The notes under the pieces were generated by a model. It was not told where the DNA came from. It did not search any database and was given only the letters and a program-made list of their open reading frames with translations. DNA of 64,000 nt from assembly GCF_004010195.1 (NCBI RefSeq), contig NC_057751.1:17833768-17897767 (forward strand), in the 5' to 3' direction. This DNA is from Chiloscyllium plagiosum. Lineage: Eukaryota. Of this stretch, positions 1 through 64,000 are shown in pieces (within the stretch, counting starts at the first letter, position 1; each line of letters opens with the position of its first letter). Both the position numbers and the translations under genes were made by a program.

Positions 1-235
1 CATGCTCAGTGCGTGGGGACCTCCTGTGAAGCGCTTCTGTGATCTTTTCTCTGGCATTTATAGTGACCACTATAAATGCCGGAGAAAAGATCACAGAGGC
101 CCTCCACAGGAGGCTCCCACGTACTGACGATGTCATCTAGACAGGGGACAAAACGTCTGCAATACAAATTCCCAGCTCGGCGAACAGAACCACAACAATG
201 AGCACCCGAGCTACAAATCTTCGCACAAACTTTGA
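1..235. mobile_element. Fold-back Penelope-like terminal repeat (pLTR) with degenerate hammerhead core, inserted in a CR1 LINE; left part runs off the window
   Basis: Inverted repeat 1-65 / 68-132 around a 2-nt spacer. CTGACGA-TGTC..GAC-AAAA-CGTC at 124-157 resembles the terminus of the PLE at 19930-20020. Confidence 0.75.
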
Positions 236-985
236 CCCCCTCCTCTTTTTCCACCCTCCCTGTTCTTTTTTACATTTTCTAAATCCTGGAGCATCAAGCA
301 ACCAGTCCTGCGTCAGTGAAACCCACGTCTCCGTTATGGTCACAACATTATAGCCCCAAGTACTGATCCATGCCGTAGGTTCATCACTCTTATTTCTGAC
401 ACACTTTGCATTAAAGCAGACACATTTTAACTGATTCACTTGCTTAATCGCGTCAGAATCCTTCCCGATAGATTCACTATCTCCTGTCACTTCTCCATTA
501 GCAACTGCCCCCTCTCAGATATGTGGCTCTGATTCCCACCCTTCTGTCAAACTCAGTTAAACCCTTTTGAACCACACGTGTAAACATCCCACCCAAGTCA
601 TTTATGTCCCTTCAGTTCAGGTGCAACCCATCCTTCATGTACAGGTCCCACCTTGCCAGAAGGTGCCCCAATGTTCTAGATATGTGAAGTTCTCCCTCCT
701 GCACCAGCCTCGCAGCCACGTGTTAAGCTGCATTCGCTGACTATTCTTTACCTCACTATTTAGTGGCACCAGTACCAAACCCAAGATCACTATTCTGCTC
801 GTGCTGCTCTTCAGTGTCCAACATAGCTCTCTGTCGTCACTTTTCAGATCGTCAATCCCTTTCCTGGCTATATCTTTGGTGTCAATACGCACCACGGTTT
901 CTGACTGCTCACGCACTCCCTTCAGAATCCTGTAAACGCGATTGGCGACAACCCGGACCTTCGGTGTTCCTCCCTCCCTCTTGGC
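233..985 (-). mobile_element. CR1/HER1-type LINE fragment: ORF1 esterase C-terminus and ORF2 APE endonuclease N-terminus
   Basis: LKCVCFNAKCVRNK...VVTITETW (APE motifs) and RIVILGLVLVP...LNTWLRGWCRRENF (CR1 ORF1 SGNH-like). Confidence 0.85.
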
Positions 986-1238
986 AGAATGTCTTTCCTT
1001 AGACGGGAGACCAAACTGCACATAATATTCAAGTTGTGGCCTCACCAAGGCCCAGTTTAACTGTCAGACAAAAATGTGGGAAGAATGCCGTGCGATGAGA
1101 AATGCAGATGTTCAGTCCGCAAAGTGTCAACTGAATTCAGCAACACAGTGTAGCAGAGTGAGGAGAGTGTTCGGCAATGGGCAAAGAAGTAAAAAGGGGT
1201 TGGAAGAGTGATTTGAAGTATTCCTCATATTAAATTAT

Positions 1239-1397
1239 GTTAGGTGAATTGTCCATGCTAAATTGCACGCAGTGTTTGGTGCATTAGTCAGAGGTGAATG
1301 TAGGGATATGGGTCTGGGTTGGGTTGCTCTTCGGAGGGTCGGTGTGGACTTGTTAGGCCGAGGCGCCTGTTTCCACACTGTAATGAATCTAATCTAA
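1239..1397 (+). mobile_element. HE1-type SINE, 3' half
   Basis: Matches the 3' half of the intact SINE at 12902 and ends in (AATCT)n. Confidence 0.85.
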
Positions 1398-1875
1398 ATT
1401 AACGGAGGATGAGTTGCCTGAAGTCAGCCTTTCAATTAAGCAGTCTGGGAAGAAGGGCAAGCAATCAGCATCACAATTAAAGTCACTAGGGCTACGGTGA
1501 GTGGCCTGGAGTGTAAACGCAGTGAAAATGTTTGGGAAGTGTACCTTGTCATTTACAAATTAGGGATTTTGATGGCTCTGCAGTCAAATAGAAATGGAAA
1601 TGGCTGTGTGGAGCTGTCTGCAATTAGCATTATGATAAAATGGTCCACAAGGAGAGGCTTGAATCAACATCATAGTGTTGCAATGTGGCAAGAGAAATCT
1701 GCAGTGGTGAATGCAGTGAAACTGTCTGCGAAGAGTTGGCTGCAGTGAGCCAACTCTTCGCAAATGCGATGCGAAATGTTGATTATGTTGAAATGTTACA
1801 CTTCAGTAACAATGAGGAGTGATCAGAAATGTATAGAGCTCTTGATAGTCCCAGCGATTGCCACTATTTTGGCAA

Positions 1876-2204
1876 TTAGATTTTTTTTAGATTAGATTAA
1901 AATTCCGACACTGTGGAACAGGACCTTTGGTGCAACAAGTATACACCGACACTCCGGAAAGTAACCATCCAGACCCATTCCCCTAACTAATGCACCACAC
2001 AATACGGGCGATTTACCATGGCCAATCCAATCTAACTTGCAAACCTTTGGACGGTGGGAGGAAACTGGAGCACCCAAAAGAAACCCACATATACACGGGG
2101 AGAATGTACAAACTCCACACAGACAGTCATCCGAGGTGGGAATCAAGCCTGGGTTCATGGCGCTGTGAGGCAGCTGAGTTAACCATTAAGCCATCGTGCC
2201 GCCC
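1876..2204 (-). mobile_element. HE1-type SINE, full length, diverged
   Basis: GGGCGGCACG head, tRNA-like region and (AATCT)n tail on the minus strand. Confidence 0.85.
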
Positions 2205-3373
2205 CTATTGTTGAATATATTATTTGTTCAGAAGTAAGTCGTGCCATCACAACTGGTGGAAGCTGCACTGTTAAGAGTACATTGTTGGAACTGAATGACT
2301 TGCATATGTCGTGGAACCTGGAATGGATGAATACAGGTATAGGTGCGTTTGAACAGCGTAGCATTTGTCACAGATGGCAGAACGGCTGGAGTTAATTCAG
2401 AGTTTTACAGAGAAAGGAACGATTATTTTGTTCCAAAGATATGTACAACGATAGAGTAGACAATAATGGCTCGAGGAGGTTATAAAGATTGTCAGTTGTT
2501 TGGCAGGTTGTGAAGGTTGCATAGATCGCGACAGCCTGAGTTTATAAACGGTATTGGGAAGATTGTATCTGCAGATAAACTTGTGATCTTCGTCAGTGCT
2601 ACTTTCCTGAACAAGATTACATAAACAACGAGTACTGTTGTGGCTGGAAGCGATTACAGGAATTCGGAGAACTTGTGTAGATGGACGAGTTCACAGAGGA
2701 AGAGGCGCTTAAGGAAGCAGGGGAGGTTGCGTTGTGTGTTGTTATGGATGGCGGATGTTTTGCAGATTGGAAACATTCTCAGTTCTATGGGGCGTCACTT
2801 GCAACGTGAGGGCTTCGCGAACTCGTAGTGTTTATGGAGATACGGACGAGAGCAGCAGCTAGAGATGTGTCGAGATTTTAGTAGGTGTCAACACGGTGTA
2901 AATTTAGGAACAGGCGCAGTTTAGGAGGCCTTTAAAAATATGGATTTTTGTTGTGCTGTACAGCGTTACAGCGGATGGAAGAGCTGAAAACATGTATGAA
3001 TTGCCAGTGATGCGAATTTGACCATGTGTACAGAATCTGTGTATTTGCCAGACTAAAGCATGTTACAGAGAGAAGGATAAGCAAACTGAGTTGAGGAGGG
3101 GATTGTCACATTTGGAGTTATAGAAGTTTGGTTGAGTGGAAGCATGTTAAGGAAGAATTGGTGAACAAGGGTAAGCCTGTGTATATCAATGTAACAGTCA
3201 AAAAGGCATCTGAGAATGGACAGCGAGCAGACAGGACGGTTTGATAATTGGGAAGTGGTGTGATTTCGGGATCAGACAGCTGTGCATTTGCTAATGCCCT
3301 GTTAATACATTGTGGGATGTGTGAGGCTCAACCCCAGCTCAGCAGTTGGTTTTGTATAAATTGCCACATAAAC

Positions 3374-3465
3374 CCTAATGAAGTGCTCATGCCCGAAATA
3401 TTCATTGTCCTGTTCTTCGGATGCTGCCTGACCTGCTGTGCTTTTCCAGAACCATACTCTCGAGC
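3374..3465 (+). mobile_element. Penelope-like terminus fragment with decayed hammerhead core
   Basis: cctaatgaagtgctcatgcccgaaa...gatgctgcctgacctgctgtgcttttccag, homologous to the arm at 43040-43128. Confidence 0.7.
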
Positions 3466-4286
3466 AAAAACCCTGAGTCTGACTCGAACGCACAGGGAGT
3501 GACAGCCCTGACATACCAGCAGATTTGGAACGAATTCAGATTCAAAAGTTATTTCTCAAAGTGAATGTCATCAGAATTATTTGTGAAACGACACAAAGAC
3601 ACAGTGCACAGCATTTAATATGGTGAACATATCGTTCTTTCCCTTGGCAGACATAAGATCTGACAACAAGTGCAAATGCATGAGAAGCTATCGATCTTGC
3701 CCTGTCCTTCACGAAGCAGCTCGACTTTTTATCTGTGTTCAACTGAAATCCAGATCTTGCACTTTGCTGAATTTGCTCTAGCACGTCTGACTCCCCCGCT
3801 TATTTCCATAACTCATATTTTAAGTTCAGCGCTAGGATTGTTCAATTTCCACAGTTTAACAACAACTGAATTGGAGATGGTGCAAGAAAGCAGTGTTGTT
3901 ACAGGTGATCCACCAAGATCTCTTTGAATGTTGCATCTCCTTCAAGGGCTGAAATAACTCCTGCTATATCTATTTCTTATATATTTTTTTCCGTCTGGGT
4001 CTCTGTGTGACCCTTATTGCTACTGTTATGCTGTTCCTTAAAGTGAATATTTCCTCCTTTTCATTTGTCTCAGGTTATCCGACAGCCTTCTCTTTTTTTT
4101 GAACCTGTAGTGTTCGATATTCGATAGTCTTACCAATATTATGCTGGTTCTCCAACTGCCTGTCTCCTCTTGTCAATTGATAACAGCTCTTTGACGTTTC
4201 TTTACTCCAGAAGGCTAATTTTCTTTTGTGATCGACCACTCCCAGTGTGGCTCTCAGTTGCTTTAATTTTTATTTGGTTGAATTAC

Positions 4287-5149
4287 TTATGCAAAAATAG
4301 CTTCCAGTGGGTTCCTGAGCTTCGCTCTGAACTTGGATAGAGATGCCACATAGACAATGGTGTTCGTGCAGCAATTCAAATTCCGCAGCATGTAGGCAAC
4401 TTGTTTAAATATGTATTCACCATCTCGATCTAAAGGATCATCAACATCGAAATAATATAAAATATACCAAATCCACAGAAAAATGAAGTTGCCAGATATG
4501 ACGAAGAGTAAAATTATACTCTGTCTTCTACTTTCCATCTCTGGGTCGCTGGAATCTTCTCCCTTACTCTGAACCTTCAGAGCTTTCCGGACTCGACTGG
4601 CTACTAAAATGTGTTTGACTGTCAGAGTGTTGAGGAACAGAATTAAACCAAAAGGGAATATTGGTGTTAGAATCTTTTCAAAGTTGTTAAATCCTCTCCA
4701 CACAGGGTCATAATAATATGCATCTGAATTCATACAGTACCATGGTACATTACTGATGATTTCATAAGGTTCAAATCTGAAGTAGATAGGGATATTTTTT
4801 ACAAACAACAGACTGCTGGTTGTTGCGAGAACCACGGTTGCAATTCTTTGAGTGCAGTATTTAGTTTTCAGTTTCGCACAACAAATGGTGACATATCGAT
4901 CAAAGGTGAAAGCAATTGTGAACCAGACAGAACAATCTATGAGTAGACGGCGCAGAGCATAACGAATACTACATACAGGGGTGATGTCCAGGAATGATGG
5001 TGGAAAAAAATCATGATTGATTCGACTGAGTATGATCTCAATGATAACGACCAATAGGTCCACCACTGCCATGGTGAGCAGGTAGCGTCTGCTGCAGGAA
5101 GATAGTCCACACGTATCCCGAAATAGGATCCCAACCGTCACTAAATTGA
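4287..5149 (-). CDS. Class A (rhodopsin-family) GPCR, GPR139/GPR142-like; coding exon 2
   Basis: Open frame with hydrophobic helices, MAVVDLL (TM2), FTFDRYVTIC (DRY), LTPIFPF (TM5), NCCTNTIVY (NPxxY variant) and SKFR (helix 8). Polypyrimidine tract plus TTACAG acceptor immediately before 5149, phase 1. Confidence 0.92.
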
Positions 5150-6352
5150 CTGTAAGAGAGGAAGAAGGGGGAAAATGATCAATGCAGGCCAATATGCTTC
5201 TTTACTGAGGCTAAGTGGTATGGATTCGACTTCATCAACACAAACGTGTTAAAGTAATTAGTTATCTAATCAATAATGTGAATCAACAGGACACTGAATC
5301 TCACACCTCCAGTTTTAATATATGTGTAACATAAGCATGAAACACACTGTATACAAGAGGACAGCGGCTCAGTAAGATTTTGACTGAGGAGGAAATGCAC
5401 AGGCAGATCAGAAACTATTTGATTCATTCAGGGTAATTTCAGTTCAAGCAACTCCAATTCCTGAAATTGCAACATTCTTGTTAAAACGAGATGACTACTT
5501 TAAGCCCCAGCCCCTTCGACACAAGTAACAATCCTACACTCAGCAATAGCAGACAGAGCAATTACATACCAGAAAGAACACAAAAGCAGATGCCATTTTC
5601 TCTGAGGCTGTTGAACTTTTGATGTTTTGTGTAATAAGCATTACAAAACACTGGCAAGAGAGGATGAGCATTCTGCATGACGCCGCCGGAAATGAAAAGA
5701 TGTGTTCAAATGTTCATAAGTGTCCAGGAAGATGTGGAAGACAGAGAGCTGTGTGGAGCTTTAAGATTGTTACAGACAGTTGGCTCAAATGCCAAGCTTC
5801 CGTACTGTGTATACTGTGCCTGAAAGAGTTTCCTCTCATGTCTCAAACACATCCAAAATTCTTTTCCTGTATTTCGTCGAAACAACTGAAAGATCTCGCT
5901 GTCGACACCAGCCTGCCCCAGCTAACTGTGCAGTCTAGCCTTAAGCAGCATTTCTGATGGTAAGAACCTCTTCTGTCCGGTTGTTTTTTTTGTTAAATCT
6001 ATGAGATTTTTTTTTTGAAATGTTTTTTTAAGTTTATTTTTTAAAATTGGTTTCTGCCTCTTTACGAATGAGGTATAAAATCGCAATTTCCTAGTATTCA
6101 GTCTCTGTGCAATTGATTACAGTACTTCACATGATATTCATCGGCGATTTTGATCCTCATGGAATGGTCCAGCACTGAGCGCAATAACATGGTGGGGAGA
6201 CATTGAAATAGTGGAAGCAAAGTGAAACTACGGGATGAGAGCCGGGATATTCGACCCAATGTGCTGTTGCAGGTAACATTTTTGCTTTCTGGACACTCGC
6301 GGAACTTTGTCAGGCACAGATTTGAATTGCCTCGGAGATTGTCTTTACTCAC

Positions 6353-6419
6353 CAGGTAACCCAATGACGGCTATGACCACGTAAAATATTTTCCTCACAG
6401 TTCGAATCAGATCGCGCAT
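6353..6419 (-). CDS. GPR139-like GPCR coding exon 1 (MRDLIRTVRKIFYVVIAVIGLP)
   Basis: ATG at 6419, 67 nt (22 codons + 1), ending CCTG|GTGAGT. The phase matches exon 2 and completes TM1 (..GLPVNLVTVGIL), giving a 309-aa protein. Confidence 0.88.
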
Positions 6420-7809
6420 TTTCAGTGCGCAGTAATGTGTCTCTTGCTTCTGTAGGCAATCCCCCTCAGTTTGCTTCTGTGATGGCCGATCAGCGGGACC
6501 TTAATAGTATACTCATCGGCATCTCCATGGGGACATTCGTGTTGCCCAATATTCTAAAGTGTTTTTTGCTTCTCGTTGAAAATTTAGAGCAAACAAATGC
6601 CGAGAGCTGAAGTAATCCTCTGACACTGAAAGATGTTTAGTGTGGGGAATGAAGTGGAAAAATACAGACTCCCTTATGAATGCACTGCACTGATCATATG
6701 AAGTAACTAAGCAGAGTTGGAATCTGTGAAAACGTCCCCTGAAAATGGTCTGACAAAATTCCCAGTTTTGGCTCAAGACCACGCAATGATGGACTTCATC
6801 CAATTTTAGTCAATGACTGAGTTTCAGAGGGTCAACATAGGCCTGTTTGGTTGAGTACTTTTGTATCGCACTATCATTAGTTGGAAACAGCTAGATGAGC
6901 GTTTCACACAATCAAAATGAGCCAAACAGATTTTGGACATTTGCACAGTCTTCTTCAGATTTGTGGCAGACCTGATGAGTAAATTGCACAACTCCTCATC
7001 TCTCCAACACTAACTCATTCAATTCTCTTTGTGGTTCTTCCTCATTTCTGCCCTATTGAAGTTTTGTTCACCACGCTCTCACGACCTATACTTCAGATAT
7101 ACACCAGGCTCTATAAGAATGGTAATACTCCATTACGTGGCTGTTCACGTATTGCCAATATCTTCAAGCCTTTGTATTTCAACGAATGACAACAATACAA
7201 ATAAGTGAATCGCCTTTGCCTTAGGACAAAACAAAACTTGGAAGTGTAAATGTCTCAATCATTTTTCGAGAGAGTTGTCCCCTCTTGTACAATCGCGATG
7301 AATTGTAATCTCTCTGAATCACTGCCAGGTTCTGATTTACTCGAGTGCTTTAACGTACCTGTTCATTGAATGCACGTATTAGAGCTTTTCAAACATAACA
7401 CGTTGTCCATATAAGTTCTGCGTCTAATTTTTTTAAAATTTTCCAAGCCTGTCATGACGCTTATCTAGTTATCTATGAATTCCCTGAGTCCAGAAACATC
7501 GTCGTAGGGGTTAACATTGAGTGGAAGCTGACGTGGTTTACTCAGACGAGTACACGAGCTCCACGAGCAGCTCAGACGTTCTGAATACTGCGTACATTCT
7601 GACTCCTCAATGCTATTCCACATTGACAAGTCAAAACTTTGTCAGAATCTTCACGACTTTCCCAATGACTGCAGTTTCAACAGTGCACAAGAAACTCATC
7701 ATCATCAAAATTTATTTCAGCAAAGAATACTATATTCACGATGCATTGTAGTTATTTTTAAAAAATGGTTTTGGCATTACCATGCAAAATCATGACAAGT
7801 ATAAAGACA

Positions 7810-8050
7810 AGAGAACATTTGCTTGAGAACATCAGCACTACAAGTTCCCCTCCTGTTCACTCATCATTCTTACACAGAATTATATCACTGCTCCTTCAGT
7901 GTCACTTGGTCAAAATCCTGGAATTTGCTCGCTGTCAGTACCGCGGGGTTCCCTGCACCAGACGGACCGAATCAGTTTCCATCACCTTCTCAGGACAACT
8001 TGTAACTGACAATAATTATTGTCACACCAGCAACTCACACATCACATGAG
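7810..8050 (+). mobile_element. Decayed 3' end of a non-LTR retroelement
   Basis: ccttcagtgtcacttggtcaaaatcctggaa...caccttctcagg; its distal part resembles 37296-37390. Confidence 0.5.
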
Positions 8051-8300
8051 TGTATATTAGAGGGCAAACATGTTGTTGGTTATACACAAATAGCTGGATC
8101 AAACTGCAGGCAAGTGTCATCCAGCATGACGACCCTTCAAACATCAGCAATAGTGCGATTGTTTTGAGGAGTTTGGTTATTGAAGAACGGCTGGCATTTA
8201 TCTCTGTGTGAGTGTGATTGTGGCGAGTAGGATAGTGAGCTAGTTAGGATAGGTTTACATTTAGTGATCCATGATTAGGATTGGGTAGTAAGGTTGACAA

Positions 8301-8407
8301 TGTAAGGACTGCAGATGCTGGAGCTGACGATCGAAAATAGGTGCTGAAAATGTACCGCAGGTCAGACAGCATCTGAGGAACAGGAGCATAAGCCCATCAA
8401 CAGGAAT
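8301..8407 (-). mobile_element. Penelope-like terminus fragment
   Basis: gactgcagatgctggag...gcaggtcagacagcatctgaggaacagg, homologous to 42921-43040. Confidence 0.65.
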
Positions 8408-9059
8408 AATGTGGAGTGTTCTTAGTACAGGAAAGTGCGGGAAGATGTTCAGTGCATGCTTCAGATTGCGTCTCCGACATTTTCCTCGTTTCCCTGGAAT
8501 AAATTACTATGTTGTGATTTAACCTGAAGTTAGGGGCTATTGCACATTTTATTAACTGGGACCCTGCTATGTTTAGAGGTTGTTATGGGACAGGAAAGTG
8601 TCCGTGCTGTTGGGTGCAGATAAATGGCACGTGAGTTCACTGCGTGGATAACATTGATAACACTGTGTGTTTTCGGAGATATGCATAGTGGTGACCTTAA
8701 AGAAATTAGTCTTGGTATCAATCTTCACTATCCCCATAATTCATTACGGACACGGCTGAGCTGACTGCAATCTCAAAGCTGAATTCTAATCCACCCTGAC
8801 AACCATTTCTTCTTATTTTTGTTTTGCAGGATTCTTTCTATCCCTTCCTTAAAAGGTATTTGAAGTCTTCGTTGTCACCACAAAGACAGGAGGAGTGTTC
8901 CAATGGCTGTTATTTCGACCAGAACATGCATAAGCAGCAATTGTCAATGCGTATTATCGCATCGATTCTGCCATTCACTTCAATGATTGGTGGTCTGCTA
9001 ATCACAGCTCCCCGTAATTCTCTTTTCTCCATAATACTTGTTTATATACTCGAATAACA

Positions 9060-9450
9060 GTCTGTGGTTCATTCTCGAATATCTTTGACAGCCCAATTTC
9101 GAAAACTTTCTGCAGCGATGTATTCCACAGATTCAGTGTCCACTGAGTGAAGCAATTGCTCATTACTCTGTCCTAAATCTGCGATCCTTTACTCTGAGAT
9201 CACTCTGTCTGGTCCTAGATTCATTCACGAGGAGGAAGAATATTTCTGTCCATATTTACCTCCATCCTACCTCCTTGGTTCATACCCACGTTTACGTCCC
9301 ATTCTGCTGAATCCCAAAGATTCCAGCTCCTCACCCTCTTCTCCGACGATAGTATTTCCATAAACACTTGTAACCATATGAACCTTCTATGGACTGGTAT
9401 TGCAGGTATTCAAGAAATTCGAAATGACTTTGCAAGATTATTTGACTTGG
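9060..9450 (-). mobile_element. Highly decayed CR1 3' fragment
   Basis: gtattccacagattc...ctgagtgaag and gtcctaaat...ctgagatcac resemble CR1 3' ends in this window. Confidence 0.45.
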
Positions 9451-10359
9451 AAGAGTGTCCAAGAATGTTAGTAACAGGCAGGGATTTTCGGCTCAGATTG
9501 GTTTCACAGGTTGGCCTCGCATCAAGGTCTAAAGGGCCTGGACTGCGCTGTAACGTTCTCGGTTACATTGTGGATGTTCTCAACAATGATGTTCATTTGA
9601 GCAGTCAGTGCAGAACTGTTGGGCCGGCAGCACTTCGGTGATTCTGTATGTTGTGATTTGTAACTCATTTTGTAATATAAACACATCAAAGATCCCAATA
9701 ATGGTTTACGTAATTTTGAACCACATTTTAAAACTAAACAATCACATACTTTGTGAATAATTAATTACAAACACCGATTTTGTGTCTCACACAAAAGACT
9801 TAATTTATTAAACACACAATGCCCTTAGCTGACGAACAATTCAACAAGGTCAGTTTATTCGTATCTATGCTACAAAACTGAAACTTTTATTTTCATCCCC
9901 CAAGCACCGAAATGACACAGAGTCAAGTAAAGACACTTATTTGACAAAACAAAGAAAGCAACGAAGCTTGCCAGGATATTTGATAGTGTCATACAGCACG
10001 GAAAGTTAGCTGTCAGTCCAACCACTTCACGTTCTCCATTTTAATAAACAAACGTAGACACACTTGATTACATGCGACACATTTCAGTTCAAATCTGCTT
10101 ACACCTACTTACAGAAACGTCTTCTCAATGTTGTCAAATAACCTGTATCTATTTTCCCCATAATAACTACTTCCTGAGTAAGAATATTGCCCGTTTGTAA
10201 TTTACATATCTTTCTCTTTTCATCTTAAAAGTATACTGCCAAGTTTTGAACACGTCCACCGAGAGGAAACTGTACTTGTTTCCCAATCACCATATTCCAA
10301 GGAAACAAGTCCCAGCAAATCCAGCCTGTATATTTTTAATCAAATTATTCTTTGAAGTG

Positions 10360-11990
10360 CTGCTGGAGAAGGTGGATTCTGTACAGGAAGGACGGGTTGC
10401 ACTTAAATTGGAGAGGCTCCAATGTCCTGGGCGAGTGAATTGATAGACCACTTGGGGAGGGTTTTAACATGTTTTGGCAGTTGGATGCCAACTACAGATC
10501 AGAAAGTTTTGTTGATCTTTCCGAAATTTAGATCTGTTTAAAAACAAACAATCAAGCAGGGAGGTGGTAAAACAAGAGGGGAATAGCATTGTCAATTAGA
10601 GAGCGCATCGCAGCTGGAGGAAAGGCGATTTTTGAGGCACATTTCTCTGCTGAGTCATTTGGGGTGGAAGTCCGTAACAGTAAATGAGTTGTCAAATTGT
10701 TTGCTTTAGCACCCCACCCTCCCCAATAACAGCAGAGAAATGAAAGAACAACATGGTAATCAGATTGTTGGAAAGGGGCAGAAGCAACAGAATTGTTTTT
10801 GGTGACTTCACCTTCCCCAGTATTGATTGGAACCTCCTTAGTGCCGATTATCTTAGTGGAGCCGATTTTGTCAGATGTGACTGAGAATGACTCCTTGCAC
10901 AACATGTAGTTTGGCCGACCGGGTGTGCAGGACTGGGGTGGGGTGGGGTGGGGGAGTGGGGATATGGTAGGATGTCATAATGGCTTTATTGCAAAGCAAT
11001 GAGCCAGGTCAGGAGTCAGATCCTTGGTGGGAGAACATACCAGTGACAGTGACCACAACGACCTTACCTTCACCATAGCCATTGAGAGGGATAGCAAAAG
11101 ACTGCAAAGGAATGTATTTAATTGGGGAGGGGCAATTATACTGCTATTAGACAGGAGAATTGGAAACAATCGTTCCACGGGAAACCCACAACAGATATGT
11201 GCATGGTGTTCAAGGAACACTTATTGCGAGTATCATACTGAGATGGGCAAGAAATGTTAACTCCAGGAGCTATGGATGGTGAGTGAAGAGGAATTTCTCG
11301 TCAAGAGGAAGAAAGAAGCTTACTTAAGGTTGAGGAATCAAGGATCTGGCACAGCTTTAGTGGATTACAGGGCACGTAGGAGAGAACTAAAAAATAGACT
11401 GGGTTGAGCTAGGAGGGGAAACGAAAAAGCCTTGTCCGGAAGACATATGGCAAACTCAAAGGCGTTCTACAATAACGTGAGGAATAAGTAATCTACATTA
11501 AGAGAGGAGGGCCAAAATTAGATATTGGAGAGAACTTGTGTCTGGATTCTGTCGAGGTAGCAGCGGCCCTAAATTGTTTGTTTTTTTTGCTTCTGGATTC
11601 AAGACAGAGAGACGGATCTTGTTGATCATGAGAAAACTATGGAACAGGTTAATAGGTTTGGACAGTTTGATATTAAGTAAGTGGATGTGCGGAAATTTCT
11701 GGGAAGCATTCGGATGGATGAGTTCCCAGGCCCTGACGAGAGGTTTCCAAGGTAATTCCGTGAAAAGAGTAATGTTGGGCTGAAGAGCCTGTTTCCACAG
11801 TGTAAGTAATCTAATCAAGAGTAATTGCTGCGCTTCTATCGATGATCTTTGCATCCTCACTCTCCAAGCAGAAGGACTGAATCATTTGAGAGAGGCGAAT
11901 TTTGTTTCTCTGTTCAAGAAAGGCAATAGCGAAATTCCTGGAAATTGCAGACCAGCTAACCTTACGACTGTGATGGAAAGGATTATAAGC
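10360..11990 (+). mobile_element. Decayed CR1 LINE (ORF1 end, APE, start of RT)
   Basis: DFTFPSIDW, GEHTSDSDHN and ANFVSLFKKGNSEIPGNCRPANLT motifs with many stops. Confidence 0.8.
11774..11816 (+). mobile_element. 43-bp 5'-truncated HE1 SINE tail with 9-bp TSD
   Basis: gttgggctgaagagcctgtttccacagtgtaagtaatctaatc flanked by AAGAGTAAT at 11765-11773 and 11817-11825. Confidence 0.8.
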
Positions 11991-11994
11991 CATA

Positions 11995-12190
11995 GATTCA
12001 CAAAGTTATATAGCTTAACCTTCGGTCAAGCACGGATCTGCCATTCTAAATTTATCTCTTCCCATTTCCGGGCACTTGGCCCATAACACTCCAGATTCTT
12101 CCTATTAATATACCTACACAAATGTCTTTTAAATGTTATAATTTTAGGAACCGCCAACACTTCCTCTGGCAGCTCATCTCATACATGGGA
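11995..12190 (-). mobile_element. CR1 3' end fragment
   Basis: gcacttggcccata...aatgtcttttaaatgtt...acttcctctggcagctc, the reverse complement of the HER1 3' region. Confidence 0.7.
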
Positions 12191-12499
12191 CCAATATGTT
12201 CCCATATGTTCCCAATATGTTCCTATGTTCCCATAGAAATTCTTTACATATAAATGAAAAATAGCAACGGACTCAACACCAATACATGTGTTCACCACAG
12301 GACCTCAGTTTGGAAAACAGCCCTTTCCTCTTTTAAAACCAAATATGTAAACGCAAAATACCAAGAAGCCCCTCACTGGTTGCATCACACTCTCCCAGGA
12401 CAGATATTGGACTGACAGAAACACTTGCTCTTGCATGATGTGGATAGGGCAGTAGTGGACTTGGGTCGACAACGTTCAAAATCACACAATACCAAGCCA

Positions 12500-14040
12500 T
12501 AGTCCGTATAAACAGGATTACTGTCTATTTGTTCAAACATAGTTTGATAAACCATAGTCAGCATGGCTTCTTAAGGGACACGTCATGCCTCTTAAGTTAT
12601 TATTGAGATTTTTGAGGATATAACGAGTCAGGTTGCCGATGGTCGAGTAGTGGATGTGGTGCATATGGATTCGAGTAAGGCATTTTATAAGGTTCCCCAC
12701 GATAGGCTCATTCAGAAATTTAGGAAGTATAGGATACATGGAAATTTTGCTGCCTGGGCACAGAATTGGCTGGCCAAAAAGAGACAGTGAGTGGCAGTGG
12801 ATGGATTATTGGCCTTCCGCAGTGACGTGTTCTTGGGCCTCTCATCTTTGCAAGTTTTTATAAATGATTTAGATGAATAAGTGGAAGAGTGGAGTGGAAA
12901 GTGGGCGGCACGGTGGCACAGTGGTTAGCACTGCTGCCTCGCAGCGCCAGAGACCCGGGTTCAATTCCCGACTCAGGCGACTGACTGTGTGGAGTTTGCA
13001 CGTTCTCCCCGTGTCTGCGTGGGTTTCCTCCGGGTGCTCCGGTTTCCTCCCACAGTCCAAAGATGTGCAGGTTAGGTGAATTGGCCATACTAAATTGCCC
13101 GTAGTGTTAGGTAAGGGGTAAATGTAGGGGTATAGGTGGGTTTCGTTTCGGCGGGTCGGTGTGGACTTGTTGGGCCGAAGGGCCTGTTTCCACACTGTAA
13201 TCTAATCTAATCTAATCTAATCTAAAGTATGCCAATGAAACAAATTTCGGAAGTGTCATAAATAGTATCAAGGGCTGTTTTTAAGGCTGTAATAAGACAT
13301 TAAAAGGATAGAGAGCCTGGTGGAGAAGTGGCATCTTGTGTTTCACCTCAATAAATGCAAAATGGTTCATTTTGGAAAGTAGAATTTTGATGGTGAATAT
13401 ACGTTTAAAGACAGGATTTTTGGCAATATAGATGAACAGCCAGACTTTGAGATGCATGCACGTAGATCCTCAAAGTTGCTACCCACACTTATAGGATTGT
13501 TAATAAAGCGTATGGTGTTTTTCCTTTAAAGAAAAGAAGATTGAGTTCCTGCAGCTCTTTAAAAGCTTGGTTTGGCAACATGTGGAATATTTTGTCCATT
13601 TGTGGTTATCTCATTGTTGGACGGATATATATGCGTTAGAGAAGGTGCAAAAGAGATATACCGGTATGCTGCCTGGATTGTAGAGTTTGTATTATGAAGA
13701 GAGGCGGAGTGAACCTAGGCTTTTCACATCGGAGAGAAGAAGGAAGAGACGTGACTTGATAAAGGCATGAAAACTAATGAGAGGCTGAGATAGAGTAGAT
13801 AGCCAGAGACTTTCCTCAGGGCTGAAATGTCTGTCACGCGGGAACATAATTTTAAGATAATTGGAGCAAGGTATAGGGGAGATGTCAAAGGTACGTTCTT
13901 TATGCAGGGAATGGTGGGTGCTTAGCATGTACTGCCACCAGTGGTAGTAGAGTCAGAGACTTAGGGACATTTAAACGACTGGTGGGTAATCACAAAAATG
14001 GCAGAAAATTGAGGGATGTGTAGATTAGGTTGAAGTCATA
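12500..14040 (+). mobile_element. Decayed CR1 RT and 3' region interrupted by a SINE
   Basis: SQHGFL.G.SC, DVVHMDSSKAFYKVPHDRL and LEKVQKRYTGMLPGL motifs. Confidence 0.8.
12902..13224 (+). mobile_element. Young full-length HE1 SINE (tRNA-derived)
   Basis: A-box TGGCACAGTGG, B-box GGTTCAATTCC, CR1-like tail and (AATCT)n; near-identical to 41868-42180 and 44650-44997. Confidence 0.92.
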
Positions 14041-14251
14041 CAAGTTGTGGACACAACTTTGCACGTCTAGGAAAAGAAGGGAAATAGAGCTATTAGGGAA
14101 CATGGGAGGGAATGCGTGAACGTGGGACTGTGTTGAACGACCAGCTGGGATCGTATTCAATGGCAGAGCAGGCTCAAAGGACTGTATAGCCTAGTGCCGT
14201 TACTATTTGCAAATCATTTCTCTGCAATCGGGTATCTCAATTGTTAGTAGA

Positions 14252-14362
14252 AAGTGAGTTCTGCACTCAGAGTTGAGAGTGTGTTGCTGGAGAGGCACAG
14301 CAGTTCAAGCAGCGTCCAAGGAGAAGGTAAATCGACATTCTGGACTTAAGCCCTTTATCTGC
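14252..14362 (-). mobile_element. Penelope-like terminus fragment
   Basis: gtgtgttgctggagaggcacagcagttcaagcagcgtcc...tcgacattctggacttaagccc. Confidence 0.6.
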
Positions 14363-14574
14363 CTTCTCCTTCTCCTCTGTTGCTTCCTATCGCAGTTAAT
14401 AACTGAGCAAATCAATCTTAGCTTGAGTTAATGGAATCTTCTTCCTGGCATTGCATTATATATTGACTCCACTAAGTTGTTGGCTCGTCTCAGCAGTTAT
14501 AAGGGCAAGCAGAGTTATGTTTACCCTAATGCGTACATTTCCTCAGCAGGAGCATAATTCTGTAAACAAGTGAG

Positions 14575-15665
14575 TTAAACAAAGAGGAATGATGAGTGCA
14601 AAGCAGTAGATGTGATCTATATGATCTTCAGTAAGGCGTTCGACAAAGTTCCCAGTGTAGACTGGTTAGCAGGGTTAGATCTCACGGAATAAAGGGAGAA
14701 TTAGAGACTTGGATACAGAACTGACTGAAAGGTAGAAGACAGATGGTGTTGGAGGGTTGTTTTTCAGATTGGAAGTGTGTGACCAGTAGAGTGCTACAAG
14801 GATCGGTGCAGGGTCAATTATTTTTCATCATTCATGTAAATGATTTGAATGTAATCATAAGAGGGATGGTTAGTAAATTTGAAGATGACACCAAAGATGG
14901 AGGAGTAGTGGACAGCGAAGATTATAACATGGTCTTGATCAGATTGGCTATTTGACTGAAAAGTGGCAGACGGAGTTTAGTTCAGGTCCTAGGAAGAGTA
15001 GCTGAACATAGTGATCTCGGAGTTCAGGTTCATAGCTCCTTGAAAGTGGAATCGGAGGTAGATAGGCAAGTTGGCAGGTCATCTTGCGCCTGTAAAGACA
15101 TTGGTTAGACCACTGTTGAAATAATGCATGAAATTCTGGTCTCCTTCCTATCAGAGAGATGTTGTGAAACTTGAAAGGGTTCAGAAAAGATTTAGAAGGA
15201 TGTTGTCAGTGTTGGAGCATTTGAGCTATAGGGAGAGGTTGAACAGGCTGGGGCTGCTTTTCCTGGATCACCGGAGGCTGATGGTTGACCTTATGGAGGT
15301 TTACAAAATCATGAAGGGCATGGATAGAATATATAGACAAAGTTTACTCCCTGGGTTGGGGAAATCTGGAACTAGAAGGCATAGGTTTAGGGTGTGAGGG
15401 GAAAGATATAAGATAGACCTAAGGGACAACATTTTTACGCAGAGGGTATTACATGTATGAGCTGCCAGAGGAACCGGTGGGGGCTAGTAAAATTGCAACA
15501 TTAAAAGGCATTTGGATAGGTATATGAATAGCAATGGTCTGGAAGGATATGGGCCAAGTGCTGGCGGGTGGGACTAGATTGCGTTGAGGCATCTGGTCGG
15601 CATGGACGGATGATACTGAACTATTTGTTTCCGTGCTGTACATCTCTATGGCTTTCTGACTCTAA
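14575..15665 (+). mobile_element. CR1/HER1 RT and 3' end with internal deletions
   Basis: FSKAFDKVP, VTSRVLQGSV, KFEDDTK and FWSPSYQRDVVKLERVQKRF; tail ctctatg..gactct. Confidence 0.9.
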
Positions 15666-15779
15666 TCCAGTGGAACTGCATACAGATGGTTATATATCAT
15701 CAGATTATCATCCTTCTCTCTCGATGACGCCATTTCGCCTCATCTCAGTCTGTGTACCCTCAGGCTGTTACACCTGGTC

Positions 15780-16400
15780 TGAACTATCTGATCATTAAGA
15801 ACATCCTCCCTGCACTTTCATTGCCAGAATTTGGTAGATTTTTCCTAAGTCATCCCCTCGTACATATAAGGTAAAATGAACACAGTCTTAAATGAATTCT
15901 TCATTCATTAATTCTGCCATCGTAGGTGTTACGCTGATAAACCTATCTTGCTCTTCATCCATCCCCAGAAATTCTTCCTCAGGTAAGGACACCAGATTGT
16001 GCAATATTATACAATTTCAGCAAGACGTCCTTGCGCTGTTCTCCAGTCTTCTCTCAGTGAAGGTCAACATACAGTTTTCCTTTATCAACTCCTGCTGCTC
16101 CTGCAATGTTGACTTTCTTTCCCAGGTTTACGAAGGTCACACAGGTCTTTTGGCAGTTCCCTCCTTTCCCAATCTGTTGCTCCTCTGTTAATAGTGCACC
16201 TTCCTCTTTTTACTTGAAAATCCTCACATTGATCCACTTTAGCTCTGTGATGAAATTTACTACTCAAACCACATCGAAGCAAATCCATCTCCTCGTCATG
16301 CATTTGTGTTGTCTGCAAACTGAAGAGATGATTTTAAGATCTTGCCTCTAAACCTACATAATTATTACGAGTAGCCTACGCCCTAGCACTGAACCTTGGA
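15780..16400 (-). mobile_element. Old CR1 RT fragment
   Basis: gttgtctgcaaact (FADxT on the minus strand) and caccagattgtgcaatatt (C-terminal region). Confidence 0.55.
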
Positions 16401-16419
16401 ATCCTGGCCCTTATTCTGG

Positions 16420-16525
16420 CCGACAGTGTGCTGCTGGAGAAGCACTGCACGTCAAGCAACACCTGACAAGCAGGACAATCAACGTGTTGTACATACACCC
16501 TCCATCAGGAATCAATCCTGATGTG
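16420..16525. mobile_element. Penelope-like terminus with incipient fold-back
   Basis: Homologous arm ending ccatcaggaat-c-aatcctgatg (short inverted junction around CTGATG). Confidence 0.55.
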
Positions 16526-16591
16526 ACTGATCCTGATATTACACCACTAGACACTGAATTCTACACAGGAAATAACCGGTTTCGCCCCACC

Positions 16592-16705
16592 GGGGAGGCT
16601 AAGGCGTAGTGGTATTATCACTGGACTGTTCATCCCAAGACCCAGGTAATGGAATCGGGACCTGGCTTCAATTCCCGACCATGACAACTTGAGTACTTAG
16701 ATTTA
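16592..16705 (+). mobile_element. tRNA-headed SINE of a second family (5' part)
   Basis: ggcgtagtggtattatcactggact (A-box-like) and ggcttcaattcccgacc (B-box-like). Confidence 0.55.
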
Positions 16706-16949
16706 AAAAAATATTCAAAGAAAGCTTAAAATCATATTACCAAAAGAGAAGATGCTGGAAATTCTGAGCAGGTCTGGCATCATCTGTGAGGAGAGAAAAG
16801 AGCTGACATTTCGAGTCTAACTGCCCCTTTGTCAAAGCTAAGTTTTGAACTTATAGAGGGTTACAAAATCTTCCTTCCAGTCCAAAAGAAAGAAATGCTG
16901 AAAGGAACAATACAGATGCAGAGAAAGAAACTAGGCTTTTTCGATTGTA

Positions 16950-17012
16950 GTAGAGAGAGATAGAGAGAGATAGTGAGCGTCTATGTGTGTGTGTGTGTGT
17001 GAAAGAGAGACA
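16950..17012. repeat. (AG)n/(TG)n microsatellite
   Basis: Seen directly. Confidence 0.9.
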
Positions 17013-18781
17013 GAGGAAAAAGGAGAACCCCAACTGATTGCAAAACAAAAACCCACTTCTATCTGAGCATGACTCCACTACGCATGATTCTTGTGTCTGA
17101 TTTAAAAACAAAACTCTGGGTGTTCAAAACTTTTATCCACGTCTTCTGACGAAGACATTGTGGCACCACTCTGGCAATACCTCGCTGCAAGTGAAATAGC
17201 ACATACGCCTTGAAGTACTATCACCAGTTGTACAGTGAGATGTGATTGTGTATCTCCTCCTCTTCCAGTCTCACCTTTGCAATCCATTTCCTATGAAGTA
17301 AGACTTCGTCTTTACAACTGAAAACACTGATATAACAGTGGAAACTATGATTCGGGTTTAGCTGTTGTCATTGGAAAGACACATTCTGTTAACAAAGAGG
17401 TCGAAAAGCAGGGGACAAATATGTAGAGGGCAAGCAAAGATGCTTCTTTCTACTCCGTGGTTAATAAGTTAATAACCGTGGGGGTACATCTTAGGGTCCG
17501 TAACCTACAAACGAAAATCCAGAGAGTGTGGGGCTGGAGTCCCTTTACCAAGGCGTACTGACACATTGTGCCAAACTATATCCTTCTGTGTTGTAAACGT
17601 TTTATCTGTTTCTGTGAGCAGTCGTGAATTCTTCCCATCACTGGAGAGACTGACCCCGGGGATCGAACTTGGGCACCTGCAGTTCAGCCTGTCCGTCCGA
17701 AATTGTCATCAGTTGCTGTGTCGGGTCTCAGGGCTGAAACTGCATTGTTGCCGCAGATAACATCCTGTAGATATTTTTGGACACGATACGTACAGCATTG
17801 GTGTTCATTCATTGAAATCTGTTTAGTCACGCTGATAGATTGACATTTTACATCAGTGTTATTTGTGGCTCAGTAGTTAAACGGTTGTTTTTAAATCAGA
17901 GTGCTGTTTGTTATAAAATCTTGTTAGCATGCTGGCGATCAGGGTTCTAAAAAATACATGGCAAGGGAGATTTTTTCTTTATCCTGTCACGATATGACTT
18001 TACAACTGGAGCTGTCTGGGTTTGCTCTCCTCACCTAAAAGTGAATGATCTCTCAGACAGATTTGTTGTCTCGCCTTGTCACAATCACAACTGAATGCTA
18101 TCAGTTATCTTCAGTAAACCTCAATTCAAATCCGCACAAGCTTCAGTATGAATGTATTAAAGCTCTCTTGCCAAATGGTTTGAACAGAATATAAGACAAC
18201 ATGTTATCAAATGGAAACGTTTATATCATGAACATAAAGAAAATAAATTAAACGTTGAGTACATCAAAAATTAAATTGAAGTTGCTGGATGACGCTGATT
18301 ATAACAATGCACTAAATCAAGAAAGTGACACAAGTGAGAAAGGATGACAGCTCAAACTGTCAGAAAGCATTCATTAGATCAGCAATTATATCTAGTTCGG
18401 AAGCAAAATTCGTGGTGAGTATCACCGTACAACACCACACGTGTACAACAAACATCAGATCCATTCACTGCCCTATGGTTTTTCAGGAGATTCCACACAC
18501 GGTAATCATGTCTGTCCACAATCAATCATGGTTTCAATTCTCAGGTCGAACTGTTTGAAGAAATCAAACTCCACTGAGCACATGGTGTTCAATTTTCACA
18601 GTAATGCCAATTCAACTCCCCAGTTAAGGTAAAAAAAAACACTGATAGAAAAGTCCTTATACACTGCCACTGTCCATTTACTCCAAATAGCAGGATGCCC
18701 GCCTGGCGCACATACACCATTTCAACTTCCGTTCTGCTGATCCACCCTGGTGAAGCAAGTCTCAGATGTTTGCTCCTCAGG

Positions 18782-18820
<39 letters not shown>
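18782..18820. repeat. (CT)n microsatellite
   Basis: Seen directly. Confidence 0.95.
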
Positions 18821-18823
<3 letters not shown>

Positions 18824-19929
18824 AGTTACTTCAGATGTTTGCTGTGTATTTTACGAAGGTGGGATCCAACCAGATCAACGGATTCTGTCTCCTACCTTGA
18901 AGGCCGAACTGGTTCACTTCCTGGAAGGAACGGCAAGTGCAGATACTGAGCACGAACCCAGAACTACCGAGTAAAATTGTTAGCATTCCACTGCTGCTAG
19001 CCACAGCTTTAGCCTGGCTTCTTTCAGGAAATGGTCAGCAGGACTTCAATCTGGAGCGCAGCTGCTTAAAAAAGAGGGCAGAGAATAAGACAACAATTTT
19101 CACTCGACCAAATTCATTCCAGTTCTGATTTCCAGCGGGAATATCAAGTTCCTCTTTCCAAATGGATCAAACCGTATCTGCCGCAGCCTGAAATAGATTA
19201 AACTGGAAATAAACTGAATCAAGAACAGAGGAAGAACAAGAAAATTGGCGTTATGGTGTCAACACTTCCAGTGCACCTACAAATAGTCTCCATAACCTTT
19301 ACTTAATTGAGTTTATATTTTAATTATTACGTTCAGTACTCTCCATAAAGTACTTACCAGATTCGTTATACTCTCCTGATCAGCAGAGAGATCGTGGCGA
19401 TGGATATGTCTGTGAAGGTTATGATCCGAGTTTCAGAACCATAAGTGATCATTTTCGATGGAGGTCGGAGGCAAATCATCTATAACAGAATCTGACAGAC
19501 TGATGCCCCTTAAACTGGGGTTGAATAATGTGTTTTCCGATGACAGTTTAGCTCATAAACATGAAGATAGACGGCATTTATTAAGTACAACGCGGTTTTT
19601 GCCAAGTGCAGTACAAATCCCTCTCTCCACACTTTTCAAGTCTCGTTCCTGAGAACTGCAGACAGCAGTTTCATTCCTAATTTCCCCAGTTCAATTATTA
19701 CTCAGATTCAGCATTCATTGGTTTGTGCAGCACAGGACCCTGAAAAACCAACAGCTACCAGCTTTGGGAGTCAGAGAAAGAACTAACAGGAATCAAATCC
19801 AACCCTTGGTATTTGTACATTAAAAATGTAGAAACTATTAATAATGTGTTGTGCTTAATAGTCCCACTACTAATGATAAAAATTACGGGCAGTTGTAATA
19901 AAAAACATATTCCGAATGCAGATACTGTA

Positions 19930-20665
19930 ATGTTTTGGATTCTGGTTTGCTCACTGAGCTGGAATATTTCTTTTCAGAGGTTTCATCACCATACTGGGTA
20001 ACATCCTCAGTGAACTCCGGACGAAGCACTGCTGATGATTCCTGCTTTTTATTTATACGTTTGAGTTTATTTGGGTTAGTGATGTCATTTCCTGTGGTGG
20101 TGTCATTTCCTGTTCGTTTTCTCAGGGGTTGGTAATGACGGTCCAAATCAATGTTTTTGATGATAAAGTTCTGGTTGGAATGCCACACTTCTAGGAATTC
20201 CCGTGCGTGTCTCTGCTTGGCTTGTCCTAAGATGGATGAGTTATCCCATTCGAAATGGTGTCCTTCCTTATCTGTATGTTAGGATACTAATGAGAGAGAG
20301 CCACGTCGTTTTGTGGCGAGTTGATGTTCATGTATCCTGGTAGCTAGTTATCTGCCTGTTTGTCCAATGTAGTGTTTGTTCCAGTTCTTGCACGGTAGTT
20401 TGAAAATGACATTAGTTTTGCTTGTTGTCTACATGGCGTCTTGCAAGTTCATCAGCTACTCTTTCGGTGTGTTCGTGGGTTTGTGAATACCATGATGCCA
20501 AGTAGTCTGTGTAGTCTGGCAGCCATTTCCGAGATGACTTTGATGTAGGGAAGATTGGCTGGGTGTTCTGGATGCGTTTTGTCTGCTTGTTTGTGTTTGT
20601 TGCTGAGGAATTGGCGGTCTGTTTTCATTGTGTACCCATTCTTTTTGAATTCACCTGTATAGTGA
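19930..20665 (-). mobile_element. Penelope-like element 3' part: GIY-YIG endonuclease plus terminal repeat with hammerhead core
   Basis: Minus strand reads VIFKLPCKNWNKHYIGQTGR*LATRIHEH...HTDKEGHHFEWDNSSILGQAKQRHAREFLEVWHS, followed by CTGAGGA-stem-GAAAC at about 20010-19977. Confidence 0.88.
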
Positions 20666-20759
20666 CGGACAATAAATAATCTGCTGCCTCTAGGAAGCCC
20701 TGGTCCTATTTAATTCTGTCCCATTTAACCTACATTGCAGCTCAAGTACACAGGAGGTT

Positions 20760-23270
20760 GCGAGTAGAGAGTTCAGAAATAAGGTTTCAAGGTTATAACA
20801 AGGCACTGGCAATCAAGAAGTTGTTTGAATTGTGTCTACTTCAACGCCAGGAGCATCCGGAATAAGGTGGATGAACTTGCAGCATGGGTTGGTGCCTGCG
20901 ATTATGATGTTGTGGCCATTTCGGAGACATTGGTCATGCAGTGACAGGAATTTTTATTGTTGTTTCTGGGATTGAGATGTTTCTGTAAGAACAAAGAAAG
21001 TGGTAAAAGAGGTGGGGTTGGGAGGGTGTGTCATTACTAGTCAAGGATAGTATTACGATTGGAGAAAGAACGTTTGAGCACTCATCTGCTAAGGATTATG
21101 GGCTGAGGGTAGAAACAGGAAAGGAGAGGTCAGACTGCTGGAAGTTTTCCATTTGCCTCGTTATAGTTCCAGAGATGTAGAGGATAGGATAACAAAGATG
21201 ATTCTTGATAGCAGCAAGAGTGACAGGGTTGTTGTTATAGGGGACATTTACTTTTCGAATATTAACAGGGGATACTAGACTTCAAGTACTTTGAATGGGT
21301 CAATGTTTGTCCAATGTGTGCCAGAGGGTTTCCTGACACAATATATAGACAGGCCAAAAAGGGGCGTGGCCACATTAGATTCGGGACTGGGTAATGAACC
21401 TGGTCAGGTGTTATATTTGGAGATAGGTGAGCTATTTGATGATAGTGACCACAATTCCGTTACGAGTACTTTATTTATAGAAAGGGGTAGGTATATACCG
21501 CTGGGAAATAATCATAGCTGCCGGAAATGCAATTATGATGCGATAAGGTAGATTTTCAATGCGTAGGGCGGGGAAGGCAACTGCGGGGGAAATGGGCACA
21601 TGTGAAATGTGGAGCTTATTCATGGAAAATATAGTGCAGATCCTTGACACCTATGTATGTGTCAGGCAACAAGGAAGCTCTCAAGTGTGGGGATCCTTGG
21701 TTCATGAAAGAAGTTGTCAAGTGGAAGAAGAAGGCTTATGTTAGGATGAAATGTGATGGCTCGATTTGGGCGTTTGTGATTCACAAGTTAGCCAGGACGT
21801 CCTGAATGAGAAAACTAAGAAGAGCCAGAAGGGACATAAGAATTCTTTCGCGGATAGTATTAAAGAAAACACTTATGCTTTCTATAGGTATATCAGGAAT
21901 AAAATATTGACTAGAGTAAGATTATGGACAATCAATGACTGTAAGATGTGGGTGGAGTTAGAGGAGATAGGGTAAGCGCTAACCTAATATTTTGCGTCAG
22001 TATTCACACTAGAAAAAGACAATGTTCTCGAAGAGAATGCTGAGATGCAGGCCACTGGACGAGATGGGATTGAGGTTCACATTGAGGAGCTGATCGCATT
22101 TCTGGAAACTATATAAATAGATAAGTTCCCTGGACAGGATGACATTTAACGTCGGATTCTCTGGCAAGCCAGGGACAACATTACAGAGCCTTAAGGCTTT
22201 GACCTTTATGTCGTCGTTATGTGCAAGAATAGTACCAGAAGACTGGAGGATAGCAAATGTTATTGCCCAAAATATGGAGGCGTGGGATTGAGGGTGCTTT
22301 AGCAGTTTGGATCAACATTACAGAGCCTTAAGGCTTTGACCTTTATGTCGTCGTTATGTGCAAGAATAGTACCAGAAGACTGGAGGATAGCAAATGTTGT
22401 TGCCCAAAATATGGAGGCGTGGGATTGAGGGTGCTTTAGCGGTTTGGATCAGAAATTGGCAAGCTGAAGGAACACAGAGGGTGATGATTGATGGGAAATA
22501 TTCATCTTGGTGGGGTACTGCAAGGATCTGTTTTGGGTTCACTGCTGTGTGTAATTTTTGTAAATGATCTGAATGAGGCATAGAAGGATACGTTAGTAAA
22601 TATGCGGACAAATTTGAAGTTGGTAGCGCTGTGGGGGGTGACGAATGATGTTGTAGGTTACTGATGGACATCGATAAGCTGCAGAATTGGGCTGCGAGGT
22701 TGCAACTTGATCTTAATGCATAAACCTGTGAAGTGATTCATTTTGGAAGTAGTAACAGGGATGCAGATTACAGGGCTAATGATAAGATTATTGGTAGCGT
22801 AGAGGAGCAGATAGATCACGGTGTCAATTTACGCAGATCCTTGAAAGTTACCACCCAGGTATAGAGGGTTGTGAATAAGGCATACATTGTGTTCGTTATT
22901 GGTAGATGGATTGAGTTTAGGAAATACGAGGACAGCTGCAGCTGTACGAAACTTTGGTGTGATCTCACTTTGAGTATTGTGTACAGTTCTGGTCACCGCA
23001 TTATAGGAAGAATGTGGAAGCTTTGGAAAGGGTTCAGATGGGATTTAATTTGGTGTTACCTGGTAAGGATGTAAGGTCTTATGAGGTAAGGCTGAGGGAC
23101 TTGAGGCTGCTTTCGTTCAAGAGAAGAAGGTTGAGTGGTGACGTAATTGAGACATGTAAGACAATCAGAGGGTTAGACAGGATGGACAGTGACACCGTTT
23201 TTATTTTGGCTCGCACGAAGGGACATCATTTTAAGCTGACGGGTGATAAATATTGGATAGTGTCAGTGGT
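20760..23270 (+). mobile_element. CR1 LINE ORF2 (APE and RT), decayed, with internal deletion and tandem duplication
   Basis: LNCVYFNARSIRNKVDELAAWVGACDYDVVAISET, SDHN, PEDWRIANV, KYADK and ALERVQ. Confidence 0.9.
22176..22449. repeat. 137-bp tandem duplication (2 copies)
   Basis: 22176-22312 and 22313-22449 differ at 2 positions. Confidence 0.92.
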
Positions 23271-23520
23271 GCGGTGGCGTGTTTCATTGAATAGCACTGC
23301 TGTCTCATAACTCCCGGGGCTCTGTTTCGATTCGAGCATAGGGCGACTGTCTGTGTGCATTATGCACATCACCCCGTGTCTGTGTGGCATGGGCCATGGT
23401 GTTCTGCGAAGTAAATCTAAGTACCTTATTCAGGGGAATGGGGCTGTGTGGGTTATTCTTCAGAGCGTCAGTATGGACTAGTTCGGCAGAATGGCCGGCT
23501 TCCAACTGTAGGGATTCTTG
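23270..23520 (+). mobile_element. Diverged HE1 SINE inside the CR1 3' region
   Basis: agcactgctgtctca...ggcgactgtctgtgtg...ttccaactgtagggattct. Confidence 0.7.
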
Positions 23521-24404
23521 TTTACTCTGATTGTAGGATGGGCAAGAAACATATTGCCTGCAACAGAAGTCGACTTGGTAACTTTAAAGGCTTTTAAATA
23601 GAACTTTACTTCTGCCCAGAATCAGCAAATCCCAGAATTTGAGCCCAAACACTGATCTCAGTATTTGCAAAAAAATGCCGAGTGGTCAGTAAGACTAAGA
23701 GCAGCTTGTGCTAAATTAAACATTAAACTATGTCTGATACGTCATACCCGCTTACAGGATCTGTGAACATGCGCTGACGTTCTGTGTATCTCCGATTGTC
23801 AGCAAAGTCGCTCTGTCCTGGAATTTTCAAAGCACACCCTATGGATTCTTTCAGATCTCACCCAAGTGAGAATATTGATACAGTGTGAGATTGCCCAGGT
23901 TAATCTTGTTTTAATTGCGAAAATTAAAGCTGAATATAACTTGAAATTGTCCTCATACATTTTCCCAATGGCCAGATCATAAACTACTTTTTCTACCTTT
24001 GTATTTTTTCGAATCTCTGGGATTCCAATGACTGCAGCTGAACGTCCCAGTTGGGATTTTCTTGAGGAAAAGCTGCTCTTGAACAGCTGGTCGATTCGAA
24101 TGTTAATTTTCAGTTATCTTCGGTGACGTTTCTTTCTCTACTCCTCATGATCTCGGCCTTTTGCCAAATGGTCATTCGGTAAAAGTGTCCAATACTGAAC
24201 AGCAGAAATGATTATTAGCTCAGCGTATCGATCAAACAATTGGAAAGTCTTCACGTTCTCCTATATTGGAGCAGTGTGCACTCATATTGTTTAATTTGCT
24301 CGTGGAATGCCTCCTTGTGTTGCAGTTGAGTAGCTTCAATTAAAGCAGACAGAAAGTTATTTACCATGTATTTGGTTTATGCCTAAACAACGTGTCAGCT
24401 AGAT

Positions 24405-24865
24405 TACTATAAAAAGGATGTCGTGGAACTGGAAAGCTTTCAGGGAATTTCTCAGGAAATATCTACAATGATGTCGCTACGGTTGGAGAGCTTGAGCTGT
24501 AGTGAGAGGCTGGGGCGGTTTTCTCTGTAGCTTCAGACGCTGACGGGTAACCTTGTAGAGATTCATAAAATCATGATGGGCATGGATCAATTGAAGGTCT
24601 AAGTCCTTCTCACTGTGTTGTGGGAGTTCAGAACTACAGGGTGTTGGGTGGTGCAAGTATGCAATCAGCTGCGAGATGAAGTGGTGAAGGTTAATACAGT
24701 TCTGACATTTAAACGCCATCTGGATGGGTTCATGAACAGGAAGGGGTGAGAGGAATATGGGCCAAGTTCTGGCAAATGTGACTAGGTTAATTTAGGATAT
24801 CTGGTCGACATTGACGAGTTGGGACAATAGTCTGTTTTCATGCGATACAGCCCTGTGACTACTTA
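24405..24865 (+). mobile_element. CR1/HER1 3' fragment
   Basis: KKDVVELE...; 3' UTR ggatatctggtcgac. Confidence 0.8.
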
Positions 24866-25034
24866 AACGCTAAGTGAATTCATGCAACATTCGATTTGTA
24901 GCTTCAAGTGATTTTTGAAGTATTTAAGACTGGGTCACTTTAAACCTGACTTGGAAGTTAATAACGATGGCAATATTATAAATTCTTCAGATAATTCTAA
25001 GTCTTCCACATGGAGATTTCTCTTGTTATAACCA

Positions 25035-25530
25035 GTGGAGCCATAGAGGTATACAGCATGGAAACAGACCCGTCAGACAACAACTCCATGCGGACCGGAC
25101 ATCCTAACCTAATACAGTCCCGTTTGTTAGCAATTGGCCCATATCCCTCTAAACCCGTCCTATTCATTTACCCATCCAGATGCCGTTCAAATGTTGTCAT
25201 TAACCCAGACTCCGTCAGTTCTTCGTGAAGCAAATTGCATATACGCACCACTCTCTGCGTGAATACGCTGCCTCATAGGTCACTTTTATACCCTGCCCCT
25301 TTCACGCTCTTCATATGCCCTTTAGTTCTGGACTAACCCACCCCAGACAAAGAACTTGTTCATTTATCCTGTCCGTGCCCCTCATGATTTTACGAAACTT
25401 CAGAAGGTCATCCATCAGCCTCCGAAATTCCAGGGAAAACAACCCCAGCCTCTTCAGCCTCTGCTTTTAGCTCAGACTCTCCAACATTGGCACCATTCTT
25501 GTAAATATTTTGTGAACCACAGCAAGTTCA
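25035..25530 (-). mobile_element. CR1/HER1 3' fragment
   Basis: catagaggtatacagcatggaaacagaccc tail on the minus strand. Confidence 0.85.
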
Positions 25531-26003
25531 GGAAGAGCTTCACTGCAGTGCCTCTACTGTACTAGATACAATATATGTTCGACAAAATGATGTATTCTGA
25601 TACTGATATGACGACTGATAGATTTTAATGGTTTTGTTTCTGAATACAAACCTGGCAATCACTTTCCTTCAAACACCAATGGCACAGATATTCTGATCAG
25701 ATTCAGAAATTCCAATTACCTTCAGATGCCTTCTGTGTTCGACATTCGTGGACAGGGGCCTCCCAGAACGAACTTGGAATGATATCTACAAATCCACTCG
25801 TAAAAAAGATTTTTGTGACAATGCCAGAGGTCAGTGTGCCATATTCTGTCATTAAACATTCTAGCAGCGCAGTAAGCCAACTGTTCCCGCTGTTGTGAAT
25901 GGGTGAGTATATAATGCAATCCAGTTTCACGGGTGTAATGCTTTTCCTGATATCCGTTTGCATCCTTATGTAAAGGCTCGGAGCTAAGCCCTTGCCTGTC
26001 ACT

Positions 26004-26311
26004 TTAGATTCACTTCAGAATGGAAACAGACCATTGGGCGCAACAACTCCACCCCAGATCGCCGAAATTTAACCAAGGCAGACTAATTTCTCTGCTCTAG
26101 TCCTCACTAATGCAGCTAACACAAAGGACAATTTAAAATGACTAATTAATTTGGCCTGTGCATGTTTGGATTGCGGTAGGAAACTCACCGTGGTAGGAAA
26201 ATATGGGGAGAATGTGCAACTCTACACAGACAATCGCCCAAGGTGGGAATCAAATCCGGGTCCCCAGCACCGTGAGGCATCAGTGCTAAACACTGAGCCA
26301 CCGTGCCACCC
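26004..26311 (-). mobile_element. Diverged HE1 SINE
   Basis: cagtgctaaacactgagccaccgtgccaccc head and ttagatt tail. Confidence 0.8.
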
Positions 26312-26399
26312 TGCGTTGCTCTGCAATTCAATACCATCATGGGCTGACGACCCAACTCTGTCCCCTCAACACCACTGTCTCCCTTTCACGCCACGAATT

Positions 26400-26960
26400 A
26401 TATTCAACTCCATCTGGGAAGCAATCAATGTTTTGCCACCAACAGCTTTCTGTGGCAGAGCAATCCACAGGCTCCCGCCTATTCTCTGGATGAAGATATT
26501 TCTCCCCAGATAAGTGCCTCATCATATCCTTAATCTGTGACCCCCTGGTACTGAACTGCCCCACACCACCCGCAAAAGTGATTGCGAACATTCTTTACAC
26601 TGTCTGCTCATTGTTTGAACTTGATAGTTTTCTAGCAGTCCACGCCCTTCTCATTCTTCTAAGCTCACAACTAATAACCCGAATTGGCCTCTCTCGATCC
26701 ATCAGCATAGGAGTCTTTCTGGGAACGCCTCCACTCTCCACCCTCCATCGACAGAACATCCTTGCTCAGATAAGGAGACCCCAAACTGCAAACACACACA
26801 GTACCGCAAGGTTGGACTCGACTTGTTCTTCCCTGTAATCTAATCATGTTATCACAGAGGGCACAACATCCCATTGATCTTCCTTATCGTCCACTACACC
26901 TGCAAGGATGACTTTTAGCGAGTGGGTTAAGAGGGACACCCAGATCTTGTTGCACCTCCC
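26400..26960 (-). mobile_element. Old CR1 3' fragment
   Basis: QQDLGVPL, YLSKDVLSMEG and TRGSQIK. Confidence 0.7.
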
Positions 26961-27093
26961 CTTCTTTTCCGATCGAAACCAGAATGAAGTGGCCACTGTT
27001 GTTCCTGTGATCTCCTTGATCCACTGTTCTTTGGGATTGGAAGCGACATGAGCAGGAGTTTGTAAACCATTTCTCTCTTCCTGACCTTTGCAG

Positions 27094-27193
27094 GAATTTG
27101 ACCTGGATGTTGTGGCGATTATCAGTGACACTGTTAGAGTGATGATGTCTTGTGGATACAATGACCTTTTCTGTGAGGACTGCCTCTTTGTCA
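27094..27193 (+). pseudogene. Isolated hexokinase-like exon ([33 protein letters not shown])
   Basis: Polypyrimidine tract plus TGCAG acceptor, 100-nt open exon (phase 0 to 1) and GT donor. It aligns by eye to vertebrate hexokinase [21 protein letters not shown]....CEVGLIV. Confidence 0.8.
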
Positions 27194-27334
27194 GTGACCA
27201 CTTATGTGACAAGGAGGTCTGTCTTCGAAACTAGCCACAAGGCAGCAGGGACCTTGAGCTCATTAACGCTTTTGTTTTAACATCTCATTTCCTCAGTCTG
27301 TTGAGTACAGCAGTTGGGGCTTCATACTGGGCTT

Positions 27335-27480
27335 CACTAGGACGTTGGTGAGAACTTGTCAGGAGTGCTGTGCCGAGTCCTGTTCGCCCTGCCAAAAGAC
27401 GCATATTATTCAGCTGGAGAGGACTCAGAAGAGATTTACCAGGATGTTGCCGGGTACTGGAGGTTTGATTTATAAAGATA
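27335..27480 (+). mobile_element. CR1 RT C-terminal fragment
   Basis: IIQLERTQKRFTRMLPG. Confidence 0.8.
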
Positions 27481-30400
27481 ACAAAGAACAAAGAAAATTA
27501 CAGAACAGGAACACTCGGTCCTGGGACAATCCAGATCCTCTACCTATTCCTGTCGCCTATTTTCAGGATCAGGGTCACTCTGCTCCATGCCCACTCATGT
27601 GTCTGTCTAGATACAACTTAAGTTACACTATCGCCCCCGCCTTGACCAACTCCGCTGGCTATACATTCCAGGCACCAACAACTCGATGCCTAAAAATCTT
27701 TCCACACTTATTTTCATTGTAGCTCATCCTCCTCATCTTGAACTCGTGACCCCAAGCAATTGAGTCCCCCACTCTAGAAAAAGGCTTCTTGCGATCGACA
27801 CCTCTCTACAATTCTCATGATTTTGAAGACCTCATTTAGGACCCGCATCAATCTCCGTCTTTCTAATGAAATTAATCCTAATCAACTCAATATCTCTTCA
27901 TATCTAGCGCCCTCCATACAAGGCAACATCCTGGTGAACCTCCACTGCATTCTCTCCAAAACATCCACATTCTTTTGATAATGTGGCGATCAGTACTATT
28001 CAAAATGTGGCCGAACCAAAGTGTCTGACAAATATTAAATGAACTTCCAACTCTTGTACTCAATGCCCTGTCCGATTAAGGAAAGCATGCCATATGCCTT
28101 CTTGACCATTCTATTGACCTGCGTTGCCATCTTCATGGTAAAATCGACCTGAAAACCCAGATGTCTCTTTGCATCAATTCTCCCTCGGATTCTTCCTTTT
28201 ACTGTATAATTCAATTTCTAATTAAATCTTCCGAAATGCATCACCCCGCTTTTGCCCGGATTGAAAACCACCTGCCATTTCTCTGCCCAACTCTCAAATC
28301 CATCTATACACTGGTGCATTTTCTGACAGCCCCCTTCACTATCTGTTACTCCATCAATCTTACTGTCATTTGCAAACCTGCTAATCAAGCCACCTATACC
28401 TTCCTCTTCATCATTTATGTATATCAAAAACAACAGTGGTTCCAGCACAGATCCCTGTGGATCAACACTGGTCACAGGCCTCCATTTTCAGAAAGTCCAT
28501 TCCACTACTACACTCTGTTTCCACTTACCCAGCCTGTAGTACACCCTGGATCCCATGCAACTTCACTTTTTCCAATAGCCTGTCTTGGGGATCCTTATGA
28601 ATTGCTTTACTGAAGTTCAGGTCATGATATATACAGCCCTCCCCTCATCAATAAACTTTGTGTTTTCCTCCTATTAAGTTGGTAGGGTATGACCTCCCCA
28701 GCACAAATCCATGTTGACTGTCACCGATAAGCTCATTTACCTCCAAATGGGAATAGATCCTCTCCCTCATTATCTTCTCCAGTGGCTTCGCTACCACTGA
28801 TGTCAGGCTCACCCTGCTACCATTCTTGCACAAGGGGACAATATTAACAATTAACAGTCCTCCTGGACTTCACGCGTGTTAAAGAATACTGCAGGGGTAA
28901 CTGTTAATGCTCCAAATATTTCCTCTCTCGTTACGCTCAGTAAACTTAGATAGATCCCGTCAGGTCTTAGCGACTTATCCATTTTAATGTTTTTGTTAAA
29001 ATAACCTAACACTTTCTCCCTCCTTATGCCAATTTCACCGAGAGTAAACAATCACCTAACTCTTAATCTCAACATCCGTCATGTTCCTCACCTCGGTGAA
29101 TACCGATTCATTAAGAATCTCACCCATTTTCTCTGATTCTAAGCATAACTTTCCTCCTTTGCCCTTGAGTGGGCCAATCCTTTACCTATTTACCGTCTTG
29201 CTCCTTTTGTATGAATAAATGGTTTTGGCATTTTTCTCAGCCCTGTGTGCTAAAGATTTCTCATGATGCATTTTAACCCTCTTAATTCCTCATTTCACAT
29301 TGGTACTACATTCACAATATTCTTCCAAGACATCGTCTGTAGTTTAATTCAGATAAATTCCAGGTGATGCATTTTGGGAAAGCAAATCATAGCAGGACTT
29401 ATACACTGAATGGTAAGGTCCAAGGGAGTGTTGCTGAACAAAGAGACCTTGGAGTGCAGGTTCATAGTTCCTTGAAAGTGGAGTCGCAGGTAGATAGGAT
29501 AGTGAAGAAGGCGTTTGATATGTTTTCCTTTATTGGTCAGAGTATTGAGTAGAGGAGTTGGGAGGTCATGTTGCAGGTGTACAGGACATTGCTTAGGCCA
29601 CTGTTGGAATATTGCGTGCAATTCTGGTCTCCTTCCTATCGGAAAGATGTTGTGAAACTTGACAGAGTTGAGAAAAGATTGACAAGGACGGTGCCAGGTT
29701 TGGAGGATCTGAGCTACAGGGAGAGGCAGAACAGGCTGTGGCTGTTTTCCCTGGAGCGTCGGAGGATGAGGGGTGACCTTCTCGAGGTTTACAAAATTAT
29801 GAATGGCATGGATAGGATAAATAGGCAAAGTCTTTCCCATGGGGTGGGGGAGTCCAGAACTAGAGGGCATAGGTTTAGGGTGAGAGGGGAAAGATATAAA
29901 TGAGACCTAAGGGGCAACTTTTTCACGTAGAGTGTGGTACGTGTATGGAATGAGCTGCCAGAGGATGTGGTGGAGGCTAGTATAATTAAAACATTTAAGA
30001 AACATTTGGATGGGTATCTGAATAGGAAGGGTTTGGAGGGATATGGGCCGGGTGCTGGCAGGTGGGACTAGATTGAGTTGGGATATCTGGTCGGCATGGA
30101 TGGGTTGGATCGAAGGGTCTGCTTCCATGCTTTACATATGTATGACTCTATGACCTTATGTATGCTTCCTTTTACCTCTTAGCTCGTCTCACAATTTCAC
30201 CTGTCATCTATGGTTCGCTAAACTGGCCAGTTCTAGCCCTCATTTCACAGGAATGTATGTCTCCTGTACTCTAATTAACCTCGCTTGAAAAGTCTCCACA
30301 TATCAAATGTGAGTTTACGTTTAAACAGCTGCTCCCAACTTACATCCCCCAGCTTCTGCCGAAGTTTTGTCAAGTTGGCCTTCTCACAATTTCGAATGCT

Positions 30401-31710
30401 TCCTTTAAGTTTTGTACATGAATACGCTAAAACTTACGGAATATTGATCACTATTCCCAAAGTAATCACCTATTGAAACTTCAACCACCTGGCCAGGATC
30501 ATTCCCCAACAGCAGGTCCAGTCTGGTCCATTCCAGAGTTGAAAAATTTACGTGCTGCCATAAAAAAACCTTCCTCGGTTTTTCTTACAAACTCTGTTCC
30601 ATCTAAACATTTAATATTAAACGAATCCCGGTCAATGTTTGGAAAAGTGACATCTCGCATTACCACCACCCTGTTGTTCTGATATCTTTCCATAATCTAT
30701 AAACATATTTGTAACTTCATGTTATGCTCGTTGTTGGGAGGCCTGTAGAACAGCCTCAATGTGTTCACCACATTCTTCCAAGACTGTCTTAATTCTCGAG
30801 TCCTCCAAAGTGAACTCTGTCAGCACAGCTGTGATATCCTCTCTGACCAGTCATGCAACTGCTCCACCCCTTTTACCTCCCTTTCTATCCCGCCTGGAGC
30901 ATGTATAACCGGCCATATTAAGTCTTCAATCTTGCCCTTACTTCAAACAATTCTCAGTAATAACAATAACATCATATTACCCAGTGCTAATACAAGCCCG
31001 AACTTCATCTGCCTTACCTCCTACATGAAAACAAACAGGGGTCAGATCACTTGCCCCTTTGCATTTATCACCTGCTTCCTGCCTATCCTTCCTCTTAGTC
31101 ACACTCACTTCATTATTTAGTTTCTTAAATGCTTTACTTTCTAACGGTTTACTGCCCACTAAACTCATTATGCGGTTCCCACCCCACCAACACATCATTT
31201 TAAACCCTCCCCAGTAGCATTATCAAAAACACGCCTGAGGACATTAATTCCAGTCCTGCGCTGGTGTAAACCATCCGATGTGTAGTAGTCTCTGATCCAC
31301 CAGAAGTGGTCCCAATGTTCCAAAAATCTGAACCCTCCCTCATTCACCATCTCTCAAACCATTCATTCTTCCTTCCTATTCTTTCATTTCTACTGTGACT
31401 AGCACGTATCAATGGTGAAAATCCTGAGATCACCACCTCTCAGGTCCTACTTTCTGACTGGGTTCCGGACTCCTTAAATTCTGCTTGAAGGAACTCATCC
31501 CGTTTATTGCCTATATCACTGGTGCGTTTATGCACCACGGCAGCTGGCTGTTTGCCCTCTCCTTCAGAATGTTCTGCAGCTGATCTGAGAAATCCCTGAC
31601 CCATGCACCTGGGAGGCAACATACCATTTGGGAATCTGGTTTTCGAAAACAGAACCGCCTATCTACTCGCCTTACAATTGAATTTCCTTTGACTATAGCC
31701 CTTCCAAGTT
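27481..31710 (-). mobile_element. Near full-length decayed CR1 LINE (ORF1, APE, RT, (TTCTTTG)n tail), interrupted at 29341-30153
   Basis: PQGSVLEPLLFLIYIND, RFANDSKI, SQHGF, RDVTFPNID and the ORF1 motif VVHKRTSDIG. Confidence 0.88.
29341..30153 (+). mobile_element. Young 5'-truncated HER1/CR1 LINE nested antisense in an older CR1
   Basis: LLEYCVQFWSPSYRKDVVKLDRVEKRLTR with few stops; (ACTCTATG)n tail. Confidence 0.92.
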
Positions 31711-31719
31711 AATCAGTTA

Positions 31720-32979
31720 GCGTTCAGCAACCACACTTTTGGACCATGTAAGGTTTATGGAAAGATTAAGTAAAGCAGGCGAATTAGCAAGGCAGCATAT
31801 CAAAATTAGCAAAGCATGTAGTGATACAGAAAGAAGACAAAACATCAAAAACAACATAATTTCTAAGTTGGACTAACTCAGACGATACTGGCAGCTATCT
31901 TTATCCAAAACAGCAAAGACAGTTTCTGTTTTCGTAACATCAAATGTCCTGTACGAGTTTAAATTCATGTCATCTGTTATGAAAAAATTGTACCAGCAAC
32001 ATTTCCACGACTAACCAATTAAATCATTTCTTGATTATCCAATTGTATCGTGTTCATCGATGACTGGTGATATTTAGTCCCACTTGGAAGGAACATCTGC
32101 TGCATTGAAATTGTTCAATCGACTTGGAGAAACAGGCTTCGTGATAAACCTCTCAGAATGAATCTGAAAAAGACCAAGTCATCTTCAAGAGTCATGTGAT
32201 TAGACATTAGGAGACGGTCGCATGGGATGTGCAAACAAAGGTCATTGGAGTGAATCCTATGCCATTGACGAAAAGGGTCGTACTACGATTCTTGGAATTG
32301 ATTTTTTTAAATCAAAACTTTGTCCCGATTTTTAGCACTGTTGTTCCTCCACTAACGGACTTTTTGAAGAGGTGCAGAAAATTCCAATACACGAAACACT
32401 GTCAGAAAGCATTTGGCTTCCGGAAAACTGTACGAGATACTGCCACATTGAGAGGCTCACTAAAGGCACAAAGCAATTCAAGAGGCTGTCGATGCGAGTG
32501 ATGTGGGTGCCGTTGCTGTACCGTAGCATGTAAACGACGAGAAGATAGAAGAACAGCAACTTGACTGATCATCAACAGAAATATTATGATTGAGAAGGAA
32601 TCAATGAGCTTGTCAGTAATGTGTCTGAGACAACTAAATGCACTAATCATAATCATTGAACGTTTTTGGAGAAAATTAAGGACATTAATTCCGGACTGCT
32701 TCGATGTAGCCTATTATTGCAGCCATTCAATTTGAAAATTATGCACAAGACAAGACGAAAGGACGAATTGCCTATATGTTGTAACGACTTTGATGAAGAA
32801 AGATAGAGACGTTTAGTGGCGTGAATAAACTGTCTGAAATGGACAGCTAGAGTGGAAATTTGCGTGGTTAAATTCAATCTAATGTATATCTGTTGTTGTG
32901 AACTAAGAGCTTAACACTAACCGTTTTAAGAACGAAGCCGTCCGAGAGCATTGTTGGCTCATTGTCTTAATTAGGGAAA
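31720..32979 (+). mobile_element. Gypsy (Gmr1-like) pol relic: post-integrase region, RT, RNase H
   Basis: SKLD*LRRYWQL..VFVTSNVLYEFK, VFID-like catalytic region, AVDASDVG; homologous to 62750-64000. Confidence 0.75.
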
Positions 32980-33605
32980 TGTGATGATACTGGGGCTTTA
33001 TTTTGTCCTTCTTGTTGAATAGAGGTTAAAAGGCAGAGGGGACGAGTTCACCAATGAAGGATCAGAAAGTTAACACAATCGAGGCTTTGAGGATTTTTTC
33101 GGAAGTTGGAAAAAGAGGAGCAGCCTGGCTGGGTGTAATGAACTATCACAGACCAGTATATCTCGAATTTAGTATATTAGCTATGAGATTTATGGTCAGT
33201 TACTGTTGGATTTTCAACAGGGTTAAAAGCTCAATATCTTCTGGCTGCTTTTGTCTTTGAGTTTTCACTTGATGGTTTTTCTTCTGGTTTGCTGGACCGA
33301 CCTGTGTAACAAATCCAGTTTTGAGAATGGGTCTGTTTATGGAATGCTTCTCTACAAGAACAGGTAATTAGTATTAGTTACTATTCTATTAATTTTTCCA
33401 ATAGAGTTCAGTTATGTAAGTTCTTTCTGTTGTTGTATTTTAACAGTGGTGTTTGAATAAATTGTGTATTGTTTAACGCTGAGTAGTTTGGCTAGTTGAA
33501 TTGTATCTCGAATGCAGCACTTTACATCTGTCGTTAACATAAGATCAACACGTCTCTAGGCTACCTTCTCAAGATACTTTGAGGGGCCTGGTATGGTCCG
33601 TTAAT
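32980..33605 (+). mobile_element. 3' LTR of the Gypsy relic
   Basis: Purine tract then TGTGATGA start, AATAAA at 33456, end similar to the LTR end at about 60260-60311. Confidence 0.6.
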
Positions 33606-34269
33606 GTGTTAGACATCATGTTCAGTCTCAGACCTGGTTCCAAGTGAGCTGGTTTAATGTCAAGTCCTCTCCGTGCGTCATTAAAGGGTGCCAGCCGATG
33701 TGAAGTTATTTTACCATGGATTGGGAATAATGATGGACAGAGATACTTTTCAATGGAGAGCGAGGACTATTGGATATAGGCATGCTAGAATTTCAGAGGT
33801 AGCATGATGATTGACGGGCAGAGGAGAAAAGGGATTGCAGTGTTGGTGCTATAGTGGGTGAGAGTGATGTTGGACATGGAGACATACAAATAGGATTAAA
33901 GTATTAGGGTTGGACATGGAGACTGTCGAATACGATGAGAGCAACGAAGTAGGTTTGTGTATGAGTGATGATTGACATGGATACTGTTCAAGTTGTTTGG
34001 AGAAATGATGAGAGAGATTGCCAAGGTATAATCGAAGTAGTGACAGCCAAAGATATACCAGTGAATGTGAAGGAAGCATAGACATGAATGATTGACACGA
34101 AATCTGTCCGTTTAGATGTGTTTAACGTTGAGGTGGGATAGAGAGTGATGATCCAAATTAGTTATTCAATGAAATTGACTTTTTTGTCACTCGACAATGG
34201 TTTGAAGGGAATCATTAGACTGTTAATGGACATGGAGATTGCTTTACGGCATGAGATGGCTTGGTTTGG

Positions 34270-34575
34270 GTTGGCACAGTGGCTCACTGCTTCGCACTGC
34301 TGCCTCTCAGCGCCAGGGACTTGGTTCGATTCTGGCCAAAGGCAACTGTCTGCAAATTATGTTTGTGTCTGCATGGTTTTCCTCCGGGTCTCCGGTTTAC
34401 TCTCATAATCCAAATATGTGCAGGTCAGGTGAATTGGCCATGCTAAATTGCCCATAGTGTGCAGGGATGTGTAGGCTGGTTGCATTAGTAAATGGTGAAT
34501 GTAGAGGGATGGGTTTGGGTGGCATACTCTTCAGAGGGTCGCTGTGGACCTGTTGGGCTGAAGGGCACTGTAGAG
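34270..34575 (+). mobile_element. HE1 SINE, diverged
   Basis: tggcacagtggctc...ggttcgattc...gtgaattggccatgctaaattgccc. Confidence 0.85.
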
Positions 34576-35769
34576 AGTCAAGAATGAGAGAATGGGGATT
34601 GGCCAAAAGAATGGGAGCAAAGTCGTTCTTGGGTGGCAAAAAACTGATATGGGACATGGTGACTGGCGAATGGTGCCACGGTTGGGGGAAGTGATGCTGC
34701 TCGTGGAGAATTGTAAATTGGATGGAGTTGCAGTAGGATGTGAATAGGAATGCTGATAGATATGGGGACTGGCCTGTGAAGTGGAGAGGTAGAGAGATGT
34801 GGGCTGAAAGTGATGAATGCCGTCAAGAGTGTCCAAGGAATGAGAATATTATTGAGGGTTGGAGGGGTGCGCAATGAAGGTTACTGAACTGATCAATGGA
34901 ATCGATCTGCTTTGTGGATGGTGAACAGAGTGCTGATGGTCATAGTAGCTGGGCAATGAGAATAGAGTATGTGTGTTCAGATGGAAGAGTTTCATTGGCC
35001 AAGGTGACTGGCCATTATGGTGGGTTAAGTGTTGAAATGGGCTGTCAGAGGACACCAATGGCAATGAAGCATGAGTGGGGGCCTACTGAGGAGCGTTGAT
35101 AACCGTGGACACTGCCGAGTGTTAATGATGTGGCGTGGCAGATAGGCTGATCGGACACTTCAAGACTTGCAACTTGGTTGAGAATAATAGCACGGTAGGA
35201 CCGTACGTTTTGATGGACATCTGACTGATCATTTGTTTGGGTGCGCTGGGAGACTGATGTTGGACATAGAGACTGGAAAATGAAATCAGATTAATGTTTT
35301 TGTTTGGGGCAGGAGAATGATAATGAAAATGGAGTCGGGTCGAATGATTTGAAGGGTTTGGGAGAAGGGGTGATAGAGAGGTAATGGTTATGGAAACTGG
35401 CCAATGGAATGGGAGCGATGGTGTGGGGGAGAGAAATGTGTTTCTTTCTGAACTGAGACGAACCAATGGGAAGGCAGCATTGAGTGGAATGGAAGACAGT
35501 GATGCTTGCCAATGCTATAAGTTGGGGGTACGTGGGCACTGCGAAGTTTAGGTGAGTTTCAGACATTACTACTCCCATGCTCCAGCCATTAACCCTTCAT
35601 TATAGTTGTGCTATCCCTTTATATGCGTACATCCACCAAAATCATCCTACAGACAAGGCAAGAACCGTTACTATTTACCATCCCTCTTCTCCACCTGTTG
35701 CAGCTTGTCCTAGCTCTGAACAACCTCTCCTTTAACACCCTGACAGTCTTCAGGTTAAAGCTGTGGCAA

Positions 35770-36185
35770 TGTGTGCTCAAGGGACTGTTTTCCATGGAGC
35801 ATCGGAGGCCAAGGGGTGAACTTATTTTATAAAATCGTAAGATGCATAAATAGGGTAAGTAGATACGGTCTTTTCCCTAGAGAGGGCGAGTCCAGGTCTA
35901 AAGGGCAGAGGTTCTGGGTGACATGTTAAATATTTAGGAGGGACTAAGTGGCATCTTCTTCACAGAGAGTGGTGGACGTATGGAATGAACTATTAGAGGA
36001 AATGGTTGAGGCTGGTACAATTGCAACATCTAAAATTTATCAGGATAGGCATACGAATTGGAAGGTTTTGGAGAGATGTGGTCCAAGTGCAGGCAAATGG
36101 CACTAGATTAGGTTATGATATCTGGTCGGCAAGGACAAGTTGGACCAAAGGGAATGTTTCCGTGCCATACATCTCTATGTCTCTA
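35770..36185 (+). mobile_element. CR1/HER1 3' fragment
   Basis: KGLFSMEHRRPRGEL; ctctatgtctct tail. Confidence 0.8.
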
Positions 36186-36199
36186 TATATTAATCTATA

Positions 36200-37060
36200 A
36201 GACCCAGTTATGCCTGTCTTTTTATGTAACACGAGGAAGCCTCCACGTTCCTATCCTACTTGGGAACCCACCCACAACGCTGTCTCCAGTATATTAATGG
36301 CATCAACGCTTTTGTTTTCCCTCTGGTCCGGAATTGGAAAATTATATCAGTTATCCTTCAAATGTTGACACGGCTCTCACATTCATCTTGTTAATGTCTG
36401 ACTCCTCCCTTGCCTCCTTTGTGATTTCTATTTTAAATTCTGCAGTTAGACTGACCACTAAAATCCAATACAAACCAATCTACTCTCACAGTTCCCTCGA
36501 CTATATATACTAACACCGCCCTTCTTCTCACTGACTCATTTCCATTCTCCCAGTCTCTCTGTCTTCGTCATATCTGTTCCAAGGATGTCACCTTCGCCAG
36601 GCGAATATCAGAAATATCCATCCTTTTTCTCTACTGATTGTTCACCACTATCATGATCAAAATACCTTTAGCAACGTTTGAATCTCAACCTTCCCCTTCC
36701 CTACGACACAAATGTTGTAGTCCCGCTGGTGCTCACTTCTTATTCTCGGGATTTCAACATCTAAAGGATCAAAGGCTGCCATTTGTTTCACCTTCACTGT
36801 AATTCCTCCACGATAGACATAATTCCCTCGGCTTGCTTGACAATATTCCTGAGGTTAATTCACAAACGATCTTTAGACACACCTTTCAAACCCACGACTG
36901 CCTCCATCGTGAAGCACAATTGCAACGGATCATTGGACATATCCATTACCTGCCAGTTCCTCTCCAAACCACTCGCTATTGTGACTTCAAAATATATTGC
37001 CGCTCTATCATTGTCGCTGCAGAAAAATCTGATAACTCCCCGTCTGAGTGCATTACGGAT
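36200..37060 (+). mobile_element. Decayed Penelope-like RT C-terminus and linker
   Basis: KIQYKPIYSHSSLDY and IPFSQSLCLRHICS, homologous to 50413-50910. Confidence 0.7.
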
Positions 37061-37069
37061 CAATATAAC

Positions 37070-37295
37070 ATGGAACAAATTAATCTTTTTTCTTTACCCA
37101 GAGTGTAGTGTGGGCGTGGAATGCACTGCTCGCAACAGTAGCCGACTCGGCAACTCTAAGGGCATGTAAATAGCCATTGAATAGACATATGGAGGAAAAT
37201 ATAATAGTGTAGTTTAGATGAGCATCAGATTGTTACCAGAGGTTAATGCAACATAAACAGCCAAAGTGCCTGTACTGCGTTGTAATGTTCTTTGT
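37070..37295 (+). mobile_element. CR1 3' end
   Basis: tacccagagtgtagtgtgggcgtggaatgcactgc...gcctgtactgcgttgtaatgttct. Confidence 0.7.
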
Positions 37296-37391
37296 AGCAG
37301 TTCAAGAAGGCAGCTCATCACGATCTTTTCAAGGGCAACCAGGGAAGGCAAAAATTGCTGGCCCTGCCACCGACGCTCACGTCACATGGAG

Positions 37392-40300
37392 TCATTGACT
37401 CCATAGAGATGTACAGCACGTGAACACACCCTTTCGTCCAATTCGTCCATGCAGACCAGATATCCCAACCCAATTTTGTCCCACCTGTCAGCACCTGGCC
37501 ATATTCCTCCAAACCCTTGCTATTCATAAACCAGTCCAGATGTCTGTGAAATGTTGCACTCTTACTAGCCTCCAACAGTTCTGCTAGCAACTCATTCCAT
37601 ACATGTACCATCCCCTGAGTGAAAAAGTTGCTCCTTAAGTCTCTTTAATATATTTTCCTTATCATCCTAAACCTATGCCCTTTAGTTCTGGACTCCCCCA
37701 ACTCAGGGAAAAGACTTAGTCTATTTATCCTATCCCTGCCCCTCATGATATTGGTAACCTCTAAAAGGTTACCCCTCAGCCTCCGACGCTCCAGGGAAGA
37801 CAGCCTTAGCCCAATCTCTCCCTATAGCCCAAATGACAACAACCTTGTAAAACTTTTCTGAACATTTTAAAGTTTCACAACATGTTTCCGATAGGAAGGA
37901 GACCAGAATTGCACTCAATATTCCAACAGTGGCCTAACCAATATCCTGTACAGCCGCAACATGACCTCCCAACTCCTGTACGCAAAACTCTGACCAATAA
38001 AGGAAAGCATACTAAACGCCTTTTTCACTATCCTATCGACCTGCGACCCCACTTTCAAGGAGCTACGAACTTGCATTCCATCGTCTCTTTAATCAGCAAC
38101 AGCCCCCAGGACCTTACCATGAAGTGTTTAAGTCCTGCAAGAATTTACTTTCCCAAAATGTAGCACCTCACATTTTTCTGAATTAAACTCCATCTGAAAC
38201 TTCTCAGCCCATTGGCCAATCTGATCAAGATTGGTTTTAATCTGAAGTAACCCTCTTCGCTATCCAGTACACCTCCAATTTTGGTGTCATCTGCAAATTT
38301 ACAAAATATTCCTCTTACGCTCACATTCAAATCATTTATATAAATGTTCTAAACTAATGGACCAAGCATCGATCCTTATGGCACTCCACAGGTCACCATA
38401 CTGCACCTCCCCCAGTCTCTGTCTTCGGCGTTTAATCCAGATCTCTATCCTATAGGCGAGTTCTCCATATATTCCATGAGATCTAACTTTGCTCACCAGT
38501 CTCCCATGGGAACTTTGTCGAACGCCTTACTGAAGTCCATATAGATCACATTTAACCACTCGGCCCTCATCAATCTTCCTTGTTACTTCTTCAAAAACCT
38601 CATCAAATTTGTGAGACATGATTTCCCACTCATAATGCCATGTTGACTAACCCTAATCAGTCCTTGCGTATCCAAATAAATATATATCCTGCCCCTCAGG
38701 ATTCCCTCAAGCAACTTGCCAACCACGGACGTCAGGCTCACTGGTGTATAGATCCCTGGCTTGCCCTTACCAACTTTCTTAAAGAGTGGCACAATGTTAG
38801 CCAACCTCCACCCTTCTGGCACCTCACCTTTGGTTATTGATGATACAAATATCTCAGTAAGTGGCCCAGCAATCACTTCCTTCGATTCCCACAGAATTTT
38901 AGGGTACACCTGATCAGGTCCCGGCACTTTCTCCTTTGTAACATGGACATTTTTCAAGGTGTCAAGATCTATTTCCCGACATTCTATATCTTTCATGTCC
39001 TTTTCCACTGTAAACACTATTTGCAAAATACTCGTTTAGTATATCCCCATACTCAGTGGCTCCACACAAAGATCATCTTGCTGATCTTTGAGGGGCCATA
39101 TTCTCTCCCTAGTTACCCTTTTGTCCTTAATGTATTTGTAAAAGCTCTTTGGATTCTCATTACCTCTATTTGCCAAATCTATGTCATGCCCCCTTTTTGC
39201 CCTCCTGATTTCTCTTAAGTATACTCCTACTGCCTTTATACTCTTTTAAGGATTCATTTGATTTATGTTTTCGATACCTGATATATGCTCCCTTCATTTT
39301 CTTAACCAAACCCTCAATTTCTTTAGTCACCCAGCATGCTCTATGATTATCAGCATATATTTTCTCTGGCCTCTCGTTATCTAATTTTCCAGTAGTCCCT
39401 TCACCTGAGAACATCTGTCTGCAGTCAGCTTTTGAAAGTTATTGCCTAATGCCGTCCAAATTGGCTTTTCTCCAATGTTGAACTTCAACTTTTAGATCTG
39501 GCCTATCCCATTCCACACTATTTCAAAACTAATAAAATTATGGTCGCTGGCCCCCAAGTGCTGCCCCACTGTTACCTCAGTCACCTGCCCTGCCTTATTT
39601 CCCAAGAGTTGGTCAAGTTTTACAACTTCTGTAGTAAGTACATCCACGTACTGAATCAGGAAACTTTCTTGTACATACTTAACAAATTCCTCTCCATGCA
39701 AACACTTAACACTATGGTAGCCCCATTCTATGTTTGGAAAGTTAAAATCCCCTGCAATAACCACCCTATTACTGTTACAGATAGCTGAGATCGCCTTACA
39801 AATTTGTTTCTAAATTTCCCTCTGACTATAATACAATCCCAGTAACGTGATCATCCCTTTCTTATTTCTCAGGTCCACCCAAATAACTTTACTGGATATA
39901 TTTCTGGGAATATCCTCCCTCAGCACAACTGTAATGCTATCCCGAATCAAGAACGTCACTCTTCCCCCTCTCTTGCCTCACTTTCTGTTCTTCCAGTAGC
40001 ATTTGTATCCTGGAACTTTAAGCCCCCTGTCCTGTCCATCCCTGACCCATATTTCTGTGATTGCTACGATATCCGACGCCCATGTTCCTAATCGTGCCAT
40101 GAGTTCATCTTCCTTCCCTGTTTGGCCTCTTGCATTGACATTAATGCAGTTTAATTTTTCAGTGTTAACGTGTTCTCTGCTTTGTCCCTGACTATCTTGA
40201 CTTTTTGACTCAACTTTGTTCTCAACTGCATCAGTTTCAAATTTAAATCGTTCCTCACTATATTTCTGGGTCCCATCCCCACCTTACTTGCTTAAATCCT

Positions 40301-41780
40301 GCCGAGCAGCTCGAGCAAATCTCCCTGCCAGTATATTATACCCCTTCCATTTTAGGTGCAATCCGTCCTTCTTGTACAGGTCACTTCTACCCCAAGACAG
40401 CTTCCAATCATCCAAAAATATTAATTCTTATCCAGTACACCAGCTCCTCAGGCATGTATTCATCTGCTGTACCTTCCTATTCCTGCTCTCACGAGCACGT
40501 AGCACCGGAGAAATCCAACTATTACTTATCTCGAGGACTTCATTTTTTTAAAATTTCTACCTAACTCGCTGTAATCTCCCTTCAGAGTCTCAGCATTTGC
40601 CTTTCCTATGTCGTTGATTTCAATTTGTATAATGGACTCCTGCTGGCCCCTCAAACCCATGAGAACATGTTGCACACCCTCTGAGATATCCTTGATCCTT
40701 GCACCACGGAAACAGCACACCATTCTGATTTTTTGCTGCTGGCCACAAAAACGTCTGTCTGTACCTCGGAGTAGAGAGTGCCTTAACAAAATTGATCGTT
40801 TAGAATCCGCCGCACCTCTCATTATATTAGAACCAGTCTCAATACCAGAAACTTGACTGCATGATCTACGTTCCCCTGAGAATCGATCAACCGCTACATT
40901 TTCCAAAACAGCATTCTTGTTTGAAATGGTGATAGGCACAGAAGACTCCTGAAATACCTGCCTACCTCTCTTACCTTTCCTGCTGTTAACACATCTATGT
41001 GATTGTATTTGAGACATTCCCCCCTTCCTATAACTGCCATCCGTCATATACCCCAGCTCTTGTCAATTCCTTATTGCCTTTAACTGGCTCTTCAACCGAT
41101 CTATTCAATTTTATATAATTCCCAACCAACGACATTTATTGCAGATATAATCCTCAGTAATCCATATACTCTCCCTAAACTCCCACATCCGACAAGAAGA
41201 GCATGTCTCTCTATAAGAGCCATTTCTGCATCTTTCAATCTACAGACACAGAAAATAGCACTGTCTTATTCTTCTACAAAACACTGCTCCAGATTAAATT
41301 AATAATTATGTCTTATCTTTTAAGTTTAATCAAGAGACATAGCTCAATCAAACACATAATCTAGAAAGAACCCACCCTAGTCACGATTGCAGGCCACGTT
41401 TGAAATCCACATATCTGCTTCTGTGCTATGACCTCTCCGAGACAGGATCCTCCAAAATCAGTTTCGAATTTCACTGTTTTTAAAATTTTCCAAGAAGCGC
41501 TCTGATGTCCAGCGGTACATGAATTCAACAGCAAGTCAATAAATTTGTACTCTGTCAGTTAGCAACATTGGTTTCTTTCTTTCTCTCTTCTCCCTTTTAA
41601 AAGTGTTGGCGTTTTGACATTGTTTTCTCTCCAAATGTCCAAAACAACGCAACAGCATATAAATCAGTAATTGCTGCTCCTGGAATTCGAGGAAATCACC
41701 CCCAACACCTAAAATATCTTGAAAAAAGGAACATCTTTTACAACCAGAAATTGTCCCCGTCCTCCATCTTGAATTACCCA
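37392..41780 (-). mobile_element. Near full-length HER1/CR1 LINE (5' UTR, ORF1 esterase, APE, RT, 3' tail)
   Basis: ORF1 RGTDRRFCG..MVCCFRGARIKDI; APE AGDFNFPNIEW and SDHN; RT WRLANIVPLFKK..SQHG and KFADDTKIGG. Confidence 0.92.
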
Positions 41781-41867
41781 GAATCATTTTGAATAAATAA
41801 AAAGGAACATGATTTTCCATGTGGAGACTAACAATGAGACAGCAATCTTTGTGGGTGAGCACAGAAA

Positions 41868-42180
41868 TTAGATTAGATTACTTACAGTGTGGAAACAGGC
41901 CCTTCGGCCCAACAAGTCCACACCGCCCCGCCGAAGCGCAACCCACCCATACCCCTGCATTTACCCCTTACCTAACACTACGGGCAATTTTAGCATGGCC
42001 AATTTACCTGACCTGCACATCTTTGGACTGTGGGAGGAAACCGGAGCACCCGGAGGAAACCGACGCAAACACGGGGAGCACGTGCAAACTCCACACAGTC
42101 AGTCGCCTGAGGCGGGAATTGAACCCGGGTCTCTGGCGCTGTGAGGCAGCAGTGCTAACCACTGTGCCACCGTGCCGCCC
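41868..42180 (-). mobile_element. Young full-length HE1 SINE
   Basis: Near-identical reverse complement of 12902-13224. Confidence 0.92.
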
Positions 42181-42913
42181 ATAATGATGGACAATGTTGG
42201 ATCTGGTTTCTTGCCAATGGGATGGTAAAATGTGATGGTGACAAATGAGAGACAGAGGGATTAATCAATAGGATGGCAGTGATGAGGTGGCGGTACGAAA
42301 AGTAATGATATGCATGATGACTGGCCCTGTTCAAACCATCAGACACACATGCACGAGATTAATGTCTGAAACCTGCATCCACTAGATCACCACAGACCAC
42401 TTCCTTCTGGCAGAATAGGTCATTGGACTTTTTTGCAGATGGCTTACTGAGCAATTTGAAATAAAGTAAATGCTGGCTGTTATCTCATTGTGGAAAAACA
42501 AAACTCCAAATGGCCTTTGGAAAATTGATCGGATATTCCGATGGAAGTTTAATAATTTGCGGGTTTCATTAGATTTTCGAGTCTGCAAATGCTTAGATAT
42601 CCCTCGACTTTTCTCAAAACACAAATGGTTAACATCCTGCTCATAATTCAAAAATATATATGAGACTGTAAAGATCAGGGTGAGATCACACTCGAGTATT
42701 TTCTGCAATTCACCGTACAGGAGTATGCACTTGCACTGGAGAGATTGTAAAAGAGATTTATCAGGTAGTTGCCTGGATGCTGAAATTTTCATATGAGAGA
42801 TTTCGAGGATTAGGCTTGTGGTCCTCGTAGTCGCAGAGACTGAGGAGTTGGCCACCGCGCAAAAACGAGTAGAGGCTAAAAAAAAAATCACGTCAGGTTA
42901 TACAATTTCAGTA

Positions 42914-43127
42914 AGGAGAAAGTGAGGTCTGCAGATGCTGGAGATCAAAGTTGAAACTTTATTGCTGGAACAGCACAGCAGGTCAGGCAGCATCCAGGGA
43001 ACAGGAGATTCGACGTTTCGGGCACAGGCCCTTCTTCAGGAAGAAGGGCCTGTGCCCGAAACGTCGAATCTCCTGTTCCCTGGATGCTGCCTGACCTGCT
43101 GTGCTGTTCCAGCAATAAAGTTTCAAC
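42914..43127. mobile_element. Fold-back Penelope-terminus element with 15-bp TSD
   Basis: Perfect 89-bp inverted repeat 42949-43037 / 43040-43128; TATACAATTTCAGTA at 42899-42913 and 43128-43142. Confidence 0.9.
43009..43042 (-). ncRNA. Minimal type I hammerhead ribozyme motif
   Basis: Minus strand uuc-CUGAAGA-A-GGGC-cugu-GCCC-GAAA-C-GUC-gaa: complete core, stem II, palindromic ACGU in place of stem III, short stem I. Confidence 0.75.
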
Positions 43128-43370
43128 TATACAATTTCAGTAGTCAAAACACAGACACATAATCTGTAGAATAACTTTCAAATATTTGAATTGGTGGCGG
43201 GGATGGGGGAATGGAGGTTAATGTTAATTAATGTTGCAAGAACAAAAACTATCAAACAATTGGGAAAATATTTATGAAGCGCTATTCCAAAGGGAAAGGA
43301 GAGCTGGAAAACAATTTAAGTCTTGATTTATTTGTTGCTCTAGCTACATGCTCAGATGAGGTTGAGCTAA

Positions 43371-43663
43371 AGGTGGCTCAGTGATTAGCACTGCTGCCTC
43401 ACAGGACCAGGGACCCGAGTTCGATTCCCGCTTCGGGCGACTGTCTGTGTGGAGTTTGCACATTCTCCCCGTGTCTGCGTGGGTTTGCTCTGGTTTCCTC
43501 ACACAGTCCAAAAGTCAGGTGAATTGGCTATGCTAAATTGCCCAGAGTGTTACATGCATTGGTCAGGGGTAAATACAGGGTGTGGGTGGGTTAGTCTTTG
43601 GAGGGTCGGTGTGGGCTTGTTGGGCCAAAGGGCCTGTTTACATACTGTAGGGAATCTAATCTA
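43371..43663 (+). mobile_element. HE1 SINE
   Basis: ggtggctcagtgattagcactgctgcc...gggaatctaatct. Confidence 0.88.
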
Positions 43664-43845
43664 AAGATCTCTTGTGGTCGTATGGTCAGTTCAATGCAGA
43701 GTCCGGGGACGAAATGGAGAATTTGACACCTCAATGATGCTCAGAAGGATCAACACCAGTACGCATAGTAACTAAATGAATAACCAGATCAATAATACTG
43801 TTAAAACAAGATTCTTAGAATCAATCGCTTGATGGGGAGTCTTAA

Positions 43846-43975
43846 AAGGTTTTGCAACAAAAGGCAGGATGGGATAGAAAATGTACTGGATAACATAACT
43901 TAGATGTTCCATCCAATATGTTGAGACAGACCACAAAGACAGAAAGTAAAAGTACCAGGATAAGTTCCTATCCAT
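43846..43975 (-). pseudogene. Orphan GPR139-like exon 1 with dead splice donor
   Basis: MDRNLSW...VIQYIFYPILPFVAKP resembles IFYVVIAVIGLP; it is followed by T|TTAAGACT where G|GTAAG would be expected. Confidence 0.55.
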
Positions 43976-44306
43976 TGTTGTAACATCCCAATCTCTTGTT
44001 CTCAGATTCAGATAAATTGTTCGAACATTCCAATGTCTTTATCTCAGATTTGGATCTCTTCTCTCTGAAGCATATGTTTTTGTCATAGTTGTGTGTCCCA
44101 ATGAAACTATTGGTTAGCACGCTGTAAATATTCACTTATTGACGCTTGATGGAAACCCGCTAGTGACCCAATTAGGTTCCACAGGTACTGAAATTAATCA
44201 CTGAACAATGGAATTTCGGTCTCACAACTTCGACCTTTATTTGCAGCAAAGGACATAACAGCCTCTTCTCAGAATTTCGTACACTTTCACAGCGTGCAAG
44301 CAGAAC

Positions 44307-44592
44307 GGGCGGCGCGGTAGCACAGTGGTTAGCACTGCTGCCTCACAGCGCCTGAGACCCGGGTTCAGTTCCCGTCTCAGGCGACTGACTGTGTCGAGTT
44401 TGCACGTTCTCCCCGTGTCTGCGTGGGTTTCCTCCGGGTGCTCCGGTTTCCTCCCACTGTCCGAAAGATGTGCAGGTCAGGTGAATTGGCCATGGGAAAT
44501 TGCCCGTAGTATTAGGTAAGGGGCAAATGTAGTGGTATGGGTGGGTCGGTGTGGACTTGTTGGGCTGAAGGGCCTGTTTCCATACTGTAATC
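44307..44592 (+). mobile_element. HE1 SINE (tandem copy 1)
   Basis: Full head, 3' deletion, short tail. Confidence 0.9.
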
Positions 44593-44649
44593 CATACATA
44601 ACAGCCTCTTCTCAGAATTTCGTACACTTTCACAGCGTGCAAGCAGAAC

Positions 44650-44997
44650 GGGCGGCACGGTGGCACAGTGGTTAGCACTGCTGCCTCACAGCACCAGAGA
44701 CCCGGGTTCAATTCCCGACTCAGGCGACTGACTGTGTGGAGTTTGCATGTTCTCCCCGTGTCTGCATGGGTTTCCTCCGGGGGCTCCGGTTTCCTCCCAC
44801 AGTCCAAAGATGTGCAAGTCAGGTGAATTGGCCATGCTAAATTGCCCTTAGTGTTAGGTAAAGGGGTAAATGTAGGGGTATGGGTGGGTTACGCTTCGGC
44901 GGGTCGGTGTGGACTTGTTGGGCCGAATGGCCTGTTTCCACACTGTAAGTAATCTAATCTAATCAAAAAAAAAAAATGTAATGTAATCTAATCTAAT
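44650..44997 (+). mobile_element. HE1 SINE (tandem copy 2) with doubled tail
   Basis: Full length; CAGAAC flanks at 44644-44649 and 44998-45003. Confidence 0.92.
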
Positions 44998-45310
44998 CAG
45001 AACACTAAGCCCATCTGCTGATCAACAATGATGTCTACAGGTCAGAAAGTTAATATCAATATGTTCCTTAACGAGATTTTCTTTTCGATTTCACTGCCTT
45101 TCTCTCTCTCACTCGTCTCTCTGCATTTAAGCTAAACCACCTCCAATTAATTGCAATTGTTCCTGAGTCGCATTGAAATCAACAACACAAGTGTCAATTT
45201 CTTTAATGTCTGTCTTGAGCTTGATAGTAGCTGTACTGTCATGTGGAACTATTTACCAAATCCGTGTTCAGAAGATCTCAGTCGATAGAACGAAATATTA
45301 TTAGGAGCAC

Positions 45311-45496
45311 GTGAGGACTATAGACGCTGGAGTTCACAGTCAAAATGTGTGGTGCTGGAATAGCACAGCCAGCCAAGGAGCATCGGTGGAACTGGAGAAT
45401 CGATATTTCTGGCCTAAGTCCTTCATTGGTAATGAATCTCTCGCTCCTCGGATGCTGCCTGACCGGCTGTACGTTTCCAGCAAAACATTTTCGACT
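45311..45496. mobile_element. Older fold-back Penelope-terminus element
   Basis: Imperfect inverted arms at about 45338-45400 / 45435-45496, homologous to 42914-43127. Confidence 0.75.
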
Positions 45497-45824
45497 GAGA
45501 AAAAATGATTAGCACAAGGAGAGAGTTGGCAGAGATGGGATGGGTGTGGGTTGGTATGGTGGTGGAGGTTGCATGACTTCTGTCCTGATGCTTTGGAAGA
45601 ACTTTGAACTGAACCACTTTGGTGTTAGACCTTCGGCACACCCCACCCACCTCCACCATTAAATAATTTGCTTCTCTCCCTGAAATAAACCGGCCGACAC
45701 CTTCAGGGAATTCAGTGCTACAGAAGCAGCTCCGAAGTACATAATATTGAACGTTAGAGGGAAAAGAATGTTTCGTCATCTCTGTCAGTAATGCATGACA
45801 CTTGTGAGAATGTGAGATATCGGG

Positions 45825-46015
45825 AGAGGTGAAATAGACTGAGGCGGTTTATCCCCAGAGCATCGGACGCTGAGGGGTGATCGTATAGAAATTCATAAAA
45901 TCATGAGGAACAGAGAAAAAGTGAATAATCAAGGTCTATGCCCAAGGGAAGCAGCGTCCAAAACGAGAGGGCGCAAGTCTAAGGTGTGAGGGAAGATATA
46001 AGAGATGCTAAAGGG
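45825..46015 (+). mobile_element. CR1 3' fragment
   Basis: RERGEID..HRTLRGDRIEIHKIMR. Confidence 0.7.
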
Positions 46016-46760
46016 CGCTACCTTGCTAATACTCTTTCTCAGCATCCATATTTCTCACCTCGTTTTCCTCTTTGTCTGCCCTTCCTAAAAAGTGAATATC
46101 ACAAGATATACCATTGTCAGGCCAGCTCATCCTCCAGCAATGACTCCGTAATCCCAGGTACATTCGGTTTGTTTATATTTGTTTGCATGTGTGAATCATC
46201 AACATTATTTCAAACGTCCTGTCCATTAAGTTAAAAGCCTCATTCTTTACTTCTTAGTATTTTTAGTCCTGTTCACTTAATTTAGCATTGTACCTTGAAT
46301 TCATCGCCAAATTGCCGGATTTTGCATTCAGTCTTTTGGTTTTGCCCAAGTTCCCTTTTTTTCCCACCTTCATTCCTGGGATCCCATCACCCAACCCTAC
46401 CATTTTACTTTAAAACTTTCCCAAGTGCTATGACATACAGTCACCGGTACTACATCAACCCCAGTGTTACCGAGGGGTAATCTGTCCAGTTTACAACTTG
46501 CACTAGTCCAACCTTCCCTAGAATCAGTCGAAATTTCCCAGAAATCTGAAACGTTCGCCCTCACATAAGTTTACCAGCCACATAATCATCTGATATATCT
46601 TCCTAACTGTTTATATGTTGCTTTTAGGACCTCAATCTCAGAGATATAATTCACTCATACATGGCCGTTCGTCAGTGCGTTGTAACTTTTATCTCCCAAC
46701 AAGCACTGCAATAGCTCCAAAAGGCGGGTGACAAATCCATTCTGCCCGATCAGTTGAGGA
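46015..46760 (-). mobile_element. Old CR1 APE/ORF1 fragment
   Basis: gccagctcatcctccagcaatgactccgtaat (ITES..W-like on the minus strand); end-of-ORF1 similarity. Confidence 0.5.
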
Positions 46761-47659
46761 AGACTCAATTGAGCAAACAGCCACCGACATCTGCTGCTGT
46801 GGAGAAAATCTCTCACAAGTGCTCTGAGCTCATTTCTTCCAAGTGGCCGTGTTTTATAATCTGTGATGGCGCCGTGCCTTTAACAGATATATTCTGTGCT
46901 GTTTCTGTTGCAAATGAATGTTTTCAGAGTGCTGCAGAAATGTCCCCTGGTTCACAGCTTTGAATTCTCTCGAGGTGTCTGACATGCCTTTTCGTTTTTT
47001 TTTTTCCTTTTCTGTTTATATTTTCCCCAGCACCCATGTTCTAGTTGTTTTCATCTTTCAGAAGTAAGGCAAAAGTATCATGAGTAGACGTGGTCAGGCC
47101 GCACACGGACAGCAGACTTATGTTGAGTCATCGATTATTTGTTTGATGTTGCTGCCTGGTAGAGCTTAGGGCCTGAATTCTTGGCTGTTGGAGTGAAATC
47201 TTAGACACAGACACTTCCATTTATAAAATCAAAAAGGGCATAAAATTCCTTTTCGTCTTTCTTTTCAATGAACTGAAGAGAGACAGTACTCAAGAATAAT
47301 GATTGCTTTGCTAAATTGCCTTTTCTAAGTGCGTGCTTATGGGATTCTACCAAATGAGGAATAGTTGATAATTGGTATTTACATGATACTTTATCTTGTT
47401 TAATATTTCAATAATGTTACACCAATTCTTCTTTTCATTGTAATTTAAGTGTGTTGAAACAACAAAGTGCGTTTTCATTGAAACTGAGCAATGGATCAAT
47501 CAAATAATATCCGCAAAATGGTAGCTTACATTTGGATTTATTTTAAATGAACCAAATTAGGGTCTAAGCTATTTCCACAATATATTTTGGAGGAGCGCGG
47601 TGTGCTTTGGCTAATCTCAGCAAATATACCATCCCCACTGGCTCCACAATCATACAACC

Positions 47660-48160
47660 ATGCGAAATAGGAGTAGGAGTCGGCCATATGGTCATTCGAG
47701 CCTGCTCTGCCATTCCTCTGAAATATGCCTGATTCGACATTTCTCAAGTATACTTTCTTGCCTTTTCCGGTAACTCTTGATTACCTGACTGATCAAGAAT
47801 CTATCTATATCACCTTTAAATATTTACAAGGATGCTACCGCCACCCCAGTTCTTTGTGGAAAGGCGATCTATCCAAGAGAAGTACTTCCTCCTCATCCTG
47901 GGCTTTAATAGGCGCCACTTTTATTCTCAGACTATACCCTCTACTTCCAGACTCTCCCATGAAGGAAAGCAGCCGCTGAGTATTGCCCCAGTCAATCTAC
48001 TTTGTTGCTATTCATGGTCCAATTAGATCACTTCGCACTCTTCTGATCTCAAGTGAATAGAGTCCAGACTTATTTAGCCTCTGCTAATGACGCAATCCCT
48101 CCAGACCAGGGATCTTCTCAACGTAGTAGTATCTTCCTCGAAATAATTGGATGAAAATCG
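47660..48160 (-). mobile_element. Old CR1 3' end
   Basis: gaaataggagtaggagtcggccat...cgagcctgctctgccattc tail. Confidence 0.7.
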
Positions 48161-48759
48161 ATCACTCTGTACAGTCTGGAATTTTATTCTTTTTTGGCAC
48201 TATATTGGAAAAATACCCTACACCGGTATATTTACCAACGTGAGTCGCCAAATAAGTTCAACACAAAGTCCTGAAGGTTTCTCCATTATATTCTGAGGAA
48301 CTACTTCCAGCAGAAACGTTTATCGTTTAGACTTTACAGTACTCAAACAATGAGCCTTTTCATTGCGTGTTGAATTTCGCATTAATGTATTTAATAAATA
48401 AATTAGAATGCTTGATAATCATACGCGAACCAATAAATCATCTCATTGACAATGCTGAGTGTATCCCATTCTTCAAATAGACTTATTTAATATTGAACTT
48501 CACAAAAAAAAGTTTCTTACACTTGAAGACGAGGATGCGACAATAACAATACAGGGCATAGTTTGCGAATAAATTAGACTTCTTCCAAAAAAACATGGAC
48601 ACACAATTGCTTAGCTCAGAGGTTGAGCAGGTTCAGATGATTCGTGTCTGGGCTGAAATTCTAATGCTGTTAATAAATATTCAATACTTTAAGGCCCATA
48701 TCCATTGCAAATCACGACGCAGAACTGCGATATTTGGAAACATGTGATCCTATACCACA

Positions 48760-48945
48760 GAATTTCAGAAGTTATTACGATGCAGAAGAAGGCACATCAT
48801 GCCTGCACACCGGTTCTATTCCTTAATCCCAAATCTCGTGTCTTTGTCCCATATCCCTACATACCATCTCTGTACAGATAACCACCTATCTCCTCTTGAA
48901 TGCCTCAAATAAACCTGTCTCCACTACATTTCCAGGTAGGGCTTT
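48760..48945 (-). mobile_element. CR1 3' end fragment
   Basis: acagaatttcagaagttattacgatgcagaagaaggc...cctgtctccactaca. Confidence 0.55.
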
Positions 48946-48954
48946 CAATCAAGT

Positions 48955-49912
48955 GTTCATGAAGTAACTCGACAGAGTCCAATACGCCATCACCAAGTCA
49001 CCCTTTATTTATACGCACACTGTATGTGGAAAATGAGCAGCGAACTCAGAGTCAGTCGCTAGATGGAGAATAATCCCTCAGACTTTGGTGAGTACCAGTC
49101 GTCCAGGAATCCCTGACTGGCCCAGGTTACCTTTCCCTGAAAATGGACGTTATATGCAATGACATCCTCTGACTCAACTCTTTGCAGTCATTCCGTTCCA
49201 CAGCTCCCACACACACCAATTCCAATTATGTAGGCCTTTTCATGTTCCTCTCGATTTTGTCGAAGATCTTATTCCTTCCAAATGACTCGGCATGGGCAGC
49301 ATTTATCGGACATCAACCAGTTTCTTTTACGTGGATCTTCTCAGTAGATGTTCCTCCTCATTCACAGGTAGTAACAGTATCGACGGTGTGATACTGCATC
49401 CGTCTCGAACGCTGAGGTTTCTTCGATGCAAGATACAGCATGGGAAAACACGGTTTTTAAAAAGATTTACAGACGTTCTGAGGGGCCGGGTGGGATTTGT
49501 TCCTGCCCGGTTTTGTGAAATAGCTGCTTTGTAGCGTGAGAGACGTTGTACAATCAAACAGAAACTCGGACTGTTTGGTATCGAGTGAGGTTGTACGCTG
49601 TTTCTTTAAGCATACGTTCAACTTTTGAACTACATTCTAACAGACCATCGGACAAGGAATAATATCAACCTATCCAGACATACCAAATGGCAATAGTCTT
49701 AAGGAAGTAAATAACGGCTTATTGTCCAAGAACAATACTTCCTGGAGTCCATGCATTGCAAATGATGCTCACACATTTTCTATATGTTCACTGAGTTTGA
49801 CGAATGTACATCGTACACGTTCATCCACATTGAAGGGACATCAACAATGACCACAAATATTGAGCACATCGAAGAACCAGCTTAGTTGATGTGCAACGCA
49901 GTCTTGGGGTAA
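48955..49912 (-). mobile_element. Gypsy integrase relic and probable 3' LTR (about 48955-49165)
   Basis: Minus strand LHIN*AG..FVVIVDVPSMWMNV...SFAMHGLQEVLFLDN resembles the rve core HIDFAGP..LVIVDAHSKW..FA.HGLPEVLVTDNG; AATAAA lies in the putative LTR. Confidence 0.7.
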
Positions 49913-50412
49913 ANNNNNNNNNNNNNNNNNNNNNNNNNNNNNNNNNNNNNNNNNNNNNNNNNNNNNNNNNNNNNNNNNNNNNNNNNNNNNNNNNNNNNNN
50001 NNNNNNNNNNNNNNNNNNNNNNNNNNNNNNNNNNNNNNNNNNNNNNNNNNNNNNNNNNNNNNNNNNNNNNNNNNNNNNNNNNNNNNNNNNNNNNNNNNNN
50101 NNNNNNNNNNNNNNNNNNNNNNNNNNNNNNNNNNNNNNNNNNNNNNNNNNNNNNNNNNNNNNNNNNNNNNNNNNNNNNNNNNNNNNNNNNNNNNNNNNNN
50201 NNNNNNNNNNNNNNNNNNNNNNNNNNNNNNNNNNNNNNNNNNNNNNNNNNNNNNNNNNNNNNNNNNNNNNNNNNNNNNNNNNNNNNNNNNNNNNNNNNNN
50301 NNNNNNNNNNNNNNNNNNNNNNNNNNNNNNNNNNNNNNNNNNNNNNNNNNNNNNNNNNNNNNNNNNNNNNNNNNNNNNNNNNNNNNNNNNNNNNNNNNNN
50401 NNNNNNNNNNNN
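49913..50412. other. Assembly gap (500 N)
   Basis: Run of n. Confidence 1.
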
Positions 50413-50910
50413 NTGGAGGAGGTGCAGTGGAGAGCATCGTCAACCACGTCTGAGGGGAAATTGCGGTGTTTGAAGAAGGAGGTCATCTGGGTTGTTCGGT
50501 ATTGGATTTGGTCTTCCTGAGAGCAGATGCAGCAGAGGCGAAGGAATTGGAAATATGGGATGGCGTTTTTACAGGGGCAAGGGTGGGAGGAAGTGTCATC
50601 TAGGTAGCTGTGGGAGTCGGTCTATTTATTGTGAATGTCCGTGCTGAGTCGGTCGCCCGAGATTGAAATGGAGAGGTCGAGGAAGGAGAGGGAGGCGTCT
50701 GAGATAGTCCAGGTAAATTTGAGGTCGGTGTGGAAGGTGTTAGTAAAGTGGATGAACTGTTCAACCTCCTCGTGGGAGCACGAGGTAGCGCCGATACAGT
50801 CATCGATGTAACGGAGGAAAAGGTGGGGTTTGGTGCTAGTGTTGCTTCGGAAGATGGACTGTTCCACATATCCGACGAAGAGGCAGGCATTGCTGGGGCC
50901 CATGCGGGTA
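50413..50910 (-). mobile_element. Penelope-like element RT core (young), 5'-truncated, running into the gap
   Basis: RMGPSNACLFVGYVE..FLRYIDDCIG..LKFTWTISDASLSFLDL. Confidence 0.92.
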
Positions 50911-52029
50911 CTCCTTTGGTTTGGCACCACCCCCCATGTTTTCATCATTATTATGTAAAATTTGTAAAGGAATTTAAAGTGGGTGAGATGTGCGATGTGG
51001 CCGCACTCTTGAATGAAGGAGGTGTGAGTATACAGAGATTTATTGGATTTTTTTTTCTCTGAAAGCTTAATGTTCGTCGAAGCAATGAGAAAGACACTGG
51101 TGCTAGTGTTGCAATAATTAAACATTTCTGTTACCCTGATAACAATTTCATATGTTTAACATTATCCACTATTTTATTTTTTTCGAGAATTGTGACCAGA
51201 CCATTCACATGGATATTTTTGTTATAACTATTAGATTTTAAAGTTATGTGCCTTACAGGTCGACATTAAATAATTTCCAACCCATTTTCACGACTGTGAT
51301 GAAGGATTTTGGAGGTATTCAGTGATGGAAGAAAAGAACTGAAATTAACTCATGTTTCGAGTTGGAATAATCTGTGCAAATGGAATGTGCAGCACTAATC
51401 ACGTGATATTAAAGTCTTTGAAAAATAATCAGTTGTGGATATCGATTTATTTAACGATTAAAAATGAAATGACTGTCCATTTTGATATTTTTTTCTCTTG
51501 CAGAGAGGCGCTCCAGCAATAGTGCAGATATAAATCCATCTGCCATGTAGTTAGTAAACAAATTTTGAGTTCGCCTTGCTGTTTTCTTTTCACATTACAC
51601 ACTTGAACCATGAATTGGTGGGGTCAAAGTTCACACAGACCCAGGAAGATTTTTAGAATGGATTTCAGTGAGTCAGTCGGCTTCTGCTGACTGTGAATCT
51701 AAACGCTTGAGATCTTGGCTGCTGAAAACAGTGAAAGTGAAGTCTCAGACAGAGAGGCTTCTTTAGAATCAAAAAAGGCATAATGTTTCTTTCTTCTGAA
51801 CTGGAGAGAGGTACGTTGTGAGAACCATAAAAATTTTGTTGCATTGCATTTTTGCCAATATAATTGTTGTGGAATGCAACATGTTTTGGAACAGTTGTGT
51901 GTAGGAATACAGTTTGCCTTTATGAAATCTTCCGTGGATCAATTGAATCACAATGTAAATTTAGGGTATAGGCTATCTGCTCGCAATAATTTTTTTGGGG
52001 GGGCTATGGCGGTAGTCTGGTCTTGTTTA

Positions 52030-53470
52030 TAACGGGAGAATTGAGGATCGGTGAAGGAAAAAATATTCTGATGGGAGCTGCGTACAGGCAGAGTACTACA
52101 GGAAAATAAATTAGGGACGAGGTAAGGCTTGTAAGTGAGGGCAAATTTCAGTAACTGTGGGAAAATATGCGACTGGACTGGGAATAAAAACCAAGCGTTT
52201 CGTCGTGGGTTTCAAGTAAAAGGGCAGCACAATGGCTAAGTGGTTAGTAATGTTCCCTCACATCGCCAGGGACAACGCTTAGGTTCCACCTTTGGGCGTT
52301 TGTCTGTGGGAGTTTGTACATTCTCACCGTATCCACGTGGTTTCCATTCGGGTGATTCGGTTTCCTTCATCAGTCCACAGATGTGCAGGCTAAGATGATT
52401 AGTCATGAAAAATTTGGGGTTACGCTGAGAGTGTGGATCTGTGTGCGATGGTAGGATGTTCTTTGGTGGGTCAGTGGGACAAATCGCCTTTTCCCACCCT
52501 GTCGGGATTCAATTGATTTCAACAAATGCCGTTTGAAGCAGCTTGTGGGAGAGACCACGACAGAACAACTAATGTTGGATTAGGTGATGTTTATTGAAGC
52601 AGACTTGATTTTGGTGCTTAAAGTGAGAGAAACCTGAGGATACAGTGAACATAATATGATAGAATCCATCCTGTAATTGGGTAGGAAGAAGCTGACATCG
52701 ATTGGAACCATGTTAAAATTGAGGAAAGGTGACGACAAAACCGATAGTGAGGAACTGGCCCGAGTTGATTGGAATGGAAATGAAACACGGAAAATAATTG
52801 GACGGGTTTAATGCTCGTAATTCTGCTGGAGGCCGAGAAGAAATTAAATTCAATGAAAAATAAACATATGGAGGCAATAAAAGGATCGCCATGGTCGATG
52901 AGGCGAGTCAGCGCAAGCATAAAATCATAAGAATAGAATCATACCATGTGGTACTGGTTAGTGGAAAGCCAGAGGATTGGGAACCCCTTGAAAACTTACG
53001 GGTAACAACAACGAAAACTGCAATAAGGGGTCAAAAGATTGCAGACAATATAAGATATCTCGTGATATAAGATAAGACTCAAAGTAATTTTCCGATATAC
53101 ACAATGTAAGAGAGGCAAGAGTGAACATTGGGCGCTGAAAATAAGACGTGGTAAATAAGAATGCAAATAAAAAATGTGAGAAATTGAATAGCTAGTTTGC
53201 ACCTATTGTCACAATGAAAATACTATGCAGCATACTGGAACTTCAAGAGCGTCACGGAGCAGAAGACAGTGTAATGTCAATTACTAAGGGGAAGGTTCTG
53301 GGAAGCTGAAATGTCTGAAGGTGGATTAGTCGTTCTGACCCGATTGAATAACACCGGAATTCTGAAGGGCATAGCTGAAGAGATTTGGAGAACCCTACGT
53401 CGTGATTTTCATACGTTGCTGCTGTCAGGAACTGTCGCAGAATTCTGGAAAATGAGTATTATCGAAAAAA
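52030..53470 (+). mobile_element. Old CR1 ORF2 fragment (APE/tether)
   Basis: LMGAAYR and SEHNMIE-like motifs, RSGTVAEFWK-like region; many stops. Confidence 0.6.
52221..52512 (+). mobile_element. Diverged HE1 SINE
   Basis: gggcagcacaatggctaagtggttag...tttcccaccctgtcgggattc. Confidence 0.75.
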
Positions 53471-53499
53471 AGGAGGGAAGCAGTTTCGGTAAAATTATA

Positions 53500-54942
53500 T
53501 TACCTGTGACTCAGACACACACCAATGGATTCCAACTCAAGATTCATTCTGCACGCTTTGAATTCATTCAGATGATAAGAATTTCTGTAATGTTCAACGC
53601 TTGCCACATCATGACATCCATTCAGTGCTATGCTTGGTCATAATATCGAACTCTCCAACTGAATCCTCAATGCTGGCTCAGGGCTGGACAACAACCATTT
53701 CCATTCCAACCTATGGCTAATTCGAGGTGCTAACAATAAACATTTTCCTTCCTGTCAGGCATCAAAGCACAACAATACAACACTTTACAGATATCCACAG
53801 CAATCTAGAATCTTTCTTCCCTCCCGTGTCCTCTGATGCATCCCTGTCCCCAAACCCACCGATTGTTCATCTCTTCATCTTCACTTCTGTCCTTCTGCTG
53901 TCCAATGTTGAGACTCATCAAATGTCTCAGTTTGATCGCTCTGCGTGTCCATCTTAATGAAATTTGGGCGTGATGAGTTGTTGTCCCCTTTTTATGTCGC
54001 CTTATCTCTGTGCACATTTCTATGGACAAGAGCACTACCCCTGTCACCAAAACAATTTGCCCAACTCCAACAATCCCCTTCCACCTGGACCCCTCTGTCT
54101 GGCCTTTTCCCTGCACTAGATCTGTTCATTGAGATCTGTAAACGTGAGATTGGTCGCCTCAGTTTTACTGCCCCCACCCCTATGTATCCGAAGCTAAGCT
54201 CCCAGAACTAACTGCACTCCATGCTTTCAGATACAAAGCTAACTTTGTTATTAAGCCTGCTGCTAATGGTTGGAAATGCTGATTGCTACTTTGCAAAGGC
54301 TGAGTGCCAGCATTCAGATTCTTCCTCCTTACTCCAACTGGACCATCACTGTGCCATGGAAAATTTTGCCATTCTGTCAAAGACAGTGATCAACCTCAAT
54401 TAATTTGGTGAACTCCCTCCTTCTGCTTCCAAGCTGATACTGTCCCAACCACGTACATTTCACTGCGACCTCCTTCCGAATATCCACAAACAGGACTTCC
54501 CGGGCAGCCTATTGATCCCTTCCTGGCACGTTCCCTACCATTGTAGGAATTGCATCCCTTCCTGGCAACTTCCCCTGCCACTGCAGAAATTGCAAAGCAC
54601 GCGCCGACACCACCCCCTTACCTCTGTCCAAGGCCAAAGGTACCTTGCATATCCATCACAGTTTCACCTGAACTTTCACACATGTCATTTATTGTATCCG
54701 TTGCTCCAGATACGGTTTCCTCTACATTGGAGAGACTGGACGTCTTCAGGTGAAGATTTTACTGAGGATTTTCAGGATACCTGCACCAATCAACCCTACC
54801 CCACCAAGGCCGAACATTTGAACTCCCAGTTCCACTCTGCCGAGGGCACGCAGTTCCTGGGCCTCCTCAATAGCCACTCCCTCACCGTCTGACGCCGGGA
54901 GGACGAACGCCTCATCTTCTGCCTCGAGACTCATCAACTCCA
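53500..54942 (+). mobile_element. Internally deleted Penelope-like element with GIY-YIG endonuclease
   Basis: WTPLSGLFPALDLFIEICKREI, FVIKPAANG and HVIYCIRCSRYGFLYIGETGR. Confidence 0.85.
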
Positions 54943-55666
54943 GTGATCTGCTACCGGACGTTTTAGACAAAATGCTGCACTGCACGAACGGCGACTATTA
55001 TTATTACAACTCTCGCTGATCTTACCATTTTAAACGTCATCCTAACTTTGCTTGCTTTTGTTTATCAGATAATAATTAACAAAATACGTTGGAATTGCCG
55101 AGCAAGATGAGAATATGCCACATCAGATTTTGAGGAACATACCTTTGATTTCACAGTGCCTCCCTCGTTTTGTTCCCTTTTACTTTGATTGCGACATTTA
55201 ACTGTCTAATCATCGGATGGATTGTATTGAGCAGTCTAACCTTGGACTGCTCAATGTTCAAAGTAATGAGAAACAGAACGATGCCGAGGTGCAGCATCGA
55301 AGGAAATCGGTCATCTTACTGTTCACTATTTCTGGTAGCTTTATATTGCTGTGCTTGACAAATGCTGTGCCATTGGTAACGACCAAATGGAAAAATAATA
55401 CTTACGAACAAGCCGACCACATACACCCATAATACGTTACCACTGAAGCTGCAGCTTTCCTGAGGCATTTGAGCTCCTCTGTAAACAAAAAATGCAATAA
55501 AAAAACAGTCTATCTTTTAACAAAAACATTTAGTCCACAGTCTATTTTCTCCAATTGGACTGATCCCACAACACACAACTATCCCCAATGTTGCATTTTT
55601 TGGATTTATGCAAAAACCCAGAGGAATCTCAGAGAACGGATCATAAATATATTTGTCACTCAATGA
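54943..55666 (+). pseudogene. GPR139-like GPCR pseudogene (end of TM3 to helix 8)
   Basis: VICYRTF*TKCCT, FPFTLIATFNCL, DAEVQHRRKSVILLFTISGSFILL, FLRHLSSSVN...WIYAKTQRNLRE, collinear with the intact gene; stops, frameshifts and an insertion in TM7. Confidence 0.85.
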
Positions 55667-57018
55667 ATTCTAATGGTGACGTTGAATAAAAAGCATGGAC
55701 AAAAGGAAACAAGAACGCAACAAGCTTTCTCGAACAAAGACGGTAACTAAACGCATTATATTTGCAGAATCTGCTTCTTTATCGTGCAATGTAAATTGGG
55801 ATATTGCTTCCATTCTGTAGCGTATTTGTGTGGTTACATTGCTGACAAGCATGCTTCTTCTAGTGAATTGATAGAACTATGATGCATATTACCATCTGAC
55901 AGAAAAGACCATCAAACCAGAGGTGGGTGCAGCCTGTGGTGGCGTCATGCAATTGTTGATCACGGGGAAAGACATGGCGTAGTTAGAAACAAAGGAAATG
56001 CCTAGAATGAAGAATCAATTACTTCGTTTAATAGAACATAGAACATAGAACAATACAGCACAGAACAGGCCCTTCGGCCCACGATGTTGTGCCGAACATT
56101 TGTCCTAGCTTAAGCACCCATCCATGTACCTATCAAATTGCCGCTTAAAGGTCACCAAAGATTCTGACTCTACCACTCCCACAGGCAGCGCATTCCATGC
56201 CCCCACCACTCTTTGGGTAAAGAACCCACCCCTGACATCTCCCCTATACCTTCCACCCTTCACCTTAAATTTATGTCCCCTTGTAACACTCTGTTGTACC
56301 CGGGGAAAAAGTTTCTGACTGTCCACTCTATCTATTCCTCTGATCACCTTATAAACCTCTATCAAGTCACCCCTCATCCTTCGCCGTTCCAACGGGAAAA
56401 GGCCTAGAACTCTCAACCTATCCTCGTACGACCTATTCTCCATTCCAGGCAACATCCTGGTAAATCTTCTCTGCACCCTCTCCAAAGCTTCCACATCTTT
56501 CCAAAAGTGAGGCGACCAGAACTGCACACAGTACTCCAAATGTGGCCTAACCAAAGTCCTGTAGAGTTGCAACATCACTTCACGACTCTTGAATTCAATC
56601 CCTCTGCTAATGAACGCTAATACACCATAGGCCTTCTTTCAAGCTCTATCCACCTGAGTGGCAACTTTCAAAGACCTATGAACATAGACCCCAAGATCCC
56701 TCTGTTCCTCCACCTCACTAAGAACCCTACCGTTAACCCTGTATTCCACATTCTTATTTGTCTTTCCAAAATGGACAACCTCACACTTGGCAGGGTTGAA
56801 CTCCATGCAGTTTACAGAACTGCACTCAAATGATTAAATAGAATATTGAAAGTAATGATATTTCAAATCGAAAGTGAGCAAAGGACAGTTTTGTTTTGCA
56901 GTTTTTTGTCGGGCATTGGGGATAGTTTGTGTGTTGTGGGATCAGTCCAATTGGAGAAAATAGACTGTGGACTAAATGTTTTTGTTAAAAGATCGACGGT
57001 TTTTTTTCATTTTTTTGT
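55485..57018. repeat. About 105-bp dispersed inverted repeat pair (55485-55590 / 56914-57018)
   Basis: Core of about 79 bp is identical as reverse complement except for one indel. Confidence 0.88.
56031..56806 (-). mobile_element. Young 5'-truncated CR1 LINE with open C-terminal frame and (TTCTATG)n tail
   Basis: ORF 56105-56578 LVRPHLEYCVQFWSPHFWKDVEALERVQRRFTRMLPG. Confidence 0.93.
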
Positions 57019-57159
57019 AAATCATAAACGTTTAATTGTACTTCTTTGTAAAGAAAATTCATAGAGGTGGAATTTGCACAATGTTAAGTTCAATAGGGTA
57101 ATTATCCAATTATTTATTTATGAAGATGTATCATTTCATTGCTGGTAGCTCAGAGATGT

Positions 57160-57610
57160 TTCGCCAGGATGATCCTCGGTATGGAGGCATTGTCTTAGAA
57201 AAAAGGTTAATCAGATTAGGACTCTTTTCACCAGAGATTAGAATAATGAGAATAGGATACGTTGAAACAAATAGGATTCAGGAGATGTTTAATATGTTAG
57301 TTATTGAGAATATATTTCCCTTTCGAGGACCAGCGGGCTTTATCTCACAGTAAATGAGAGCCAATTTAAGACCCTGATGAGGAGGAATTTCTTCGAGAGT
57401 CCTTAGATCTCCTCTCTACAGACAGTTGGTTGGGCAGAATCCCTTCGTACATTTAAAGTTGAGGTCGAGAAATTGGTCATCAGTAGTGAGATCAAGAGTG
57501 ACAAGAAAATTACAGAAGTTGCAATGTGAAGAAAGTTGGATCAACCATGATTTTATTGAATGACTGCGCAGGGTTTATTGATTGAAAGGCATATTCCTAT
57601 TCCGATTATG
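57160..57610 (+). mobile_element. Old CR1 3' end
   Basis: EKRLIRLGLFSPEIRIMR; 3' UTR gatcaaccatgattttattgaatg. Confidence 0.7.
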
Positions 57611-59399
57611 GGAAGACAATCATTTCTTCTATTGTTAAGGCATGTTGTATTATCTCTGGACTGTTAACCCAAGAGCCTTGATACATGGAAATCTAGCATT
57701 TGACGCTTTTATTTCTGCTAGTGCTCCAGCATTTGTTGACTGTACTCTGAACGTCTGGTGCTTCGCTTGACACCAGCCTGTAAGTGTTAATTAATGAAAA
57801 CCTATTTAACGAAAGAGAATCGTGATTTTATGAAATTGTCGAGTTTTTAACTTAACGCAACCCATGCCGTGACACAGATAATACAGAAAGGAGATTAAGG
57901 GGCTTTGGAACTCTTCACAGATTATGAAATCAATTGAAAAATGTGAAGAAAAAACGTTTCTGGCTAAAATCTGTTTTAAAATTTTATTTCAAATCCCACT
58001 TTTTTTGCAGATGCCCCAATTGCCAATAATATTTCTAAAAATCGCATTTTGTGTGAACGTGTCCCAAGCAGTTTTTGCGAGCAATGATTGCCATTTTCCA
58101 GCTTCTTTTCTAAGCAAGCGTAACATATGTCATCAAAAGTACAAAATTTATAATTCACGGATAAAATATAACAATTAATAATTCATATTACGATATCACA
58201 AATGTGGAATGCCTAGGCAATTGCCGATGCTGAAAGGGGAGACACCAGCTGTGAATAATCGCGAATGTGCCAACAAATGCGTTTTGGTTGATGATCTGGA
58301 TAATTTTTCTCGGAGCTTGGTGTGGATATTTCATTCGAGAAATTCACAAACGGGCAGACTTTCTCAATGATCAATGTGACACAGCTGCAATGAAGTGATG
58401 AATTCTGGAATTATGGCAACAGCCCTAATGAATGCACTTGACGTCGTCACTGGCTGCAAATGTAAACTTGGTTTGATAGACCTTTCTTATTTCATTAGAC
58501 AGCCTCACACGGAAGCACAAACAGGCAATACTACAGGCTTGGGTTCAAAATAAGTCTGAGGATTATAACGGTAAAGTAATAGAGATGAGTCAAATAACCA
58601 AGCAGAAACATTTAGCACAATTTGACAGATTGCAAGAGACATCAGAGAAATTCAACTCAGTTTAATTTCATCACGTCACTGTGTTCAACTGGACGGAGTA
58701 CCATTCGCAATCACATCTACAGCTTATACTTGCGTGTTGGTATATGTTCCTAGACTTGAGAGTTTTACAAATCATCCTTCGTTAAGGAATTGAGCTCATT
58801 GTTCTTCAAACAACCAATTCGCAATTCTCAAAGGAAATGTCTGGATTGGGATTTTTTATGTTAAAAATGTAAATTAAATTATTTTCCAATGGTATAAGCT
58901 ATCTCTTTTCTTCGGAATTAACAGCATTGTTAACATTTAACTTCAATCAGGACATCTGCAACGACAATGGGAACAGTTTCAATCCAAATGTTTACAACCT
59001 AAGTGTATAAAAATCATTCTGATTCTTCTAAATCGAAAACAAACCATTGTTTTCAATATGTACCCTGCCCGATTATAAAAAGTTCACCATGCATTGGAAG
59101 TCTCGCGATCACTTCAATATCTTTGCACTCTACCCGAAAATCGCAATATGCACTGTAACACCAAAACGAACCGTGAATTTGGCACTAAGTTCTCTTAGAG
59201 AACAAACCAAAACTTCCATCTCAGTAGTTCAAATCCCCTTTTCTCTGCTTTGTCTGTCTCTTTGACTGTGTCTTCCTCTTGTGTTATCTCTATTTTCTAC
59301 TGAACTAAAATTATTTATTTTCAAATCAACGTTATTAAGGAAGTATTTTTAATAATAATTGTTCTTCAAGTTGGCTCCACGCATCGGAAGTTGGAAGAA

Positions 59400-59700
59400 C
59401 AAGACGTAGAACGTGCAGGATTTTTAAAGTGTTGACTGGGTAAATGTTCAGACGATTTTTCTTTATGGGAGAGTTCAGGACCACAGCGTGTAGTCACAGA
59501 ATAAAGGGATGCCAATCGAAGACTGAGAGAGAGGAATTGCTTTTATCAGAGGATTCCGAGATTTTGTCTCTCCTTGCCAATAGACTTGTGGGGGTAGAGA
59601 CCTTGTGTATGTTTAAAGCTGACGTACATTCCTGACCAGCAGATGAATCGAGTGTTACGCAGAAAGAGCAGGAAAGTAGATTCAGGGAGTGCCACCTCTG
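59400..59700 (+). mobile_element. Old CR1 3' end
   Basis: FFMGEFRTTACSHRIKG. Confidence 0.65.
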
Positions 59701-59719
59701 ACGAAGCTTCTCCTTAACA

Positions 59720-60311
59720 CGGTTATACAGTCGTAGAATTTTGTCAGAGTTTGTAATTAGCACAGACTTCGGAAATTCTGGACTATAGCGGGCAATTTGG
59801 CCATAGCTAACAGATACTTCCTAAGGCAGAGGTATTCAAGTTTTAAAAAAGATACCTATATAATGAAGTGGGTGCGGCCAGTTCTCTCAGCTCAGCTTCC
59901 TCTTGTTTGTTTTGTTTTTGGGGTAGTGTGAAAATAAACGCTGGTGGACTCCTTGAAGCAGGTCCACGCTGGTACTCTCTCTGTAACTTTTATCCTCTCA
60001 CAACTTGTGTTTCATTTTACATTTTTGTGCCAAGGGGTTTTTGTTGGAATTGTTGCAAACACTAGGAACAGTATCACTAAGTTGGGATGATCTCTTGGGT
60101 TTTTCGAGAGTTATTCAGTATTCTATTTTCTATTGTTTGTGTTTCATTCAGTAATCTTGTAACTAAATTCAGTTTTGTTCAAAACTAAGTGGTTTCACCA
60201 GATTATTCCTTCCGAGAATAACTCCTTTACACCTGCTGAAAACAATTAGTAAATGTAGGGTCTGGGTTATGTTCCTGAAATGATTTGAGGGTTCTGGCCT
60301 GATCCACAACA
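59720..60311 (+). mobile_element. 5' LTR of the Gmr1-like element (start approximate)
   Basis: TATATAA at about 59857, ends ..ACAACA immediately before a PBS-like site. Confidence 0.65.
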
Positions 60312-60314
60312 GAT

Positions 60315-60332
60315 TGGGGACTCGTACTGGAT
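60315..60332 (+). promoter_or_regulatory. Primer-binding site, tRNA-Pro-like
   Basis: TGGGGACTCGTACTGGAT versus the canonical TGGGGGCTCGTCCGGGAT. Confidence 0.7.
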
Positions 60333-60429
60333 TTGTTCTGTAAATCCGAATTAGGATTAGAGTTGTTGGACTCAAAGGCAGTGGTTCGCAAGTGTTAGTG
60401 TCTTTGTTCTGCGTGTTGAATTTGGATGG

Positions 60430-63400
60430 TGCAATCACTGTTTGGTAGAGCAACGACCCTTTCAGTCACCAAGAGTTTTGTGGAGGTGGTACAAGAGACT
60501 TTGGGGGATTTGCAACAGCTAATTAAGGCCAAACAGGTGGAATTAGCAGAGAGGCTAGAGTTATTTCTTCCTCCTTCTGTGAGGAAAGAAGGAATAATTA
60601 CAACAACTGCTCAGCATTTGGATTTGCTGGAAACGCCATGAAAATCTTCAGAGATGGCAAGAATTCAAATCAAAATTGAGTTCAATACAAAATACAAGCA
60701 AGTAAGATTAAAAGTAGATGATGGAAATTAGGAAAGAGAGAGAGAAGATAAAAGGAGATCGAGGAAAGGAAGAAAGAGAGACACTTTGAAATTGGCACTT
60801 AGACAGGAATTCAATGATTCACTTTCTGAAGTAGTGAGAACTCATGTGGAAGAGCAGAGTGTTAGAACAGCAATACTAGGAGGTGAAATAGTTTATGCTT
60901 AAAGCAAAGTCTGATTTCCAGAATCAATTTCAATCCCTGACGGATAGAAATTGTGGAAAGATAAATCATTACGTGGAAAGGGAAAGGCAAGTCTCCGGGA
61001 AGATCATAAGGATTACTTACCTCGTGGTAAAAACGAAACAATTGAAGGGACAGAAAAGTTAAATAACTCCAATGTTTTTTGCCATAAAAACTTATGCACG
61101 TGAAATCACTGTTGTGGTGGATTAGGAAAAGCACTGAACAGCCAGGTGTAGAAAAGCAGGATCAGCCATTGAATTTTGTTGGAATGATAACAGAAAGCGT
61201 GGTGGAGGCAAGACAGCTGCACCAGTATGTACAAGCTGGTGGGAGGTTGGTTCAGGAAGAAGTGCCAGATCTTTTTAAACCATACACCTACCAAGGTAAA
61301 TTTTATTCACATAGGCCAGAAGCAGCAGTAAAGAGGTTTATTAATAGCCACAGGATCTTCCTCCAGCTGCGATATTGAAATATGAGGAGATATGTATTCT
61401 GAATGACTAACGCCAGAAAAGAAACTAGCAACGGGAATTCACGGTGGGACAAAAAAAATCATTTATGTGAAGTGAGGTATGAGAGTCATGTGAAGAGTGG
61501 ACAATTCATGGTAGGAGTTCTGCAAAACCTCTCAGCTCCATGAATCCAATGCGTTCTTGCTAATGAGACAGCTGATTCACTGTTAAGAGAGCGGCCTACT
61601 GTTGTTGAAAAGCTACGGGAAACTCAGGCAACTGAAGTATTGCAGGGCACATATTTTGGATTTTTTCCTGACTGTGTGATAACGAATTCACGAGTTGTAG
61701 TGGAATTAGCAGAGACCATGTTTGATCAGATAGTTGGCACAAATCAGGAGAAAAAGGATGACAATACATACATCTTAAATTCAGATATATTAACTGTGTT
61801 ACAGCAGAACGAATAAAAAATTAAAGCATTTGCATCAAAAGGCATCAACATAAAACAAGTCCAAATGCATCTTTGAATGCTATTGTCTTCACAATTATTT
61901 CTTAATGAGGAAATGGTGACCATCACATATTCAGTCAGATGAGAAATGGGCAGAACTTCATCAAATTGTATTGCCAGTGGGCTATAGAAAGGAGGTGTTG
62001 CGAGTGGCGCATAACCTACCACGTGGGAGGTGAGTTGTTTAGGAGTGAGGAAAACGCAACCTAAAATACAAAGAAAAACATGTTTACTGGCCCGGACTGC
62101 ACAAGGAAGTAGTTGAATTTTGCCAGGCGTGCCATATATATAATTGGAAAAGCACAAGCAGGAGTAAAACTTGCACCTTTAATAATTATTCCTCTAATTA
62201 ATTAAACTTTTGCAAGAGTCTCAATTGATTGTGTAGGTCCACTACGATAAACATAAAGTGGTGATCACTATTTGTTAACAACAATGTGAGTAGCGACGAG
62301 ATTTTCAGAGGCCATTATGTAATATCACAGAAGAAAAGATTGCAGAGGAATTACTCAAATGTTTTCACTAGATATAGAGGACCTACACGGGTGCAATCAG
62401 ATCAATAGTCAAAAGTTCGCATCAAAATTATTCAAGGAATTTCTGGACAGCTTAGCAATGAAACAATTAAAATTAACTGTGCACCATTCAGAATTTCAGG
62501 GAACGTTAGAAATGTGACATCAGTGTTTATAAGCTATGTTTAGGGCTTATAGTCAAGACTACCCATATGATTGGGATAAAGAAATTTCATTTGTGTTTTT
62601 TTGCGATCAGAGATCACCAAAGAATCGATCAAATTCAGTCTATTTGAATTAGATTTTTCCCGTCATGAATTGAGAGGACCATTAAAATTGATTAAGGAGA
62701 AATTACTAAGTCAGAATTCAGAGATCATATTTTTAGAAAATGTGTCAACTTTAGCGAACGATTAAAACAGCTGGGGAGTTGGCTAGAGAACGTTGAAAGT
62801 ATCACAGCATACAACGAAACAGGAAACAGACCAGAAATTAAAGGTTCACAATTTTGTTATCCAGGACAAGGTATTACATTCTGTGATAGGTGCACATTCA
62901 AAAGCAAGGTTTAGTGGATTTTATCAAGTCCAAAGGAAATTGAATGAATTCAACTACTTGATTGTGGCTGCAGACAAATAAAGAAATCGCAGAGTGTGTC
63001 ATGCGTATATGCTGGAAAGGTATTTTGACAGGGGTAAAAAGCAAGAGGATAATGCGTTGTTGATTGCTACACAGAGGGAACGACAAAGTTCATAAGATTC
63101 TGAATTGGAGATTCCGCCAATTAAATTGGACAATCAGGGAGTTATCCTTAAAGGCACATGTTCAAATGGAGATTGAACACACTCTGAGACGAAATACAAA
63201 GTGAGTTACAATGACTAGAACTCACCCATAATAATTGTACCAAACCCAGATATTACCCAACGGTGATGTGTGAATTATGGCAAGGTTAATGCAGTTTCAA
63301 ACACTGATGTATTTCTGATTTTGACGTTGGAAGACTGTGTTGAGAAGTTAGGCCAAGCAACTTATATTTCTAAGTTGGACTTGTTCAGGGGATACTGGAA

Positions 63401-64000
63401 AATACCTTCGACAGACATTGAAAAAAGCAATTTCGTAATGTCGAATGGACTGTATCAGTTTAAAGTAATACCATTTGGCATGGAAAATTCGCCAATTCAG
63501 TGACTAACTAAGAAGGCCATTACCATTTAACCAACTGCGTGGCATGTACCAATGACCTGGTGATTATTAGTCACACACGAAGGGAAAGTTTACAACATTT
63601 ATCAGGCTTGTTCGATTGACTTCACAAGGCAGGCTTGGTGATAAACCTGGGTAAAAGTACATTTATGAAGTCCAAGTCACCTTCCTGGGCCATGTTATTG
63701 GACATGGATAAATAGCCCACGGGTTGCAAAAATAAATGTAATTGGGGCGATTTCCATACCCTCAATGAACGATCAGTAATACGGTTCGTGGGATTGACTT
63801 GATATTATCAAACACTTGTCCCAAATTTAAGCAGCATGGCTGCTGCATTCGCTGGGCAGCGAATTGTCAGAAGACATTTGACAGCGTGATAGCTGTGTTA
63901 ACAATTTCCACAGTATTAGCCACACCTAATACTGTGGAAATTCAACGCCATTCAAGATGGCTATCGATTCAAGTGATGTGCGTGTTGGTGTTATGCTTTT
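60430..64000 (+). mobile_element. Decayed Gmr1-like Gypsy retrotransposon internal region (gag-PR-INT-RT-RH)
   Basis: Gag N-terminus, decayed CCHC at about 61070 and protease ATGSS at about 61345. Integrase YWPGL and IDCVGPL at about 62000-62700 precedes RT YISKLDLFRGYW and GLYQFKVIPFGM at 63270-63500 and RNase H AIDSSDV at about 63960. Confidence 0.88.

Follow-up and report, generated by a model that had tools for sequence, protein, structure and literature searches.

The window analysed here, a stretch of 64,000 nucleotides from contig NC_057751.1 of Chiloscyllium plagiosum, carries a recent, polymorphic insertion without an ORF, which consists of the hammerhead-bearing terminus of a young Penelope-like retroelement (PLE). 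Two fold-back arms of 89 nt each (42949-43037 and 43040-43128) are exact reverse complements around the spacer AG, and the left arm bears an unpaired extension of 35 nt (42914-42948). The insert of 214 nt (42914-43127) lies between two copies, at 42899-42913 and 43128-43142, of the 15-nt TSD TATACAATTTCAGTA. The arms, spacer and TSD, together with a hammerhead core on the minus strand and a plus arm that lacks the CU of that core, had all been described in the original prediction and are exact in the sequence. The features are as follows, the C of CUGA being counted as +1 of the element:

42899-42913, plus strand: left TSD, 15 nt, found once in the empty allele; priming of the long (tailed) cDNA would have begun at its 3' end
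42914-42948, minus strand: Penelope 'tail' (as the term is used in PMC11167929 and PMC3846280), element about +92 to +126, on the long arm only
42914-43042, minus strand: long arm, which covers -3 to +126 of the pLTR end in minus-strand sense, with zero mismatches to native family copies
43008-43042, minus strand: minimal type I hammerhead, read from the sequence, with predicted cleavage
43042-43040, minus strand: 5' strand of helix I, UUC, read from the sequence
43039-43033, minus strand: CUGAAGA core, read from the sequence
43031-43020, minus strand: helix II, GGGC/GCCC, read from the sequence
between 43012 and 43011, minus strand: predicted cut after GAAAC-GUC
43011-43008, minus strand: 3' strand of helix I, GAAU, read from the sequence
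43040-43042, plus strand: junction with a 3-nt GAA microhomology, where positions -1 to -3, with which the long cDNA terminates, equal +3 to +5 of the short arm, by comparison with the native context CTCATTCCTGAAG
43040-43128, plus strand: short arm, which covers +3 to +90/91 of the pLTR end and has neither a tail nor the CU of the core
43128-43142, plus strand: right TSD, 15 nt, its first T common to the arm; priming of the short cDNA would have begun at its 3' end on the minus strand

The RNA fold of the window hairpin gave z = -27 against 200 shuffles, so the complementarity of the arms is not due to chance. The empty site was found in one of the four read runs examined (run X6, depth 3.5), where 42898 is followed directly by 43128 in one contig, which has the TSD once, along with a few other letters. 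This sample is not the one flagged as a possible source of the assembly, and the presence of the empty allele in another sample indicates that the insertion is real, recent and polymorphic. The search for such an allele had been suggested as a check on the original prediction, whose description of a very recent, ORF-less insertion dependent on the protein of its parent is supported. A short-read assembly error at a repeat might be suspected from the N runs within long PLE copies of the assembly, and the filled allele was spanned by no contig in the four read runs examined. Against such an artefact, which we regard as practically negligible, stand the 15-nt TSD, the empty allele with its single TSD copy in a different sample and 31 copies with the same junction, each with its own TSD.

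Exact matches in the genome numbered 11,585 for the ribozyme 42-mer (+1 to +42) and 18,408 for the 3' 32-mer (+59 to +90), with none for the reversed control in either case. Native copies show, upstream of the arm, the terminal part of an ORF and a UTR rich in pyrimidines. A query with a GIY-YIG piece gave 150 scored matches, many of them directly upstream of 98-100% identical arms (e.g. L171, L172, L176, L181, L185 and L189). At L188, upstream of a 92%-identical arm, a frame of 649 aa contains an RT (YIDD), a CxxxxCxxC linker and, at its C terminus, a GIY-YIG; in Pfam it matched RVT_1 (E = 2.5e-6) and GIY-YIG (E = 3.2e-4), both slightly below the curated cut-offs. Neither an intact full-length parent nor a complete intact ORF was recovered among the copies examined, the long ones holding N runs. 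From these similarities, the arm is assigned to the pLTR end of a young EN+ PLE encoding an RT with a C-terminal GIY-YIG, in agreement with the Penelope-like origin and minimal hammerhead foreseen in the original prediction. The RT-EN linker was read as CNRRRCNTC. A Zn-finger-like motif in this linker has been named for Neptune and Nematis (PMC8557442), and the parent element is probably of the Neptune type. The locus has the attributes of EN+ PLE insertions: an RT and GIY-YIG parent, a pLTR hammerhead, a tail on one arm, an inverted 5'-truncated copy at the 5' end and a TSD-flanked unit.

The minus-strand core reads CUGAAGA-A-GGGC/GCCC-GAAAC-GUC, whereas the plus arm begins at GAAGA. In native copies, where the ribozyme stands in the context CTC-ATTC-CTGAAG, the core nucleotides and helices I and II are formable, and a 38-mer starting at -4 folds with a helix I of 4 bp (AUUC/GAAU) and a helix II of 4 bp. 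The window copy has lost the A of the native AUUC, which shortens helix I to 3 bp (UUC/GAA); a CUUC/GAAG pairing competes, the fold differs from that of the native 38-mer, and the full transcript folds into an 89-bp duplex. The ribozyme of the window copy is predicted to be inactive because of this short helix I, the competing pairing and its burial in the duplex. The core of the hammerhead had been called complete at the outset; that core (CUGAAGA, GGGC/GCCC, GAAA and GUC) holds, but helix I is reduced to 3 bp and an Rfam scan of the window returned nothing at the gathering score.

Minimal hammerheads in the pLTRs of metazoan PLEs were described mostly as solo motifs, and also as opposite-strand pairs 100-700 bp apart, with low activity (Cervera and de la Pena, 2014; PMC4209133). 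The family studied here has the same type I core, with a 4-bp helix I, an unpaired base before helix II, the pair G10.1-C11.1 and a palindromic ACGU replacing helix III (PMC4209133). It differs from these in a helix II of 4 bp plus loop and, in the window copy, in the 3-bp helix I and in facing its own complement. Moreover, the opposite-strand copies found here cannot form the tandem dimer. When two native 38-mers were cofolded as a dimer, the helices came out swapped and the ACGU pairing was absent.

The exact junction of the window has 266 matches genome-wide, and the 31 same-junction copies examined carry TSDs of 13-17 nt at unrelated sites. These counts answer part of what the original prediction had asked of further copies, namely a shared inversion point with TSDs, but fold-backs with a junction within about 9 nt of the ribozyme 5' edge amount to about 2,254 and are of many types, the junction of the window accounting for about 12% of them. 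Among 50 listed fold-backs we counted, by eye, about 21 junction types, that of the window occurring seven times. The inversion point, noted earlier at the 5' edge of the ribozyme in the window copy, is far commoner there than expected by chance.

The arrangement of the tail follows a strict rule. In all 31 same-junction copies (the window and the first 30 loci listed), the longer arm reaches +125/126 and the shorter one stops at +84 to +96, so that a tail of 35-36 nt stands on exactly one arm. It stands on the CUGA arm in 15 copies and on the inverted arm in 16, a polarity which points to assembly anew at each insertion, since a master copy would fix it. An independent non-autonomous hairpin family of fixed structure is contradicted by this polarity and by the approximately 21 junction types in 50 fold-backs. 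The rule extends to head-to-head pairs of all junction types (n = 130, from loci drawn mostly from the first two contigs, the tail never being required by any search pattern): 115 were long plus short, one long plus long (L221), two short plus short and 12 unclassifiable, the latter mostly from a sister subfamily or other repeats. The mixed share is 115 of the 118 classifiable pairs (p = 1.6e-30 against 50%). In six pairs the inner arm was not a true terminus, and without these there remain 110 mixed pairs, one long plus long and one short plus short (110/112 mixed); in the remaining short plus short pair the tail is present behind an indel. Single-arm copies comprise 27 long and 18 short ones (n = 45), proportions at which independent choice would yield about half mixed pairs.

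Three further loci (L089, L106 and L129) have a long-start arm that barely exceeds the tail, from +126 back to +90, +105 and +95, as if halted at the second start site. In six loci of contig C1 (L008, L018, L159, L161, L291 and L292) the arm ends near +100 and runs on into captured sequence that does not belong to the element (59 to at least 740 nt) and is 100% identical among them, and three of these (L008, L018 and L161) have in common a longer fold-back junction (-149/-76) together with the captured sequence. The six loci look like products of an active source element with captured DNA, and possibly of a re-mobilised palindromic composite.

The 5' ends of the arms were recorded in 72 insertions chosen solely by the 3' 32-mer and classified by script (27 two-armed and 45 single-armed). 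Among their 99 arms, 46 end between -7 and -1, 23 between +1 and +10 and six between +25 and +31. Genome-wide, apparent starts number 1,553 at -4, against 122 at the cut site (+29) and 26 at a control position (+38), and only 4,221 copies continue in native sequence to -17, against 11,585 reaching +1. Position -4 is the A of TCATTC and the first base of helix I, and we take TCATTC at this point to resemble the initiator consensus. Of 31 single-arm copies, 19 have a G immediately before it, at -5, where 27% would be expected; this count covers 70 of 100 listed rows with classes assigned by eye and omits 29 GA-class rows and one GG row; all ten rows inspected of the omitted GA class were fold-backs, and the -5 G often doubles as target sequence. 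Judged from DNA, -4 is likely the capped 5' end of the element RNA. An intron ending at -5 was rejected, AG being absent there. Ribozyme cleavage was likewise rejected as the source of the junctions, which cluster 30 nt upstream of the cut. Starts at +29 are about fivefold above the single control position; when 30 of them were examined by eye, most were fold-back joins via GAAT microhomology or mutated copies and about six were simple insertions, and some cleaved RNA templates may lie behind them.

We consider it likely that the insertion was built during integration, both cut target strands having primed reverse transcription and the two short cDNAs having been joined head to head. On each strand the 3' end of the TSD runs directly into antisense element sequence, from +126 on one strand and from +90 on the other, a geometry that fits two target-primed cDNAs, and the filler DNA found between the arms at five loci (L107, L111, L114, L122 and L127) fits the end-joining of two separate cDNAs. 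The parent RT-GIY-YIG protein would cut the target with a stagger of about 14-15 nt. Priming would then take place at the distal site (+126) from one target 3' end and at the proximal site (+90) from the other, leaving exactly one tailed arm. Both cDNAs would extend as far as about -4, the 5' end of the RNA and probably a capped start within the initiator-like TCATTC; their 3' ends would be trimmed and joined via microhomology, GAA in the present case, and repair would leave the palindrome between the TSDs. The loss of one cDNA would produce a simple stub. The use of one start site of each kind suggests that a single RNA, or an asymmetric complex, is engaged at both sites. The hairpin product itself most likely leads no further, its ribozyme being crippled.

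Biochemical data on an anole PLE, Poseidon PAc, bear directly on this scheme (Frangieh et al., 2024; PMC11167929). In vitro, its protein, a predicted dimer, cuts and extends both target strands, reverse transcription begins without strand preference at two sites that bound the tail, and ribozyme cleavage is dispensable. The family described here, which has a Neptune-type linker, would likewise have two start sites bounding the tail about 110-130 nt downstream of the ribozyme; the main text on the anole element leaves inverted genomic insertions undiscussed (PMC11167929). We lean, by a modest margin, towards a more specific reading in which the stubs record PLE integration by a protein dimer on one capped RNA, the two strands priming at fixed sites 36 nt apart, one of each, and the cDNAs running off the first transcript base at helix I. 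If this is true, a single mechanism would account for one-sided tails and head-to-head palindromes throughout the EN+ PLEs, replacing antisense self-priming. The literature searched, which lay largely outside subscription journals, contained no prior dual-priming account of PLE inversions.

The main rival to dual priming is the asymmetric resolution of a hairpin intermediate, in which antisense RNA or a folded cDNA would first prime itself and an endonuclease would then open the hairpin so as to leave a one-sided tail. In Adineta, inverted pLTRs that face each other head to head, one of them tailed, lie inside a TSD, and self-priming was proposed for these palindromes (PMC3846280), the tail being attributed elsewhere to EN-mediated resolution (PMC8557442). 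The native TTC-CT-GAA also forms a tiny inverted repeat precisely at the window junction, and asymmetric processing of a hairpin could likewise yield a single tail. A self-folded cDNA cannot, however, add a tail that is missing from the template arm, yet 16 of the 31 same-junction copies have exactly this configuration. The foreign filler and the variety of junction types fit the end-joining of two molecules, and reverse transcription starts in vitro at both tail boundaries on nicked DNA (PMC11167929), so that we find snap-back synthesis improbable. The idea put forward in the original prediction, that a discrete 214-bp hairpin with a fixed inversion point is copied in trans as a unit and represents an under-described system, is not supported by the comparison of copies. 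The recurrence of the junction in 266 copies, with TSDs at unrelated sites, would suit it, and three loci with a different, longer junction and captured sequence suggest that palindromic composites may move. A master would, however, have fixed the tail polarity, and priming at its short site would have given short/short copies, of which there are none among the 31; the share of the window junction among near-edge fold-backs is explained by its 3-nt microhomology. We regard copying as a unit as very improbable.

Dual priming could also be true with -4 being a stop of the RT at helix I, or an RNA processing site, and not a capped start, a variant that we consider unlikely but less so than self-priming. 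It draws on the coincidence of -4 with the exact first base of helix I and on D. virilis Penelope, whose mapped start is situated upstream of an intron that ends against helix I (PMC2377424, PMC4209133), a geometry that places the start away from helix I in that species and counts against reading -4 as a start. The RT would, however, have displaced the 3' strand of helix I before reaching this point, and the sequence upstream is an unstructured tract of pyrimidines, AG being absent at -5. The excess of G at -5 also favours a capped start over both variants, as does the fit of TCATTC to an initiator consensus.

Among known elements, LINE-1 offers a parallel in twin priming, where cDNA synthesis is primed from both target strands, the site at which the second primer anneals varies, the two cDNAs span different parts of the RNA and the inversion is joined by microhomology between TSDs. 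By analogy, the window stub would work like twin priming but it differs in structure, as its arms overlap over +3 to +90 and issue from two fixed starts, whereas those of LINE-1 represent non-overlapping parts. A closer counterpart is the Pen2a-type EN+ PLE unit of Adineta (PMC3846280; PMC8557442, Fig. 2), with related forms in D. virilis (PMC2377424), which has the head-to-head inverted pLTR, the TSD and the pLTR hammerhead. It likewise has an optional tail of 30-40 nt on one inverted pLTR and a parent with RT and C-terminal GIY-YIG, and the inverted pLTR architecture is called typical of PLEs (PMC8557442, PMC2377424). The window stub differs from such units in consisting of only two pLTR ends without an ORF and in occurring in thousands of copies, and the TSDs of its family measure 13-17 nt against 8-10 in Adineta.

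Non-LTR retrozymes (bioRxiv 10.64898/2026.07.22.740005) are likewise non-coding, derived from PLE pLTRs and endowed with a type I hammerhead, but by definition form tandem repeats in which two or more ribozymes are complete. The window element was rejected as a member of this class, being an inverted pair whose plus-arm core lacks the CU. Elsewhere in the genome, the unrelated loci L093 (5053-5513) and L094 (4800-5430) contain the same 224-nt tandem unit, with a complete hammerhead, the tail and a 5' ORF start joined back to -17, and L027 and L174 have a 320-nt unit in common. Both units are candidate non-LTR retrozymes or circular templates.

The locus is thus an ordinary by-product of a known class and is probably inert. 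Its interest lies in the family, since PMC8557442 calls it undefined how the inverted repeats of PLEs and their one-sided tails arise, and the family statistics (one tail in 31/31 copies at a polarity of 15:16, 110/112 mixed pairs, and ends at -4 and not at the cut) bear on how PLEs integrate. The rule of one long and one short arm with random polarity, and the pile-up at -4, are quantified here and did not turn up in the passages compared from the PLE accounts. They yield a sharp prediction for the existing in vitro PLE system. In addition, the family seeds a vertebrate genome with thousands of perfect 90-bp palindromes, at least one of them polymorphic, which are a potential source of dsRNA.

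The left TSD lies about 20 nt from a splice-acceptor-like T-run and AG with a CTGAC branch-like motif on the minus strand (42876-42890), followed by an open frame of 164 aa. The frame of 164-171 aa had no Pfam, homolog or PDB match, and the region 42700-42850 resembles an old dispersed repeat; the acceptor is putative, and a host exon next to the left TSD was not retained. Within 2 kb the insertion is flanked by SINE-like copies (42022-42180, 43372-43493 and 44307-44465), the first inverted relative to the other two. Another fold-back, older and decayed, belongs to a related Penelope family (66-79% to the window family) and lies at 45303-45496, with a left-arm tail and a different junction, and further old stubs occur at 3374-3449, 8287-8386, 14243-14355 and 16432-16511. 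Broken Penelope-like RT fragments (YIDD) surround an N run at 49821-51155 on the minus strand. Also on the minus strand, at 4287-5201, a frame of 304 aa with a DRY motif and seven hydrophobic stretches is presumably a rhodopsin-type GPCR exon.
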